Of a DNA stretch of 64,000 nt, positions 1 to 64,000 are shown in pieces. The translations under genes and the position numbers were made by a program. The notes below the pieces were generated by a model. It was given only the letters and a program-made list of their open reading frames with translations. It ran no database searches and was not told the origin of the DNA. Numbering within the stretch: the stretch's first letter is position 1; the number at the start of each line of letters is the position of its first letter. The DNA is from a virus. The stretch lies in the IMG/VR virus record IMGVR_UViG_3300020377_000001, positions 11,142 through 75,141 of that record; one strand, given 5' to 3'.

Positions 1-444
1 AAGCAGAGAAGAGAGTACATCAAAGAACTTTTGCTCGGTTACGTCCCAGATAGGACGATTGCAAGAAAGTGCGCTGACAGGTTCAATACCAACACCGCCA
101 CGATTTTCAGCGACCTTCGCATAATCAAGAAGCAGATGTCGGAGGACGCTGCTAGACTTGCAGACGCAGAGTTTGTGGATCGTCTGAAGATGCAACACGT
201 TAGTAGCCTTCAACGCGCCATGGCAACAGCAATATCCAAAGATAATATAAATCAGTTCATACGTGCATCAGCGCAATACATCCAGCTAATGGATTTTAAT
301 GGCAAAAGCTCAAATCAAAAGAAGTCTTCAGAGCCCGATGGGACCGCGATTAGCACGCTCACAGATGAAGAGTTGATGGAGATGATTAAAAAGTCTGGAG
401 GAGCGTTTGACCTATCATCTAAAGACGGAAAGAAGATACACTGA
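1..444 (+). CDS. Putative terminase small subunit (5' partial)
   Basis: Frame is open from base 1; N-terminal HTH-like segment, helical middle, C-terminal 'ISTLTDEELMEMI' motif; its stop overlaps the TerL start. Confidence 0.65.
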   Translation, partial: KQRREYIKELLLGYVPDRTIARKCADRFNTNTATIFSDLRIIKKQMSEDAARLADAEFVDRLKMQHVSSLQRAMATAISKDNINQFIRASAQYIQLMDFNGKSSNQKKSSEPDGTAISTLTDEELMEMIKKSGGAFDLSSKDGKKIH

Positions 445-1901
445 TGCCCGCCCAGGGTCGTGAGGGGCTCGAACTTGCGCTTCGCGAGCTCACCAAGAGA
501 AACATGGAAAAGTCACTGTCGCTTTTCGCGCAGCACTGTTGGCACATTGTAGAGCCTGCGACCCCATACAAGCACGGGTGGCACATAGACGCCATCTGTG
601 AACACCTCGAGGCTGTTACAGACGGACGCATTCGAAACCTTGTAATAAACATGCCGCCCCGCCACATGAAGTCGATGCTGGTTTGTGTGTTTTGGCCATG
701 CTGGGTTTGGGCAACGAGACCCGAATCAAGGTGGCTCTATTCTTCCTATGCTCAAAGTCTAAGCATTCGAGACTCTTTGAAGTGTAGGCGAATCGTTGAG
801 AGTAGGTGGTATCGAGAGCACTGGCCGGACGTAAAGCTCAACGTGGATCAAAACCAGAAGGCCAGATTTGAAAACACTCACACAGGATATCGAGTTTCTA
901 CCTCTGTTGGAGGCTCGGCCACTGGTGAAGGTGGGGATTTTATAGTCTGTGACGACCCTCACAAGGTCGGTGACGTTCCATCAGAGCGAATACGAGAGCA
1001 GGTAGTCAACTGGTGGAATGAAGAAATGAGCACTCGAGGCAATGACCCAAAGAAGGTTGCCAAGGTCATCGTCGCTCAGAGGGTGCATGAAAACGATTTG
1101 TGTGGATATGTTCTACAGCAAGGGGGCTATGAGCACCTTTGTCTTGCCGCAGAGTTTGATGGACACAGATCGAAGACCGCACTCGGATGGAAGGACCCAA
1201 GGAAGGAAGAAGGTGATCTTCTTTGGTCAGACAGGTTTGGCAGGGACGAGCTCGATGAACTGAAAAAACGTTTAGGTGCTTACGCGGCTGCGGCGCAACT
1301 CCAGCAGAGACCCGCCCCTGCTGGAGGCGGGTTGTTTCGGGAGGAGTGGTGGAAGTTTTGGGATGAGTTTCCAGCATCGATGGATGAAATTATCCAAAGC
1401 TGGGATATGGCCTTCAAGGGAACGAAGAAGGGATCTTTCGTGGTTTGTCAGGTGTGGGGTCGAATTGGTGCCGACTTTTACCTACTTGACCAGCTCAGGA
1501 AGCGCATGTCCTTTCCACAAACAATCAGCTCATTCAAAGAGATGTATGCGAGGTGGCCGATGACTCAGGCTATTCTCGTAGAGGACAAGGCGAACGGACC
1601 GGCGATCATAGACACCCTCAAGGGGTCGATACCCGGTATAATCCCAGTACAGCCTGACGGTTCAAAGATCGCCAGAGCTTCTGCGATAAGTGCGTTAATT
1701 GAAGCTGGTGATGTTAAAATACCGAACCCAAAACACTACCCTTGGGTCGTAGACTTCTTAAGGGAATGTGGATCTTTTCCCGTTGGGCCTAACGACGATC
1801 AGGTAGACGCCATGAGTCAAGCACTCGAGAGGATGCGGAAATCAATTCAAAGTGGCTTGTTTCAGATTCGCGGCGGAAACCTGAAAAGGAGACTATCTTG
1901 A
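444..1901 (+). CDS. terL: Terminase large subunit
   Basis: ATPase motifs INMPPRHMKS and IVCDDPH; RNase H-like nuclease motifs SWDMA, VEDKANG, DDQVDA. Confidence 0.95.
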   Translation: MPAQGREGLELALRELTKRNMEKSLSLFAQHCWHIVEPATPYKHGWHIDAICEHLEAVTDGRIRNLVINMPPRHMKSMLVCVFWPCWVWATRPESRWLYSSYAQSLSIRDSLKCRRIVESRWYREHWPDVKLNVDQNQKARFENTHTGYRVSTSVGGSATGEGGDFIVCDDPHKVGDVPSERIREQVVNWWNEEMSTRGNDPKKVAKVIVAQRVHENDLCGYVLQQGGYEHLCLAAEFDGHRSKTALGWKDPRKEEGDLLWSDRFGRDELDELKKRLGAYAAAAQLQQRPAPAGGGLFREEWWKFWDEFPASMDEIIQSWDMAFKGTKKGSFVVCQVWGRIGADFYLLDQLRKRMSFPQTISSFKEMYARWPMTQAILVEDKANGPAIIDTLKGSIPGIIPVQPDGSKIARASAISALIEAGDVKIPNPKHYPWVVDFLRECGSFPVGPNDDQVDAMSQALERMRKSIQSGLFQIRGGNLKRRLS

Positions 1902-1921
1902 GACATTCGCCAGACTTTATC

Positions 1922-2038
1922 ATGAATCAATATGCTCAGTATCGAGAATTTGAACCACCGAATGACTACGCAGTTTTGGGTTGCATCATCCTGACAATCC
2001 TTTATTTGATCTATTTTGAACTAAAAAGATCGAATTGA
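1922..2038 (+). CDS. Small single-TM protein (38 aa, not in ORF track)
   Basis: Manual translation MNQYAQYREFEPPNDYAVLGCIILTILYLIYFELKRSN; fills the TerL-MazG gap. Confidence 0.5.
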   Translation: MNQYAQYREFEPPNDYAVLGCIILTILYLIYFELKRSN

Positions 2039-2064
2039 ACCCAACAAACTATCGAGGGATTGCT

Positions 2065-2385
2065 ATGGACATGCTCCTTTATCAAGAAAAAGCCACCAGA
2101 ACACTCAATCAAACTCTAGGCATGCAGGAATCTTTGACAAACCTGTGCATGGGCATTGCTGGCGAAAGCGGCGAGCTTATCGACTACTTTAAAAAGCATA
2201 TTTTTCATGGCCACGAATTGAACCGTGAGCACGTTAAATCTGAGCTCGGAGACATTCTTTGGTATGTAGCATGCCTAGCAGACACCTTAGAAATATCTCT
2301 AGAGGACGTCTGTCTTTCAAACATTGAAAAGCTTGAGTCAAGGTATCCAGAGGGCTTCAGCAAAGAGATGAGCAAAAACAGATGA
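2065..2385 (+). CDS. mazG: MazG-like nucleoside triphosphate pyrophosphohydrolase
   Basis: GIAGESGELID...KSELGDILWY...NIEKLESRYPEGF signature; start placed at MDMLLYQEKA. Confidence 0.9.
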   Translation: MDMLLYQEKATRTLNQTLGMQESLTNLCMGIAGESGELIDYFKKHIFHGHELNREHVKSELGDILWYVACLADTLEISLEDVCLSNIEKLESRYPEGFSKEMSKNR

Positions 2386-2567
2386 AGATAATGTTGGAGA
2401 TTCATAGCGATATGGTTGACTGGATTGACAACCAGATCTTGGAGAAGGGTCTAGACGAAGATTGTGCTGATCGTAAAGCTCCCTACCTGAGGGGTCAAAT
2501 CATTGAGTCTTTGATCGTCTCCGCTCGTGAAAGCTCCAGGAAGGATTTTCGAGGGTCACGTAATTAG
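2382..2567 (+). CDS. Small hypothetical protein, possibly ribbon-helix-helix
   Basis: ATGA overlap with mazG; strand-helix-helix pattern MKIMLEIHSDMVDWID...RGQIIESLI. Confidence 0.45.
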   Translation: MKIMLEIHSDMVDWIDNQILEKGLDEDCADRKAPYLRGQIIESLIVSARESSRKDFRGSRN

Positions 2568-3131
2568 GTCCATAAGGTTTGACTCAGAGGCCGCAACCCA
2601 ATACGCCTTATCAACCGATCCGATTGGCTGAAAGCTTCTAGAGCAGAACGACCCTAGTCGCGTGCCCGTCATCCTGCACGACGATTCGGACCACACGATA
2701 ATCATGGATCCAACCACGTTTCCACCCACAGGCTTGCCTGTCGATGGGTTCAGAAAACCTACCCTGCCCTTCATGAACCACAATTCTGACGCCTTCCCAA
2801 CCACGTATTTGTGAAACCATTTCACGTCTACCGTTGACGGCATGAGGGCCACAACCTCTTTCACCTCACCATCCCTCGCGGCATGCCAAGCCCTCGACAT
2901 GAATTCTGCGCTTTTACTGTAAGGCGGGTTGATAAAAACGCGGTCTCCAAGCGAGGACCAGCTGTTGGCAAGCGCATTTGACTTATAGGTAAAGAAGCGA
3001 GCACAGAGTGCGTTTTTGGGATTGGCGCATGCATCGCCCGTAAATCTAAAACGACTGTTGAGACGCGCAAACAGCTCTGGAGGGGTTCTCCAATCGTCTT
3101 TCGAGTCCTCTCTGTGCTTCCTGTGGCTCAT
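2556..3131 (-). CDS. Phage DNA N6-adenine methyltransferase (phage Dam-like family)
   Basis: DDWRTPPELF, DACA, FINPPYS catalytic motif, KGRVGF. Confidence 0.9.
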   Translation of the reverse strand: MSHRKHREDSKDDWRTPPELFARLNSRFRFTGDACANPKNALCARFFTYKSNALANSWSSLGDRVFINPPYSKSAEFMSRAWHAARDGEVKEVVALMPSTVDVKWFHKYVVGKASELWFMKGRVGFLNPSTGKPVGGNVVGSMIIVWSESSCRMTGTRLGSFCSRSFQPIGSVDKAYWVAASESNLMDLIT

Positions 3132-3442
3132 TGCGATATCACTGAGGGGTTATCCCTAGCATGTCTTAGCAAAGCGTCGTACAGACCCCCGTTCACGCCC
3201 CCCTGGATAGATCTGGTGAGGTGAACCCCGTTGGAGTCCGACTGAACATGCAATACTGATGAGTCGCTCAACATAAAGACATGTGAGCACGGTATGCTCC
3301 TGTCTTCAACCTTGGATAGGAAAAACCTAACTCGACCTAGGATTTCATCGCGCATGTCATCTGTTGCATGCATCTGAACCTTAAACCAAAACCGCTGTAC
3401 CAGACGAAGAAAGTCGCTAATTATGTGTATAAAGACCCTCAT
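3128..3442 (-). CDS. Hypothetical protein
   Basis: ATGA-coupled to both neighbours. Confidence 0.55.
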   Translation of the reverse strand: MRVFIHIISDFLRLVQRFWFKVQMHATDDMRDEILGRVRFFLSKVEDRSIPCSHVFMLSDSSVLHVQSDSNGVHLTRSIQGGVNGGLYDALLRHARDNPSVISQ

Positions 3443-4155
3443 ACTAGTCCCTCCTGCAATATCAGGCTTACCTTATCCTTGGCCTCGAGAACCTTGAGCC
3501 CCCCAGCGTAAATCTTGTGAATAGACATTTTCACAAAAGGCTTTCCTGCACGATTGACGTATCCCTTTTGGTTAACCTTATCACAGATCTTTTGGTACGA
3601 CACCCCAGCGTCCCTCAGGCGCATAACCATCTTGAGAACCTTTGCTTCCTCTCGGTGGACGTGCAGATTTCCATCCTCGTCAGCAAACATTCCCCAAGGG
3701 ACCGTGCCGGCCCTCTTTCCGTTTCTTCGAAGCTGACGTAGCGCCGCTCGAGTTCTCATTTTCGTTTTAGCGAGCTCAAACTCCGCGAAGGAATCCATGA
3801 TTCGTCTCATGAGGACTGCGTTTGGATCGTCACTATGGTCGAGTCCATCTGCCGACATAATCACTGCGCCGCGCTCCTTAACCAAGGTCTCAGCGGCAAT
3901 GGCCTGAGAAACACCACGCGCAAGACGGTCACGCTTTGAGATGATGAGAATATCTCCCTCCCCTAGGTCATATATCGCATCCATCAGCACTTCGCGCTCA
4001 TGAAGTGCAGCAGCGCCAGAGACACCCTTTTCAACATGAATTGCCTCTACAGAAAGACCCTTACGCTCGGCCATACCCCTGCACTCAAAGATCTGTGCAT
4101 CTGGGCTAAGGTGTTGCTCATCGGTCGATACTCGTACGTAAATTACTGCACCCAT
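3439..4155 (-). CDS. Serine recombinase (resolvase/invertase type with short recombinase-type DNA-binding C-terminus)
   Basis: YVRVST catalytic Ser motif, GVSG, KRDRLAR, FAEFE; C-terminal GVSYQKICDKVN helix-turn-helix. Confidence 0.9.
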   Translation of the reverse strand: MGAVIYVRVSTDEQHLSPDAQIFECRGMAERKGLSVEAIHVEKGVSGAAALHEREVLMDAIYDLGEGDILIISKRDRLARGVSQAIAAETLVKERGAVIMSADGLDHSDDPNAVLMRRIMDSFAEFELAKTKMRTRAALRQLRRNGKRAGTVPWGMFADEDGNLHVHREEAKVLKMVMRLRDAGVSYQKICDKVNQKGYVNRAGKPFVKMSIHKIYAGGLKVLEAKDKVSLILQEGLV

Positions 4156-4156
4156 A

Positions 4157-4336
4157 CTACACGTCCTTTCGATCTGAAGAGTTTATAAACTGCATCGCAA
4201 GAAAGCGGATTACCTGAGACCTAGACATCCTAACGCCAATCTTGGACTCCGCCAGTATGGTGGACTGCTCTAGAAGAGACCGTATCTCTAGGTTTGGATC
4301 GTGAATTGAAAAGTTGGGTGATGATTTGTTAGACAT
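4157..4336 (-). CDS. Small putative RHH-type regulator
   Basis: Start MSNKSS after AAGGAGCA RBS; SRSQVIRFLA helix; first gene after a sigma70-like promoter. Confidence 0.5.
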   Translation of the reverse strand: MSNKSSPNFSIHDPNLEIRSLLEQSTILAESKIGVRMSRSQVIRFLAMQFINSSDRKDV

Positions 4337-4364
4337 TTTCTGCTCCTTCTCTGTTGGTAAGACC

Positions 4365-4393
4365 AATCTACTGGAGCAAATAACTCAAGTCAA
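4365..4393 (-). promoter_or_regulatory. Sigma70-like promoter for regulator-recombinase-methylase operon
   Basis: Minus strand TTGACT-N17-TAGATT in the intergenic gap. Confidence 0.6.
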
Positions 4394-4412
4394 CACTATT
4401 TCTAGATATAAT

Positions 4413-5144
4413 CTATATAGATCCTGTGTAGGTGTAGATGTCGCCCGACTTTGTGATTACGTCGAATCTTATTAGTTGATTGATTACGCTTCTGGATATT
4501 CGTCCATGTTTCGGTGTGAAGCACCCCGCCGGCGCAATCTTTGACAGGTCGTCAACTGTGAATGTGTCTCCGCTAGAATAGTGGAGCTCAATTTCATTGA
4601 TGAGCTTCCTTGCCTCGAGTGTTGGGTTTCGGTCGTAGTTGAATACGCTCATGCTTGGTCCTTTCGGGTCGTATGTTGTACAGGATTCACATCCTGTGTA
4701 TTTTTTGCTTCTTACGTTTTCGCATCGAGAAAAGCACCATCTGCAAACCTTATATCCACCCTTCACTCTGGGTGATTCAGGTCCAACTCTATTGAATTCT
4801 GATCCACAGCACTTGCACTTGAACCAAATATCGTAAGTCACCTCAACATGATCTGCAAACAGAAAGTCTGGTCGAATACGCGCCATTTCAGATCTTACGA
4901 CTGACTCAACAGACCTCCAGATTGCACAAAGCTTCTGGTCGGTTTTGTCGAGATAGTGTCCGTGACTATCCGCAAGAGCAATGTTTATTAAAGTGGGCCA
5001 GTGCTTTTCATCAACGATTTCTCGAATCATGTCCAGAACCCGCTCTTGGACTTTCCTCTTGGTTCCGAGGTTGCAGCTTGCATAAAGGTTTTTGGATCGT
5101 TGCGATGTTTGATTCTGCCTTTTCTGGTGCCTACTGAACCCCAT
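4413..5144 (-). CDS. Hypothetical Zn-finger protein with C-terminal winged-helix-like region
   Basis: CKCCG, CRWC, CESC cysteine pairs. Confidence 0.55.
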   Translation of the reverse strand: MGFSRHQKRQNQTSQRSKNLYASCNLGTKRKVQERVLDMIREIVDEKHWPTLINIALADSHGHYLDKTDQKLCAIWRSVESVVRSEMARIRPDFLFADHVEVTYDIWFKCKCCGSEFNRVGPESPRVKGGYKVCRWCFSRCENVRSKKYTGCESCTTYDPKGPSMSVFNYDRNPTLEARKLINEIELHYSSGDTFTVDDLSKIAPAGCFTPKHGRISRSVINQLIRFDVITKSGDIYTYTGSI

Positions 5145-5920
5145 TAGGCCGCACCAAGATTGATGCTGTCTATTTCACCGTCGTCATCTAGATGGGCCAT
5201 CTCAATAAGACCAATGTCTGTTTGCGTAATGCTCAGGAGTTTTGGCACTCTAGAGGGTGAACTATACGGAACCCCTAGCCTGTTCCAGATTTTTTCAAAA
5301 TATGGGATTGCTGGGTTTATTTTGTACAAACCTGAGGTAAATGGTTCGAGCTCGTTCAGGTCGAAAGATACAGTGGTTCTTACATGCATAGAGTCGTCGC
5401 GAAAAACAAATAGCGGTGACAACCCCTTATTCAGAAGCTTCTTGGCCTTAATGATGTCAACAAGGTCAATTCTCTTGATGTCTTCAGAGACAATGGAAAG
5501 CATCGCTTCAGCCAAAGAGCACATGGAGTTTGAGTTTTGAAGATACATCCAGTCTTGGCTCACAGGATCTCTCCACGTAAGAGATTTAAGCTGACCCCCC
5601 TCCTGATGGTGGCCCTTAATCACATCGCGTATAACGTCAGACCTAACCATGTCCAGGCACGTAGTTTGATCGAGTTCCAAGTATCTCAGCTTCTCAAGTC
5701 GAATCTTGGCTAACGTAATCAAGTCAAGGTTTGCCTGAGGGTGCAACGGTCCAGATGGGGACTCTGTCGGGGTATGGATCAGCCCTCGATCATTTAGTCT
5801 GCGTAAAAACGATACCTCGCAATTCATGCGCTCTACGATTTCACTTTCCGTTATCGTCTTTTCCATCGGCTCTTCTGCTCTTGGGAACACCCGGGGCCCC
5901 CGTGTTTGCTTTGGTTTCAT
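5144..5920 (-). CDS. Hypothetical protein, possible N-terminal MerR-like HTH
   Basis: ITESEIVERMNCEVSFLRRLNDRGLI; RBS GAAAGGACC. Confidence 0.55.
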   Translation of the reverse strand: MKPKQTRGPRVFPRAEEPMEKTITESEIVERMNCEVSFLRRLNDRGLIHTPTESPSGPLHPQANLDLITLAKIRLEKLRYLELDQTTCLDMVRSDVIRDVIKGHHQEGGQLKSLTWRDPVSQDWMYLQNSNSMCSLAEAMLSIVSEDIKRIDLVDIIKAKKLLNKGLSPLFVFRDDSMHVRTTVSFDLNELEPFTSGLYKINPAIPYFEKIWNRLGVPYSSPSRVPKLLSITQTDIGLIEMAHLDDDGEIDSINLGAA

Positions 5921-6024
5921 AATGGTCCTTTCTGTAACTTATTGGCAAACCCATGGGTCCGTATGGTGTTCCAGGCTTTGCCCTCATCTTTTTAAGTAGT
6001 TTACCTGTTTCATGAGTGGCCAAA

Positions 6025-6633
6025 CTACCTTCTCCTTAGTTGCTCTCTTAGTGAAAATTCACAGTTCAGTGCGTCAGTGACATGAATTCGATCACCATCA
6101 TAGCCGCGCTCAACGTTTAGGTAAACATGGGCTTTCTTTGGGAGGGATATATTTCCGCTTATAAACTCCAAACCCTTTTGTGTTAGGCGCCACAAGCCGC
6201 TTGTAAGTTGTTCTTCCACAGAGTCCTCAATCGACTGCTCAATGAGCCCCCAGTACTTTGCTCGAGTGTAATGCCTCGAAGTCCTAAACTCCCTAGGTGC
6301 AGACTTGGATACACTTACCCACTTTGCCTCGACCAATATTGGTGTCTTCCCTGACCAATCGATGACGCAGAAATTTTCTGCCATCCAGATTAACGGTTCG
6401 ACGACGGTTCTTGTTAATGACTCGCTTCGCATCTTAACATGTTGTCCACAGCAGGGGCAGTACGACCCCTCTAAGAGGAAGGCACTTAGTCTTCTTTGGA
6501 CATGCTCAATCGTTAACTGTTTTTCGGTGGGATCTAGCGTAGGTAAGTACCCAACCATCCTGTCAATTTCTGATCGTGGGTCAATCTCTAAATTTGTTGT
6601 CTCTGTATCAACAAATAATTCATACTGCTTCAT
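6025..6633 (-). CDS. Hypothetical phage protein (CPCCG zinc knuckle plus winged-helix-like region)
   Basis: YCPCCGQ, KYWGLIE, GLWRLTQKG; RBS AAAGGAGCA. Confidence 0.65.
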   Translation of the reverse strand: MKQYELFVDTETTNLEIDPRSEIDRMVGYLPTLDPTEKQLTIEHVQRRLSAFLLEGSYCPCCGQHVKMRSESLTRTVVEPLIWMAENFCVIDWSGKTPILVEAKWVSVSKSAPREFRTSRHYTRAKYWGLIEQSIEDSVEEQLTSGLWRLTQKGLEFISGNISLPKKAHVYLNVERGYDGDRIHVTDALNCEFSLREQLRRR

Positions 6634-6661
6634 TTACTGCTCCTTTGTGACGTTGGTCAGA

Positions 6662-6952
6662 TCACTTGATTTTGAAGTTTTTACAAAATTCCATACCCTT
6701 CTCGGTGAGCTCACAGTCAATAACATGCACAGTGGACCTCGTGCCAGACATCGAAACCTTTTTGTGCTCAAGTACCTTAACGAGACCCATGCGTTGCAGT
6801 CTCATCACGGCCCTAATTCTTGACGCCCCCCTTCTTTTCTTGGATGTCGGCTCAACCCGTACACTTTGTTGAATCCGAAATATAGGAAAGCTTTGACAGT
6901 TTGCCTGATAGATCTCGTCGAGAAGACCTCTAGCGTAGAGTCCTAGTCTCAT
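6662..6952 (-). CDS. Hypothetical winged-helix-like protein
   Basis: RLQRMGLVKV...CELTEKGMEF; start placed at MRLGLY after GGAGG. Confidence 0.45.
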   Translation of the reverse strand: MRLGLYARGLLDEIYQANCQSFPIFRIQQSVRVEPTSKKRRGASRIRAVMRLQRMGLVKVLEHKKVSMSGTRSTVHVIDCELTEKGMEFCKNFKIK

Positions 6953-7211
6953 TGACGAACCTCCCTTCCATAATCTTCCTAAGCTCGTATTCAGCATACT
7001 CAGCAAGGATGTCCCAAACCTCATCCCAACCACTACCTCTTTCGGACCAGTAACGTGCGGCCCCTTCGCTATCTGCCCCGAGAGACTCCTGAATACACGC
7101 AATCGCGTTGAACATTGCCGATTTCGCGATTTCGTTTGAACGGGACTGAATTTCGTCATTCATGTAATCGTTCACATAGACAACGGGCAAGTTTATGGTT
7201 TCTTTATGCAT
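6930..7211 (-). CDS. Hypothetical protein
   Basis: RBS GAGGTG; packed in the minus-strand block. Confidence 0.55.
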   Translation of the reverse strand: MHKETINLPVVYVNDYMNDEIQSRSNEIAKSAMFNAIACIQESLGADSEGAARYWSERGSGWDEVWDILAEYAEYELRKIMEGRFVNETRTLR

Positions 7212-7231
7212 ATCACACCTCGATTTAGACT

Positions 7232-7456
7232 CTAATTATAGATAAAAGCCACGAGCATGTCTTGAATGTCTTTCATACAAGCCTTACTCATGTCTTCGCT
7301 CACGCTTTGACCGTCATCTCTGTGGACTGAAATGATTCTGATGGTGTCCTTTTTTCTGGCGCCTCGAACTAGGTCACACTCATACTTTACGGTCAACGGG
7401 CACCCATAATCCTCTGACCAAAACCTAAAAAACTTAACTACTCCTACATTCTCCAT
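7232..7456 (-). CDS. Hypothetical protein
   Basis: Overlap-coupled small ORF. Confidence 0.5.
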   Translation of the reverse strand: MENVGVVKFFRFWSEDYGCPLTVKYECDLVRGARKKDTIRIISVHRDDGQSVSEDMSKACMKDIQDMLVAFIYN

Positions 7457-7791
7457 CCCAAGATCCCTCGCTTGACCTCTCGGATCAGGCTTATAATCTC
7501 TATCTTCTCAATGTGACTGTCATATGCGGTGTGTGTAATATGAACGTCGGCACCATCAACAAGCCTGCTGTAAAGCTTGATGGTTGCCCAGGGAAACATA
7601 CGAGACAGCACGGTGCCAAAATTATCGAGATATTGCTCGAACTGTTCAGTAGACATTTTCAACTGAAGCAGCGTGTGCTCATCTGGACTACCGACAGACA
7701 CCCGGATTTCAGGCTCATCCCCAACGGGTTCTGCTCTTTCTGGAAAGCTAAGAAGGTTTGCCATGCCCAAATCCTTTTTCATCTCTTCCAA
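7444..7791 (-). CDS. Hypothetical protein (start uncertain)
   Basis: Follows motif copy 7816-7846. Confidence 0.5.
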   Translation of the reverse strand: MEEMKKDLGMANLLSFPERAEPVGDEPEIRVSVGSPDEHTLLQLKMSTEQFEQYLDNFGTVLSRMFPWATIKLYSRLVDGADVHITHTAYDSHIEKIEIISLIREVKRGILGWRM

Positions 7792-7904
7792 TTTTCCTGA
7801 AAAGCTCCCGAAAGTTCATGAAAGGTTTTCTGTGTTGGCCGTAATTCTGTGCAAACCAACCGCAAAAGTTGAAGTGATCGCGAATAACAAAGATCGGTGG
7901 GCGC

Positions 7905-8240
7905 CTAGCTTGGGGCCGGAAGGCTCAGTGTAACGCGACCACGCTGCATCCCAAATATGGACAGTCCACCCTTTGTTGTAAAGCATTCGTCTAACACAAA
8001 CATCGACTGGTCTATGATGGTCTGTACACGCCTGGACTCACGACCGAGCGTTCTGCTGCCAGGTGTCAATTCGCTATGGGCCAGCCTTAAGGTCTGGCGC
8101 TCAACAAGCATGAGCTTATCCCAGACGTAGCAAATCGACTTTTGCCTATCTTGCTCTGTCTTGTATCCATGAACCACCAGCTCAAAAAGTAGTCCCTTCA
8201 CGTCCAAAGTCGCAATGTATATCGGATTGTCGAAGATCAT
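7905..8240 (-). CDS. Hypothetical protein
   Basis: Follows motif copy 8259-8289. Confidence 0.5.
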   Translation of the reverse strand: MIFDNPIYIATLDVKGLLFELVVHGYKTEQDRQKSICYVWDKLMLVERQTLRLAHSELTPGSRTLGRESRRVQTIIDQSMFVLDECFTTKGGLSIFGMQRGRVTLSLPAPS

Positions 8241-8554
8241 GTGACAGGCCGTCCATGCTCTATAAAGGTTTTTTGATCTTGACGTAATTTGCGCTGTTTC
8301 TCGGTAGTTTCTTCGAGTAGCTCAGACCACTTTTCTCTCGTGTCTAGGTGATCTGAGGCCGCACGGAAGTCATCAAGAAACTCCATCAACTGGTGGTCCT
8401 TGATTGACTCGGCGATTTGATAGATTTTCTCGCAGGTCTGCTCTGTCCAGATCATGCATGGATCGCACCCGCCATCTGCCTGAGTATAGACGTACCCACA
8501 CTCGGTGCAGGTGATGTCATCACCCTCTGTGATCCAGTTGTCGTAAGATTTCAT
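8237..8554 (-). CDS. Hypothetical Zn-binding protein
   Basis: CTECG...CDPC; start MKSYDNW after AGGAG. Confidence 0.5.
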   Translation of the reverse strand: MKSYDNWITEGDDITCTECGYVYTQADGGCDPCMIWTEQTCEKIYQIAESIKDHQLMEFLDDFRAASDHLDTREKWSELLEETTEKQRKLRQDQKTFIEHGRPVT

Positions 8555-8757
8555 GTTGTCGCTCCTGGCCTGCCAAAGTACCCTTGGCAGCCTGTACACC
8601 TGAGAGCTGACCACCCACCAAAGGACACCTTGTGGACCTCCTTACAATGCGGGCATACGACTATACACATGTACATGGTTCTGTCGGCATGATTGTTATA
8701 CACCAGCCACTTTTGAAGCATGACTGATTGTTCAGGTTTTGATTGTTGGATATTCAT
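8551..8757 (-). CDS. Small Zn-ribbon protein
   Basis: CPHC...CTGC; start MNIQQ after GGAGG. Confidence 0.5.
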   Translation of the reverse strand: MNIQQSKPEQSVMLQKWLVYNNHADRTMYMCIVVCPHCKEVHKVSFGGWSALRCTGCQGYFGRPGATT

Positions 8758-9050
8758 CTGATCCTCCGAATGTGAATCGAGGAGACGCCACAGCCTGGCA
8801 GGATGCCGCTGTGCTTCCCGTTGCCTGTGCCAAAGCGATTGACATGGACAGCGAAGTTCTCTGTAAGTTGGTCTGCTAGGTCCTCGCGTTGCCGGTGGCC
8901 AAGCCATTTCATGTCGGCATGAGTAACGAGCTTTGAGCCCTTGATGAGACGGTTTAGTGTTGCGACGAAGTCGTCAACCGTGTTGAGGAAAGTATAGTCG
9001 AATTTATTAGTCTGAGTATCTTCATATGCATCGATAAAATCTTTGAACAT
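8754..9050 (-). CDS. Hypothetical protein
   Basis: Start MFKDF after GAAAGGACCAAC; follows motif copy 9069-9099. Confidence 0.55.
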   Translation of the reverse strand: MFKDFIDAYEDTQTNKFDYTFLNTVDDFVATLNRLIKGSKLVTHADMKWLGHRQREDLADQLTENFAVHVNRFGTGNGKHSGILPGCGVSSIHIRRIR

Positions 9051-9119
9051 CGTTGGTCCTTTCAAAGGTCTATAAAGGTTTTTCTATTGTTCCGTAATTA
9101 AAGGGTTATGTCAAAAGTG

Positions 9120-9686
9120 TCATGCGTTATATAAGCCTTGCTCGTCTATAGGAATTTTACTCACCGAGTCAATAAACTCTTCAAATTGAAGCCTGACCTC
9201 CTTAAGGGTTTCAGCATCGTGAACCTGGCACAGGTAAACGCAATCACCATATTTGTACTCAAGGTCGCCTTCAAAGTATCCATGAGAATCCCCAGACACA
9301 TGTCCTGCAAGGATGCCATCGCAAAAGACCAGAAAACGGCGTGGTTCAAGCGCAGGTAAGGGATTCGATTGGACCTCGATCTGGATCTTGATCTTGTTTT
9401 TATCCCAGTCAAAGGTAGGTAGTGCAATGTTGACAAATGCATCAGAGTCAAAGACGATCATATCAAAGCCATTCTTGTGTGCGTATGAGAGCACCTTCGT
9501 TATCCATTCTGGCTCGCTTGAGTAGTCTTCGTATGGATCGAAGGATACGTACATGAAGTAGCCGTATAGAAACTTATACGCTGAGTGTGTGCCAAAGCTT
9601 GGCTCAGACGAAGGCATGTGTGCGGTGCTGATATGTAGTGTTCTAAATTCTGTTCGACAGGCGTTCTTAGGTCTTTGGTTATTCAT
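9120..9686 (-). CDS. DUF5983-like protein
   Basis: ISTAHM...YGYFMYV...IVFDSDA...LPTFDW pattern. Confidence 0.55.
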   Translation of the reverse strand: MNNQRPKNACRTEFRTLHISTAHMPSSEPSFGTHSAYKFLYGYFMYVSFDPYEDYSSEPEWITKVLSYAHKNGFDMIVFDSDAFVNIALPTFDWDKNKIKIQIEVQSNPLPALEPRRFLVFCDGILAGHVSGDSHGYFEGDLEYKYGDCVYLCQVHDAETLKEVRLQFEEFIDSVSKIPIDEQGLYNA

Positions 9687-9737
9687 GATGATAATGCTCC
9701 GTTGATTTCTATAAAGGTTTTCTGAGAGTGACGTAAT

Positions 9738-9926
9738 TTAGTCTTCCACATCCTCGGCATCGCAATCGCAGTATGAGCATGTAAAACACGCTGCATCTAC
9801 GAAGTGCCTGTCAACCGACTCGACAAGCCTGCGACGGTCATCTAAAGACACGGTTATATGAAAGTATGCCTCTGTCTTTGGGCATGTTCTGCTTTCGCAT
9901 TCTGGGTTACTACATCGTAACCTCAT
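9738..9926 (-). CDS. Small Cys-rich protein
   Basis: CSNPEC...CSYC. Confidence 0.5.
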   Translation of the reverse strand: MRLRCSNPECESRTCPKTEAYFHITVSLDDRRRLVESVDRHFVDAACFTCSYCDCDAEDVED

Positions 9927-10150
9927 TGGTCTACCCTGCTTTCAATCTCGTGAACAACCTCACCAGAATCATGTGACCATGCCACCACGCGCAGTGCGCC
10001 ATCCGCGTAATAGACACCGAACCGCTCAACGCCGTCGTCGTCCATGATCACCAGGGCGCCACCCTGCATCTCAATGGAGATGTCTGCACAGTCAACAGTG
10101 CCATCCCCGTTTGCGTCGTCACTAAGCCTTAAATCAATTCGCTGAATCAT
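9923..10150 (-). CDS. Hypothetical protein
   Basis: Start MIQRID, ATGA-coupled. Confidence 0.5.
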   Translation of the reverse strand: MIQRIDLRLSDDANGDGTVDCADISIEMQGGALVIMDDDGVERFGVYYADGALRVVAWSHDSGEVVHEIESRVDQ

Positions 10151-10278
10151 CGCGCACCCCCAGTCATTTTTTCTAGCCATTCGTTTGCCTCAACCTTGCA
10201 GACAAAGAGTCTGATCAGCTGATCGTTCCATAACCCCAACCAGCACTGATTTATCTCTGAGTACTTAACACTAATCAT
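10147..10278 (-). CDS. Small hypothetical protein (43 aa, not in ORF track)
   Basis: Manual translation MISVKYSEINQCWLGLWNDQLIRLF...; ATGA overlaps at both ends; RBS GAAAGGG. Confidence 0.5.
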   Translation of the reverse strand: MISVKYSEINQCWLGLWNDQLIRLFVCKVEANEWLEKMTGGAR

Positions 10279-10445
10279 GAGTAGTCCCTTTCAATGTAGG
10301 CCCAAACCTGGCCCATTTTGACCTCGCCGTGCTCGCAGGCAAGATCGTATGCCATCCTGTCTATCTCGTCTTTACAATCCTCTCGACTCCGAGCGACATA
10401 CTCTACGGTCGAGTTTAAGTTGAAGTTAACAATCACCACTTTCAT
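10275..10445 (-). CDS. Small hypothetical protein (56 aa, not in ORF track)
   Basis: Manual translation MKVVIVNFNLNSTVEYVARS...; RBS GGAGCA; follows motif copy 10460-10490. Confidence 0.5.
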   Translation of the reverse strand: MKVVIVNFNLNSTVEYVARSREDCKDEIDRMAYDLACEHGEVKMGQVWAYIERDYS

Positions 10446-10508
10446 ATCTGCTCCAATGCTCTATAAAGGTTTTTTAATCTTGACGTAATTAAGCTAACCG
10501 CAACATAA

Positions 10509-10862
10509 CTATACACTTCTCTGAATTGACTTGATTTGGTACACCACCGTGTACTCGAAGTCACAAGACGTACAGAATAATTGAGAATAAAACAGGGTAA
10601 GGCCGGCACAGTACCGTTCACCATCTGCCTCGATATTATCGCACCCACACTTTGGGCACGTACTTAACGCTCTATGAATAAGAGATTGCTCGTCTGTGGT
10701 CCTCTCAACCACTTTGACCACATTACGATTCTTGGATTTCAGGTGAGCGACGGTCTGATCACGAAAGTCATCGCCCCAGACCTCATCCACAACCGTGTAC
10801 CCATCGGCACCCTGGTGATAAACCGCGTAGCTTTTCTGTCTCTCTTCTATCTGATAGCTCAT
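10509..10862 (-). CDS. Hypothetical Zn-ribbon protein, first gene of the leftward block
   Basis: CPKCG...CTSC; start MSYQIE after GAAAGGTG. Confidence 0.55.
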   Translation of the reverse strand: MSYQIEERQKSYAVYHQGADGYTVVDEVWGDDFRDQTVAHLKSKNRNVVKVVERTTDEQSLIHRALSTCPKCGCDNIEADGERYCAGLTLFYSQLFCTSCDFEYTVVYQIKSIQRSV

Positions 10863-11007
10863 TCTGCCACCTTTCATTTTGCTCTCGGAAGTTCCAGAGC
10901 CGTTTTTGAGATCTGACGTAATCGCCGATCCCCAGGAAAAGTTTTTTCACTCTAGCCGCCCAAGTTCCACAAAGGTTTTTGGGATCGGCCGTAATTTCAC
11001 CCCCTAT

Positions 11008-11040
11008 ACGCGGGCGGGCGCACGCCCGCATCACCCGCGT
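11008..11040. other. GC-rich hairpin
   Basis: ACGCGGG...CCCGCGT enclosing CGGGCG/CGCCCG. Confidence 0.5.
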
Positions 11041-11118
11041 CATGAGGAAATTTTCGGCACTGCTCAAATGTTCAGCAATGAACGGATGTTCAGCACCAAC
11101 TATTTGCCCACATGAGAC

Positions 11119-11215
11119 CACATCGGATCACATTGTTGCCTCGAGAACCTACACGGGATCACATCGGATCACATTGTCGCCTCGAGCACCTACACAGGAT
11201 CACACAGGATCACAC
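11119..11215 (+). repeat. Two 41-bp tandem repeats plus GGATCACA sub-repeats
   Basis: CACATCGGATCACATTGTYGCCTCGAGMACCTACACRGGAT at 11119-11159 and 11160-11200, then CACACAGGATCACAC. Confidence 0.9.
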
Positions 11216-11529
11216 TATGGCACCGTGTAAGCGCACCGCCTACACACATGGCACCATTGCCACTATCTAAGGCTATTGGGTACGACCAAGGCGATCCAGT
11301 GCTCTACGGTGGCCAATATGTGAACAAAAGGCGCCCCACCTAGTAGAAAAATGTGATTTTTTTTAAGGTACTTTTATTAGTAAAAAGCCAATGATTGCAA
11401 ACACTTAGAGTCCGTCGCTCTGTTTCTGTTGTTTGTTTTTGTGATCATGTGGGTTGTGTTCCGTTGTTTATGGTGTACCATGTAGGGGTAACCGCTGGAG
11501 AGTTACGGAACAAAACGAAGGGAAATCAA

Positions 11530-11751
11530 ATGTTGGCACTTTTCACAATAATCGGAGCTTTCGCAGTAGTCGCCACCATCGGCGCCACCATCGGGACCAA
11601 GGGCCGACAGGTTGACGTTGGATGTACTCGACTGGTTGCGGACGAAGTCATCACGCTAACCGACGCCGAGATCTACCACCTACTAGACGACACCCAAGAA
11701 ATCGACGCAATCACCGACACACAAGAGATCACAGCTTTGGGAGGTTTCTAG
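11530..11751 (+). CDS. Small membrane-anchored protein
   Basis: Hydrophobic N-terminus MLALFTIIGAFAVVATIG; RBS AAGGG; DTQEI repeated twice. Confidence 0.55.
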   Translation: MLALFTIIGAFAVVATIGATIGTKGRQVDVGCTRLVADEVITLTDAEIYHLLDDTQEIDAITDTQEITALGGF

Positions 11752-11755
11752 ACCG

Positions 11756-11851
11756 ATGTTTAAAGATCTTGTTTTAGCTTTCATCATTTTGTCGTTGGTC
11801 GTCATGGCTGACGGAATTGTCAACGCATTGCTTGGGGGACCTATCCAATGA
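11756..11851 (+). CDS. Small single-TM protein (31 aa, not in ORF track)
   Basis: MFKDLVLAFIILSLVVMADGIVNALLGGPIQ; RBS GGAGG; ATGA overlap with next gene. Confidence 0.55.
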   Translation: MFKDLVLAFIILSLVVMADGIVNALLGGPIQ

Positions 11852-12183
11852 ACACCGCACAGACCACCACACCGCCCGCGCGACGTATTGCGCAGATTTT
11901 GAAGGGTTCAGCATTGATCGCCCTTGGGCCTTTCATTCTTGTCGCTTGTCCCGAAAACATCACGGCCGCGGCCCTAACCTTTTTAGGCTGCACCATTGTC
12001 TTCATCTTGATCGATCTGGTTTTCGGTGGAGATCTAAACCACGCGATTCGGACCCGATACGCTACCCAGATCGCCAAGGTTAAGAAGGCGCTAGGAGACT
12101 CAGACTTCCATGCACTAATCACACTTCCGGCCGTATGCCTGGCCGGCTTCATCATCATGACCGTTTTCGCGGTCTCACAATAG
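11848..12183 (+). CDS. Membrane protein (about 3 TM segments)
   Basis: Three hydrophobic stretches. Confidence 0.6.
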   Translation: MNTAQTTTPPARRIAQILKGSALIALGPFILVACPENITAAALTFLGCTIVFILIDLVFGGDLNHAIRTRYATQIAKVKKALGDSDFHALITLPAVCLAGFIIMTVFAVSQ

Positions 12184-12195
12184 GAGCACACAACC

Positions 12196-12693
12196 ATGAA
12201 CAAAGTAATTCAGACACAGGCGCCAGTCGGAGAGATAACCAGCGCGGGACACCGTCGCTTTTTAGTCGGTGAACTACTCAGCGCATTGATCAAGATTGAT
12301 GATCGATGCCACCACAGAAACGACAAGATCGACGAAACGGCCGCGATCTTTGCTGAGGCCGCCGCATGGGGGATTGAATACGATCTGGTGCTTGCCTATG
12401 GCCGAGCCATGGCAGACCAGGCGAAAGAGGACGCACGCCGACACATGCCCAGGACCGAGATTAACGGCATGCCGATCGTAGAGATGCGAAGAATCACAGA
12501 GGGACAGTGGATCTGTGCCGTTGACCGTTCGACCGTCAAAGATGTCTGTCACCCTAGATGGAGAGAAGGGGGCCGGACTTTCTGCGTCGTTAAGTGGGAC
12601 GGGATCGGAGACTCTTGGCACTATGCGATCGAGTATGACTTAACGCGAGACGAAGCGGTCAAGCTACTAAGGGAAAGGGTAGAAACAAGATGA
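12196..12693 (+). CDS. Hypothetical protein
   Basis: RBS AGGAGCA; operon context. Confidence 0.6.
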   Translation: MNKVIQTQAPVGEITSAGHRRFLVGELLSALIKIDDRCHHRNDKIDETAAIFAEAAAWGIEYDLVLAYGRAMADQAKEDARRHMPRTEINGMPIVEMRRITEGQWICAVDRSTVKDVCHPRWREGGRTFCVVKWDGIGDSWHYAIEYDLTRDEAVKLLRERVETR

Positions 12694-13007
12694 GCAGTTT
12701 ATATCGCTTCGAATATATCGTTGATAGTCGGCACGCCTGGTTGAAAGTCCGCGCGGACCTGCTAGATCGTCTCGGTATCGCTTCGCAGATCTCGAACTGT
12801 TCAAGAGTTTCACACGCTGAACGATGGATCTACCTGGACAAGACCACCGACGCGCCGACTTTCGATCGGGCGCTTCGAACTCTTCTAGGTCTCAATGAGT
12901 CGCAATATCTCGAATTTATGCGAGAGCGCACCCAGCTAAAGACGCCCGCGAAAGCGAGCCTTCGAAATTATGACCGCTACACCACCGCCGAAAGGATCAC
13001 AAAATGA
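12690..13007 (+). CDS. Conserved hypothetical phage early protein
   Basis: DSRHAWLKV...LGIASQIS...IYLD..DA..F resembles the D-x-x-HGWL-x-V family. Confidence 0.6.
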   Translation: MSSLYRFEYIVDSRHAWLKVRADLLDRLGIASQISNCSRVSHAERWIYLDKTTDAPTFDRALRTLLGLNESQYLEFMRERTQLKTPAKASLRNYDRYTTAERITK

Positions 13008-13948
13008 AGAAGGCACCGAAGAAGGGGATCAAAATTCCGGTCATCCTCGACAAGTGGGCCACCAGTAGAGCCCGCGCAACTCAGCAGCTTGACGGAACAT
13101 TCCAAGTGACGAAGATCGATCGGAAGACAAAGAAAGAGATCACGTACACGCAGAAGCCGAGCGATGCGACGATCTCAACCTGTACCGATAGCAGCGGGAA
13201 CGCAAAGCTGCGAAAAACGCTTGCCATCCTTCGCGATGTTTACGGATGGATTGACCCGGTGATCGGATCGTTTGCCTTGCCCGCGTACAGTGACGGCAAC
13301 GGGGGAAAGATCTGTCACGGGGCGTCAGACTGTTTGGTATACTGCTATGCGATGCAAACTAGATACGTCATGCCCCAGGCAAGCGATCTCAGATTCCGCA
13401 ACTTGATCACGCTAGAACGCGCCCAGGAACGCGGCGGAGTTGAAGCTATGACCGCCGAGCTAGTGAGAATTTTCAAGCACTGGATCAAATACAAGACGGG
13501 GCGATCGCGGAATATCGCGCTCCGCTTGCACGACTCAGGCGATTTTTTCAGTCAAGACTATGTCGACGCCATGGCCGCAGCGGTCACCCAGGTGAGGCAA
13601 TGGGCACGCGATGAAATGGGAATCACTCGGTTTGTTCCGTACGCCTACACAAAAAGCCTACACCTCAACCTTGAGCCACTTTGGAACGCAGGCGTCCAGC
13701 TTGTCCAAAGTCACGGCGGAAAGTTTGACAAGCTGATCGACCCACGGAAACCGATTGCACAGGTGGCAGGCAAGGGCCAGCCGATGCCGAAGGGATGGAA
13801 AAGCGGAAACAGTGACGAGCACCTAGAATGCCTAGCCATCACAGGCTACCCGCGGATCTGGTTACCGTACCACGGCAACCACTCAGAACCTAAATCCTTA
13901 ACGGCTCGCCGCGTTGAATTATTCCAAATCACCGAAAGGAGCGCATAA
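13004..13948 (+). CDS. GP88-family protein (Cys-cluster, radical-SAM-like)
   Basis: GNAKL, FALPA, C-x5-C-x3-CYA, RLHDSGDFFS, YAYTKS. Confidence 0.8.
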   Translation: MKKAPKKGIKIPVILDKWATSRARATQQLDGTFQVTKIDRKTKKEITYTQKPSDATISTCTDSSGNAKLRKTLAILRDVYGWIDPVIGSFALPAYSDGNGGKICHGASDCLVYCYAMQTRYVMPQASDLRFRNLITLERAQERGGVEAMTAELVRIFKHWIKYKTGRSRNIALRLHDSGDFFSQDYVDAMAAAVTQVRQWARDEMGITRFVPYAYTKSLHLNLEPLWNAGVQLVQSHGGKFDKLIDPRKPIAQVAGKGQPMPKGWKSGNSDEHLECLAITGYPRIWLPYHGNHSEPKSLTARRVELFQITERSA

Positions 13949-13949
13949 G

Positions 13950-14174
13950 ATGAACCGCGAACAAACCAGGATCGAAAATTATGGCCGGTGTGTGGCTGAA
14001 CTTATCCAAGCCCAGCGCCGAGCATACGAAAATGGCCGGTTTACCTTCGAAGAGATGCGGAAAGCAAACCTCGCGATTTGGAAGGGCGCCGAGGAGATAG
14101 ATCCAAGAATCACCGATCGGGCCGTTCAGTTGATCGGCGAGTATCGATGCACACGGACGGAGGCTATCAAGTGA
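13950..14174 (+). CDS. Hypothetical protein
   Basis: Start MNREQ after AAGGAG. Confidence 0.55.
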   Translation: MNREQTRIENYGRCVAELIQAQRRAYENGRFTFEEMRKANLAIWKGAEEIDPRITDRAVQLIGEYRCTRTEAIK

Positions 14175-14428
14175 AATTCTACATTCTTTACGGCAAAGGG
14201 CCGACACATAAGCAATTCAGGCCGATCGACTGTACAACGGGAAAACGGGAGATCAATTTCCTAAACGTCACCGTGTTCGATGAAAACGAAGCCCAGGCCG
14301 TCCGCGAAGACTTCGGCCAGATGCACGCAGAAAACCCCGGGTGGTGTTTTGAGTTACGGCATCGGTTCAGCATGGACGAAAAGAAACTAGATGAAGCGGT
14401 GCAAACCGTGAAGGAGCGCAACAAATGA
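14171..14428 (+). CDS. Hypothetical protein
   Basis: GTG start after GGAGG, GTGA overlap. Confidence 0.5.
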   Translation: MKFYILYGKGPTHKQFRPIDCTTGKREINFLNVTVFDENEAQAVREDFGQMHAENPGWCFELRHRFSMDEKKLDEAVQTVKERNK

Positions 14429-14682
14429 ACACCACAACCAAACCACAACCGCGAATCGTTCGCGCTTATTACGTCGCACGCTATCGGCTCGCAGCCTGGA
14501 TCGCCTCATGGGCTTTTGTTCAGCTTGTCACAGACTTGGCGATCGAGAAGGTGACCGAAGACCAAGACGATCGGATCGTTGAGTGTGAAGAAGCGATCGA
14601 ACAATGGGATGACCGACTGACCGCAGTTGAAGAACTAGCCGAAGCAAACGATCGGACTTTGGACGAGATGGCCAACGGTTGA
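14425..14682 (+). CDS. Hypothetical protein with acidic coiled coil
   Basis: RBS AAGGAG; last gene before a terminator. Confidence 0.55.
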   Translation: MNTTTKPQPRIVRAYYVARYRLAAWIASWAFVQLVTDLAIEKVTEDQDDRIVECEEAIEQWDDRLTAVEELAEANDRTLDEMANG

Positions 14683-14707
14683 CCCAGGACCACCACCAAG
14701 CAAACGA

Positions 14708-14731
14708 GCCGGCCACATGGTCGGTTTTTTT
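14708..14731 (+). terminator. Intrinsic terminator
   Basis: GCCGGCC-ACAT-GGTCGGT with the final T starting a T7 run. Confidence 0.75.
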
Positions 14732-15811
14732 GTGTCTACCGTTCGACAATTCAACACGGCCTCGAGGACCGCAGACACACCAACACACCACACAGCAGAC
14801 GAAGCCGAGATCGGCGATTTAAGCGACGCAAAGCAAAAGCACCACCGCAGACACGCAAAGACAGCCGAAACGGCAGCAGACGCCAAGCACGGCACACACA
14901 CGGACAAACGAACCACCGACCACCGACGCAAGATCAAACGATGCACTCGGAGCGATTGAGCCCAGGACCACGATCCACGGTTCGAGCTGAGTAGGAGACC
15001 GCGCCCCGATGCACTCGGAGAAGGTGACCACGGGTTACCATCGACCGGCGAAGACCACCACTACCGATCGCGATTGCTCGCCACTGGTACACATTGCCAC
15101 GTCTATCGATTGATCCAAACTTGATCCCTTTGCAAGGTGAACACGTACCGAGAACAAGGCCCACAGATACCCAGTAGAGCCCGAAAACGACCGTATAAGC
15201 GATTGAATACCACTAAAGGCTAGCCCAGGACCTAAAGAGACCACAGCGGAGCATAGGCGCCCAATGTGCAAACCTTCGCGGGATATGCTGGCGGACTGGT
15301 TGAGGTTTGGCGGATGTGTCGGGTTTGGTTTGGGGTTATTGTGGGTTTGATGGATGGCAGCGGAAGGCCGATCGAGGCTGCCGAGGTAACCGCCCTTTAG
15401 TGGGTCACCGCCTCGGAGAGTATCGGCACAGCCTCGGAGATTGTCGGAGACTGTGAACGGATGCCCAGTTTATCGGGTTGGATGGTGCTTTGTTTCGCAT
15501 ATCGTAAACAACCGACCGATCGGTTACTGGTGAAGCCTACCCTATACGCACACAATCAGGCACCCCGTGGGGACTGGAAAGGGGTTTTAACATAGCGGAC
15601 AACCCCCATGACAGCGAGATCTGAAAATTGGATTCCAATGCACTGTTATGAACCAAATGCCAGCCTTCTGAGCGACGTTATGACCCAAACATGAGCCGAT
15701 GTATAGGTTCACCTATCTAAATTGAATACAGAGGAGTTCTCAGCCTTCTAAGGTGATTTGTGTCACCTAGTTTTGGCTACCTTCTTTGTCGAGCTCTAAA
15801 TATATCTTGAT

Positions 15812-15890
15812 TGGAAAGTAGGGAGTCCCCATGAAAGGACCAACAAACCTGAGGACTCCCAATGTCACAACGGAGCAGTTGATGACTCAC
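15812..15890 (-). ncRNA. Candidate two-hairpin sRNA with anti-Shine-Dalgarno loops
   Basis: Hairpin 1 GUCAUCAAC-UGCUCC-GUUGUGAC; hairpin 2 GGGAGUCCUCA-GGUUUGUUGGUCCUUUCA-UGGGGACUCCC followed by UACUUU; upstream TTGAAA-N16-TACAAC. Confidence 0.5.
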
Positions 15891-15974
15891 TCAGTTGTAC
15901 CAGCAAATCAGATTCTTTCAACCAATCAATTCTGAGCCCCATCTCGATTGAGCACTGAAGGGGGGTTTGGGGGG

Positions 15975-16100
15975 TAGTAATGTTTAGTAGTTTTTTAAGT
16001 AATAGATTTAGAGAGTATACACCTAATTGGTTTACTTAGTTATAAACAACTAAGTTAGTTATATATATATATATATATTATTATACTAATTAGTTAGGGG
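15975..16100. other. AT-rich origin-like tract
   Basis: (TA)n run, ACTTAGTT/AACTAAGT inverted repeat, flanking G runs. Confidence 0.4.
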
Positions 16101-16210
16101 CGCTAAGTGTCTGAAAGCAAAGGGGAATACGCTCAGTATCTATTAAATGGATACAGGATGCAAAAGGATTGAATACAGGATCAATTCTTTCCTCAAGTGA
16201 TTACAGGTGC

Positions 16211-16717
16211 TTACGCTATCTGGATGCCGATTTGTAGCCATTGATTACAATCGGGGTTTTTGGGCATAAATTTAGGATCAAGTCGCCGCTTTTCGGACTC
16301 TGTTATGAGTCGGAGGTTTTTGCGTTCGAGAGCATACTCGAGCTCATCGACAGACTTGGCTCCGATGCCCGGTTTCTCGAGCAACTCACGTCTTGTAAAT
16401 TGAACGACGTCTCGGACCTTGCCTGCCTGTATGCACGTCGCAATTCGGTTTGCGGTCTTGGTGCTGATTTCGAGTCGATGGATTCCGCTTTCAAGGATTG
16501 AGTCTTTGTCAATTCCTCGAACATTCGCTTCAAAGGTTCTGCCGTTGGGCGACATTCCTGTAATCTTCGATTTGGCTGCGTGATAGTTCAACTTCAAAAC
16601 TTCAGATCCGTCCTCAGAGTAGAAAATGAGCCCCTCACCAGTTTGCTGCCCATAGCAAACGAGCTCTTCACTCGTTAAGGGATCAAAGACAGTAATTGTC
16701 TGTGTCGGCCTCGTCAT
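16211..16717 (-). CDS. Protein with RNA polymerase alpha-subunit C-terminal domain
   Basis: IHRLEISTKTANRI...VRDVVQFTRRELLEKPGIGAKSVDELEYALERKNLRL aligns with alphaCTD VDDLELTVRSANCL...[37 protein letters not shown]. Confidence 0.8.
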   Translation of the reverse strand: MTRPTQTITVFDPLTSEELVCYGQQTGEGLIFYSEDGSEVLKLNYHAAKSKITGMSPNGRTFEANVRGIDKDSILESGIHRLEISTKTANRIATCIQAGKVRDVVQFTRRELLEKPGIGAKSVDELEYALERKNLRLITESEKRRLDPKFMPKNPDCNQWLQIGIQIA

Positions 16718-16883
16718 CGGTCGTTCGTCTCAAAATGTTTTTGGATTAACCGATTATAGGCATGGTTATGCTCAGTTTTGGAAAAAAAGGCGCATTTTGG
16801 GGACATGGTTGTGATAAAAACAAAAAAATCCCACTTTTCGCGGACGCATGATATCGGTATTTGTTTTACTTAAAGGAGTTTAA

Positions 16884-17528
16884 GTGTCTTTTGAAATTAG
16901 ATCGATAACCAGAACCGAGGCTTTGCCGTTATTTCAAAGGTATCACGGGTATAAGTCAATGGGGGGCGTCTGTACATATCTATTCGGAGTATTAGAGCGC
17001 GGTTCTGTTGTCGCTGCGTTCGCCTGGCAGCCTCCAGCGGCAGGTTGTGCCAGATCTGTGCTTCCTGATGCCAGTTACGGTGTTTTATGCTTATCTAGAA
17101 TGGTGGCTGTCCCAAAGGAAGAGCGTAATCTACGACACCTGTCAAAGCCTCTGCGATTTCAAGTGCGAAATTTAATAGATAGGGGGCGATGGCCTGCTTT
17201 GGTCACATTCTCAGATGAAGGCTTGGGGCACACAGGGCACGTATACAAGTGCTCTGGATGGAAAAAAACCTCTCGAAAGAAGCGCTCACAGTTCATGGAC
17301 AAAGAAGGCAGAAGGACTGCACCGTATAGTGACGGAAAAAAGGTAGAAGGGCTGATTAAGGTAGGGGCAGCCTATATTCAGCGGTGGGAGAAGCATGCTG
17401 TTCCACCTGAAGAGGCTGCAGGCTGGATTGAGGCAAACGGTTGGCGGCGTGAAGCGATCCCAGGAAAGTTCTGGTCATCAGGCAACCAGGCTTATCGGAT
17501 GTCAAAACAGCAATCCATGCCATTTTAG
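16884..17528 (+). CDS. Mom-family (GNAT-fold) DNA adenine modification protein
   Basis: IRSITRTEA...YHGY, CLSRMV, LVTFSDEGLGHTGHVYKCSGW; RBS AAAGGAG. Confidence 0.7.
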   Translation: MSFEIRSITRTEALPLFQRYHGYKSMGGVCTYLFGVLERGSVVAAFAWQPPAAGCARSVLPDASYGVLCLSRMVAVPKEERNLRHLSKPLRFQVRNLIDRGRWPALVTFSDEGLGHTGHVYKCSGWKKTSRKKRSQFMDKEGRRTAPYSDGKKVEGLIKVGAAYIQRWEKHAVPPEEAAGWIEANGWRREAIPGKFWSSGNQAYRMSKQQSMPF

Positions 17529-17601
17529 CCTCTTGGAATCATTAGGAAAATCCGATCGAGTGTGGCATACAGATTCTTGTGCCGCTACAGAAAGGACCGA
17601 C

Positions 17602-18423
17602 ATGAAATACACAGGCAAAAGCGTTCTGCGATACCCGGGTGGCAAGACAAGGGCAGTCTCTCTGATTATGCCATTTCTTACTCGATTCGAGGCAAAGGTG
17701 CTGGTGTCCCCGTTTTTTGGTGGTGGGTCGATAGAGTTTGCTTGGGCTCAGCAAAAGCCGAGTTGTCGTGTTGAGGGGTATGATATCTATCCACCGCTTG
17801 TGGCGTTTTGGAGGGAGGCTCTGTCAAACCCAGGACCTCTAAGCAACAAGGTTGACGCCTATCGACCAATGGACAAGGATTTGTTCTTATCACTACAGAA
17901 GAAGCTCCCAAGCCTTTCTGGGCGGGATGCTGCTGCAGCGTTCTATGCCCTTAACAGGTCTAGCTTTTCGGGCGCCACAATGAGTGGAGGGATGTCTCCA
18001 GGCGTAAAGAGGTTTACAGAGAGCTCAATACAAAGACTTGCCGATTTCCATGCGCCGAATGTGAAGGTTCGACTAGGCGACGTGTTTGACGTTGTCGAAG
18101 ACCTCATTGACTCAGACCCTGAAGACTCGGTGATATATCTGGACCCCCCATACAAGATTGATGACTCGGCTTTATATGGACACAAAGGAAACGCACACCG
18201 AGGATTCGAGCACGAAAGGCTGGCCGAGCTAGTGCATAGACTGAACGGTAAAGGATTTCGTCTGGTTTTAAGTTACAATGACAGTGATTCAATACGAGCG
18301 CTGTATAGCCGCTATTTGATCACTCCGTTGTCTTGGTCATACGGGATGAAGAATGTGGCAGGAGGCTCGATGGGCTCATCTTCTGAGCTTTTAATTTTGT
18401 CGGAACCCTTCAGTACCCAATAA
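17602..18423 (+). CDS. dam: DNA adenine methyltransferase (D12/Dam class)
   Basis: RYPGGK, PFFGGGS, YLDPPY, SYND; start at MKYTG after GAAAGGACC. Confidence 0.9.
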   Translation: MKYTGKSVLRYPGGKTRAVSLIMPFLTRFEAKVLVSPFFGGGSIEFAWAQQKPSCRVEGYDIYPPLVAFWREALSNPGPLSNKVDAYRPMDKDLFLSLQKKLPSLSGRDAAAAFYALNRSSFSGATMSGGMSPGVKRFTESSIQRLADFHAPNVKVRLGDVFDVVEDLIDSDPEDSVIYLDPPYKIDDSALYGHKGNAHRGFEHERLAELVHRLNGKGFRLVLSYNDSDSIRALYSRYLITPLSWSYGMKNVAGGSMGSSSELLILSEPFSTQ

Positions 18424-18511
18424 AATGTAAAGTGAGCACTAAATAGTAGTCGTTATGACTATTATATTTTTCGGTTTGCTCGTTTATGTTATCAAGCGTT
18501 CAGGGGGAGTG

Positions 18512-18619
18512 ATGTATAAAGAAATATTCAAGGAGATATTTTTTGGGTGTGCTGTGTATATGTTTGGACTTGCGGTTACCGTAGGGACGATTGCATATGT
18601 TTTCTATGAGGGCCGGTAG
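18512..18619 (+). CDS. Small single-TM protein (35 aa, not in ORF track)
   Basis: MYKEIFKEIFFGCAVYMFGLAVTVGTIAYVFYEGR; RBS GGGGAG. Confidence 0.5.
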   Translation: MYKEIFKEIFFGCAVYMFGLAVTVGTIAYVFYEGR

Positions 18620-18624
18620 CAAAA

Positions 18625-18993
18625 GTGTCGTTTCCAATTTTTTTCGAAAATAGTCGCTTTGCGACTATCCTTTACAAGATTTCTCCTGGGGAGCTATATG
18701 CGTTCAGCTTTGGTCCCTGGGTCTGGTCTCGAGGGCCAATGTCAGATCGGCTGCGCCTCCATGAAACGATTCACTGGAAACAGCAACTCGAGCTCCTGTT
18801 TTTGGGTCAATGGGCATTAGTAATCTTGTTCTATATATTCAATATCGTCCGATACAGATCCGCGTTTCACGCATATAGGAATTCGCCATTCGAACGAGAG
18901 TCATATGATAATGACAGGAACGAAAATTACCTTTCTGAGAGAAGGAATTACGCATGGTTGAGATACCTTAAGAGGTCAACTCATGACTTCTAA
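18625..18993 (+). CDS. HExxH membrane-associated protein
   Basis: LHETIHWKQQLE, TM segment, AYRNSPFERE. Confidence 0.65.
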   Translation: MSFPIFFENSRFATILYKISPGELYAFSFGPWVWSRGPMSDRLRLHETIHWKQQLELLFLGQWALVILFYIFNIVRYRSAFHAYRNSPFERESYDNDRNENYLSERRNYAWLRYLKRSTHDF

Positions 18994-19186
18994 GGGGATC
19001 TCGGCGCCGCGATGGTTTGCCTTGCGGAGCAATGAAAAGAAAAAGGCTAACACCCAAAAAACAATGACGACGAATAGAAGGGTCGCTTTGAGGGAGGTGC
19101 CGATGTGCGCTGAATGTGGGGCTAGAATGTCTGCAACACCAGATGGGTTGGTATGCTATGAGTGTGGGTCTACCCATGTTTCATAG
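18983..19186 (+). CDS. Small Zn-ribbon protein
   Basis: CAECG...CYECG. Confidence 0.55.
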   Translation: MTSKGISAPRWFALRSNEKKKANTQKTMTTNRRVALREVPMCAECGARMSATPDGLVCYECGSTHVS

Positions 19187-19247
19187 ACTTCAAGGAATCT
19201 TATCTGTGGTTATTCAGGCGACAATATCTTGCATCGAGGGGTGGAAG

Positions 19248-19559
19248 ATGTCGGATGGCGGATTTATAGGCGGAGGTGTTTATGCCTTGCCTGAGTCTGC
19301 CTTTTCTGATTGCGATACGCAGATGATTGAATATCGGAACCTCATCGTTGAGTACATGAACAATACCGGTATCCAAACATCTCGTGGCGGTTGGCTGTGT
19401 TGTCAGGCAAACTTCCCTAGTAGAAAGAGCGGATTTAGCCCTGAGCTCATATGGTTTGCTCGATGGTTGCCGATAAATGATGGGGGTGGGCTCATAGTCG
19501 TCACCCCAGGTAAGGACCGTGTCTATGAAAATGTTAAAGAAGCAGAAGTATATAAATAA
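19248..19559 (+). CDS. Hypothetical protein
   Basis: Start MSDGG after GAGGGG. Confidence 0.5.
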   Translation: MSDGGFIGGGVYALPESAFSDCDTQMIEYRNLIVEYMNNTGIQTSRGGWLCCQANFPSRKSGFSPELIWFARWLPINDGGGLIVVTPGKDRVYENVKEAEVYK

Positions 19560-19938
19560 ATGCCTGCACCTCGGGCAGAGCCTGTACGCCAAGTTGGTTA
19601 GAAGCGCCGACTATCATAGGCGCAGCATATCGCAGGAAGCGTGCTTCTTGATGGAGCTGGGCATGAGCGCCCCTCTTCCTCCCGACATGTCCGACACCCA
19701 GATAGATGATATTAACGGGCGGTTTCAGTGCTATTTAGACCCAGGTCTATGTAAGAGGCTTGAATCGCTCGCAGCAGGCATGCAGCCGCACCTGAAGAGA
19801 CCAAGAATAAGCCCAGTGGCTCGAGCGTACATACGTGTGGGTTTTGCAATGCAACACAAACTGTTTCACAGTTCAGACACTGGGCACCTGTGGCCAAACG
19901 ATAAATACAAGCGGGAAATAGTTGGACCGCAAAGATGA
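19519..19938 (+). CDS. Arc/RHH-like regulator with tandem domains
   Basis: LHLGQSLYAKLVRSADYHRRSISQEA and CYLDPGLCKRLESLA. Confidence 0.55.
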   Translation: MSMKMLKKQKYINKCLHLGQSLYAKLVRSADYHRRSISQEACFLMELGMSAPLPPDMSDTQIDDINGRFQCYLDPGLCKRLESLAAGMQPHLKRPRISPVARAYIRVGFAMQHKLFHSSDTGHLWPNDKYKREIVGPQR

Positions 19939-20765
19939 AAGGATCAAAAATGGGTGAATTACAAATTAGGACATTCAGAGACCAGTCTACGGACAGGACC
20001 GAGGTTTACGAGCTTTGCGCTAGGTTTGCGTGTGACGTCCTAAGCATGATTGATGATGCAACTGGGACAGATCCAGAGAATGGATCGCCAGAGGTGGCCG
20101 AAGAATATCTTCGATTTAGAAATTGGTTAGGTCCCAACATTGTTCAAATGACGCAATCTTCTGTAGTCGGACCCCTTTTGAGCGGGTTGACTGTTTTTGA
20201 TGATGGGAGCGCTTCGTTTGTGGGCGGCAATTTTACATCCAGAAAGCATAAAGATGTAGCCATGGGCACGGAAGGAAGGATTCGGTGGATCTGTTCAGAG
20301 GTGCCTTCGTTAATAGATGCTTACGGTGAGCTTTATGAAGAAGAGGTAGAGCCAGCAATCAAGCTTGTTGAGCGTGCATCTTTTATGGTTGAGAATGGCG
20401 CAAACCCAGAGGACCTGTATGAGATTGTGGAAGAGCTTGAGACACTGTACCTGCACTGCTCCCCTGGTGCTAGGTTGGTGAGAGGTGATGAGAAGGCTAT
20501 TGCGTCTGCAAGGGACACTTGTATTGAAGCGGTTGCATTTATCAACAAGGAGTATGAGAGAAGGTCCAAAATTCAGTGTCAAATTGACGCTGGCGAGGTG
20601 GAAGGCGAGACCTCTGAGGAGAAGATATCAAACGCAAAGCGTATGCTCGAGTTCACCGAGGACCATATCGAAGAGACTTCTCGTCGCCTAGAAGCGCTCA
20701 ACTCAAACCGCAAAGCAATCCTTGCGGAAATCAAGGAGTACGAGAGGATCAGGGATGGCAGCTAG
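19935..20765 (+). CDS. Hypothetical protein with C-terminal coiled coil
   Basis: 276-aa ORF in operon. Confidence 0.65.
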   Translation: MKGSKMGELQIRTFRDQSTDRTEVYELCARFACDVLSMIDDATGTDPENGSPEVAEEYLRFRNWLGPNIVQMTQSSVVGPLLSGLTVFDDGSASFVGGNFTSRKHKDVAMGTEGRIRWICSEVPSLIDAYGELYEEEVEPAIKLVERASFMVENGANPEDLYEIVEELETLYLHCSPGARLVRGDEKAIASARDTCIEAVAFINKEYERRSKIQCQIDAGEVEGETSEEKISNAKRMLEFTEDHIEETSRRLEALNSNRKAILAEIKEYERIRDGS

Positions 20766-21315
20766 ACCGCTTGGGATATACTGTGCCGTGGAGCCTTTGG
20801 AGCAGGGTCAGGATTTAGTAAAGTCGGGCTCTATTTTTAAGCCTATAGGCTCTGCGTCTGTTGCGTTCGTGTATGGAAAAGTACTTGCATGTGGGCGAGA
20901 TGTAAGAGACATTCAGCCCGGAGACGTTGTTGTCTACGAGGTTGGCAGTGGTCATCCTGGGTTAAGCTGGGTTATGGACGCCGATACGTTCGGTGGTCAA
21001 GAGGGCAAGTACGCTACGCTCGTGCCCTGCTATCAGAGACCTTTGAGGGTGATGTCTGAGGATATGGAGGAACTCCAGAAGAGGGAGTCTCGAATCAAGG
21101 TTCTGCAGGAGCTCGATGAGAATTTTGGATTAAAGCCTGAGCATCAGGATGAGTTGATTAGACACAGTATTGCCGCCAACAGGATTATGAAAAGCCATGA
21201 ATCTTCTGCGACAAATCGTCAGTACTTTACCAAGAGATACAAGGATCCTGGCAAGGGACGGGGCATCATAGGGGTTGTGGAAGTTGCGGAGGAAGGTACC
21301 ATTCTGGATCAGTGA
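20755..21315 (+). CDS. GroES/Cpn10-like co-chaperonin with large insertion
   Basis: RPLGIYCAVEP...KSGSIFKP...GKVLACG...IQPGDVVVY and terminal IIGVVE. Confidence 0.7.
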   Translation: MAARPLGIYCAVEPLEQGQDLVKSGSIFKPIGSASVAFVYGKVLACGRDVRDIQPGDVVVYEVGSGHPGLSWVMDADTFGGQEGKYATLVPCYQRPLRVMSEDMEELQKRESRIKVLQELDENFGLKPEHQDELIRHSIAANRIMKSHESSATNRQYFTKRYKDPGKGRGIIGVVEVAEEGTILDQ

Positions 21316-21325
21316 GTCGGAGTGG

Positions 21326-21646
21326 ATGTGTCCTCGGCACATGAACGTCAAATTTCCATCTGTCGCCACCACATGTTATTTCAACGACTGTGAGAAGAGT
21401 TGCACTGGACGACCCTCTAAACTGTGTAAGGTGCCAGAGCGGGCCTTTCCATTTCAGCCGCCCCCACAGAAGGTTTACCTTAAAGTATCACCAAAGAAAA
21501 AGAGCCCCGTTAAGGTTTGTGCTTGGCACAGATGCAATGAGCTAGCGCTGCCGAAAAGAAAGTACTGCTCCAAGGCGTGCAGTAATAAGAATGCCCGAAA
21601 GGCGTATAGAGAGCGAAAGAAGCTAGAAAGAAAGGACGACCAATGA
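21326..21646 (+). CDS. Cys-rich protein with CGNR-like zinc finger
   Basis: CAWHRC...RKYCSKACSNKNARKAYRERKK; start uncertain. Confidence 0.55.
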   Translation: MCPRHMNVKFPSVATTCYFNDCEKSCTGRPSKLCKVPERAFPFQPPPQKVYLKVSPKKKSPVKVCAWHRCNELALPKRKYCSKACSNKNARKAYRERKKLERKDDQ

Positions 21647-22311
21647 GAAGAGAAGAATACTTTTTGGACAAGCTTGATGATGGTCTAATTCACCCGTCAA
21701 TGCTGGTGAAGATGACGGAGCTTTGGCAAGAGACCCACGGCCTAGAGGCTGATGGGTATTTTGGTCCGTTGACGGCAGAATCTTTTGCAGTGTCAGAGCC
21801 TACGACGATGCACCCTTTCGGGCTGTCTGTTCTTATGGCTGCGATTGCAGATCTAGGCAGGGGTGAAGAGGGTGGAAACAATAGTGGGGAGTACGTTGAG
21901 ATGCTCCTCGGCAAGGAGTTTGACGGTGACGATGACAATGATGGGGCTTGGTGCGCCGCAGCGGTAACGCATTGGCTTTCAGTTGCTGCAGAGTCAGACA
22001 ACGTCAGCTTGCAATTCAATACCAGCTTTGGCGCCAAGGCCCTGTATGGAAACATTTTGCGATCTGGGGTTGAGGCGTCTGAGCCCTGTGCAGGCGACAT
22101 CGTTTGCTGGGACAGAGGCACCCCAGGCTCTTGGCAAGGGCACATTGGTGTAGTTGAAAGATTTGAGGGCGGCATCCTGCACACCATCGAGGGCAACAAG
22201 GGCGGGTTTCCAAGCAAGGTAAGAAGGTTTCGATATGATCTGTCAAAAGAATCCAGACTGGAAGGGTTCGCAAGGTTTACAGATGCAAGCGTGAGATCCA
22301 ACGATGCCTAA
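21643..22311 (+). CDS. Endolysin: peptidoglycan-binding motif plus CHAP domain
   Basis: WQETHGLEADGYFGPLT; AWCAAAV; GHIGVV; TIEGN. Confidence 0.9.
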   Translation: MRREEYFLDKLDDGLIHPSMLVKMTELWQETHGLEADGYFGPLTAESFAVSEPTTMHPFGLSVLMAAIADLGRGEEGGNNSGEYVEMLLGKEFDGDDDNDGAWCAAAVTHWLSVAAESDNVSLQFNTSFGAKALYGNILRSGVEASEPCAGDIVCWDRGTPGSWQGHIGVVERFEGGILHTIEGNKGGFPSKVRRFRYDLSKESRLEGFARFTDASVRSNDA

Positions 22312-22510
22312 ATACAAGTATACATGCAGCGAATGCGGTAATAGCTTTCTTGTTGTTCAAGGTATCAATGATGAACCCGTATCTACTTGTTACTTGCGAG
22401 TAGATGAGTCCTCCGATAGCGACGAAAGATGTACGGGGTCTGTCCGCAGAGTCCCCGCGTCTGTGGGTTTCACGTTAAAAGGGAACGGGTGGTTTAAAGA
22501 TGGCTACTAA
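22304..22510 (+). CDS. FmdB-family zinc ribbon protein
   Basis: MPKYKYTCSECG...FTLKGNGWFKDGY. Confidence 0.85.
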   Translation: MPKYKYTCSECGNSFLVVQGINDEPVSTCYLRVDESSDSDERCTGSVRRVPASVGFTLKGNGWFKDGY

Positions 22511-23117
22511 GGGTAAGGTTATTTGGAGCGGAACCAGGGAGCTCGAGACGTCATTGGTAAAGATCTCAGACCTAAACCCAGATCCCGACAATCTCAACTT
22601 CCACCCAGAAGTAAGTTACGAGGTTCTCTCTCAAGTCATCTCTCGGTTTGGGCAACATAAGCCAATTACAGTACACAATGGGACGGTGATTTGCGGAAAT
22701 GGCGTGTTTGAGGCTTGTAAGCGACTGAAGTTTACCCATGTGGCAATCAGCACCTTTGAGGGGACCGATGACGAAGCAAAGGCCCTGGCGATTGCAGACA
22801 ACAAGACAAAGTCCTTGAGCTACTTCAATTCCGACGTGGGAAGCATTGTTCAAGATTTGATGCCCACATTTAGCCCAGAGGAGCTCGGAGGCTGGGGTAG
22901 CCTCGACATCGACATACCTGACATAGATCTTGATGAGGACGATGAGTTGGACGAGCTCATGGAGTCTCCACCAGAGCAAAAGACTGTGAGGTTGACGTCT
23001 GAGCAGTGGGAGGTGGTAGGGTCTGCGATTCAAAAGCTTAGGGAGATCAACGGTCAGGCGATCTCCGAGGGGAGATGTATCGAATTGATATCAGCGGACT
23101 ATCTATCAGGTTCTTGA
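22500..23117 (+). CDS. ParB/Srx N-terminal domain protein
   Basis: LNPDPDN, ISRFGQHKPI, ICGNG, LAIADNK. Confidence 0.8.
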   Translation: MATKGKVIWSGTRELETSLVKISDLNPDPDNLNFHPEVSYEVLSQVISRFGQHKPITVHNGTVICGNGVFEACKRLKFTHVAISTFEGTDDEAKALAIADNKTKSLSYFNSDVGSIVQDLMPTFSPEELGGWGSLDIDIPDIDLDEDDELDELMESPPEQKTVRLTSEQWEVVGSAIQKLREINGQAISEGRCIELISADYLSGS

Positions 23118-23224
23118 TTTGTGTCGATTCGATTGTAAGAATACTTTGCCGATAGTGTCGTTTTTCGCCAATATATAGGTACATCCAACGATAGAATCGG
23201 TGGTGAGAGTCTTAAGGTGTCATT

Positions 23225-23488
23225 TTGAGTTTCGAGCATATCAATTCTGGTTTAGCTATTCTTGTCGCCGTCTGTGGCGCTGTTTGGTCAATTGGAAGCG
23301 TCTCATCGAAAGCGGACGTTGCGCTAGAGAAGGCTGCATCGTCTGAAGAGAGTATGGTTCGTCTCGATGACAAGCTAGATCGACTGATTGAAGAGGTTGG
23401 AAAGATTAAGACCAATGTCGCGGTCGTCAGAGCAAAGGTCGAATCCATCGATTCTGTCGTTACCCCTATTAAGAACTCAGAAGACTAG
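23225..23488 (+). CDS. Single-TM coiled-coil protein (possible lysis accessory)
   Basis: N-terminal TM followed by heptads. Confidence 0.5.
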   Translation: MSFEHINSGLAILVAVCGAVWSIGSVSSKADVALEKAASSEESMVRLDDKLDRLIEEVGKIKTNVAVVRAKVESIDSVVTPIKNSED

Positions 23489-24522
23489 AGTTCTTGTATT
23501 ACCTTTTTCTCTGGCCCCTTTATTCCCCGTGATATGCAATAGATAACAGGCTCAGATATGGTTGGGTCTTCGTAGATGCCTTTATGAAGATAGCCTCCTC
23601 GAAGTTGCGTGAGAACCATCTGCAGGCCGGATTCAAGGTTTTCAAAGAACATCTCGTTGGTCTCAAAGACCTCTGTGGGAACCTTAATGATTATGCCAAA
23701 ACTCTGTTGTGACACGTCCGATTCGGAGTGTGAAAACAGGGTGCTCGAAAACAACTGAAAAACACAGTTCTTGATGGACTGCGCTGAGCAGTCTGCATTG
23801 ATTGATACTTTCCCAAACGAAACGCAGCCGGGCTTGAGCATAATTGTCTCGAGGTCAGACTTGTCCATACACTCGAAGTCGCTGGGTGTTTGGGTTATGG
23901 TATTAAACTCCTCAAACAGTCCCGCTACGTGCTCGTTGGCGAGACTCCACATGTTCTTCATTGTCGCTTTTGGTATGACATTCTTGATTCTGCGATTGTT
24001 TAGAATCATCAAAGGTGAGATTTGTCCATCGCCGCACATTTTGCAAACAGCCTGCAGGAGGTCTTTGGCGTTCTTTTTAACAATCGTACTAGAGCACTCA
24101 AGCTTTCTGGGGCTCGTAATAATCAAGCCCACAGAGTCCGGCTTTTTTCTTCCCTCAGACATGAACTTCTTGGACAGTTCAATTAAGGGTATTGCGCCAC
24201 CCGTGCCAGTGCCACCACCGGCTCCAGCGCAAACGATGATTCTGTCAACGTCCCCAAAGAACTCCTCCATCATCAACTCAATCATGTCTTCGGAGTCGTT
24301 GACGGCCTGCTCTGCAATCTTAGGCTGTTTGCCAGCACCGTCTTCAGACTTCCCAACTATAAGCCTTCTTTCGATGCCTACATTTAATGCTTCCAGATCG
24401 ATTCTGGCAGTATTCAGGTAAATGCTCTCGTAGCCCAGGTCTGCAAAGGATTTTGCTATCTTGCATCCCCCTTGACCAATGCCAACAAACCCAACATTGA
24501 ATGATCTTTTTGGCGTACCCAT
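23485..24522 (-). CDS. Tubulin/FtsZ-family GTPase
   Basis: VGIGQGGCKI, GAGK, GAGGGTGTG tubulin signature, MDKSD T7-like loop; start MGTPK after GAAGGAG. Confidence 0.9.
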   Translation of the reverse strand: MGTPKRSFNVGFVGIGQGGCKIAKSFADLGYESIYLNTARIDLEALNVGIERRLIVGKSEDGAGKQPKIAEQAVNDSEDMIELMMEEFFGDVDRIIVCAGAGGGTGTGGAIPLIELSKKFMSEGRKKPDSVGLIITSPRKLECSSTIVKKNAKDLLQAVCKMCGDGQISPLMILNNRRIKNVIPKATMKNMWSLANEHVAGLFEEFNTITQTPSDFECMDKSDLETIMLKPGCVSFGKVSINADCSAQSIKNCVFQLFSSTLFSHSESDVSQQSFGIIIKVPTEVFETNEMFFENLESGLQMVLTQLRGGYLHKGIYEDPTISEPVIYCISRGIKGPEKKVIQEL

Positions 24523-24524
24523 GA

Positions 24525-25856
24525 CTACTCCTTCGAACTTGGCTCTATATCTCTTCCCACATAAACTTTCCCGTTGTAAACACATTTACCGTCGTTGATG
24601 TGCAGCAACTGCATATGGTTTACGCCATCAGAGTCTCGAATCACTAAGCCGATCCCGTGTTGCCAATCTTGGTCTGGTCTACCCTTCCCAGTTGGAACAA
24701 GTCTCGGTTTGACAGAGCACAGGGTGCCAGGACTCATGGCTGAAATTGTGACATGCTCATCCTGCCCATTCTTTCCTGGGACAGTTCTTGTCGAGCAGGC
24801 GATCTCTCTTCGGTGTATGTGTCCAACAATTTGACTGTGTCTTGCTCCAGACAAAATTGAGCTGACCGTCTGCCCCCCTTTGGGTCTAACGATGTGTCCG
24901 TGATGAACTTTAATATCGTTAAATAGCCAGTAGACCTTCCCGTATGGCTTAATGTAAGAAATGCCCAGCTTGTCGAGGCAAAGCAATCTTTCCACCGATA
25001 GCATTGGTGGACCCAGAATGTCATCGATTGGACGAAGTACTGCAGCCTCTTGAACATTCTGCAGTTGCTTCGACAGCCTAAGCTCGTGATTGCCTTCGCA
25101 GAGAGTGACCTTGCCGTTGGTTGTACCTACTAAAACCCTTAGCCATTCACCGAGTTCTTGTAGCGCTGGCTGGATCAGGTACTTTGCGTCCGGTTCAAGA
25201 GGAAAGGTGGATAACCCTCCAAAGTCGATCATGTCACCAAGTAACACGATTTCGTCAGGCTGAATGTCCGCGCTGATTTGCGTTACGACATCACATGCTC
25301 GCCGATCGTGCATTGGTATTAGCTCTTGAATCACTTTACCTGTTTTCTCGCAGGTTCTCTTGACTGACCTAAAACCATGCTGGCTGTCGGGCACAATCAA
25401 GGCAATTTTTTTAGCATTCTTTACATGCTTTTTACCTTTTGGCTTTTTTAGGTTTCTACCGAGCGTTATGGGCTTGATCCAGTAGTCTGGTTTGCGCTCT
25501 AGCCAAGCCTTGACCTGCCACATTTCTGTTGGACCTTCTTTGCCCATCTGGTCCCATTTGTTGACCACCTTTTTTACAACAACCCACTCGTCGAGGTCCA
25601 CATTCGCCTCGATCATGAGTTGCTCTACGCTTCTAACACCCTTTCCAGTCAGAACTCGACGTCCCGATTCTGAGGTTTCTTGAATCTTGTTGTTTTCAGA
25701 AAAAAGTAGTCCGTTCTGTTTTGCCCACTTTAAAATCCGATGAAGCCTGCTTCTGCTAATGCCTAAGGATTCAGCAGCAGCGGTCTTGCTGCCGTGCTCC
25801 TCAACCGCTTTTTTTATTTGCTTGAGCTCATCGGGAGAGTTTGTTGGTTTTCGCAT
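24525..25856 (-). CDS. Calcineurin-like metallophosphoesterase with N-terminal HTH
   Basis: GSKTAAAESLGISRSRLHR; DSQH, GDMID, GNHE, HGH, GHIHR. Confidence 0.85.
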   Translation of the reverse strand: MRKPTNSPDELKQIKKAVEEHGSKTAAAESLGISRSRLHRILKWAKQNGLLFSENNKIQETSESGRRVLTGKGVRSVEQLMIEANVDLDEWVVVKKVVNKWDQMGKEGPTEMWQVKAWLERKPDYWIKPITLGRNLKKPKGKKHVKNAKKIALIVPDSQHGFRSVKRTCEKTGKVIQELIPMHDRRACDVVTQISADIQPDEIVLLGDMIDFGGLSTFPLEPDAKYLIQPALQELGEWLRVLVGTTNGKVTLCEGNHELRLSKQLQNVQEAAVLRPIDDILGPPMLSVERLLCLDKLGISYIKPYGKVYWLFNDIKVHHGHIVRPKGGQTVSSILSGARHSQIVGHIHRREIACSTRTVPGKNGQDEHVTISAMSPGTLCSVKPRLVPTGKGRPDQDWQHGIGLVIRDSDGVNHMQLLHINDGKCVYNGKVYVGRDIEPSSKE

Positions 25857-25990
25857 ACACCCTCCGCGTATCTGTATGTAAATGTAGGTGATCGAACCAA
25901 TGCTTTGCAAAGTGTTCTCTATGAATTAGTTGAAACATCGTGTAAAAGTGGTCTTAATCTTGGTAGACGCCACATATAAAGGAGCTTAAG

Positions 25991-26656
25991 ATGGCAAAAA
26001 AAGATCGACACGTAGTGCCAGAAACCCTCGGTTCATTCAATTTGGCGCCGCCAACAATACCCAACATGACGGCGGAAGAGCGTAAGGCGTTTATGGGCGG
26101 CGAAGGCAAGTCTGATGACAATGAGCTTGCACAGGTTATAAACGTGACAATGACTACTAATCAGGTTGATATCCCGCAAGGCATGGGGATTAGTCCATAT
26201 AAGATTGGGCCGTTCGATATTAGCCCACCTGTTGCCATAGAGTGGGCGGAGAGCATTCTTCGACACAGCACAAACAGGGTGACGGCACGAGGGCCGGATC
26301 GAAGGTTGGGTGAAACAGGTAAGCCAACACTGATGATCGTTCAGCCGGCGCAGCCAACAAACTTCAAAATGAAGGAGTGGAAAGATCCCAACACAAATCG
26401 GATCTACACCATTAACACATATAGACCAAAGTTTGGGACTCTTAGACCAGATGGCCGACCAATGTACCATAGCGAGGAACAAGCGTTTTTCGTTATCAGC
26501 AAGATGCTAACCGTCGAGGCGATTCAGAGATATGTTCAGGACTTTGACAATCGTCCGAATGTTGTAAATTTCGCTCACACGGTGATAAACTATCGACAGG
26601 AGCAACAACTTGCTAGAGTTGGTGTAACTTCAAGAGTAAGCAGGGCGGTGAACTAA
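25991..26656 (+). CDS. Hypothetical protein, first gene of the structural operon
   Basis: RBS AAAGGAG; coupled to next gene. Confidence 0.65.
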   Translation: MAKKDRHVVPETLGSFNLAPPTIPNMTAEERKAFMGGEGKSDDNELAQVINVTMTTNQVDIPQGMGISPYKIGPFDISPPVAIEWAESILRHSTNRVTARGPDRRLGETGKPTLMIVQPAQPTNFKMKEWKDPNTNRIYTINTYRPKFGTLRPDGRPMYHSEEQAFFVISKMLTVEAIQRYVQDFDNRPNVVNFAHTVINYRQEQQLARVGVTSRVSRAVN

Positions 26657-27387
26657 TGCCTTTGATTGGTACCCAGGCAGAGCAGAGAGCGTTTTTACGT
26701 CGTTCGGTTGGGCACCAGCAGGACACCGCTTTGGTTACAGACGATCTTCTCGATGATTGCCTTAAAGATTCGTTGCGTGAGGTTAACCTGACATTCCCGC
26801 TTGTCGGTGTTGGCTTTTTTGAAACTGTGGCAGACCAGCAGAAGTATGACAATGTGCTCCCAGCAGGCTCATACAGGCTACGGAGGGCATTTTGGCCTAA
26901 CGAAAGCACCCAGAGGCTGCCTGACAGCTTTCCTGTGCATCTGGACCCCATTGTGGAGTCGGGGACGCAGTACTACAGCAGCAAGTACACCTTCAGCCCC
27001 GCGGCCACGCTTGCAATGGAGCGTCACTCGGAATACCTCAAGAGATGGTTTGAGGGAGGGGCAAAGATCTTTCTGCCTGGGACCGTATACCTGATGCCAG
27101 TCCCATCGGAGGCAGGCAAGAAGGTTTACTTTACTTTTTCATCTCCCCGCTTCGCAGGACCAGCGGACGTTTTGGATCAATACGGTCCAGCGTACTTCGC
27201 TTGGGCAAAGAAGTGTCTTCATGAAGCCCTCGCCGCTGGCCGTGGCGCTGTTGAGAGCATTACCTCTCCAGCAGGAGTGACGATGCGGACTGGAGCCCGG
27301 AGCAGCCACCTCGAGCTCGCAAATCGGGAGCACAAAAGGTGGCTTGACCTTATACCACCAATCGCGACCGCCAGAAGCTGGCCTTAG
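26656..27387 (+). CDS. Putative head-tail adaptor
   Basis: Helical N-terminus, beta insert (TVADQQKY; VYLMPVPS), position in operon. Confidence 0.55.
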   Translation: MPLIGTQAEQRAFLRRSVGHQQDTALVTDDLLDDCLKDSLREVNLTFPLVGVGFFETVADQQKYDNVLPAGSYRLRRAFWPNESTQRLPDSFPVHLDPIVESGTQYYSSKYTFSPAATLAMERHSEYLKRWFEGGAKIFLPGTVYLMPVPSEAGKKVYFTFSSPRFAGPADVLDQYGPAYFAWAKKCLHEALAAGRGAVESITSPAGVTMRTGARSSHLELANREHKRWLDLIPPIATARSWP

Positions 27388-27393
27388 TCCAAA

Positions 27394-29652
27394 ATGTCTG
27401 GCAACGTGTTGCCTCTGCAGCAGAGGCCGCCAAGGGGCACAATTACGCTAATAGGTCCTGACCAAGACATGATTGATGTCGCAGATGCAGGCAGCGGATT
27501 AACCTGCGTGCACGTTCTGTCTGAATCGGTGGACACTTCGCGTGTCTGCACAGATGCGTTTGCGTTTGTTGATGAGTATTTGGACCATGGTTGGTTGGAT
27601 TCGCAGATTAAGTCTGATCCCAGGTGGAATGAGAAGAGATATAAGCACGGTCATTCATCAAATTCGATTCATTTAAAAAGCCCCATTCCCTCTACGCCAA
27701 ACTCGTTGTCTGTCTCCATACTCGTAAACCTAGAAAAGGGATCGGCCGAAGGCGTAAGATGTATAGAGTCCATCAAAGAGAGGACCATCTATCCATACAG
27801 AAACCTAGTTATTACATGCGATTCGTCTGATGACCTTGTTTACTCCACAATAAAGGCACAGGAGGACAGGCGAGACCTTGTTGAGGAGATAAGCAGCAAC
27901 ATATCAGACCTCGACAGGATGATAGTCGGCGTTAGCACCGCGTTTTCAAGGGGCGCAGATATGGTCTGCGTAGTGGATGAGGGATGCTTGGTCACCCATG
28001 GGTGGCTAACAAGGATGGTTCAGTGTCAATACCTCACGGAGTCTTCTGCTGTTTCGCCAATGATGAACGAGTCGTTTGACATGCCTCTACCAATGGGGTT
28101 GTCACCAAAGTGCGGATCTCACAACCTGTCTGGACCTCATAGCTATCTAGATGTCGCTCGGGGTCTTTCCGTTATCAATCCAGACTTCCCCCCTCTAACG
28201 ATGATGTCTGACGACTGCGTAATGTTCACCGCAGAGTCTTGGTCTGAGAACGGATTTAGCGTTGGAGAGACAAATCGTTGGACGGCCCTGGCGTCGATGT
28301 GGGCATCAATCAGAGAGTCGGGCGGAAGGTGTCTTGTTGCAGATCATTCTTATGTATTCAAAAGGAATGACCCCAAGACGACAAGAATAGGCAATCGCTT
28401 GAGGGCTGGGCTTTCTTCGCTGTATTCAGACCTTATAGACTCCGATAGCAAGTGGTCCGCCACATCGACCACAAACAGGCATAGGGCTCATGTCTCCAGC
28501 GTCAAGCCCGCATCTGTGCCTGTGGCAATGACCATGACAAGCATTGGACACTGGGGCGGCATCATCGCGCCGTTGAGGATTTGTCAGGAGCTAAACGAGC
28601 TCGGCTTCTCGGCGTCTGCCGCATACTTGAAGACTTCTGGTGAAGCCTCGATGCCAAGAGAGTGGTGCCTTCCGTTCACTCCAAGAAGATTTAACACGAT
28701 GCAGTCTCTCGAGGATTGGAAAGTCTCTATGGGGTGGGATCGAGGGTTTGTTGTTTCGTCTCATGTTTTCTCTGCATCAATAACTGAATCTGTGAAGTCT
28801 GTCTGCCCTGAGGTTTCCACTGTTTCGTTTTGGCAGGATCGAGAAGACCTGTTCGACGGGTCGGAAAGAAACACTCAGATGAAAAAGTCTCATGTGGATC
28901 GATTTCTGGAGTCTGACTTTCATGTCTTTAACTCGTCTTGGGTCTCGGATTCCGTTTTGACCGACTTTGGCTCCCTTGGCAAGAATGCGACGATACCGAT
29001 AGGTGTAGATACCTTAATGTTCAGGCCGAGCGTTCGACAGAAGGGTGGTAAGGTCAGAATTATATCCATGTGGAGACCTCACACGTCCAGAAGGGGACAC
29101 GAGCACCTAATGGCTCTTTATAGGCTCATAAGGCGTGAGTACGGAAACACTGTGTCGTTAGAGGTGTATGGTGAGAAATCCCCAGGACATGAAATACACT
29201 CGATCGTTGATTGTCATCACGGGTGGTTAAACAGGCGTGAACTGTCTCAGGTTGTGCCGTCTTGCGACATTGTTGTGGAGCCAAGCCAGTTCCAGGGCTT
29301 TGGCATGCCTGGGCTAGAGGCGATGTCCTCTGGGTGTGCCTTGGTCAGCACCGATAATATGGGAATACATGAGTATGGTGTTCATGGGGAGAACTGTCTC
29401 ATAGGGGGTTCGATAGAGGCAATGCATGGTCACACTAAAAGGCTGATCGATGATTCGGTCCTTCGAGAGTCTATTAGCCACAATGGAAGGGTACGCGCAC
29501 TCAACTTCGACTGGGCAACGGTCGGCGCCAGATGGGGCATGTTTTTGCTTTCTGCAGACAAAGACTTGGGCAGATCCTATAGGCAGTCAACCCAGAGGAT
29601 ACTTGATAATATAAGCAAGGTCCGAGAGAAGTGGACCGGCCCTGCTGAGTAA
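27394..29652 (+). CDS. Glycosyltransferase (degenerate GT2-like plus GT4 domains)
   Basis: VVDEGCLVTHGWL...VSP; IPIGVD...F; PSQFQGFGMPGLEAMSSG; HGENCL. Confidence 0.85.
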   Translation: MSGNVLPLQQRPPRGTITLIGPDQDMIDVADAGSGLTCVHVLSESVDTSRVCTDAFAFVDEYLDHGWLDSQIKSDPRWNEKRYKHGHSSNSIHLKSPIPSTPNSLSVSILVNLEKGSAEGVRCIESIKERTIYPYRNLVITCDSSDDLVYSTIKAQEDRRDLVEEISSNISDLDRMIVGVSTAFSRGADMVCVVDEGCLVTHGWLTRMVQCQYLTESSAVSPMMNESFDMPLPMGLSPKCGSHNLSGPHSYLDVARGLSVINPDFPPLTMMSDDCVMFTAESWSENGFSVGETNRWTALASMWASIRESGGRCLVADHSYVFKRNDPKTTRIGNRLRAGLSSLYSDLIDSDSKWSATSTTNRHRAHVSSVKPASVPVAMTMTSIGHWGGIIAPLRICQELNELGFSASAAYLKTSGEASMPREWCLPFTPRRFNTMQSLEDWKVSMGWDRGFVVSSHVFSASITESVKSVCPEVSTVSFWQDREDLFDGSERNTQMKKSHVDRFLESDFHVFNSSWVSDSVLTDFGSLGKNATIPIGVDTLMFRPSVRQKGGKVRIISMWRPHTSRRGHEHLMALYRLIRREYGNTVSLEVYGEKSPGHEIHSIVDCHHGWLNRRELSQVVPSCDIVVEPSQFQGFGMPGLEAMSSGCALVSTDNMGIHEYGVHGENCLIGGSIEAMHGHTKRLIDDSVLRESISHNGRVRALNFDWATVGARWGMFLLSADKDLGRSYRQSTQRILDNISKVREKWTGPAE

Positions 29653-29782
29653 AGGTGGTCGCCCGTGAGACGGAAGGTGCGTAGGCTGTGTGATTCGGCT
29701 ATAATTGAATCGTTGGCGGCAGGCATCACTGTCGTCGCTGTCTCTGTGGGTATCTCAATCGCTTTATGGAGGGCTTCTACTC

Positions 29783-30277
29783 ATGCCAAAGACAACAACG
29801 GGTCTACACTCTTGGATGGGTGAGACTGGCACCAATTACTTCCACGAGCTCACTCGACAGGCATTTAGGCTTGCAGAGGAGATCACTGAGGAGGCTGTGG
29901 GCAACAACCAGATTCCGAGAACGGTTTCGATTATAAGGAAAACAGAGACTGTTGCCGCCAATACTGCGCTTGGTGTTAAGGCTACTTGGGCAACTGTCCC
30001 AGGGCTTGATTCTGTAGAAGCTTTGATTCACTACCCAAGAAGCTGGAACGAGTCACAGCAGCAGGAGATCAAGCTTCTTGCGGGAGAGAGGGTGGTCGTT
30101 TTGGTTGACGTCCCATCTGGTGGGGGCGTTTCTGCAGACAAGATCTCTTTGACAGACAGGCTCAAGTACAACGATCCGACTTATGGAGAGTCTTATTGGG
30201 AAATCGTAGAAGTTCTTCCGATTCAGGGACCCGGGATGGTTAGGACGAGGGTTAGGTTCGATAGGCAAGACTCCTGA
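29783..30277 (+). CDS. Putative head closure protein
   Basis: Beta-rich, TVSIIR...W...DRL...WEIVEV; neck position. Confidence 0.5.
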   Translation: MPKTTTGLHSWMGETGTNYFHELTRQAFRLAEEITEEAVGNNQIPRTVSIIRKTETVAANTALGVKATWATVPGLDSVEALIHYPRSWNESQQQEIKLLAGERVVVLVDVPSGGGVSADKISLTDRLKYNDPTYGESYWEIVEVLPIQGPGMVRTRVRFDRQDS

Positions 30278-31062
30278 TGCAGCACTTGAACACAAACCGA
30301 GGCAAGCTGCCAACTATGGGGTTTAGGCTTGGCATAGCCAAGCTTCCAAACCTATCCAAGGCTGCGGACATTGGTCCTGGAAGAGAAGAAGTACATCTAG
30401 GTGGCGTAAAGTCCATGTTCTTGTTTGACATGAGGCTTAAGTCTATTAGCCACACGATTCGCGCCATCGGCGAGATTGACTCTGCCACTAAATCGTTTGC
30501 ACATAATTTGGTGGCAAACGCTGCAATGCATGCGACCCAGACCTTCAGGGGCAACTCGAGGGAAATCAAGGGCGGGTTTAGAGACTCTTGGCACCATTTC
30601 TTCAAGCCTGGAAAGGCGCCTGCCCACACTGGGAACCCTTTTGCCAAAAAAATGACGTTCTACTTCGGTGTCAGTGCGGGTGACAAATATTACAAACCTA
30701 TGGGTGATAAGGGTGGAACCATCATTGAGTGGCTAGAGTATGGCACCAAGCCTCACAATATTTTTCTGAAAACGGCGCCAGCGTTCTTCTTTCATTGGCC
30801 TCCAAACCCAAGGACGGGCAGCCCTGGCTCAGATTACGTTTTTCCAATAAAAGGAACGAACGTGTTCCATGGGTTGCCGCCAACAAAAAACTATCTGGCT
30901 CACCCAGGCATCAAGCCTTATGGATTCATTAGAAAAACATTTGGTGAAATGGTATCTGTGTTCGAGGGTGGCGTTGTAGGTCCGATTGAGAGGTTGAGGT
31001 TTTTTGTCGGCGTAAGCTGGAAGGGGTCTCAGAAGGGATCGCCTGCCGGTAGGGTCATGTAG
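30277..31062 (+). CDS. Putative tail completion protein (HK97 gp10-like)
   Basis: WLEYGTKPH and HPGIKPYGF motifs. Confidence 0.65.
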   Translation: MQHLNTNRGKLPTMGFRLGIAKLPNLSKAADIGPGREEVHLGGVKSMFLFDMRLKSISHTIRAIGEIDSATKSFAHNLVANAAMHATQTFRGNSREIKGGFRDSWHHFFKPGKAPAHTGNPFAKKMTFYFGVSAGDKYYKPMGDKGGTIIEWLEYGTKPHNIFLKTAPAFFFHWPPNPRTGSPGSDYVFPIKGTNVFHGLPPTKNYLAHPGIKPYGFIRKTFGEMVSVFEGGVVGPIERLRFFVGVSWKGSQKGSPAGRVM

Positions 31063-31073
31063 GATTTTGTTTT

Positions 31074-31634
31074 ATGGATGCATCTAGAACATCGAAAAAC
31101 ATAAGAATTACGATTCAAGATAAGATCGGCAACGATGTGACGGTGGATGGCATAACCTACCCAATTTATCACAATTACGTTTTCGCTGACCCCGATGACA
31201 AGAGGAGTCCAGACGCCAGGACGCAAAGCCCAGCCTGGGTTGAGAGCACATTTGTCTCACAAACCGCAGGAAGGAGGGGCTTTTCTCTGCTTCAGCTTGA
31301 CGTGTTTTCTAAGGTTGGGGGAGAGTCTGAAGACGACAACGATCCCTTTGGAATGCGTGCGGAGGACATTGCAGACGCTCTAGAGGATCTTTTTTCTGGA
31401 TTAAATAATCAGGGACGACACAAAAGTCGATTTCATGTGAAAAACTATCAAAACCCCTTTAATCCTATAGACACAGGGGTTTGCATGTTATGCAAGAACT
31501 CTCGAGGAGACCTCGGTATGGTTGAAGAGAGAAGAATAAGTAGTAGCGAAGAAGGTCTTCGCAGGATTACAATAACGATGAGATTCCAGTTGCTGCAAGA
31601 TGCTTCTGGTCCGGCAGCGTTTTACATAGACTAG
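31074..31634 (+). CDS. Putative tail terminator
   Basis: LLQLDVF...IADALEDLF; directly before the tail tube gene. Confidence 0.55.
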   Translation: MDASRTSKNIRITIQDKIGNDVTVDGITYPIYHNYVFADPDDKRSPDARTQSPAWVESTFVSQTAGRRGFSLLQLDVFSKVGGESEDDNDPFGMRAEDIADALEDLFSGLNNQGRHKSRFHVKNYQNPFNPIDTGVCMLCKNSRGDLGMVEERRISSSEEGLRRITITMRFQLLQDASGPAAFYID

Positions 31635-31645
31635 GAGGATAGAGC

Positions 31646-32305
31646 ATGCCAATTTCAGGAAAACAGTCCGTTGGTTCAGTATCGAACCTTTTTCAAGGCT
31701 ACTGGAGCCAAGTTCAATTCAGACCAGGGAACACGGCCGCCGGTAACGCCTACAAGTATTTAGGTGTCGTTCAAGAGGGCGCTCTGGAGATTTCTCGTGA
31801 GGATGCGGAGTACATGGGTACAACCTTCCCTCGAGTTATGGAGGTTATCGCTCCGTCTCAAGCAGGCATGTCGTTCTCAGGTCAAATGGATGAGCTTCAC
31901 CATCGAAACCTTCAGGTCTCTGCAGGCATTGGCATGGCTCCAACCTCTAAGGCGATTGCAGACGACAATGATCCAGCAACTCTTGACGATCCAGGCGATT
32001 ACATCTTCCCTGGCGCAAGCTGTGCGTTTGACAACGCCTTCGGCACTCTTAAGTGCGCTCGAGAGCGATGCGACGGATTCAAGATGGAGGCAGTTCTTTG
32101 GAAGGCTCTTTCAACTGGCTCAATTTCAATCGGTGGCAACGACAACGTAATCGGAACGCCTGTTGAGTTTACCGCACTTGATGATAGCAATGGCGAATAT
32201 CACAGCACTCAAGCTCCTAACAACGGTCAAGAGCACTTTGGCTCTCTGGCGCCTCTTGGTTACCTATATGCTCCGCTTCCTGCAGCAGGCAGTGATGTGG
32301 TCTAA
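31646..32305 (+). CDS. Major tail (tube) protein
   Basis: Strong RBS AGGAGG; YLGVVQEG...PVEFTAL pattern; precedes chaperones and TMP. Confidence 0.7.
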   Translation: MPISGKQSVGSVSNLFQGYWSQVQFRPGNTAAGNAYKYLGVVQEGALEISREDAEYMGTTFPRVMEVIAPSQAGMSFSGQMDELHHRNLQVSAGIGMAPTSKAIADDNDPATLDDPGDYIFPGASCAFDNAFGTLKCARERCDGFKMEAVLWKALSTGSISIGGNDNVIGTPVEFTALDDSNGEYHSTQAPNNGQEHFGSLAPLGYLYAPLPAAGSDVV

Positions 32306-32766
32306 GAGTTAGCTTTCATAAAGCTACTCTTCATCGTAGAGACGTTCTCCCTATATGCTCTCTGGTCGGCCACGTCGAGGTTGACCAGAGAGTACCTTCT
32401 TCCAGCCACCTTTCGTTTCCATCCATAAATACGTTGAGCTCGTCTCTCTCTTTCAATCTGTTTCGGATCTGCGCTCACGTTTGGTCGTGACCGATTTTCA
32501 ATCTGAGGTGACGGCGGTGGAGCGTCTGATCCGTCTCCAACAAAAGACTTTGCAACCTGATTGATTGGATAGAATAGGGAGGTTGCCCATCCTTGGACAT
32601 CGGAGGCAAATTCTGCACGAGTTCGACGGCGCATATATGCGTCTGGCGTCATGCCGCACTTGTGCGCGACAACGCTAAGAAGCGAATCGACCGATGGAAG
32701 ATCTACACCCCCGTCAGAATTAGAGTCGGACTCTACTCCCCCGCTGCCAGGGGCACGAGGTTTCCC
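32302..32766 (-). CDS. Tail assembly chaperone T-part, reached by -1 frameshift
   Basis: -1 frame is open from GGGAAAC (32766-32760) into the MTPDAY ORF. Confidence 0.7.
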   Translation of the reverse strand, partial: GKPRAPGSGGVESDSNSDGGVDLPSVDSLLSVVAHKCGMTPDAYMRRRTRAEFASDVQGWATSLFYPINQVAKSFVGDGSDAPPPSPQIENRSRPNVSADPKQIERERRAQRIYGWKRKVAGRRYSLVNLDVADQRAYRENVSTMKSSFMKANS

Positions 32767-33290
32767 AGGGCGGCCACATACTCGTTCAACTCAAAGGCTT
32801 TGTTGATGATATAGGTGGATTGTACGAGACTGATTTCGTCACGTATATAAGCCCTGACCTCTTTGCATCCCACATAAATATGGTCTTCATCTCGCTCTTC
32901 TTCGGCCCCATCTGGTATAATTCCAGCATCCAATAGGATTTTTCTGTTTGTGGGGGTGTCTAGAAGGATGACTGCACTCTTTACCATCGCTGGCGACAAC
33001 TGCTTTCCCAGCACAGTTCTTGCCGCAGACCAAAGCTCTGGTCCCTTCTCAGCAACCTTCGGTATGATGTCTAAGGCTGAAGTGTCGGTGGTGTCGGCGT
33101 TGATAGAAAGTATTTCACCAAGAGGCTTAAATACCGATCCCACGTCCAATTCAGACAATGCTTCAAGCAGGGCGGTCTCTTGGTGCATTTTTGATGTCGA
33201 TAAGGTAAAAGTACTTGTACCTACAGGCACCTCGGTCTTCTTTGGTCGAAGGTGCTTAAAGGCGTCTGTGGCTCTTTTTTTGGTGGCCAT
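32733..33290 (-). CDS. Tail assembly chaperone (G-like)
   Basis: Between tube and TMP; G GGA AAC slippery site near its 3' end. Confidence 0.7.
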   Translation of the reverse strand: MATKKRATDAFKHLRPKKTEVPVGTSTFTLSTSKMHQETALLEALSELDVGSVFKPLGEILSINADTTDTSALDIIPKVAEKGPELWSAARTVLGKQLSPAMVKSAVILLDTPTNRKILLDAGIIPDGAEEERDEDHIYVGCKEVRAYIRDEISLVQSTYIINKAFELNEYVAALGNLVPLAAGE

Positions 33291-33324
33291 GTTTTGCTCC
33301 TAGTGAAGTGTGTGGTTTAGTCTT

Positions 33325-33352
33325 AGCATATACTGGGGGCGCTGTGAATCAA
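33325..33352 (-). promoter_or_regulatory. Possible promoter for the inverted chaperone genes
   Basis: TTGATT-N16-TATGCT. Confidence 0.35.
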
Positions 33353-33368
33353 CTTTGTGAGGTTTTCT

Positions 33369-36300
33369 ATGGCAAGTAGAACTAATAACTTGACCCTTGT
33401 TTTGGGTGTCGCGGATAGAAACTTTTCCGCAGGTCTTAAGAAGGCTCAGACTAACCTCGCGACGTTTGCGGCTGGATTTAGCCGCGCATTCGGAAAGAAG
33501 AAAAGGGGTGGTGTCGACGGGATGGCGTCGAGCATCCTTAATCTTGCCACCGCCATCGAGAGGCTCAATGCCGCAGTTGCGAAAAGCCCTCTTCATGGAT
33601 TTTCTGCGAAGGTGAGAAGAACATCGGTTGCAATGAACGGCGCCCGAAAGGCCACTCGCAGGCTCAATCGTAGGCTTTCTAGAACTCGTGCTGCTGCCGC
33701 TGCTGCAGGAAAGGGCGCAGACAGGGCGGCGCTTAGCATGGGTAGACTAAGGAAGTCTACAGCAAGAACCGCAGAGGCGATTCGGAGTACTGCCGTCAAT
33801 CTCAAGTTTATGATTGCCACAATGGTTGGTGGAGCAGCGGCAATAGGGGTCGTTAAGTTTGGCGCCGACTTTGAGAAGAGGCTTGGTGAAATAGACACCC
33901 TTCTCGATGCGAACACGGTCAGCATACAAAGGTATCAAGAGCAGTTAATCAAGCTGTCCCAGTCTACGCCAAAAACACTTATGGACCTGTCTGGTGCACT
34001 CTATCAGATTATATCTGCAGGCATACCAGCGGTCGAGGGCGCAGGTGGCGCATTCGACATATTGACACAATCACAGAAGCTTGCTGTTGGTTCGATTTCA
34101 GAAACAAAGCAGTCGGCAGACCTTCTAATCACAACGATGGCTGCATTCAAGCACGAGAACCTTGGTTCCGCAGAGGCAGCAGACAAGCTCACAGCGATCT
34201 ATCAAAAGGGTAGGACGACTATACCTCAACTTAGTAAGGCGTTTGGTAGGGCTGCTCCGATCGCGGCGCAATTTGGCGTTAGTCTAGATGAGTTGGGTGG
34301 GTTGTTGATTGGGTTGACCCGCGCAGGTCTGAACACAAACGAGGCCGTGACAGGCATTCGAGCAATGATGAGCAGTCTTGCAAAGCCAACCAATAAAACT
34401 CGCGAGTTGCTTGAGTTGTTGAATATTGAGTTTGGTGAAAACGCGATCCAGACTAAGGGATTTAGCGGAGTCTTGGAAGATCTGATAGCAAAGACCGGTG
34501 GATCGGTTGAAGTCCTCTCACAACTGTTCCCAAACATTCGAGCGTTGCTTCCGGCGGTTATTGCTGCTGGTGATGGGTTTGGTGGGTTTCAGGCTAATGT
34601 TGATAGCGTCACCGACTCTATCGGTGCGTCAGATCAGGCTGTACTTAAGCAGCAGAAGAGGTTCTTCTTCGCCGCTGAGTTGCTAAAATCAAATTTTCAG
34701 GGCGTCATTCAACAGATTGCTGAAAAGACGCTGCCTGGGCTTACGATTATGCTCTCTCGATTGGGTGGATTTCTATCAGATAACAGGGAAGAGATTGTAT
34801 CGTTTGGTGTCCAGGCGATGAAATTTTTTGGCATGATTGGTTCTGCTGGGGGGCAGGCTCTTTTCAAGACGCTGAAGACTATTATTGAATTCCTGAGTAG
34901 CGGGTTCGGAAAAGCAGTCGCGTTGATTGCGGTTGTGAGCAAGCTTGGGCTCGTCTTCTTTGGCATGGGTAAGGCCGCTGTGTTGTCTCTGGGTAAAGCC
35001 TTACATTTATTTTTCCCCGCTGTGTTCACTGAGGCGGGGGCTTTGGCTGCGGGCGCATTCAATGGCGCATTCGAGAGTGCCTCCAACTCAAGGATGGGTC
35101 GTTTTTTTGGTGGTGCTGGCCCGTTTATAAGGGGAATCCTTGGGTTTCTCGGGCCGCTTGCCATTGGCGCGATGATTGCCAAGGCATTATTTGACGGATT
35201 TAGTGCGGCTGCAGATGAGGAGGCGGCGCAGGCTGGGGAAGAGCTCGCAAGAAAGCTCAAAGAGGCTGTTCAGAAGGCTGTTTCGGAAGCAGCCGCAGAG
35301 TTTAGAAGGCTGCAAGGTATTGACGCCAAGGATGTGGAGAAGACTCAGGAAAAAGTCGACCGAGGCACGCTTTTTGTAGATGAAGGTGAGGGCATCGGCA
35401 AAGCAAGGACACTTCAAAAAGACCTTGACCTTATGCTTAGAAGCGCAATCAACAAAAGGAGGATGGACTTAATTGAGGCAAAGAAGAAAGAACTGAAGGT
35501 CACCGTCCTCACCGCAAAGCAGGCTGGAGAGGTAGAGAACGCACTGCAGGAGGAGAATGCACAAATAAGGACTCGGGTTGTTGCAGAGCATGCAGAGAAG
35601 CATATGAAAATCATTGAGGCTAGAGCCGAAAAGGATGAAAAGCTGTCTAAAGCGGTTACAGAGAACCTAAATAAAGACATAGAACGCCAAAACAAACTCC
35701 TGCAAGACGCGAAGTCTAAACAGGAAAAGGGTTTTGATGCGGCGACAACCCATGTTGGCAGGCAGGTGGCAAAAATGTTTACAGGCTCAAGGGAAGAAAT
35801 GCTGGGTATGGCTCGACGCTTTAGAACGATTCTGGCAGGGGAGACCGAAGCAGAGCGAGCAGAGGCTGAAAAGGTTATCAATGAATTCATTGAGAAGATA
35901 AGTAAGTTGGAGAGTGATAGGGCAGCCAAAGACCAAGACGTAAAAAATCAAGCTAAATTCATTGCAGGTATGAATGCGGAACGGCGAAGTGGAGTAGATT
36001 CGGTAACCGGAAAACCGTTTACCGAAGAAAGCGCTAGGCGATTTGATAAAGGTATAGAGAGAAACATTGAATTCCAAAAAACGCAACAAGAAGACTTAAG
36101 AGTCTTAGAGACCATGTTGGCTAAAAGGCGGCAGGAGTTTGCGGCTGAATTTCCTAGATTGCAGGGATCCTTTCTTAAAATGGCTAATGCATTGGCTCAA
36201 CAAGTTATGCCAGATCAGATTGAGAAAACTACCGCTCAGATCACAGAATCGTTTGGTGAACAGTTCACTCAGATCGCCAAGCAGATCTCTCAAGATACCG

Positions 36301-39300
36301 ATTTTGGAAAAATCGATCTTATTGACGAAAGTACCGTTAACAAGGTTGCTGAAGCAAGGGCAGAACTGAAAAAGCTTGAAACAATTAAGGCAGCGATTCA
36401 GGGAGGGGATTTTACAGGTTTTTTCACAACATCATACTGGGCAAGCCTGGGCAAAGGGGTTCGAGAACTGGGTCGTGACATAATAAACCTTTCATTTATT
36501 CCAGAGCGATTAAGGCAGCTCGGACAGATAGGCGCAAGAGAAGCTGCGAAGACGAAGACAAAAGATAAGCGTGATAAGGATAAAGAGCCTAAGGTCAGAA
36601 AGCCGCCTAAAGCAAATTTTGATTCTCTCCTTAACAGACTTCGCAAGCAAAGGATTCGCCTAGAGGACAAGCTCCAGAAGATGGCGATTAAGACGCTCAA
36701 GATTGCCAATCAGCGTTTTCAGGTTGAGTCAAAGATCAATGCAACAGTTAAGGATCGGTCAGACACCGGCGAATTCAACGCTGAAAACAAAAGGCTTCTA
36801 CAGGAGGCTTTAAAGATTCGTCAAGATGCGGACATGAAGTCTCTAAACGATCGTCATAAAGCAGAGATGGACAACCTTAATCGTGAGATTGAAACAAGGA
36901 GAAAGGCGCACGAAGAGCAGAGGCGGAAGAATAGGGAAGACTTTGAGAAGGAGACCAAGAAGCGGTTCGGTCGTTCTGCCAAAAACAAGGTCATCAGGGG
37001 TGATATCGAAAATGAATTGAGGCTGATTGACGATGCGACAGAGTCTGAGATCAGTGAGGCGGCAAAGAAAAGAATCAAGGGTCGTATGAAGGAAACAGAC
37101 CCAAAAAAGCAGGAAGAGGCGCTTCAAGTCCTGTTGGAAAAGCGCAGGTCTATGCTTGTTGATGAAGGCAAGCTTGGTGAGGAGATTGCTAAAGAGCGCA
37201 GGGCTCGAGAGGAAAAATTTCAGAGCGAAAGAAGGCTTAAAGAGTTACAGCATCATCAACAGCAGGAGAAGTTGGAAAAAGACTTTTTTAAGAGGGGGCA
37301 AGATCACTTAAAGCGGCAGGAGTCTGAAAGAAAGGCGGCCAGGGATCGAGCGTTTGACGCTTTAAAGAGGAACCTTGAACTCTCGGGTGGAGATTTCCAA
37401 GTAGGCGCATTGAAGGCGCAGCAGGAGCTTCAAAGGGAGTCTAATCATCTTGCCGAGCAGCATAGGTCAATTCAGGACCGACTTAATCAGATATTAAAAA
37501 ATCGGACAAGGATGGATGGTTTGCATAACGCAGACCTGAAAGAGCAGAACGAGCTTCTTAGACAGCAGGCTGAGATAAGGAGAAAGCAGGCCGAGACGAA
37601 GCGGGCGCAGGAGTTTGCCCAGAAGTTTGGGGCAGGGGCGGGTGGTCAGCAAGGGTCTGTTATGCGTCTAGCGAGGCGCGGACTCGAGTTTCTTGGCGTC
37701 CCATCCTTCGATACGAAAGATTCAGCGAAGATTTTCGATCAAGCTACGGCAATGTCTGAGGCTTTTAAGAACGAAATCGCTGCAGCGTCCAAGGATCCTG
37801 AAACGAAGAAGAGGCTCGAAGCAATGGGTCTTTCTGCAGACCCCAAGAAGCGGGCAGCGTTTGCCAGAAAGGAGGCGACCGGCTCGGCGATTGAAATGGG
37901 TCCTGGCATGGAAAAGGAGATGCGGGCGTTTGCTCTCGCCGAGAAGTTCACAGGTAGCGACATTGCGAAAGCGGGACTGGATGTCGCCATCCCAGGCATG
38001 GGCGCCCAAATTGACAAGTTAAAGCAAGAGCTTTTCGACAATGAGCCTCACATGAAGATGTTTGAGGCTGCTGCTGAGGCCTCAGCAGAGTTTGCCAAGG
38101 GTAACGTGGGCGGACTGTTCGAGATGGTAAACAAGTTTGCCCAGAAGTTCTCTGATGAGTTGGTGAATCAGGTCTCTGGTGTCGCAACCAAGCTTGGTAG
38201 CTTGATAGGTGATTCGTTTGGAAAGTTTGCCGGAGATGTTTTCGGTAAGACTGTGGGTCCACTTTTGAACGCATCCTTGTCGTTCTTTGCAGAACATGTT
38301 GCAGGCAACATAGCGAGTGCGCTCGGCTCCTCGATGTCTATCATGACGGGTGGTGTCGCGGACGCATTTGGCTCTGTGAGCTCAGAGGACCGTCTCCAGT
38401 CCGTACAGATGGAGGCCAGGGATGCTGCGAAGAGAAACCTTTCTGAGGGCAATGAGGATGTCAGGAGCGCCGCAGGGAAGCGTGTGGCTGAATTAGATCG
38501 AGAGATTGCCTCAACTACAGACGCACAGAAAAAGCAAGACCTTATCAATCAGCGCAGAGAGGTTCTTGCCACCATGGAGGAGCAACTTCTCGAAAACAAA
38601 AGGCAGTTTGCAGATTCGGAGCGTCAAAGAGTAGAAGACGAGCGTGAAAACAACCCGATGAATCAGCTAGACAATGCCTTTAGCAGATCTATTGAAATGG
38701 CAGACAAGTTGGTTTTCGATCTTCCAAACTTGGCGTCTGCGGCAATCGACGGACTGATTCAAAACTTGCCTGTCTTGTTGGATAAGATGGCCGAGGGTCT
38801 GATGAGGACGGTTGACGCTATCGCTGACAAGATTCCCACTCTGCTGACCACCTTCGTCACATCAATCATAAACGTCATCCCCAAGCTTGCTTCAACATTA
38901 GGAAAGCTTATTCCAGCTTTGATCAAGGGGATCCTCAAGGCGCTAACAGAGATATTGAAAAACCTTGGTTCAATTATAGGACCCCTGGTGGAGATGGCTG
39001 TTACAGCCATAATCGATAGTCTAATAGAGCTCATAACTCAGTTGCCAGACATAGCGGTTGCTTTGGTTGAGGGCGTCATTACCGCTGTGGAGGTGCTTGC
39101 CGAGCAGGCGCCAAGGTTAATCTCTGCGCTTATTACAGCCTTGCCAATGTTGACGCTGGCTTTAATTTCAGCCATTCCAAGAATACTGGATGCGATAATT
39201 ATGGGTCTTCCAGACATCTTTGTTGCCTTCGGCAGGGGCATGTTCAGGGCGGCCATAGACTTTGGAAAGATGATCGGAAGGACGTTCACAAGGTTCGCAA

Positions 39301-39932
39301 GCTTTCAGAAGATTACCGACTCACCGGCTGGGCTTGGTGCGGGTCTCGGAGCCGCGATAGGGTTTGGTGCCTCTTTCATTCCTGGGATTGGGCTTGGTGC
39401 TACCGCTTTAAGTATCGGGGGCGCACTTTTAGGTGGAGGCATTGGCTCACTCTTTAAGCATGATGGTGCTGTCGTTAAGAAAGGTCAAAGAAACCCTGCG
39501 ATGGCATCACTTATGAGAGGTCTCGGTGCGGCACAGTATGCGGATGGTGGCATGGTGGAAATGATGAGTAGATCTCTTTCGTCAAACCCTCTTAGCGGGA
39601 TGAAGCGTGCTGTCGATGATGTCCCAGCAGTTCTTCAGGCTGGCGAGGCTGTCTTAAATCGTCAGGCGACAGCGGTCCTTGGGGAGGACACAATCAACAT
39701 GCTTAACGCTGGAGGTGCGCTCCAGGCAGGAGACACGAGCGTGACCCTCAACATCGTCCCGAATGCTAATGGTGTTAAGAATGCTGCGGCAGCACTGCTT
39801 CCTATGTTAATCGGTGGTGTTAACGCAGAAGTTGACCGTCCAGGATCTAAGCTAAGGTCAGCTATTAACTCGTCATCTGGTCGTCCTATTGGTAGTATGG
39901 GCGTGCCCATGTCGAAGAGAATTAAAGTATAG
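33369..39932 (+). CDS. Tail tape measure protein (TP901-like)
   Basis: ALYQIISAG, KGRTTIPQL...APIAAQFGVSLDEL, long helical regions, 11-aa periodic region, DVPAVLQAGEAVL. Confidence 0.92.
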   Translation: MASRTNNLTLVLGVADRNFSAGLKKAQTNLATFAAGFSRAFGKKKRGGVDGMASSILNLATAIERLNAAVAKSPLHGFSAKVRRTSVAMNGARKATRRLNRRLSRTRAAAAAAGKGADRAALSMGRLRKSTARTAEAIRSTAVNLKFMIATMVGGAAAIGVVKFGADFEKRLGEIDTLLDANTVSIQRYQEQLIKLSQSTPKTLMDLSGALYQIISAGIPAVEGAGGAFDILTQSQKLAVGSISETKQSADLLITTMAAFKHENLGSAEAADKLTAIYQKGRTTIPQLSKAFGRAAPIAAQFGVSLDELGGLLIGLTRAGLNTNEAVTGIRAMMSSLAKPTNKTRELLELLNIEFGENAIQTKGFSGVLEDLIAKTGGSVEVLSQLFPNIRALLPAVIAAGDGFGGFQANVDSVTDSIGASDQAVLKQQKRFFFAAELLKSNFQGVIQQIAEKTLPGLTIMLSRLGGFLSDNREEIVSFGVQAMKFFGMIGSAGGQALFKTLKTIIEFLSSGFGKAVALIAVVSKLGLVFFGMGKAAVLSLGKALHLFFPAVFTEAGALAAGAFNGAFESASNSRMGRFFGGAGPFIRGILGFLGPLAIGAMIAKALFDGFSAAADEEAAQAGEELARKLKEAVQKAVSEAAAEFRRLQGIDAKDVEKTQEKVDRGTLFVDEGEGIGKARTLQKDLDLMLRSAINKRRMDLIEAKKKELKVTVLTAKQAGEVENALQEENAQIRTRVVAEHAEKHMKIIEARAEKDEKLSKAVTENLNKDIERQNKLLQDAKSKQEKGFDAATTHVGRQVAKMFTGSREEMLGMARRFRTILAGETEAERAEAEKVINEFIEKISKLESDRAAKDQDVKNQAKFIAGMNAERRSGVDSVTGKPFTEESARRFDKGIERNIEFQKTQQEDLRVLETMLAKRRQEFAAEFPRLQGSFLKMANALAQQVMPDQIEKTTAQITESFGEQFTQIAKQISQDTDFGKIDLIDESTVNKVAEARAELKKLETIKAAIQGGDFTGFFTTSYWASLGKGVRELGRDIINLSFIPERLRQLGQIGAREAAKTKTKDKRDKDKEPKVRKPPKANFDSLLNRLRKQRIRLEDKLQKMAIKTLKIANQRFQVESKINATVKDRSDTGEFNAENKRLLQEALKIRQDADMKSLNDRHKAEMDNLNREIETRRKAHEEQRRKNREDFEKETKKRFGRSAKNKVIRGDIENELRLIDDATESEISEAAKKRIKGRMKETDPKKQEEALQVLLEKRRSMLVDEGKLGEEIAKERRAREEKFQSERRLKELQHHQQQEKLEKDFFKRGQDHLKRQESERKAARDRAFDALKRNLELSGGDFQVGALKAQQELQRESNHLAEQHRSIQDRLNQILKNRTRMDGLHNADLKEQNELLRQQAEIRRKQAETKRAQEFAQKFGAGAGGQQGSVMRLARRGLEFLGVPSFDTKDSAKIFDQATAMSEAFKNEIAAASKDPETKKRLEAMGLSADPKKRAAFARKEATGSAIEMGPGMEKEMRAFALAEKFTGSDIAKAGLDVAIPGMGAQIDKLKQELFDNEPHMKMFEAAAEASAEFAKGNVGGLFEMVNKFAQKFSDELVNQVSGVATKLGSLIGDSFGKFAGDVFGKTVGPLLNASLSFFAEHVAGNIASALGSSMSIMTGGVADAFGSVSSEDRLQSVQMEARDAAKRNLSEGNEDVRSAAGKRVAELDREIASTTDAQKKQDLINQRREVLATMEEQLLENKRQFADSERQRVEDERENNPMNQLDNAFSRSIEMADKLVFDLPNLASAAIDGLIQNLPVLLDKMAEGLMRTVDAIADKIPTLLTTFVTSIINVIPKLASTLGKLIPALIKGILKALTEILKNLGSIIGPLVEMAVTAIIDSLIELITQLPDIAVALVEGVITAVEVLAEQAPRLISALITALPMLTLALISAIPRILDAIIMGLPDIFVAFGRGMFRAAIDFGKMIGRTFTRFASFQKITDSPAGLGAGLGAAIGFGASFIPGIGLGATALSIGGALLGGGIGSLFKHDGAVVKKGQRNPAMASLMRGLGAAQYADGGMVEMMSRSLSSNPLSGMKRAVDDVPAVLQAGEAVLNRQATAVLGEDTINMLNAGGALQAGDTSVTLNIVPNANGVKNAAAALLPMLIGGVNAEVDRPGSKLRSAINSSSGRPIGSMGVPMSKRIKV

Positions 39933-39941
39933 GAGCAAGGC

Positions 39942-42900
39942 GTGAAATACAGCAGAAGAATACTTATCATCCCAGACGCCGACATTACCCCTGATGTTGT
40001 CAAAAGCGCCAGTGTGGTTAGCGATGCAGGTGGTTCTAGTGTTTTAGCTGACGCTCAAAAGAAGAGGTCTGTGTCTCAGCCTATCAGGGGGGCAAGGTAC
40101 CGTCATTACCAGAGAGAAAACATTATAGACAACGTCGCTGCAGGTAGAGCTCGATCTGTGACGATGGTCTTAAACAGGCTCGGCGACAGTGCGGGATCGT
40201 CTGACACAAAGCTGTTTAGGGATGATAGCATTCAGCAGTATGTGTCTAGACCAAGGGAGGCGCACCAGTTTGATCCATCTACCGCTTTTGGGGCAAGGGG
40301 TGAAGGTGAGCTCGTGCCAAGGACAAGCGGCGAGCCCTCTGCGGACTTCAAGGGAAACGCATTTATTACTTCGTCTGGAGGCGTCGGTGGCGCAAGGTTT
40401 TCTTGGAACACTGCGTCTGAGTCAAGGGGCGGACACAAGGTTCCCGGAGACACTCAGTTTCGCCAGTCCCCAAACGTGTTTGGCAAGTATGCGTCTGTCT
40501 TGCACACGACCGAGGGCTCTAGCAGTCCTGGCGGAGCCAACCTGACGTCAGACTCTTCATTCAGCTCTGCAGATCCGAATTGCAGGTACCTTTGTCGGCC
40601 AAAGGCAGTGGAGCTCGAGAACGGGGAGATTCTGTGTTTTTATTTATCTACAAGCCTGCCGCCTCATCACTGGCAACTGTCCTCCAATAGAAGCTTGACA
40701 GAAAACACTGTGTCTACAAAAAGCCCCGCCCTCAAATGCAAGGCGTTTGTTCAAAGGAGAAACAGTGACGGTGTTTGGCAGCCGCCGATTGAATTAACTA
40801 ACGACTCACAGTACCCAGGACTGTTACTTTCATCCCATGATGAATATTCCACAGAAGAGATCGCTTTCATTGACGCGGTCATCGAGCCCGTTACTGGAGA
40901 TGTTATTTGTTTCATCGGAAAAAACACTCCAGAAGTGCAGAGTGAAGACCTTTTTGTAAGGTCCGTTTATAACGGATCCCACAATTCGGACGCATCCATA
41001 AGCGTATCATCGTTTGGCAGCGCAAAGGTGGCACGGTCAAGGTCGATTGTGACTATCACCTCAACGGACAACGGGATGTCTTGGCAGAAACGCTCTGAGT
41101 CATCCATGGAGTCAGATGGTGCTGGTGTCGGAACATCTGCTGTAACCTCTGGCGTACCTGGCATGCCGTCTTCAGACATTGGACTAATTCTGGGCGGCAG
41201 TTGCGAGATCATGGATAGTGGTCGAATAGTTTTGTCGCTTGTGACTGGCGAGGCAGTTTACTTAGTTAGTACTGATGATCTGGGCTTCACTTTCAGATGC
41301 AGCCTGGCTCGAGAGATTGCTGTTGGAAGCGATGGTATGTCAGCAGAGGGCATATCGGCCAGACCACCTGAAGAGGGGCTGAAGGATGGAGACACCTACA
41401 TAGTTGATAGTGTAGAGATGAAATCCATACACGGGATCTTTAACACAAACCCTGCCCCTCGCGGAGTCTTTCAAAACTTTAATATGACGTCTCCAGACGG
41501 CAGGCATTTCTACGCAGGCGACAACGTGTCGCCACTCGGATGGGATCTTGTCGTCGAGGAGATGAGGAATGAGCCTCCAACGCTCGAAGAGATTGAGGCA
41601 AACCCAGGCGCGATTGGCAAGCTTAGAAACGCAATATATTCTAAAGTATACGCAATCGGAGACAATCCAACCGGCGCATGGTCCGAGTTTGCTGGGTGCT
41701 TTACCATCTGTTGCTTTAATAATGCGGACACGACCAGTTTTGACAACGGAAGGGTTTCTTTTGGGTTCTGTGAGTACCTTGGCGTATCCCTGGGGACAAC
41801 CTTTGGATCCGGTGGGAATGTAACAGTTAACAGGATCGCGAACGGAGGCTGGCACAGGGCTATACCAATAAGTGTGTCAAGCCCAAACGGTGACTCGGAT
41901 ACCGACTTTCCTGCAGCACAGGCCCAGCCATGGGACTGCACTGTCGATGCAGGGTTTAGTACTGATGGACTGCCATGGAGGTGGTTTATCGTCAGACCTG
42001 GGGGTGGTTTTGCGTTTAGGCGTGACGCTGCGGATACAAGTTTTGGTACTACTGCGATTGATGATAGAACCGGCTTTGCCACCCCGACACCGGGGAGGTA
42101 CTTCTTCGTAAAAAACGGCAAATACGCTGGACGTAGAATTTTTATTGAGGGAGAAGCGGAGCGGGACGAGTCTCTCGAGGAGGTTAGGGAGGTCCCAACC
42201 CAGCTGACAGCGGGGGAGCGGTACCTTGTCGGACCATTTGGATCGGGGGACTTTGGTAACAAGTTCGGCGCAATCGCACAATATGATGGCTCCTCTTGGT
42301 CTTACAGCATAAACAACACCAGATTCACTCCTGATGGTTATGGAATCGTTATTGTTGGAAACTCGCCTTTCGACACTGACGATTTTGCCACCAGGGAAAA
42401 CCAGATTGCTTTGCTGGCCACCGGATTTACTCGTGATGCTACGATAGACGACCTTGGTGGGGTCCAACTCATGGAGACGTGTGTCGGTTCATGGTCTAGG
42501 TTTTCGGACCCCGTTGACGGTCAGGTTATTGTGGTTTCCAATGTGCAGGGGCAGCCGGAGCCAGCCATGGGCAGCACTAACTCATACAGAGACCCGTCTG
42601 AATCTAGGACAAGGGCCCAGGCTTCTGAGGTCGCCTCTACAATTCCAATGGTTTGCGTTGACGGTGTTTGGGTGGAGGATGATACGCTCGGAGAGTTTGC
42701 TGCAAGGGGCGGCGAAATAGCTGTATACGATGAGAGCGCGAGCAAGTTTGTTTTTGAAAAGCCTTTGGAGGGACAGTTTGTAAGAATTAAGGGAGAGGGT
42801 CTTTACAAGTACGACGCAGGCAGGAATGTTTGGAATTTGGTTGAAAATGAAGAGTCTGACGTTGACTTGGCCTTGTCTAGGAGGACCAAGTGCCGTGAGA

Positions 42901-45900
42901 CGATTGCAAACACGTCGATGACGAAGTCTGATAGCGGTCAAGTTTTCTTTGCAGTTTCTTTCACCGACTTCAATGATACGTCTCCAATAAACTCGATGAC
43001 CAACATCTACATACAGGACGAACTGCTTGGAACAGACATATCTTCCAGAAACATAACTGGAGACGCGACGTTTGTGTATCCGTTCTATATGGAGGACCCA
43101 AGAGAGATCTCCGTAGAATATGCGTCTAGAAGACTTGAGGTGTTTGAGACCACAGACGGCGAGTCCTGTGTGCTTGTTGACGGGTGGGTTAACAGCGTAA
43201 ACGTAGAAGACAGGATGGCCTATGCATCAAACAAGGCTGGGTATGATGGAGAGCTAAGGTATAACGTCAGGTATGGATCTGTGGTTGGTGTTGATGAAGA
43301 GCTCCCATACGGTCCATGTGTAATAGAGCCGTGTATTGTGATTCGTCCAGACGGGTTTCTTCAAATTTATGGGGCTTCACACAACTGGCTGCCTCCGCAA
43401 TATGAGGGGTTGCAGAATGACACTAATTTGAACTCAGGATACATATCCTCTGTGTCTGGAACAAAGGGCGGGTCTGGCTTTGAGAGCATGCATGCTGCGG
43501 TTATTAACGGAATCGCTTCCGCCACAATAGACGTTTCGTCGTCCGTTGGAAGCATGCATCCGTCAGTTAACTCTGTTACAGAAAAGAATGCGGTTGCTAC
43601 CGACTTGGAATACAGGGATGACCAATTTGCAAGTGCGGCCATAGCAATAAGCGAGAACGGTCTCAAAGAGGATGACTCTGTATCTGGGTCAAACTCTGAC
43701 TCTTTGACAAACAATCACCTTCGCATCAAGAGTCACATGAGGAGGTTTGACAGCAGAAGGGCAACCGCTGCCTTTATGTGTAGCCCAATATCGAGCGGGT
43801 TGGGCAAGGGGTTGATCTCTCCAGGCAAGATCACGATTCGGGGCGCCAACGCAATTTCATACAGGCTCTCTTTCATGTGGGGGCTTTTCCCAGAGACTGT
43901 TTCGAGCTACAGGACTGCAAGCGTTACGCCGTCGCACTACGGAGCCGCAACAACATGTGTTGCCCACTCTAGAACAGAAAAGCTTTCTTCTGATGTTTTG
44001 GGTGGAATTGATTTCGTTGTCAGGGACAGGGTGACAAGCCCCCCTAACAAGATTTCTGTTGGTGACTTGTTTTTAGTAAAGCCAAACGCGACAGGCGTTT
44101 TTCTTGGCAAAGATAATAACATTGCGTGTTATGAGGTTAAGTCTGACGGGACTCTGGGGTGGACATTCAGAGACAGGTTTTCCTCAGACCAAAAGCTAAT
44201 CATATCTGGCGCCCCGTTCGGGCTAAATAATCAACACGCTGTTTTCAAGTCTACAATCACCTCCGCGAGCTCTGGTGCGAATATCTCAAGTTGGGTTCTG
44301 ACGTCCACATACGCACTCTACGATCTGGAAGGGGGCGTATACAACAACGTGCAGATTCAGCATGATGGTTTTAGTCAGGAGGTTTATTGGTACGCGGATG
44401 GAGCGGGGAGGGCCACACAACTTCCAGCGTCTCAATTTGCTGGTTTCATAGGGGGGTATAGCGGACTCGATGCGATATCGACCGGCAACGAGATGCTGGT
44501 CGTTAGCAGTAAGATCTATCAGCAGTCTTTGGGCAATGCGACCCCGATGAGAATACGAATCCGCCCCCAGCTTGGAGAGACGATACCTTCTGCTTTTTGC
44601 TCTGTTCTTGTTTCGTCTTCAGTTGGCGGTGAGGAGGTTCTGGTTTACTTGAATGGCAAGTTCTTGTTTTCAGGCGTCACCAGGGCGGGTGTTTTTAACC
44701 CACACACCACAGGGATACATGTTGATGTCAACGACACCTCAAGCGTTTGCCCTGTTTCTCTGACTGGCATTGAGTCTGGTCTTGAGGTGTTTTTAAGGAG
44801 CGGTACATCGGGGGTAGTCCCATCTTCTGCGACCGGGGACTCCTTTGTGTCTGGAGAGGTTGAGGTTATTAAATACTTTGGTGGTGTGCGTAGGTTTTCA
44901 CGTCCACTTTCTGGCTACGATCAGGTTGATGAGCTCGGCTCGCCCTTCCCTATGAGGATGGCGGACAGTTCTTCTATTACCTCTAACAGGTCATTTTATT
45001 GGCATCCAATCCGAGAGAATCTTGGTCGTACTGATGCCGCTTCGAGTGTTGGCGGACACTGCCACTGGGAAGAAACAGTCATGTCTGACGGTAAATACAT
45101 AAACCATCCGTCAATAGAGCAAGCGTCACCAGACATATTGGACGCATACCAGAGGAGATTTCGTCTGATCGGTGGAAGGTATTACGCCCTGAACTTTTTC
45201 GGAGACAGTTCACCAACGTCTGCAGGCTTTGACGTGATAAAGGGCAAGGATGGCAGCTCTCACTCTGGTGGCATATCGATTGTGGATGCTGGCAACCCCT
45301 TCGGAGACGATATGGTTGACCTCTTTCAGTCGAATGTGTCTCAGAGCAGACCTCAGTTGTCAGGAGGCTCAGACTTCACCATCAGCGACATAAAACAGAG
45401 CAACAGGTTTGCGATTGAGGCACCCTCTGGCGCAAACGAGACAGACGTTAAGACTTTCGACACCTTCTCTGTGGGAGGCACAGTAAGAACAATCACAGTC
45501 GGACCCACTCACAATCAGGCGATTGTGCCTGGAACTATAAGCTCAATAGTAATTGTCGAGGTTACCTCGAGTAGTCCATATTTTGCGGGATATGCTTTAG
45601 ACGGAACATCTTCAAGAGTTCAAATTACAGGAATACTGAAGAGCTCTGCTGTTAATGCAGGGGTGCTTGCATCCCAAATAAAGCGTCGGGACGCCTTGAG
45701 ACTTACAGAGACAGGACCTCTTTTTGAAATTGCAGAGGCGTTTGCTTTTGGTGATAGTGTGTTCTCTTTAATTGTAGACAAGGCTTATGTCGCTCTATCA
45801 CTTGGTGGAGTTACTAGTCAAGCCCTGGCTCCAAATGTTCTAAATCTTACTACTACGCCCAGCGATGTTGACCCAATACATGTTCTTCCAACAATGGAAG

Positions 45901-48900
45901 TTGATTATGGAAATACACCGTCCATTTCCCTTACAAACCATGACATCACAGTGCCGATTGAAAGCGCAGAGGTGGCGCCGACGTTTGGTTCGTATACGGC
46001 TTTAAGTGGATTTACGATTGACCCAAATGGTCGTACAAACCTAAATAGCTCAACAACTACAGAAATACATTACTCAGCCGCGCCCGCATCGACAACACTG
46101 CCAAGCTTGGGCGTCATAAAGATAACCGGTACCAATGTGACTACTCAGGGTGGCAGCACTGTCACCAAAACAAGGAGTGTTGCATACAGGCTTGCCGATA
46201 ACCAGCAGGAGCTTTCGACCAGCGGTGGTGTTATTGAGCTTGTCGCAGACGACCCTTTTGTGCAAACCGAGTCTTCGGAACAGGTGCCGATGGATGATGG
46301 AAGCGTCAACCTTCTTCCAAACACTTTACTGTACTTTGATTCTAATAATGACGGAAGCTCTGACATAACCACGGTTGAGTTTGCTAGTCTTACACTCGAG
46401 GCGTCTGGAACATTGCTGAGCGCAGGTAGAATTGCGGTAGACGCATCCTCACTCACGGTTTCGTCTGCGATTGTTGGGTATTATATTGTGCCAAGACTGC
46501 CAAGCGGTACGTCTAGCAACAGGTTTTATAAGATAACAGCAATCAGTTCAAGCTTTACCAACTCAATTGTCGTGTCTCTAACGTCTACGAACGGAGACTT
46601 GCTTACCAGTGAGCAAAAGGGGTTCTCGTTTGACCTGTACAAAACCACTACGGTTAACGAGATCTCCAAGCTGTCCTCTGCAAATGGTGGCGCACTCCTG
46701 TTTACAAAGACAGGTTCGTATTCAACGGTATCCGTTGGTCTTAGGAAGAACGGAGACGGAGGACAGCACGGGACTAGGCTCCCATTCCCTAAGGGGTATG
46801 GGTGCTCGCCAGTACACAGCAATCTCGCAAAAACTCACCATGCTGATCCGTTTGCTGGAGGCTTTAGGGCAATCTTTGCACCATATCATGGTGTGGGCGA
46901 CGTTTTCGACAGCTCGACCAGCGGTATAGATGACAAAATTTTCTTTAGTTTAATGCTTCAAGGCAGCGGATGGGATATCCCAAACTCTTGCGGCGTCATA
47001 CTCAAAGCGATGGTTGATGAAACCACACCAAACAACAAGGTGATTCTGGAGTTGATTGATGGTGTGCAGCTATTCGATCTAAGCGCACTTGAGGAACCCA
47101 CCGTTTTGGGAAGGGTTGAGATAGACTTCTCGCCTGCATCGACAGACTCAGATACTCGTCCGCTAGACCTGAAGTTTGTCGAGGTCCTTGTTGGAATGGA
47201 GTCTGCCATCAACGTCTCTGACCCATCAGGACAGCCACAGGCATCGATAGTTCACGCCTTCGCGAGAGCCGTGTCTCCGTCAGGCGATTCGCACGGGTCT
47301 TTCCATACCATCTGTAACTATAAAAGGCTTCAGCACGGTCCGACGTTTTCGAGAAAACTAATCGCCGACAGACAGTCTCAAGACATCGATGCTGGCATGG
47401 AGCATTTCCTCTTTGGTGTTAGTCATCATGGGCTGAGCTCCCTTTCAACAGATACGTCTGTTACGACAAACCTCGGCATGGCAGTTAAGCAGGTCAGTGT
47501 ACACAGGCCTGGAAGCAGGATATCTGGAAGCGGACTCACAGCAATAAACTGTGATTTAGATCGAAGGGTCGAAACAATAACTGGGCCGATTTATGACAAG
47601 AGGGCATACGGAACACAGTTTACAGAAATCGACGGCATTCAGGTCACCACAGGATCTGATCCGAATTTCTCTGTTGGCGACATCTTTACAAGGGGTGAGA
47701 ACCTGAGCCTTCAGGCGTGCGGAATCAATCCAACCTCCTTAACAGAGGATGGCGATTCATGTGTTGACCTTATGGGTCTTCCGTTTTTCGATGGCTCATT
47801 TGGAACTCGACTGTCCTTGGTCGATGCAGGGGTTGTGAACCCAAACAGAACGGGCAAGTGTTCTCCGTTTGATCAAGAGATTGCGAGCGGCATCAATATT
47901 AGTTGGTCAGGAAGCACGGCATCAAAGTCCTGTTACTCCATAGAGACATATTACCACTATGCTTTTTCAAACTCATTCGAGCAAAACCTATCTAAGGTTT
48001 GGATGACTGGGACCCCGCCAGAAAACACAGACATGCAGGCAAAGTTTAAGTCTGGCAAGGAGTCTACCGGTAGGTCTTATAGGTCTAGGTCTCCCGTATA
48101 CACCGTTCCATCGATTGAGGTGGTACTAGACTCTCAGGGGGACAGCGGAGACGCAGCCTCTGGGGATCTTGTTATGGATGTCGAGCATCAGATTAGATCG
48201 CGTAAGAATTTTGTTCCAGACGGGATAGCAGTGTTTGGGAGGAACTGGCCTAGTTGCAAGATAGAGTTTTGCGATTCCGAGGAGTTCAGCGATTCCTCGA
48301 GCTCGTACAGATGCTATAAAATTGGACAGCCTGGTGATTCGTGGGCATTGTCCCCGGCGTCCAACAGTTTATCCGACGACCCCGAAAGGTACACGCACCT
48401 CTGGGCTTGGACAAATAGAACAGATGAAAGACCCAGCCCAAACAGGTCGCCCGTCGCGGACCCGTCTTCTGGGGCTCACGTCAAGTTTGGGGATCGTACA
48501 TTTAGCTATATGGTGGATTCGTCCAGCTTTCTTGCGTCCGCGCCAAAGGCTGCTTGGCACCCTCATCAGTTTCGCAGCGCAGGCACAAGCGGCAACTACT
48601 ACCTTCAAGTTATAGGTAGAAGGCTGAGCACCGGCCCGAATGCTGGCACCTCAAACAGGTTTGTCTTTAAGATCATTGATAACACGGAGTACACTCTTAT
48701 ATTGGACTCAAACCCATTGAAGGTGTTTGACGAAAGCCCAAGCACGGATGCCACATCTGGGGTCTCGTCATCTATGCCGTGGCACACTGTGTCTATCTAC
48801 TCAGATCGATTCGCGATGCAGCTTTACAACTGGAACAACTCCACGGCGGCCCAATCTGCTGCCCAGGGTAAGACAACTTCGCAGTCTCACCATTTGCCAG

Positions 48901-49637
48901 GGGTTGGCTTCAGGTACATGAAGATCACCATCAACGGGTGCTCTAGGCTGGTGCAGGAGGAGTCGCATTCATCTTTGGGTAGGATTGTTTTGGGCGAAGT
49001 CAAGAATCTTGCTGCTCCTGACTTTGAGTGGGGGTGGTCTAGGTCTGAAATGTCGGGAACAAACCTAACTACATACAGTGGTGGTCAAAGGGTCGCGAAA
49101 AAGCTTCATGAGCCAAGAAGAAAGTTTCAGGTTTCCCATGCTCCCCTGATGCCGAAAGACAGATATAATGTTGGAGATCGTAGTCCATGGGAGTCGGTTT
49201 CTCGAGGACCCAATCATGTAAGTGTGGATGCGGAGGGGTATAGACATACCAAGAGGACTTGGCAGGAGATCTTGGATCTGTTTAGGAAGATGGGGATGGG
49301 GTCTGTTCAGGCGGCATTGATATTCGATGATGCTTCAAACGCTCTAACGTGCTCAGTTGAGGGTCATGCTTATGAGAGTCATAGTGGGTATTCAGAGTCT
49401 AGCAGCCATCACATTTCAACCGTGACTGTGCCGTCTGACCCTCAGTCTCTTATGCTGGTAAGGCTGGTTTCCGTAGGCGAACTAGGGCACGAGGGGTATG
49501 TTTGTAAGGATGTTCTGGTCCAAAAGGAGTCATCCATATCAGACTTGCCGCTGCCTGCAAGCCCGTTTGGTTCAGTTGTTTCTCGTCCGGCTCCAGTATT
49601 CAGTATTGCGTCAATCACTTTTGAGGAGGATCTGTAG
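39942..49637 (+). CDS. Giant virion tail protein (3231 aa) with Asp-box and DUF2793-like repeats
   Basis: Follows TMP; STDNGMSW, STDDLGFTF; GDLFLVKPNATGVFLGKDNNIA-type repeats; S/T/G-rich. Confidence 0.75.
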   Translation: MKYSRRILIIPDADITPDVVKSASVVSDAGGSSVLADAQKKRSVSQPIRGARYRHYQRENIIDNVAAGRARSVTMVLNRLGDSAGSSDTKLFRDDSIQQYVSRPREAHQFDPSTAFGARGEGELVPRTSGEPSADFKGNAFITSSGGVGGARFSWNTASESRGGHKVPGDTQFRQSPNVFGKYASVLHTTEGSSSPGGANLTSDSSFSSADPNCRYLCRPKAVELENGEILCFYLSTSLPPHHWQLSSNRSLTENTVSTKSPALKCKAFVQRRNSDGVWQPPIELTNDSQYPGLLLSSHDEYSTEEIAFIDAVIEPVTGDVICFIGKNTPEVQSEDLFVRSVYNGSHNSDASISVSSFGSAKVARSRSIVTITSTDNGMSWQKRSESSMESDGAGVGTSAVTSGVPGMPSSDIGLILGGSCEIMDSGRIVLSLVTGEAVYLVSTDDLGFTFRCSLAREIAVGSDGMSAEGISARPPEEGLKDGDTYIVDSVEMKSIHGIFNTNPAPRGVFQNFNMTSPDGRHFYAGDNVSPLGWDLVVEEMRNEPPTLEEIEANPGAIGKLRNAIYSKVYAIGDNPTGAWSEFAGCFTICCFNNADTTSFDNGRVSFGFCEYLGVSLGTTFGSGGNVTVNRIANGGWHRAIPISVSSPNGDSDTDFPAAQAQPWDCTVDAGFSTDGLPWRWFIVRPGGGFAFRRDAADTSFGTTAIDDRTGFATPTPGRYFFVKNGKYAGRRIFIEGEAERDESLEEVREVPTQLTAGERYLVGPFGSGDFGNKFGAIAQYDGSSWSYSINNTRFTPDGYGIVIVGNSPFDTDDFATRENQIALLATGFTRDATIDDLGGVQLMETCVGSWSRFSDPVDGQVIVVSNVQGQPEPAMGSTNSYRDPSESRTRAQASEVASTIPMVCVDGVWVEDDTLGEFAARGGEIAVYDESASKFVFEKPLEGQFVRIKGEGLYKYDAGRNVWNLVENEESDVDLALSRRTKCRETIANTSMTKSDSGQVFFAVSFTDFNDTSPINSMTNIYIQDELLGTDISSRNITGDATFVYPFYMEDPREISVEYASRRLEVFETTDGESCVLVDGWVNSVNVEDRMAYASNKAGYDGELRYNVRYGSVVGVDEELPYGPCVIEPCIVIRPDGFLQIYGASHNWLPPQYEGLQNDTNLNSGYISSVSGTKGGSGFESMHAAVINGIASATIDVSSSVGSMHPSVNSVTEKNAVATDLEYRDDQFASAAIAISENGLKEDDSVSGSNSDSLTNNHLRIKSHMRRFDSRRATAAFMCSPISSGLGKGLISPGKITIRGANAISYRLSFMWGLFPETVSSYRTASVTPSHYGAATTCVAHSRTEKLSSDVLGGIDFVVRDRVTSPPNKISVGDLFLVKPNATGVFLGKDNNIACYEVKSDGTLGWTFRDRFSSDQKLIISGAPFGLNNQHAVFKSTITSASSGANISSWVLTSTYALYDLEGGVYNNVQIQHDGFSQEVYWYADGAGRATQLPASQFAGFIGGYSGLDAISTGNEMLVVSSKIYQQSLGNATPMRIRIRPQLGETIPSAFCSVLVSSSVGGEEVLVYLNGKFLFSGVTRAGVFNPHTTGIHVDVNDTSSVCPVSLTGIESGLEVFLRSGTSGVVPSSATGDSFVSGEVEVIKYFGGVRRFSRPLSGYDQVDELGSPFPMRMADSSSITSNRSFYWHPIRENLGRTDAASSVGGHCHWEETVMSDGKYINHPSIEQASPDILDAYQRRFRLIGGRYYALNFFGDSSPTSAGFDVIKGKDGSSHSGGISIVDAGNPFGDDMVDLFQSNVSQSRPQLSGGSDFTISDIKQSNRFAIEAPSGANETDVKTFDTFSVGGTVRTITVGPTHNQAIVPGTISSIVIVEVTSSSPYFAGYALDGTSSRVQITGILKSSAVNAGVLASQIKRRDALRLTETGPLFEIAEAFAFGDSVFSLIVDKAYVALSLGGVTSQALAPNVLNLTTTPSDVDPIHVLPTMEVDYGNTPSISLTNHDITVPIESAEVAPTFGSYTALSGFTIDPNGRTNLNSSTTTEIHYSAAPASTTLPSLGVIKITGTNVTTQGGSTVTKTRSVAYRLADNQQELSTSGGVIELVADDPFVQTESSEQVPMDDGSVNLLPNTLLYFDSNNDGSSDITTVEFASLTLEASGTLLSAGRIAVDASSLTVSSAIVGYYIVPRLPSGTSSNRFYKITAISSSFTNSIVVSLTSTNGDLLTSEQKGFSFDLYKTTTVNEISKLSSANGGALLFTKTGSYSTVSVGLRKNGDGGQHGTRLPFPKGYGCSPVHSNLAKTHHADPFAGGFRAIFAPYHGVGDVFDSSTSGIDDKIFFSLMLQGSGWDIPNSCGVILKAMVDETTPNNKVILELIDGVQLFDLSALEEPTVLGRVEIDFSPASTDSDTRPLDLKFVEVLVGMESAINVSDPSGQPQASIVHAFARAVSPSGDSHGSFHTICNYKRLQHGPTFSRKLIADRQSQDIDAGMEHFLFGVSHHGLSSLSTDTSVTTNLGMAVKQVSVHRPGSRISGSGLTAINCDLDRRVETITGPIYDKRAYGTQFTEIDGIQVTTGSDPNFSVGDIFTRGENLSLQACGINPTSLTEDGDSCVDLMGLPFFDGSFGTRLSLVDAGVVNPNRTGKCSPFDQEIASGINISWSGSTASKSCYSIETYYHYAFSNSFEQNLSKVWMTGTPPENTDMQAKFKSGKESTGRSYRSRSPVYTVPSIEVVLDSQGDSGDAASGDLVMDVEHQIRSRKNFVPDGIAVFGRNWPSCKIEFCDSEEFSDSSSSYRCYKIGQPGDSWALSPASNSLSDDPERYTHLWAWTNRTDERPSPNRSPVADPSSGAHVKFGDRTFSYMVDSSSFLASAPKAAWHPHQFRSAGTSGNYYLQVIGRRLSTGPNAGTSNRFVFKIIDNTEYTLILDSNPLKVFDESPSTDATSGVSSSMPWHTVSIYSDRFAMQLYNWNNSTAAQSAAQGKTTSQSHHLPGVGFRYMKITINGCSRLVQEESHSSLGRIVLGEVKNLAAPDFEWGWSRSEMSGTNLTTYSGGQRVAKKLHEPRRKFQVSHAPLMPKDRYNVGDRSPWESVSRGPNHVSVDAEGYRHTKRTWQEILDLFRKMGMGSVQAALIFDDASNALTCSVEGHAYESHSGYSESSSHHISTVTVPSDPQSLMLVRLVSVGELGHEGYVCKDVLVQKESSISDLPLPASPFGSVVSRPAPVFSIASITFEEDL

Positions 49638-50095
49638 TGTCAAGTTGGCTGCAGTCTATTAAGGGTGGCGTAAAGTCTCCCTCATCCAAGGGTTCCTCTG
49701 GAAGGTCTTGGGCAAGGTCTCTATTGAGGAGTCCAAGATCTACATCTGCTGTCGTTTTAGCGAATTTTAGGGATACTGACTCAGGCTCAGAAGTCGCGAA
49801 AATAACTGTAAATCTAACAGCTTCCCAGTCTCCCTATAGTGTTCCAGAGTTTCAGGACATGCTGATATCCGTGGACTCAACTGCGGGGGCGATTACAATT
49901 AACTTGCCGGCGATCGGTACGGTTGCGGCAGGGTCTCAGGTCTTCATAAAGGACGCAGTTGGGCAATCACCTGCGAACGCAATCACCGTTGTTCCTGACA
50001 GTGGAACAATCGAAGGCTTATCCTCTGTCGTCATCGACAACCCCTTCGCAGGACTGTTTATTTATTCTGATGGGAGCAGGTGGCTCTCTAACTAA
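49637..50095 (+). CDS. Small tail fibre-associated protein
   Basis: VDSTAGAITINLPA...VFIKDAVG...NAITV...YSDGSRW. Confidence 0.6.
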   Translation: MSSWLQSIKGGVKSPSSKGSSGRSWARSLLRSPRSTSAVVLANFRDTDSGSEVAKITVNLTASQSPYSVPEFQDMLISVDSTAGAITINLPAIGTVAAGSQVFIKDAVGQSPANAITVVPDSGTIEGLSSVVIDNPFAGLFIYSDGSRWLSN

Positions 50096-50143
50096 ACCTG
50101 CCCTGAGGACAACCCTTAGGGCCCAAGCCTTAAGGAGAGAAAT

Positions 50144-53100
50144 ATGGCCCAAGGGTTATTTCTTCACAAGTATGATACAAAAGCCAAGTTGTACAGTGTT
50201 ACAGAATCTGGCGGGTTAACGAACGACGACAACAAGATTGCCAATGAAGCCAGAGTAAAGGCTCTGGCTTTAGTAAAGGCGAGCAACCTGTCTGACCTGG
50301 CTGACGCAGCCACCGCCAGAACAAATCTTGGTGTTGCCATCGGCAGTGATGTTCAGGCGCATGATGCGGAACTTGACGCTCTTGCAGCACTGACAAGTGC
50401 GGCTGACAAGGGTATTCAGTTTACTGGGTCCGGCAGTGCCGCAACTTACGATCTTACCGCTGCTGGTAAGGCGCTTCTTGACGATGCCGATGCGGCTGCT
50501 CAGCGTGTTACGATGGGTGTTGAGATCGGTGTTGATGTTCAGGCATATGATGCACAGCTCGCTGACATCGCGGGGCTTTCTCCAACAGACTCCAACTTTA
50601 TTGTCGGCGATGGTTCAAACTTCGTTCTAGAGTCAGGCGCCACAGCACGAAGCTCTCTAGGCTTGGGCTCAATGGCTACGCAAAACAGTGGCAGTGTTTC
50701 TATTTCAGGTGGTGCCATCGCCGGGATTACAGACCTCGCGGTTGCAGACGGTGGTACAGGCGCAAGCTCTGCAGCGGACGCCAGAACCAATTTAGGTCTC
50801 GCCATCGGATCTGACGTTCAGGCGTATGACGCTCAACTTGCTGACATCGCAGCGCTCACGCCAACTGACGGACACATCATCGTTGGTGACGGAAGCAACT
50901 TTGTCCAAGAGAGTGGTGCTACGGCAAGAGCTTCGCTTGGTTTAACAATTGGCACTGACGTTCAAGCGTTCGACGACCAATTGGCTGATATTGCCGCACT
51001 AAGTCTTTCTGACGGAGACTTCTTGGTCGGCGACGGCAGCGGAGCAATCGTCGCAGAGAGTGGCGCCACAGTAAGAACCTCTTTGGGTCTTGGCACTGGC
51101 GATAGCCCAGCCTTCACGAGCATTTCTCTTTCTGGTCAGTCTGCCGCCTTGGCGATGAACTCCCAGAAGATCACTGGTCTCGCAGACCCAACTGCAGACC
51201 AAGATGCTGCGACGAAGGCTTACGTTGACTCCACCAAGGCCGGTCTCGATGTTAAGGAGTCTGTGCGAGTTGCTTCGACGGCACACATTTCCGCGTCTTA
51301 CAATTCTAGCGCGAAGACACTCACCGCTTCATCTGCTGGCGTTTTCTCTGTCGATGGCGTCGAGACCGCCCTCAACGACCGCATCTTGGTGAAGGACCAG
51401 AGCACGGGATCCAACAACGGCATCTACAAGGTGACCACTGCTGGTGCTGCTGGTTCAGGGACGGGACCTAATACCAGTTCGGCTTTCACCGACGGTGATT
51501 ATCAGTACAACTCGTTTGTAAGCACCAATATCAGCACGACGAACTTTAACACGTCGGCCGGTTTCGACGCGAGTACCACGTCTTTGACTTGGTCGAGCTA
51601 TTCGGGCGCGAGTTTTCAGATCGACCACAGGTCGATTATCGTTATCAAGTCCGGTGGCGGCAACGTCGCGTACCGCATGACGGCGGACCCAGCGGGGTTC
51701 TCCTTTAGCGGTGGATCAGCTGCGACCCTACCTCTCGACGGCAAGGGGCTGGTCGCTTCGCACTCTACGACATCGGCAATCAGCATCGGTGCTTATATTT
51801 CTGGCATTGATGTATACGAGCCGAAGAGCGCAGGCCCAGAGTTTTCCCTCGACGACGTTTTGACTGGAACGCTTGACCAAAATACGACGAGCATTAGCAT
51901 CAAGACGTCGAGCTCTCCAATCTCATATTCGGGATGGGAAGGCGGCACTTTGAGCGCACCCTTCTATATCGAGGTCGCGGACTCCTCCAGCAATAAATGG
52001 TACTGGAAAGTTACTGCCGACGTTAATAACTTCGACACTTCAATTACTGTTGAATTTGACGAAGACGATTCACACAACGCGACTCCGTCCTTCAACCTTG
52101 GATCGGACTTTGGTTCGGCTCACAGTGCTGGGGACATTGACTTCTTCGCCTCTGGTTCTGGTGGATCTCCCGTGGCTGCGGTATTGACTCGTGCTGATGA
52201 CTTTGATAGCAGCGACAAGATCACGGCAGGTGCTTTTACCTTCGTCGCAGAAGGCACCAGCAACTCTGACGCTGGGTTTGTATTAACAACCAACGATGCA
52301 ATCACCCTAGACAGCACAGCCCTGTCTTTCACGCAGTTCTCTGGCGCAGGTCAACTTACTGCTGGTGACGGTATTCAGAAGAGCGGCAACACCATCTCCG
52401 CAGACCTTAAGGCTAACGGTGGTGTTGTAATTGAGTCTTCAGAGCTTGCTGTTGACCTTGGTGCTAGTTCAATCACAGGTACTCTTGCAGTTGGCGATGG
52501 TGGTACTGGTGCCACAAGCGCATCTGCTGCACGCACCGCCCTCGGTCTTGCCATTGGTAGTGACGTTCAGGCTTACGATGCACAACTTGCAGATATCGCT
52601 GCTCTGAGCCCAACTGATGCTAACTTCATTGTTGGCGATGGCAGCAATTTTGTTTTGGAGTCTGGCGCAACAGCTCGTTCGTCTCTCGGTCTTGTTATCG
52701 GAACTGACGTTCAGGCTTATGATGCTCAGTTAGCAGACGTGGCCGGGCTAACTCCAGCAGATGGCGCGTTCATCGTTGGTGATGGCAGCAACTTTGTTGC
52801 AGAGTCTGGTTCTGACGCGAGAGCATCTCTTGGTCTTAATAAGGGCAAGGCTTCAGACATGGGTGTTGATCTGAGCGGCAGCGGTGCCATTCAGACCGTT
52901 ACAAGCAGCAACCCCGCATCTCCAGCTAACTTCGCGGCGTTGCAACCTCAATATGTTTTCGACATGTCTGGTGCTGGCGCTGCTAGAACATTTAACCTTC
53001 CGACTTCGGTTGGTGCGACTGCTGGAGCAATCGTAGGAATCAAGATCAAGGGCGACATGGGGTCAGGCGCGAGCTTGGTCATTGCGGCGCCAACTGCTAG

Positions 53101-53248
53101 TGGCGGTGGTCAAGAGCAGATTGAGAATGCGTCTGGTAAAGGCGCATCTTTGACTCTTGATGGTTCCTATCAGGCTGTGAAACTGATGCTTGTTGAAGCA
53201 CACGATAACAGCAGCAGCGCAGTACACTGCTGGTCAGTAATCGACTAA
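50144..53248 (+). CDS. Tail fibre protein with DVQA repeats
   Basis: Six LG-x-x-IG-x-DVQA-x-D repeats; ITGLADPTADQDAATKAYVD; DRILVKDQ...NGIY...LTRA domain. Confidence 0.85.
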   Translation: MAQGLFLHKYDTKAKLYSVTESGGLTNDDNKIANEARVKALALVKASNLSDLADAATARTNLGVAIGSDVQAHDAELDALAALTSAADKGIQFTGSGSAATYDLTAAGKALLDDADAAAQRVTMGVEIGVDVQAYDAQLADIAGLSPTDSNFIVGDGSNFVLESGATARSSLGLGSMATQNSGSVSISGGAIAGITDLAVADGGTGASSAADARTNLGLAIGSDVQAYDAQLADIAALTPTDGHIIVGDGSNFVQESGATARASLGLTIGTDVQAFDDQLADIAALSLSDGDFLVGDGSGAIVAESGATVRTSLGLGTGDSPAFTSISLSGQSAALAMNSQKITGLADPTADQDAATKAYVDSTKAGLDVKESVRVASTAHISASYNSSAKTLTASSAGVFSVDGVETALNDRILVKDQSTGSNNGIYKVTTAGAAGSGTGPNTSSAFTDGDYQYNSFVSTNISTTNFNTSAGFDASTTSLTWSSYSGASFQIDHRSIIVIKSGGGNVAYRMTADPAGFSFSGGSAATLPLDGKGLVASHSTTSAISIGAYISGIDVYEPKSAGPEFSLDDVLTGTLDQNTTSISIKTSSSPISYSGWEGGTLSAPFYIEVADSSSNKWYWKVTADVNNFDTSITVEFDEDDSHNATPSFNLGSDFGSAHSAGDIDFFASGSGGSPVAAVLTRADDFDSSDKITAGAFTFVAEGTSNSDAGFVLTTNDAITLDSTALSFTQFSGAGQLTAGDGIQKSGNTISADLKANGGVVIESSELAVDLGASSITGTLAVGDGGTGATSASAARTALGLAIGSDVQAYDAQLADIAALSPTDANFIVGDGSNFVLESGATARSSLGLVIGTDVQAYDAQLADVAGLTPADGAFIVGDGSNFVAESGSDARASLGLNKGKASDMGVDLSGSGAIQTVTSSNPASPANFAALQPQYVFDMSGAGAARTFNLPTSVGATAGAIVGIKIKGDMGSGASLVIAAPTASGGGQEQIENASGKGASLTLDGSYQAVKLMLVEAHDNSSSAVHCWSVID

Positions 53249-53258
53249 GGAAAGGAGA

Positions 53259-53304
53259 AGGCGCCCGCCCTCATGGACGAGGGCGGGGCTGCCTCGTTTT
53301 TTTT
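53259..53304 (+). terminator. Intrinsic terminator
   Basis: CCCGCCCTC-ATGGAC-GAGGGCGGG with extended stem, then T8. Confidence 0.75.
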
Positions 53305-53607
53305 ATGGATGCACTTTCTACAGCATTGCTAGATTTCGGCGCACTCGGCGTGATGGCCGCTGCGTTTTTCTACATGAACCAACAGCTTCAAAAGAGGCTT
53401 GACGGATTGTTGGAAAAATTTACGGACCAACTGCATAAGCAGGAACTGGAGCACCAAAAGGCAGAAGAGGGCATTCGGGATCGATACGATAAGGTCGTCA
53501 AAAGGTATGACGAGCGAATCGAAAAGGTCTACGAGCATATTGTGGAGAGCCTTAGGGAGCAATCAGCAACGCTTGCTGCGATTCGGGATCTGATAAACAA
53601 AAACTAG
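53305..53607 (+). CDS. Holin-like protein (BhlA/UviB-like)
   Basis: Single N-terminal TM (DFGALGVMAAAFFY) plus charged coiled coil. Confidence 0.5.
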   Translation: MDALSTALLDFGALGVMAAAFFYMNQQLQKRLDGLLEKFTDQLHKQELEHQKAEEGIRDRYDKVVKRYDERIEKVYEHIVESLREQSATLAAIRDLINKN

Positions 53608-53670
53608 CCCGCCAAACATCTTCCATATTACATCCCACTCGACTACACTCTCCCTGTTTCGGAGGGTTTT

Positions 53671-54051
53671 ATGAAAAAGAAGTCGCCCAAAAACAAGATT
53701 GATCCAAACGGATGGCGTAGGTACACCATAGTCCTTCCTCCAGACTTCGTTAAGGGGTTGTCCAGAGCAAGAGACTTGAATGGAAATGTCCTATCGCTTC
53801 CAATTGCAAGGGGGAACGCAATAATCAACAGGCTTGCCAAGTCTCTAAGTGTTGCGAGAGGACTATCCGAGACGGTAACCAAGTACCAGAAGATCTTGAC
53901 CGTGCTTCAGGACAAGGTGAATACATACGAAAGACTTTTGAGGGAGAATGACATTGAGTTTGAAGAAGAGTCCACTGAAGAACAGGAAGAAGGCGAAATT
54001 AAAGGTCACGGAGCCTCTGCAGACGGCACAGATTCGTCTAACGAAGACTAG
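53671..54051 (+). CDS. Hypothetical protein with acidic tail
   Basis: RBS GGAGG. Confidence 0.55.
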   Translation: MKKKSPKNKIDPNGWRRYTIVLPPDFVKGLSRARDLNGNVLSLPIARGNAIINRLAKSLSVARGLSETVTKYQKILTVLQDKVNTYERLLRENDIEFEEESTEEQEEGEIKGHGASADGTDSSNED

Positions 54052-54412
54052 CCTAGAAAGGCTCGATAATCTCGCCTCGGATTGCGCTGGTGAGACCGTT
54101 GCTGAGAGGCGAGGGGTTGCTCTGCTCTCATTCCTCACTCAAGGGTCAGCAGACGGTGTTGTGGTTGAACTAAACGAAAAGCTAACAAAGGCAATTTCAA
54201 CCCTTCAGGGCACCACAGAGAGCCTGCTGAAAGTATCTGCTGAAAAGAAAGCCCTGCAGGCTCAAAACGAGATCCTGAAGGGAACAATTAAAGAGGCGAA
54301 CAAGGACATTCAGGATGCGTCAGATGTTGCCGACTCTCGAAATGCTGTCATCAAGGCGTATCAATCAACTCTTGAGAGCATGATTGTGGTGATGAAGGAA
54401 CTTACTTCCTAA
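53948..54412 (+). CDS. Hypothetical coiled-coil protein
   Basis: Overlaps previous ORF; start uncertain. Confidence 0.5.
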   Translation: MTLSLKKSPLKNRKKAKLKVTEPLQTAQIRLTKTSLERLDNLASDCAGETVAERRGVALLSFLTQGSADGVVVELNEKLTKAISTLQGTTESLLKVSAEKKALQAQNEILKGTIKEANKDIQDASDVADSRNAVIKAYQSTLESMIVVMKELTS

Positions 54413-54470
54413 ATCCTGCCTCGATTCCAAACTCACAATACAATATATTTATTATATCAGTGAGGGTGTT

Positions 54471-55613
54471 ATGAGAAAGCTTCCGTATTATGTAATATCT
54501 GCCTTAAAGAAGGGGCTCGAGCTCCACTCTAAGGGGTTGTCTGGGGACGGCCTCCGTCCGTCTACCGTTTCTGCAGCCAGACGGGCTGTAAACTCGGGCT
54601 CTTGGTCAGATGAGAAGATTAAGAAAGCCTCCGCTTGGCTCGCAAGGCACAGGTTCGATAGATCTAGGATGAAGTCTCCCGCGAAATGGGATGACCCACC
54701 AAAGTATTCCCCAGCGTATGTTGCGTGGCTGTTGTGGGGCGACAGTGGCAACGGTAAAGGTAAGAGGTGGATCGACAAGGCCGCAAATAAAATTGACGCC
54801 AAAGAGAATATGGGTGCGAGAACTCCTGCGCCTCCAAGCGACAGGATAAAAGGCGGCAGGAATACTGGTCGAGCAGGCACCTCTGGGAAGGGGATTCGCC
54901 TGTCTGCTTCAACGGTGAAGGCAATCCAGAACAAAGTTGACGGTCACAACGAAAAGCATGGAAAAGACAAAAGAAAGAGGGTGACACCCTCGATGCTGAA
55001 AAAAGTGTATTTGCGTGGAGCTGGAGCGTTTAGCACCAGCCATAGACCCAATGTTACGTCGAGGGCTCAGTGGGCGATGGCTCGAGTGAATGCCTTTTTA
55101 TACTTGCTGGCCAACCTTAAGCCAAAGAGGTCCGCATATGTTACAGACAACGATCTGCTGCCCAAGTCTCACCCCAAAAAAAGCTCCAGATACAAGGAGG
55201 GTGTTGAGAGCCCGAATGCTGATCAAAGAAAGGATCTTCCATCCGCCGCATATCAACCAACAGCCTTCTTCGACGAAGACGACAATTTTCTATCAAGCAA
55301 GTCAAAGCTTCCACACCATGTAAAGTCTGCGAAAGATCCAGACGAACACGACAGTGTTGATATACCTCGACTTAGAAACGCTCTGGCAAGGTTCGGGCAG
55401 ACTGACTTCTCTGGCTTTCCTGATGGGACAAAAACAAGGTCTCGAGCTCACCTTGAGAGGCATGCGGACGCGCTGCTGTCATCGAGAAGGTACGAGGGGG
55501 AGAAAAAAGATCCACAATTCGAACGCCAGATAGAACTTTTATCCATGGATATGGTTGACTTCCGAAACGGCAAGTACTCCCTCATAGCGGAGAGGATTCA
55601 GAATGAGACCTGA
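54471..55613 (+). CDS. Basic multi-domain head-associated protein
   Basis: YVAWLLWG...W; VYLRGAGAF...WAMARVNAF; KLPHH...RNALAR; precedes the protease gene. Confidence 0.6.
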   Translation: MRKLPYYVISALKKGLELHSKGLSGDGLRPSTVSAARRAVNSGSWSDEKIKKASAWLARHRFDRSRMKSPAKWDDPPKYSPAYVAWLLWGDSGNGKGKRWIDKAANKIDAKENMGARTPAPPSDRIKGGRNTGRAGTSGKGIRLSASTVKAIQNKVDGHNEKHGKDKRKRVTPSMLKKVYLRGAGAFSTSHRPNVTSRAQWAMARVNAFLYLLANLKPKRSAYVTDNDLLPKSHPKKSSRYKEGVESPNADQRKDLPSAAYQPTAFFDEDDNFLSSKSKLPHHVKSAKDPDEHDSVDIPRLRNALARFGQTDFSGFPDGTKTRSRAHLERHADALLSSRRYEGEKKDPQFERQIELLSMDMVDFRNGKYSLIAERIQNET

Positions 55614-55872
55614 GACCCCGTTTGTCTTCAAGGGAGTTAGTCTATACTCGGAAGAAAGACGTATGCTAGACACTCTCATATCTGCAATATATAAAGTATA
55701 TCGCGGGTCTAACCCCGATGTCGTGCTAAAGAGTGCCCTAGAGTCATTTGAGCAGATGATGCATGTGAGGAATGGTCGATGGGTACGCAAACGATCCTTT
55801 CAAATTGGGCATGACGGTAAGGGTCTGGACATCGTGCCTTCAGCCATATCGCTCAGTATCCGTGACGAGTAG
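55603..55872 (+). CDS. Hypothetical protein
   Basis: RBS GGAGAGG; coupled. Confidence 0.5.
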   Translation: MRPETPFVFKGVSLYSEERRMLDTLISAIYKVYRGSNPDVVLKSALESFEQMMHVRNGRWVRKRSFQIGHDGKGLDIVPSAISLSIRDE

Positions 55873-55931
55873 TAAGTATTCGATTATATTATTGTTTGAG
55901 TTCTCAAACATAGATGTGAGATAAATATACC

Positions 55932-57314
55932 ATGAGAAAAACATTTACAGAATCAAACGTATTGCGTGACACCGTCCTTGAGTCTGCAGAAGACAAGGGG
56001 CTTGATACGGATCTCTATCTTGCCGTGATTAAGGCGGAGCTTGGTAGGGGCGGTGTCGTAAATATGAATAACAGAATTTATGACGTCAATGAGTTCATCC
56101 GAGAAAACAACAAGCTCGCAAAGAGAGTCGAAGAAGGTTTTGTCGAGGGTGAGCTCGGACATCCGATGGGTGGTCCCACTTTCGATGTGCCTGTGCAACT
56201 CAAGGAGGTTTACGTCGATGTGGATGAGGATCAGAACACTGCCATGGCTTCAGGATCATTCGCGATCCTTAATACGCAGAGCGGCAGGGACGTTTTGACT
56301 TTATATAACGCTGGTATGCCTGTAGGGACGAGCTCTCGAGGCACGGGCATGCAGGAGCTCCACACAATTGATGAGGACAGTCCATACTACAAGGCGAATC
56401 GAAAGCACTTGGGTAAAGACGTCAATGAGGTCAAAGAGTTCTCATTGCTAACTTATGATTTAGTTCGGGTGCCTTCAGCGGGCACTCATTTTCAAGCGGC
56501 GACAACTGAATGCCAGGAGGCTTTGGCTCGACTAGTCGAGTCTGGGCATCTTGGTGAGTCGTCAAATCCTACGGAGGAAGACATGGTAGAAGAGAACAAA
56601 GTCGCCGTGACGCCAGATGTCGTTGAAGCTGAAGAGGTGTCTCAGGTGGTAGAAGAAGAGGTCGTCGAGACGTCCGAGGTAGAGGAGTCTGTTGAGACCT
56701 GTGCCGAGGAAGTTGCTCCTGAAGAGGTCATCACAGTCGAAGAGTCCAAAGACGACGCCCCTGAGTTGAGCCCTGAGCAGCTCGCTGCGGCTTCACAGCT
56801 TTTTGCTGTGCTTGATTCGGCCGGCAATGCAAACGGAGATGATCTTGCTGAAGAGATCAAGAAGGTTGCAGAGCAGGCAGAGGTTGATCGGGTACGATTG
56901 GCAGAGGCAGAAGCAGCCAACAAGGAGCTCGAGGATCGCCTGTGTGCCTTGACAGAAGAAATCGAGGCAAAGAAGAAGGCAGAGGCTACTCGCAAGGCTG
57001 TTGATGAGTCTGTTGAGGGCATGAACCACGGTGACGAAATTCGCAAGGAAGTGGAAGCACTTGTTTCGGAGGGTCGAATCGAGTCTGCGGATGAGATTAA
57101 GGTCTGGTCGCAACGACTGTCTGCCCTTGTGGAATCCGCAGTTTCAAAGTCTGTAGACGCTTCTGGCGTTGCTCGAGTTGTTGCCGTTGACGCATCTGAT
57201 GACCTCGTTGAGGCGACCGAGTCTGAAGAAGACAAGGTAGAGGCTCCAGGCATCATTGAAGAAAGTTATCTGACTAAGATTGAGCGAATCTTAGCTAAAC
57301 CCAACGATCGATAA
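55932..57314 (+). CDS. Prohead protease (T4 gp21-like) fused to acidic scaffold
   Basis: NMNNRIY, GELGHP, TQSG, GTSSRGTG, TYDLVRVPS; E-rich coiled-coil C-terminus. Confidence 0.9.
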   Translation: MRKTFTESNVLRDTVLESAEDKGLDTDLYLAVIKAELGRGGVVNMNNRIYDVNEFIRENNKLAKRVEEGFVEGELGHPMGGPTFDVPVQLKEVYVDVDEDQNTAMASGSFAILNTQSGRDVLTLYNAGMPVGTSSRGTGMQELHTIDEDSPYYKANRKHLGKDVNEVKEFSLLTYDLVRVPSAGTHFQAATTECQEALARLVESGHLGESSNPTEEDMVEENKVAVTPDVVEAEEVSQVVEEEVVETSEVEESVETCAEEVAPEEVITVEESKDDAPELSPEQLAAASQLFAVLDSAGNANGDDLAEEIKKVAEQAEVDRVRLAEAEAANKELEDRLCALTEEIEAKKKAEATRKAVDESVEGMNHGDEIRKEVEALVSEGRIESADEIKVWSQRLSALVESAVSKSVDASGVARVVAVDASDDLVEATESEEDKVEAPGIIEESYLTKIERILAKPNDR

Positions 57315-57350
57315 CCGAGAGGGTCGGTCCATAATAAAGGAGCATGAAAA

Positions 57351-58577
57351 ATGCAGAGTATCCTAGATCCTCGCGTTGCGGCACCGCGTATCGAAGAAAA
57401 GTGGGCGCCGATTCTAGAGGGAATCGATAATGTAGAAAAACGTCGCTGGATTGCACACAACCTGCAAAACCAAGCAACATTTCTTGAAAACAGCAGTGCC
57501 AATGGAACGCTGGGTCACCACTTCTATGGTGACGCACAGTTCTTGGGCGCTAAAAAGCTTTTGACTGAAGGCACTCTTCAGGCCGATATCAGCAACACCC
57601 ACTCGGTTCAGGGTCTGCCCACGCAAACTCTTGCAATCGTTCGGGACGTGTTTGAGCGATTCACCATTGACCAGCTTATCAGCATGCGAAGCATGAGCGG
57701 TCCTTCTGCTTACATCCAGACCATGGGTTTCAAGCAGACAGATGACGGTACGCTTTTAGATGCTAATAACGCAGTTACAAATGTTGCTGGGACTGCCTTC
57801 AAGACGGTCATGGACCCAGACTATGCTGACTGTCCCACGGAATGCACCGCATCAAACGGTGTTGATTTTGACGTCGTTGTAAGCACCGTAAACGCTGCTT
57901 GTAAGCGACTTCAGGGTCAGTTCTCAGTCATGGCAGAGCAAGACGCTGCTTCTCAGTACAGCCTTAGCCTTGGCGACGAGATTCGTCGTTTCATCGGCAT
58001 CCAGATGGCTCGAGAGATTCAGGCTGAAGTTCTTGCACTTCTTATCGCTGGCGCTGGCACGACCGTGACCTTTGCTTCAGCTATCCCTGGTGGTTCCGTA
58101 TACGAAAGCCTTGACCCACGAGTATACGCACGAGTTCTCTATGAGAAGATTCAAGATGCAGACAACGGCATTTTCAAGCATGCTGACGGACGACGTGGCG
58201 CCAACTGGATTGCTGGCGACCCAGATGCCATCAATCGACTTCTTAAGCTTGAAGATTTCAGCATCGTTTCTCGAGACGCTGTGCCTCGACCAGTTGCAGG
58301 CGAAGGCGAAATCAGCCAGCACAGCAACCTGTTCGGTGTAGCAAACGAGCGATACAAGCTTTACAAGTACAGCTTCATGCAGGATGATACGCTGTTGTTA
58401 GGCGTCAAGTCTGATGCTGCTGACGAGACTGGATTCGTTCACGCGACATACATCCCGTTGACTGACCTCGGCACATTCCGAGACCCAGCAAAGGCGTGTG
58501 TAACCGTTGGCGCAACCACTCGTTATGCTAACAAGCTTCTTCGTCCTGGCATGTACGCTAAGGTAACGATCACCTGA
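57351..58577 (+). CDS. Major capsid protein (T4 gp23-like)
   Basis: EKWAPILEG, MSGPS, EQD...MAREIQAEVL, GANW, YIPL, TRYA; strong RBS and downstream terminator. Confidence 0.9.
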   Translation: MQSILDPRVAAPRIEEKWAPILEGIDNVEKRRWIAHNLQNQATFLENSSANGTLGHHFYGDAQFLGAKKLLTEGTLQADISNTHSVQGLPTQTLAIVRDVFERFTIDQLISMRSMSGPSAYIQTMGFKQTDDGTLLDANNAVTNVAGTAFKTVMDPDYADCPTECTASNGVDFDVVVSTVNAACKRLQGQFSVMAEQDAASQYSLSLGDEIRRFIGIQMAREIQAEVLALLIAGAGTTVTFASAIPGGSVYESLDPRVYARVLYEKIQDADNGIFKHADGRRGANWIAGDPDAINRLLKLEDFSIVSRDAVPRPVAGEGEISQHSNLFGVANERYKLYKYSFMQDDTLLLGVKSDAADETGFVHATYIPLTDLGTFRDPAKACVTVGATTRYANKLLRPGMYAKVTIT

Positions 58578-58593
58578 TATGGTGAGTTGATTG

Positions 58594-58635
58594 AAAAGCC
58601 CCTCAGGAGGAAGTCTTCCTGGGGGGCTTTTTTTT
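58594..58635 (+). terminator. Intrinsic (possibly bidirectional) terminator
   Basis: AAAAGCCCCTCAGGAGG-AAG-TCTTCCTGGGGGGCTTTTTTTT. Confidence 0.85.
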
Positions 58636-58644
58636 GGAGTAAAT

Positions 58645-58998
58645 ATGAACGGTGTGTTTATTAGAGGAGACCTGATCCCACAACTGCTTGGCTGGCTGTT
58701 TCCAATCTCCGCTATAACGATTGGGATCTTTGTTTTTATTCGTCCCAGTAGGGATACTGCTCGGCTCAGGACTCACGAGTCTGTGCATGTTCGCCAATAC
58801 ATCGAGCTGGGTTTTATCTTCTTTCCTATCGTCTACTTAGGGAGTTGGCTCTATATGCTTATCAAGCATAAAGACGTAAAGATTGCATACGAAATGATCC
58901 CCCTAGAGGTCGAAGCAAGGTCTGTTGCGTCTAACGAACTCGGAATCCAGTCCCGAAAATGGTATGGTTGGCTTAACAACGATAAGTACTTAGAATGA
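58645..58998 (+). CDS. HExxH membrane-associated protein (paralog of 18625-18993)
   Basis: AITIG, THESVHVRQYIE, AYEMIPLEVEA; start MNGV after GGAG. Confidence 0.65.
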   Translation: MNGVFIRGDLIPQLLGWLFPISAITIGIFVFIRPSRDTARLRTHESVHVRQYIELGFIFFPIVYLGSWLYMLIKHKDVKIAYEMIPLEVEARSVASNELGIQSRKWYGWLNNDKYLE

Positions 58999-59010
58999 TA
59001 GGGGTGCATC

Positions 59011-60558
59011 ATGTCTGACGACAAGCAAACCATGAGCCCGATAGTCAGGAATATTGTTCGGCGGGCAGCGGGTCTCGTTCGCGGTAGCGAAGAGGTAATC
59101 AGTTCACAGCTTGGAATCAATCAAGTTGATATGAGCAAGACCTCTTTGGCGGACAACCCCTCGGTTCGTAGGGCTCGAACCGCAATGTCTCGAGGCAGTC
59201 TCGTTAGAGACTTCAAGGACGATCGCAGAGACCGACGATATACCGACTTAAGGCAAATGGCTGATGAGGTCCCAGAGTTAACGACATCTCTAGACGTTCT
59301 CAGCCACTTTGTTTTTTCAGGCGACAACGGGATAGGGGCGAAAGGTAAGGAGGATGGGCCTACGCTCGTCTTCAGTGACAGCATCGACGTGAGAGCTCGT
59401 GAGGTGATTGAGTCTGCATACAGATCCATGAGGCTTCCGTCTTTGATGTACGAGGTTTTTAGGGAGGGCATGCATCTTGGCGACAGTTTCAGTGAGCTCG
59501 TCTACACTAAAGACAGGCTGGTTTCTTCTCAGTACCTGAAGCCGGATTGCACCGATGTGGTCTGGGATGTTTACGGCAGAATGAATGCGTTCAGAGTCAG
59601 AATGCAGCAGAAGTCATCTTACTCTTATGGTGCGAAGGAGCGTGCAGTCATTCTTAGCCCATGGCAGGTTATACATTATGCTCCAGACCGTCCTCGAGGA
59701 TTTAAATATGGTCGAAGCAACTGGCACAGCGCCAGGAAGTTGTGGCGAATTTCACAAAGCACCCTCGACGTCACTGCAGTTCTGGCCATACTCAGGGCAT
59801 CAAGTCGAAAGACCGTTAGCCTACCTGTGCCTGCTGGAATCAAAGAAGACGAGATTAACGATTACATCGACAAACTGAAGACTGGTGGGTGGAGAGATGA
59901 GTTTTTTGATAAGGACGGACTCCTTCACCACCGAATCGCATCAGCATTAGAACTCGAGGACACCGTTTATCCGTACCGTGCTGGCACGGACCAACCCAGT
60001 TTTCACAATGAGCCAAGTGCAGACTTAGATCAACTTGTCAACTTTCAGCAGTTTCTTCAGGAGTCCTACTTTGTGGCAACGGGTGTCCCTGCGGCACTTT
60101 GCGGGCTGGAGAGGAATGTGAATGCTCGATCGACGGTTGAGGTTCAGTCCCAGCAGTTCATTCACACTGTTACTCGGCGCCAGAACGAGGTCAGCGCGAT
60201 GGCTAAGGATGTTTTGGAGAGGGCCTGCTTCGCTGCTGGTTTTAAGGTTGATACTAATCAGTTTGCCTTCAAGATGCCTGAGGTGTCTGCTTTCGATCAG
60301 AGAATGCGTGCCGAGGTCTGGAAGCTTCGCGCCGACACGGCGGCAAACCTTATTAACAATGCCTCGATGGACCCCAACTGGGTGTTTAGGAACATTCTGC
60401 GAATGTCGCCCTCAGAGGCTGATGAGATTACAAACAATCCAATTCAGACATCTGAATCTATCACAAATGAGATCTCGGTGGCCAAAGATCGTGCGAGGAT
60501 GATGTACGATCAGGCAGACATAATCCAAGGGATTTTAGAAGATGCAAGAGTTGATTGA
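59011..60558 (+). CDS. Portal protein (T4 gp20-like)
   Basis: RYTDLRQMADEVPE, GDSFSE, WQVIH, YGRS, FVATGVP; size and context. Confidence 0.8.
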   Translation: MSDDKQTMSPIVRNIVRRAAGLVRGSEEVISSQLGINQVDMSKTSLADNPSVRRARTAMSRGSLVRDFKDDRRDRRYTDLRQMADEVPELTTSLDVLSHFVFSGDNGIGAKGKEDGPTLVFSDSIDVRAREVIESAYRSMRLPSLMYEVFREGMHLGDSFSELVYTKDRLVSSQYLKPDCTDVVWDVYGRMNAFRVRMQQKSSYSYGAKERAVILSPWQVIHYAPDRPRGFKYGRSNWHSARKLWRISQSTLDVTAVLAILRASSRKTVSLPVPAGIKEDEINDYIDKLKTGGWRDEFFDKDGLLHHRIASALELEDTVYPYRAGTDQPSFHNEPSADLDQLVNFQQFLQESYFVATGVPAALCGLERNVNARSTVEVQSQQFIHTVTRRQNEVSAMAKDVLERACFAAGFKVDTNQFAFKMPEVSAFDQRMRAEVWKLRADTAANLINNASMDPNWVFRNILRMSPSEADEITNNPIQTSESITNEISVAKDRARMMYDQADIIQGILEDARVD

Positions 60559-61627
60559 TAAGAGGTCTGTGGCGCCCATGATGAGGGCGAGGGCAATGTA
60601 TTGTGCCCTCAACGAGTCCGAGACAGATCAATCTGGTGGCGCGACGAAGTCTGAAAAGGATGGGCTTGTTGCAGAATTATATTCTGCGGCTGAAGAGGCA
60701 CACAGGAAGCTTGACGACGGTGAGCCTGGAGAGCAGGTGCTTTCCTTCTTGCTCTCGGCATGGGTGGGCGCTTTGACCGTGTCTGCGATATCTTCTTTTA
60801 GAAAAGGACTTGCACTGAGAACCGTGTCTACCCCACGAAGCAACAGGGAATTGCTCAAGGCCTACCCCAGACTAAAGAAGACCATTGTCGATCAGAGTAA
60901 ATTTTTGCGAGGGTTCGCAGAGGACCATTTGCAAGGAGTGCCCAGCAAGAAGGGCAGGATGTCGTTTGTAAATCGTTCTATACTGTATGGTCAAAGTGTT
61001 AAAGGATACTATAACCTCGGCGCACTGATGGGCAGCAAGCCGAAAGACCTCGTGTACTGGAGGTTGGGCGAGTGTGAGCACTGTAGCGACTGTGTTGCGA
61101 TTGCCGCATCGGGACCGTACTTCGCAGAGGACCTGCCCACAGTGCCTGGAATGGGTCACACGAAGTGTGGGCACTGGTGCTGCTGCAGCCTATCCATTCG
61201 TCCAGGCGTTGAATCAATCTTCGCTCCATCTAAGTTTGGACTCGGTCCGCTTGTGGCGGCCGGTGATCTCAGGGCTCCAACAAAAATAGAGGCTGTTGAG
61301 ATATCGGACTTAAGACTGCGAGAGGCTTTTGCTTCGAGAAGGGTATCTGAGGGAGACGTTGCAGACTTAGAGCCAGTTGTCAGGGCGAGAGATGAGCTCC
61401 GATCAAAGATAGATGATACCCTCATACGCCTACAGGTGTTTCTGCCTGAAACCATTGCTCTCGGTGGCGTTATATCAGGGCTATTGGCGGGAACACCTAA
61501 CTTTGACGACCAGTTTGATGACAACAGCATTGATGGGGGCACCTTGTCTCGTGTATCTATGTCTGACTTGACTGATATTATCGACGAATTTGTTTCTGAG
61601 TCCCTTGAGGTTTTGTCGGATGTCTAA
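60542..61627 (+). CDS. Head morphogenesis / minor capsid protein (MuF-like)
   Basis: VYWRLGECEHCSDC...LPTVPG...C...CCC; follows portal. Confidence 0.65.
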   Translation: MQELIDKRSVAPMMRARAMYCALNESETDQSGGATKSEKDGLVAELYSAAEEAHRKLDDGEPGEQVLSFLLSAWVGALTVSAISSFRKGLALRTVSTPRSNRELLKAYPRLKKTIVDQSKFLRGFAEDHLQGVPSKKGRMSFVNRSILYGQSVKGYYNLGALMGSKPKDLVYWRLGECEHCSDCVAIAASGPYFAEDLPTVPGMGHTKCGHWCCCSLSIRPGVESIFAPSKFGLGPLVAAGDLRAPTKIEAVEISDLRLREAFASRRVSEGDVADLEPVVRARDELRSKIDDTLIRLQVFLPETIALGGVISGLLAGTPNFDDQFDDNSIDGGTLSRVSMSDLTDIIDEFVSESLEVLSDV

Positions 61628-61883
61628 TTATGGATTAGTGTACTATAGCGTAATCGGAGATGGCGCCCAAGGTACGCTGGCTGGATACGCACAGGCTCTC
61701 AAGTCTATCAAAGAGCTCGAGCTTACCAACGTGAAGCTTTTTCCCTTTGGTGAAGACGGGCTTCTAGACCTGCTGAGAAATGGCTTCTTTATCTATGGAC
61801 AGAGGGATGATGTGCACTCTTTGATTGACGGCATAAATTCCGCAAAAGGGGTCAGCGTCATTGGCGTGCCTGTTGTGTCATGA
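61620..61883 (+). CDS. Hypothetical protein
   Basis: Coupled small ORF (MSNYG). Confidence 0.5.
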   Translation: MSNYGLVYYSVIGDGAQGTLAGYAQALKSIKELELTNVKLFPFGEDGLLDLLRNGFFIYGQRDDVHSLIDGINSAKGVSVIGVPVVS

Positions 61884-62212
61884 TGTTTTTTAGACTTTTG
61901 GTAGCAATACTGTTTCGCAAAACCTTTAGCTGGGTTCAGTCTGAGAGGTTCACGTTGCTTGCAATCGGACAGGCCGCCGACTGCGAAAGCGTCTCGCAGA
62001 TATTCTCAGACTTAGAGGAGGACATGGTTCAAAAATTTGGTGGACATGTAAAGGTCATCATATTGGCAGAGTCGGAGTCTTCAGACGGGGTCATGGTGCA
62101 AGTGTCTAGGGTTCGGTCCACCTATCTAATTACTGTCTTCGGCGAATCGACTGCACAGGGGGTCGCAAGGGGTCTAGACTCCTTAAGGAGGTATGTTTAC
62201 AATGCTTCGTAA
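61880..62212 (+). CDS. Hypothetical protein
   Basis: ATGA-coupled. Confidence 0.5.
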   Translation: MMFFRLLVAILFRKTFSWVQSERFTLLAIGQAADCESVSQIFSDLEEDMVQKFGGHVKVIILAESESSDGVMVQVSRVRSTYLITVFGESTAQGVARGLDSLRRYVYNAS

Positions 62213-62585
62213 GGTAGGCAAGATCTTGCAGAGGTCACAGCGTGGAATCCGAGTTAAAAAGGGCGACCTTTTTCTTAGAAACGGGCGACTTGTGATGGTC
62301 ACCGAGGTGGCGGACGGGATGCTCACCCTGGTAGAGTCTGCAGGAGGGTCCACACGGGAGATGAGTCTTCAGGATTTTAGGTCAAGACAGATTCAAAGAG
62401 TTAAGATTAGCGACCCCGCAAGAAGGTCTGCCATCGACTCAGCCAACGAGATAATGGACTCGATTAGCCTGAGTCTGGATGCAAAGATTTCCGCATTAAG
62501 ATCTCTTGCGAAGTCATCTAGCGTGGCAGACCGAATGGAGATTCGTAAGATTATTGAAATTGCTATGAGAGCCTTAAGGAGCTAG
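62202..62585 (+). CDS. Hypothetical protein
   Basis: RBS AAGGAGG; start at 62193 or 62202. Confidence 0.55.
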   Translation: MLRKVGKILQRSQRGIRVKKGDLFLRNGRLVMVTEVADGMLTLVESAGGSTREMSLQDFRSRQIQRVKISDPARRSAIDSANEIMDSISLSLDAKISALRSLAKSSSVADRMEIRKIIEIAMRALRS

Positions 62586-62588
62586 ATC

Positions 62589-63023
62589 ATGGGAGTCAAG
62601 ACGAGAAGAGAGATGAGGGCGCATGCCCTTGAGTACTTACAACGTTTTACACACATGATGAGGCGCGAGGTTGTCCATATGAACGTGTCTTCGGAGTCTC
62701 AACTGAAAGAGATGAAGAGGAGGCAGAAGAAGAAATTCCTAGTTTGCGGAAAGATTGTATCAGGTAAGATGCTTTGGGACGTGTATCAGCTTTGTGGATT
62801 GTCTCAACCCAAGCTTGTTGCGGGAGACTTTTTTTGGCAAGAAGAGGCGATTAGCTACGCAAGGGACAGGAGTCTTGGCAGGCAGGCTGTCAGCTTCAAC
62901 GGGGTTCGGTGTGTGCTGGGATCTGGAAGGGGTGGAGTGATGTCCCCTGACAGGAAAATTGAGACACCTGGGGCAAGGGTGGTTCCAATCAAGCAAACTA
63001 AAAGTGGCGTGGTGGTGGGATGA
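62589..63023 (+). CDS. Hypothetical protein
   Basis: RBS AAGGAG. Confidence 0.55.
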   Translation: MGVKTRREMRAHALEYLQRFTHMMRREVVHMNVSSESQLKEMKRRQKKKFLVCGKIVSGKMLWDVYQLCGLSQPKLVAGDFFWQEEAISYARDRSLGRQAVSFNGVRCVLGSGRGGVMSPDRKIETPGARVVPIKQTKSGVVVG

Positions 63024-64000
63024 AGCCTTTCTCGACCATTGTAAGGATGCACTTAGGTGGATTCTACATAAACATGACCACAGAAGGTCCGGTCCATATT
63101 GTTGACAATGAAGTCGATCAGAATCTAATGATCTTCGATGTGCCTGTAAACGGGGTGACTCCACCAGCGAGGTCCGTTGACTTTATAGGTACAGGTGTTT
63201 CATCTGGTAGTCTGCAGTTTGCAATATCCTTGTCGGATTTCGACGCCATTTCTCACATAGCTTCTGGCGGAAAGATCATAGACTCCATTGTCGAGTGCAA
63301 GCTTGTCTTCGATGACAGGTATTATGACGAATGCTACACAGCATTTAAGGGGGTTGTCACGTCGATACAGGTCGATGTTGAGGAACACATTGTTTCTATC
63401 AACGCGGGACCCGCCTTCAAGAAAGTGGACACGCAGTTTCCCGCGACTTCTGTTGGTGATGATAAGAGGTTTCCTGACTCCCCAGAGGGAACCCGATCCA
63501 GAGCCATCCCTGTCATATATGGTATGTGTAGAAGGGTCCCCGTTCCGATCGTCGCATACCTAGACTCAGGGAAGGTTGCTAGAATCTTACTGGCGTCTCA
63601 TCCTGTTTTTGGTAGTAGGGAGCGTCCAGGCTTTGTTCAGATTGGCAACAATAAGCTTGGCGACATGGTCGAGTACTATGAAGTTTCAGAGGGTGTTGAT
63701 GGTCTTGGTGCCTTCTATTCTTATATTGATATACCGTCGGAACACTGGGACGATTCGGTATACATCGTGTCAATGTTTGGGAAGCTCAGCTCTTCTGGCG
63801 GACCGATCGAAAGGCTTGGAGATACGCTAGACGACATTTGGGCCAGTTACGCAAATGCCAGTTCTGAATATTTTGACAGCGCGAGAGCTCGAAGAGCTTC
63901 TAGGAAGCTAAATTCGATAAGAGTCGCAATGGCATTGACCGAGGCGCAGAATAAGCAGTCTGTCATAGATATTGTTGCGGGTCGTTTACAGAATATGCCG
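63020..64000 (+). CDS. Putative tail hub/tip protein (3' partial, not in ORF track)
   Basis: Manual translation MKPFSTIVRMHLGG...AFKGVVT...RAIPVIYG...; ATGA overlap; appears to run off the window. Confidence 0.6.
   Translation, partial: MKPFSTIVRMHLGGFYINMTTEGPVHIVDNEVDQNLMIFDVPVNGVTPPARSVDFIGTGVSSGSLQFAISLSDFDAISHIASGGKIIDSIVECKLVFDDRYYDECYTAFKGVVTSIQVDVEEHIVSINAGPAFKKVDTQFPATSVGDDKRFPDSPEGTRSRAIPVIYGMCRRVPVPIVAYLDSGKVARILLASHPVFGSRERPGFVQIGNNKLGDMVEYYEVSEGVDGLGAFYSYIDIPSEHWDDSVYIVSMFGKLSSSGGPIERLGDTLDDIWASYANASSEYFDSARARRASRKLNSIRVAMALTEAQNKQSVIDIVAGRLQNMP

Follow-up and report, generated by a model that had tools for sequence, protein, structure and literature searches.

Several bacterial small RNAs—RsaE/RoxS, RNAIII, LhrC, CcsR/Cuckoo, and 6C—carry a copy of the 16S anti-Shine-Dalgarno (anti-SD) sequence in their hairpin loops, which pair with the Shine-Dalgarno (SD) sequences of several mRNAs. 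In phages, the shut-off of early genes involves RegA-type repressors, nucleases, and changes to RNA polymerase. Phages also encode antisense RNAs: the targets of c4 lie just downstream of it in the same operon, and OOP adjoins the replication-origin region of phage lambda. To our knowledge, each of the known phage antisense RNAs (c4, sar, and OOP) controls a single gene or operon. The c4 antisense RNA of phages P1 and P7 is about 77 nt long, and its loop sequences pair around a ribosome binding site (RBS) and block translation (reviewed in PMC12197685). The sar RNA of P22 and the OOP RNA of lambda are 68-77 nt long, have their own promoter and intrinsic terminator, and repress a phage gene by pairing (PMC12197685). 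In virulent Pseudomonas phages, 29 candidates for non-coding RNAs derived from 5' untranslated regions (5'UTRs) have been detected by ONT-cappable-seq (PMC10914365).

Here we describe a candidate RNA element from an uncultured phage, known as a viral contig from marine metagenomes, and compare it with these systems. This contig is 75,141 bp long and has direct terminal repeats; its bases 11142-75141 make up the window, by which we mean the whole stretch of DNA that was analysed (64,000 nucleotides). Proteins encoded on the contig include a terminase, a gp23-like capsid protein, a giant protein of the tape-measure type, and a TubZ-like protein, together with Mom-like and Dam-like proteins and a serine recombinase. 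The element sits in a gap of about 1.5 kb that is poor in open reading frames (ORFs; 14685-16210); on one flank of this gap a plus-strand operon ends at 14682 and is followed by a canonical terminator at 14706-14727, and on the other stands a lone minus-strand gene (16211-16717) with an RNA polymerase alpha-CTD-like domain.

A single relative of the region was found in the JGI metagenomes: the contig L042, which is collinear with the window. Phage records, searched in near and distant modes, contained no relative of the region, and neither did plasmids or genome contigs. In IMG/VR, queries with four DNA patterns, three neighbouring proteins, and one protein alignment also yielded no relative; the pattern hits were chance matches, and a single protein (L002, 33% identity) gave a weak, partial hit. 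In P0001 and P0003, a neighbouring protein is 96% and 65% identical, respectively. A third, more diverged relative is present in a contig from the seawater DNA run X11, which holds closer and more distant variants; this relative is known from its contig ends and from the part corresponding to 15833-15883, the sole part that aligns at 85% or more.

The surroundings of the element offer several observations in their own right. The Mom-like gene (16884-17528) is missing in L042, where window positions 16808-17534 face a gap at L042:1400-1402, and the alpha-CTD-like gene directly adjoins the region of the Dam-like gene. The Dam-like methyltransferase of the window probably starts at ATG 17602, with the RBS GAAAGGACC, and not at 17395, because in the long ORF the Pfam D12 domain does not begin until residue 80, and this longer version overlaps the Mom gene. 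In the alpha-CTD-like gene there are 88 mismatches to L042 with codon periodicity (53/20/15), so that about 31% of third codon positions differ (53/169). In contrast, the roughly 950 nt at 14700-15650 show no codon periodicity in their substitutions against L042 and so are truly non-coding; about 14% of positions differ there, less than the figure for third codon positions. This stretch contains CA-rich repeats, a 21-nt tandem pair (15406-15447), three copies of CCCAGGACC, and two of CGATGCACTCGGAG. The assembled contigs of three metatranscriptome runs from the same samples, the probable source, were compared with 9000-21000, and four stretches were covered at 100% identity (10010-10161, 13100-13257, 19572-19787, and 20107-20269), which means that the phage, or carried-over phage DNA, was present in the RNA libraries. 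Standard RNA libraries lose RNAs of about 75 nt, and the comparison is uninformative for an RNA of that size.

On the minus strand the element consists of a promoter-like site, two hairpins, and a short U-tract (Table 1). These parts had been described in a first-pass annotation made from the DNA letters, and they are present at 15921-15813, with the earlier coordinates one base off in places. The hexamer TACAAC lies at 15899-15894, separated from TTGAAA by a 16-nt spacer, and a TG one base upstream of the hexamer extends it to TGGTACAAC. Measured against the sigma-70 consensus, which asks for 16-18 nt between the hexamers and for A at position 2 and T at position 6 of the -10, TTGAAA matches at 5/6 positions and TACAAC at 4/6, the final T being absent. 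A scan of the window did not show TGGTACAAC to be a recurrent phage promoter motif. Hairpin 1 has an 8-bp stem with one bulged U and presents loop 1, UGCUCC, at 15877-15872; hairpin 2 has an 11-bp stem that includes one U.G pair and presents an 18-nt loop 2, GGUUUGUUGGUCCUUUCA, at 15849-15832. Both hairpins occur in the minimum-energy (MFE) and centroid structures of the minus strand (-28.3 kcal/mol; z = -2.0, modestly better than shuffles), and both loops are unpaired in these structures; hairpin 1 is less robust when folded in longer contexts. The plus strand folds less well (-24.6 kcal/mol). The comparison supports the minus strand as the better candidate, since on the plus strand stem 2 has a C.A mismatch in place of the U.G pair, and the promoter-like site and U-tract are found on the minus strand only.

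A simple consensus scan called neither a promoter nor a terminator at the element—the promoter because the -10 hexamer is without its final T, and the terminator because the loop is too long (18 nt) and the U-tract too short (4 U in 8). Rho-independent terminators are recognized by a G+C-rich stem whose loop spans 3-8 nt and which is followed by 8 nt with at least 5 U; the 11-bp stem in the window is adequate by this measure, and the loop and the U-tract fall outside it. A partial terminator after hairpin 2 stays plausible given the longer U-tracts of the two relatives, with 6 U in 8 in L042 and U6 in the third relative. Two larger structures were considered and rejected: pairing of the 5' tail with the 3' tail in an outer helix is broken by two L042 substitutions, and folding of 15640-16000 as one larger structured RNA gave z = -0.35. 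In Rfam there was no hit at gathering score across the window and none of relevance at E up to 5 within 14400-16400, nor was there a relevant hit on L042 at E up to 2; by this search, the element belongs to no catalogued RNA family.

Table 1. Positions, in window coordinates, of the parts of the candidate element, of its surroundings, and of its predicted pairing sites at translation initiation regions (TIRs).
Feature	Position	Strand	Remarks
-35-like hexamer TTGAAA	15916..15921	minus	Read directly; same in L042; no call in consensus scan
Extended -10-like TGGTACAAC (TG-n-TACAAC)	15894..15902	minus	Read directly; same in L042
Hairpin 1, GUCAUCAAC-UGCUCC-GUUGUGAC	15864..15886	minus	MFE and centroid folds; invariant in L042
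Hairpin 2	15821..15860	minus	Found in every fold tried; inverted repeat; invariant in L042
Short U-rich tail UACUUUCC, weak terminator tract	15813..15820	minus	Read directly; no terminator call in window
phrog_8676 gene remnant (last 9 codons and stop)	15767..15796	minus	Alignment with L042
Non-coding block holding the element	15650..16150		94-100% identical to L042; 23 mismatches in 501 nt
Best predicted loop-2 target UGAAAGGACCAAC	9052..9064	minus	13 nt, UGAAAGGACCAAC-G-AUG, AUG at 9050; duplex -23.4 kcal/mol
Best predicted target of loop 1 and 3' stem arm, CAACGGAGCA	9695..9704	minus	10 nt; about 8-9 nt before AUG 9686; -17.2 kcal/mol
Loop-2 match GAAAGGACCA	5923..5932	minus	RBS of gene 5144-5920
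Loop-2 match GAAAGGACCAA-GC-AUG	4655..4665	minus	11 nt; additional to the earlier list; 2 nt before candidate ATG 4652 inside ORF 4413-5144
Loop-2 match GAAAGGACC	17590-17598		Dam gene; 3 nt before in-frame ATG 17602
Match GAAAGGAC	4170-4163	minus	
Match GGAGCAGU	6643-6636	minus	Loop-1 match, TIR 6633
Matches GGAGCAG	near 4340 and 10448		Loop-1 match at TIR 4336

The hairpins and loops are conserved in the relative that covers them in full. L042 keeps both hexamers, both stems, and both loops unchanged, next to coding flanks that are 72-90% (about 85%) identical. Over 15819-15936 there are three mismatches to L042, and these fall in the linker (15862), the 5' tail (15889), and the promoter spacer (15903); two further changes in the U-tract lengthen it to UAUUUUCU. 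The roughly 30 nt right after the U-tract, which hold the old RBS of a gene now deleted from the window, carry about 8 changes, a rate that is near neutral. The stems, identical in the window and L042, show no covariation, and L042 stops short of the predicted target genes. Additionally, the 500-bp block around the element (Table 1) is as conserved as the element itself, so that conservation in L042 is not specific to the RNA; the conservation of the block could reflect a DNA-level function or recent recombination.

The third relative adds a more distant point of comparison. Its aligned part, 15833-15883, takes in most of hairpin 1, the linker, and, from hairpin 2, the 5' arm of the stem and loop 2. 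On the minus strand this part is preceded by ...CCCG-TGGTACAACTG-GGGUGGCU and followed by UGUGGGGCUCCC-AGUUUUUUCC-AUCUGGAG, and the third relative thus keeps TGGTACAAC within the 11-mer TGGTACAACTG though the flanks differ. In this relative the -10 site has been kept while its flanks diverged, the loop-bearing core is the best-conserved part of the element, and the U-tract is U6.

The comparison with L042 also points to the origin of the element. Between window positions 15805 and 15801, L042 has 208 extra nt, which make up most of a 78-aa ORF (L042:2417-2653) on the same strand as the hairpins, with the RBS GAGGGA and an ATG 23 nt after stem 2. The ORF matches phrog_8676 (E 2e-23), and 29 phage records contain homologues of it, among them those of a pelagiphage and of Methylophilales phages. 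The window retains a remnant of this gene (Table 1), and the direct repeat GATTTGGA flanks the missing piece in L042, which together indicate that the window lineage deleted the gene. In L042 the gene follows hairpin 2 so closely that there is no room for a promoter of its own; read-through would be needed, which makes the element a leader there, and hairpin 2 would then be no tight terminator in that phage. The element is, on this comparison, ancestrally a leader. The layout of a 5'UTR-derived RNA or attenuator, with a same-strand gene directly downstream of the U-tract, is found in L042, and in the window that gene has been deleted. Folding did not support sequestration of the SD of the L042 gene by the leader. 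The hairpins and promoter-like site have remained unchanged while the old RBS diverged after the deletion, which argues for a function of the RNA unit that is independent of the downstream gene.

The loops mirror the RBS types of the phage's own genes, as the first-pass annotation had noticed: of the SD-bearing 8-mers in the TIRs of the phage, GAAAGGAC is the most frequent, and GGAGCA ranks 4th of 48. All of the RBS matches that it listed were recovered, at coordinates that differ by 0-1 nt. The 13-nt match is contained entirely in loop 2. The 10-nt match at 9695-9704 takes 4 nt from the stem of hairpin 1 in addition to the loop, so that hairpin 1 must open for this pairing.

Some of this complementarity is trivial, as loops containing UCCUUUC or CUCC touch many SD sites; loop 2 exceeds that expectation. 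In controls that kept the anti-SD core and had their flanks shuffled or redrawn, a longest loop-2 match of at least 13 nt has P 0.001-0.005, at least 8 TIRs with matches of at least 8 nt to loop 2 have P 0.004-0.011, and a loop-1 match of at least 10 nt has P 0.03-0.05 with match counts that are not significant, all of these P values being nominal and post hoc. We also compared loop 2 with 951 SD-bearing TIRs from 160 unrelated viral loci. Matches of at least 8 nt occur at 7/56 of the phage's own SD-bearing TIRs (12.5%) and at 13/951 of the unrelated ones (1.4%), a difference of about 9-fold; matches of at least 9 nt occur at 3/56 and 0/951, respectively. The earlier suggestion that pairing extends beyond the SD core thus stands for loop 2, and the complementarity of loop 1 on its own is marginal.

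The strongest predicted pairings are grouped in the genome. The three best duplexes of loop 2 are with the TIRs at 9050, 4652, and 5920, and those of loop 1 with the TIRs at 9686, 6633, and 4336; all six are inside a minus-strand block at 2.5-11 kb that is home to 22 of the 89 TIRs. The two best targets (9050 and 9686) belong to adjacent genes, and each lies just behind a copy of the motif AAAAACCTTTATAGA, at distances of 4 nt for the target at 9052-9064 and 3 nt for that at 9695-9704.

This motif is part of a bipartite sequence, AATTACG(T/G)(C/A)A...AAAAACCTTTATAGA, that is found repeatedly in the minus-strand block, 16-25 nt ahead of start codons. Copies of the AAAAACCTTTATAGA motif are found on the minus strand at 8259-8271, 9069-9081, 9708-9720, and 10460-10472, with weaker ones at 5079-5091 and 10966-10978; the bipartite motif has 8 matches within 2 mismatches against 1.3 expected, and it is probably the promoter or operator of the block. 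In an unrelated 75.7-kb IMG/VR contig (L045:11327-11370), GAAAGGACCAACAAACC is followed 9 nt later by GAAAGGACCAAC-TA-ATG; the extended RBS string of this contig is the same as window 9052-9064, and no protein of the locus is similar to those of this phage.

We propose that the element is a minus-strand RNA unit with a weak, sigma-70-like extended -10 promoter, TTGAAA-N16-TGGTACAAC. Its transcript would start near 15888 and fold into the two hairpins; at least some termination would take place in the U-rich tract that follows hairpin 2, so that the RNA would measure about 70-80 nt. The ancestral role of the unit would have been that of a promoter-proximal leader of the small phrog_8676 gene, as it still appears to be in L042; the window phage deleted this gene and kept the RNA unit, which therefore appears to serve some function independently of the gene. 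The likeliest such function would be the pairing of the open loop 2, and less surely of loop 1, with the SD regions of the phage's own minus-strand-block genes—the genes starting at 9050 and 9686 as first candidates, then those at 5920, 4652, 6633, and 4336. Pairing in vivo would lower the translation of the targeted genes, which may be early ones.

The first-pass annotation had gone further and proposed a multi-target translational switch acting in trans. The conservation of the element, its fold, and the excess complementarity of loop 2 are in line with that proposal; the weak terminator and the fact that in L042 the element leads a real gene are not. A trans-acting anti-SD small RNA that silences genes of the minus-strand block is our tentative reading, which we regard as possible rather than probable, and given the apparent leader role in L042 the notion of a discrete 75-nt trans-acting RNA would be one reading among several. 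Several of the results above weigh against it: the stems, invariant across both available sequences, offer no covariation; the -10 hexamer is without its final T; the long loop and short U-tract make a poor terminator in the window; transcription in L042 must read through into the gene; and the surrounding 500-bp block is equally conserved. Loop 1 is marginal, the z-score of the fold is only -2.0, and the P values, computed post hoc, are nominal.

The other readings differ in whether the RNA, the DNA, or neither carries the function. The element may act only in cis, as a leader, attenuator, or partial terminator of the alphaCTD-like/phrog_8676 unit that sets read-through or mRNA stability; the RBS match would then have no regulatory role, being for example a relic of shared sequence origin. 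An RBS directly after the U-tract in L042, and apparently in the third relative as well (CUGGAG after U6), fits this explanation, as do U-tracts that are retained or stronger in the relatives, and short RNAs from premature termination in 5'UTRs are common candidates in Pseudomonas phages (PMC10914365). However, the window has no downstream gene and its RBS has decayed, yet the hairpins and promoter-like site are unchanged; moreover, the extended complementarity of loop 2 is unlikely to be due to chance, and folding shows no obvious sequestration of the L042 gene's SD by the leader. We consider a role confined to cis somewhat unlikely, and a plain leader or terminator role about as likely as a small-RNA role. 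The hairpins might instead be part of a DNA-level element: the conserved non-coding block at 15650-16150 could be a control region, for example one that binds proteins or serves as a replication origin. The identity of the whole block to L042 would be expected of such a region, and the block also contains a palindromic (TA)n stretch at 16043-16097, inverted repeats of 25 nt at 16000-16024 and 16121-16145, and direct repeats of short length (GGATACAGGAT at 16148-16181, CAGCCTTCT[G/A]AG, and GATTGAATAC). The cumulative GC skew reaches its minimum around 10-16 kb, a signal that is confounded by the switch of gene orientation. That conservation stops exactly after the U-tract and returns beyond the deleted gene speaks against this reading, as does the U.G pair, which points to pairing of one RNA strand; no initiator gene or origin was identified, and we judge a DNA-level element improbable.

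An element with no function of its own would be one whose block had recently recombined between the two phages, its RBS complementarity going back to an old duplication, in inverted orientation, of part of a TIR. Phage genomes are mosaic, there is only one full relative, the window and L042 differ by indels of the Mom gene and the phrog_8676 gene, and 11-nt inverted repeats are not rare in the window (40 pairs). Recent recombination does not readily account for the roughly 30 nt past the U-tract, which diverged near-neutrally inside an otherwise identical block, or for the third relative, which is more diverged and keeps the -10 site, the loop region, and the U-tract; we hold the absence of function to be quite improbable. 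A functional plus strand is very improbable. Its loops read GGAGCA and AUGAAAGGACC, which had led the first-pass annotation to offer a CsrA/RsmA-type sponge RNA with GGA loops as an alternative, and an ATG, with GGGAG lying 5 nt before it, begins a frame of 34 codons (ORF 15831-15935) that might encode a 34-aa protein. The sponge alternative found no support, as stem 2 has the C.A mismatch on this strand and there are only two GGA motifs; in addition, there are two terminator-like sites upstream (14706-14727 and 15751-15768), and a pattern scan found no plus-strand promoter. The small protein was rejected: all three of the L042 substitutions (3/3) change the amino acid (N>S, H>R, and A>T), and the start codon is lost in the third relative, where the ATG reads ACA.

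The element is an in-silico candidate from an uncultured marine phage. If the preferred reading, a trans-acting anti-SD small RNA, is true, an RNA that silences several unrelated early genes through their RBSs would add a layer to phage gene timing. Its distinctive form would be a several-target phage RNA whose loops combine a copy of the ribosome-docking sequence with phage-private flanks, and which acts as a temporal switch on early-block genes, having arisen as the leader of a gene and outlived that gene; we consider this full picture doubtful, if conceivable.

Among the described systems, c4 of P1 and P7 would be the closest in mechanism, and the 5'UTR-derived RNAs of Pseudomonas phages the closest in layout. 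Like c4, the element is phage-encoded, lies upstream of same-strand genes, is of similar size, and has two candidate pairing segments; in contrast, there is no homology to c4 in sequence or structure (no Rfam hit for the element at E up to 5). The best matches of the element lie 6 kb away in another transcription unit, and the downstream gene in L042 is unmatched, which sets it apart from the arrangement of c4 and its targets. Whereas c4 controls one antirepressor operon, the element would act on several unrelated genes. The element may also lie beside an origin, a likeness to OOP; however, sar and OOP are both cis-antisense RNAs encoded opposite their target, and there is no gene opposite the element. 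It has no Rfam match to any of the bacterial small RNAs with C/U-rich loops. Its loop 2 is U-rich (UCCUUUC) rather than a C-run as in the bacterial anti-SD RNAs, and has the phage-specific flanks GGUCC and GUUGG; unlike those RNAs, the element is phage-encoded and its candidate targets are phage genes. The Pseudomonas phage candidates rest on transcript data, whereas the element is predicted from sequence. Their layout—promoter, short structured RNA, premature terminator, gene—corresponds to the arrangement in L042; the window differs in that the downstream gene has been lost and the RNA unit kept, which makes this pair of phages a natural experiment in the retention of an RNA unit after the loss of its downstream gene.
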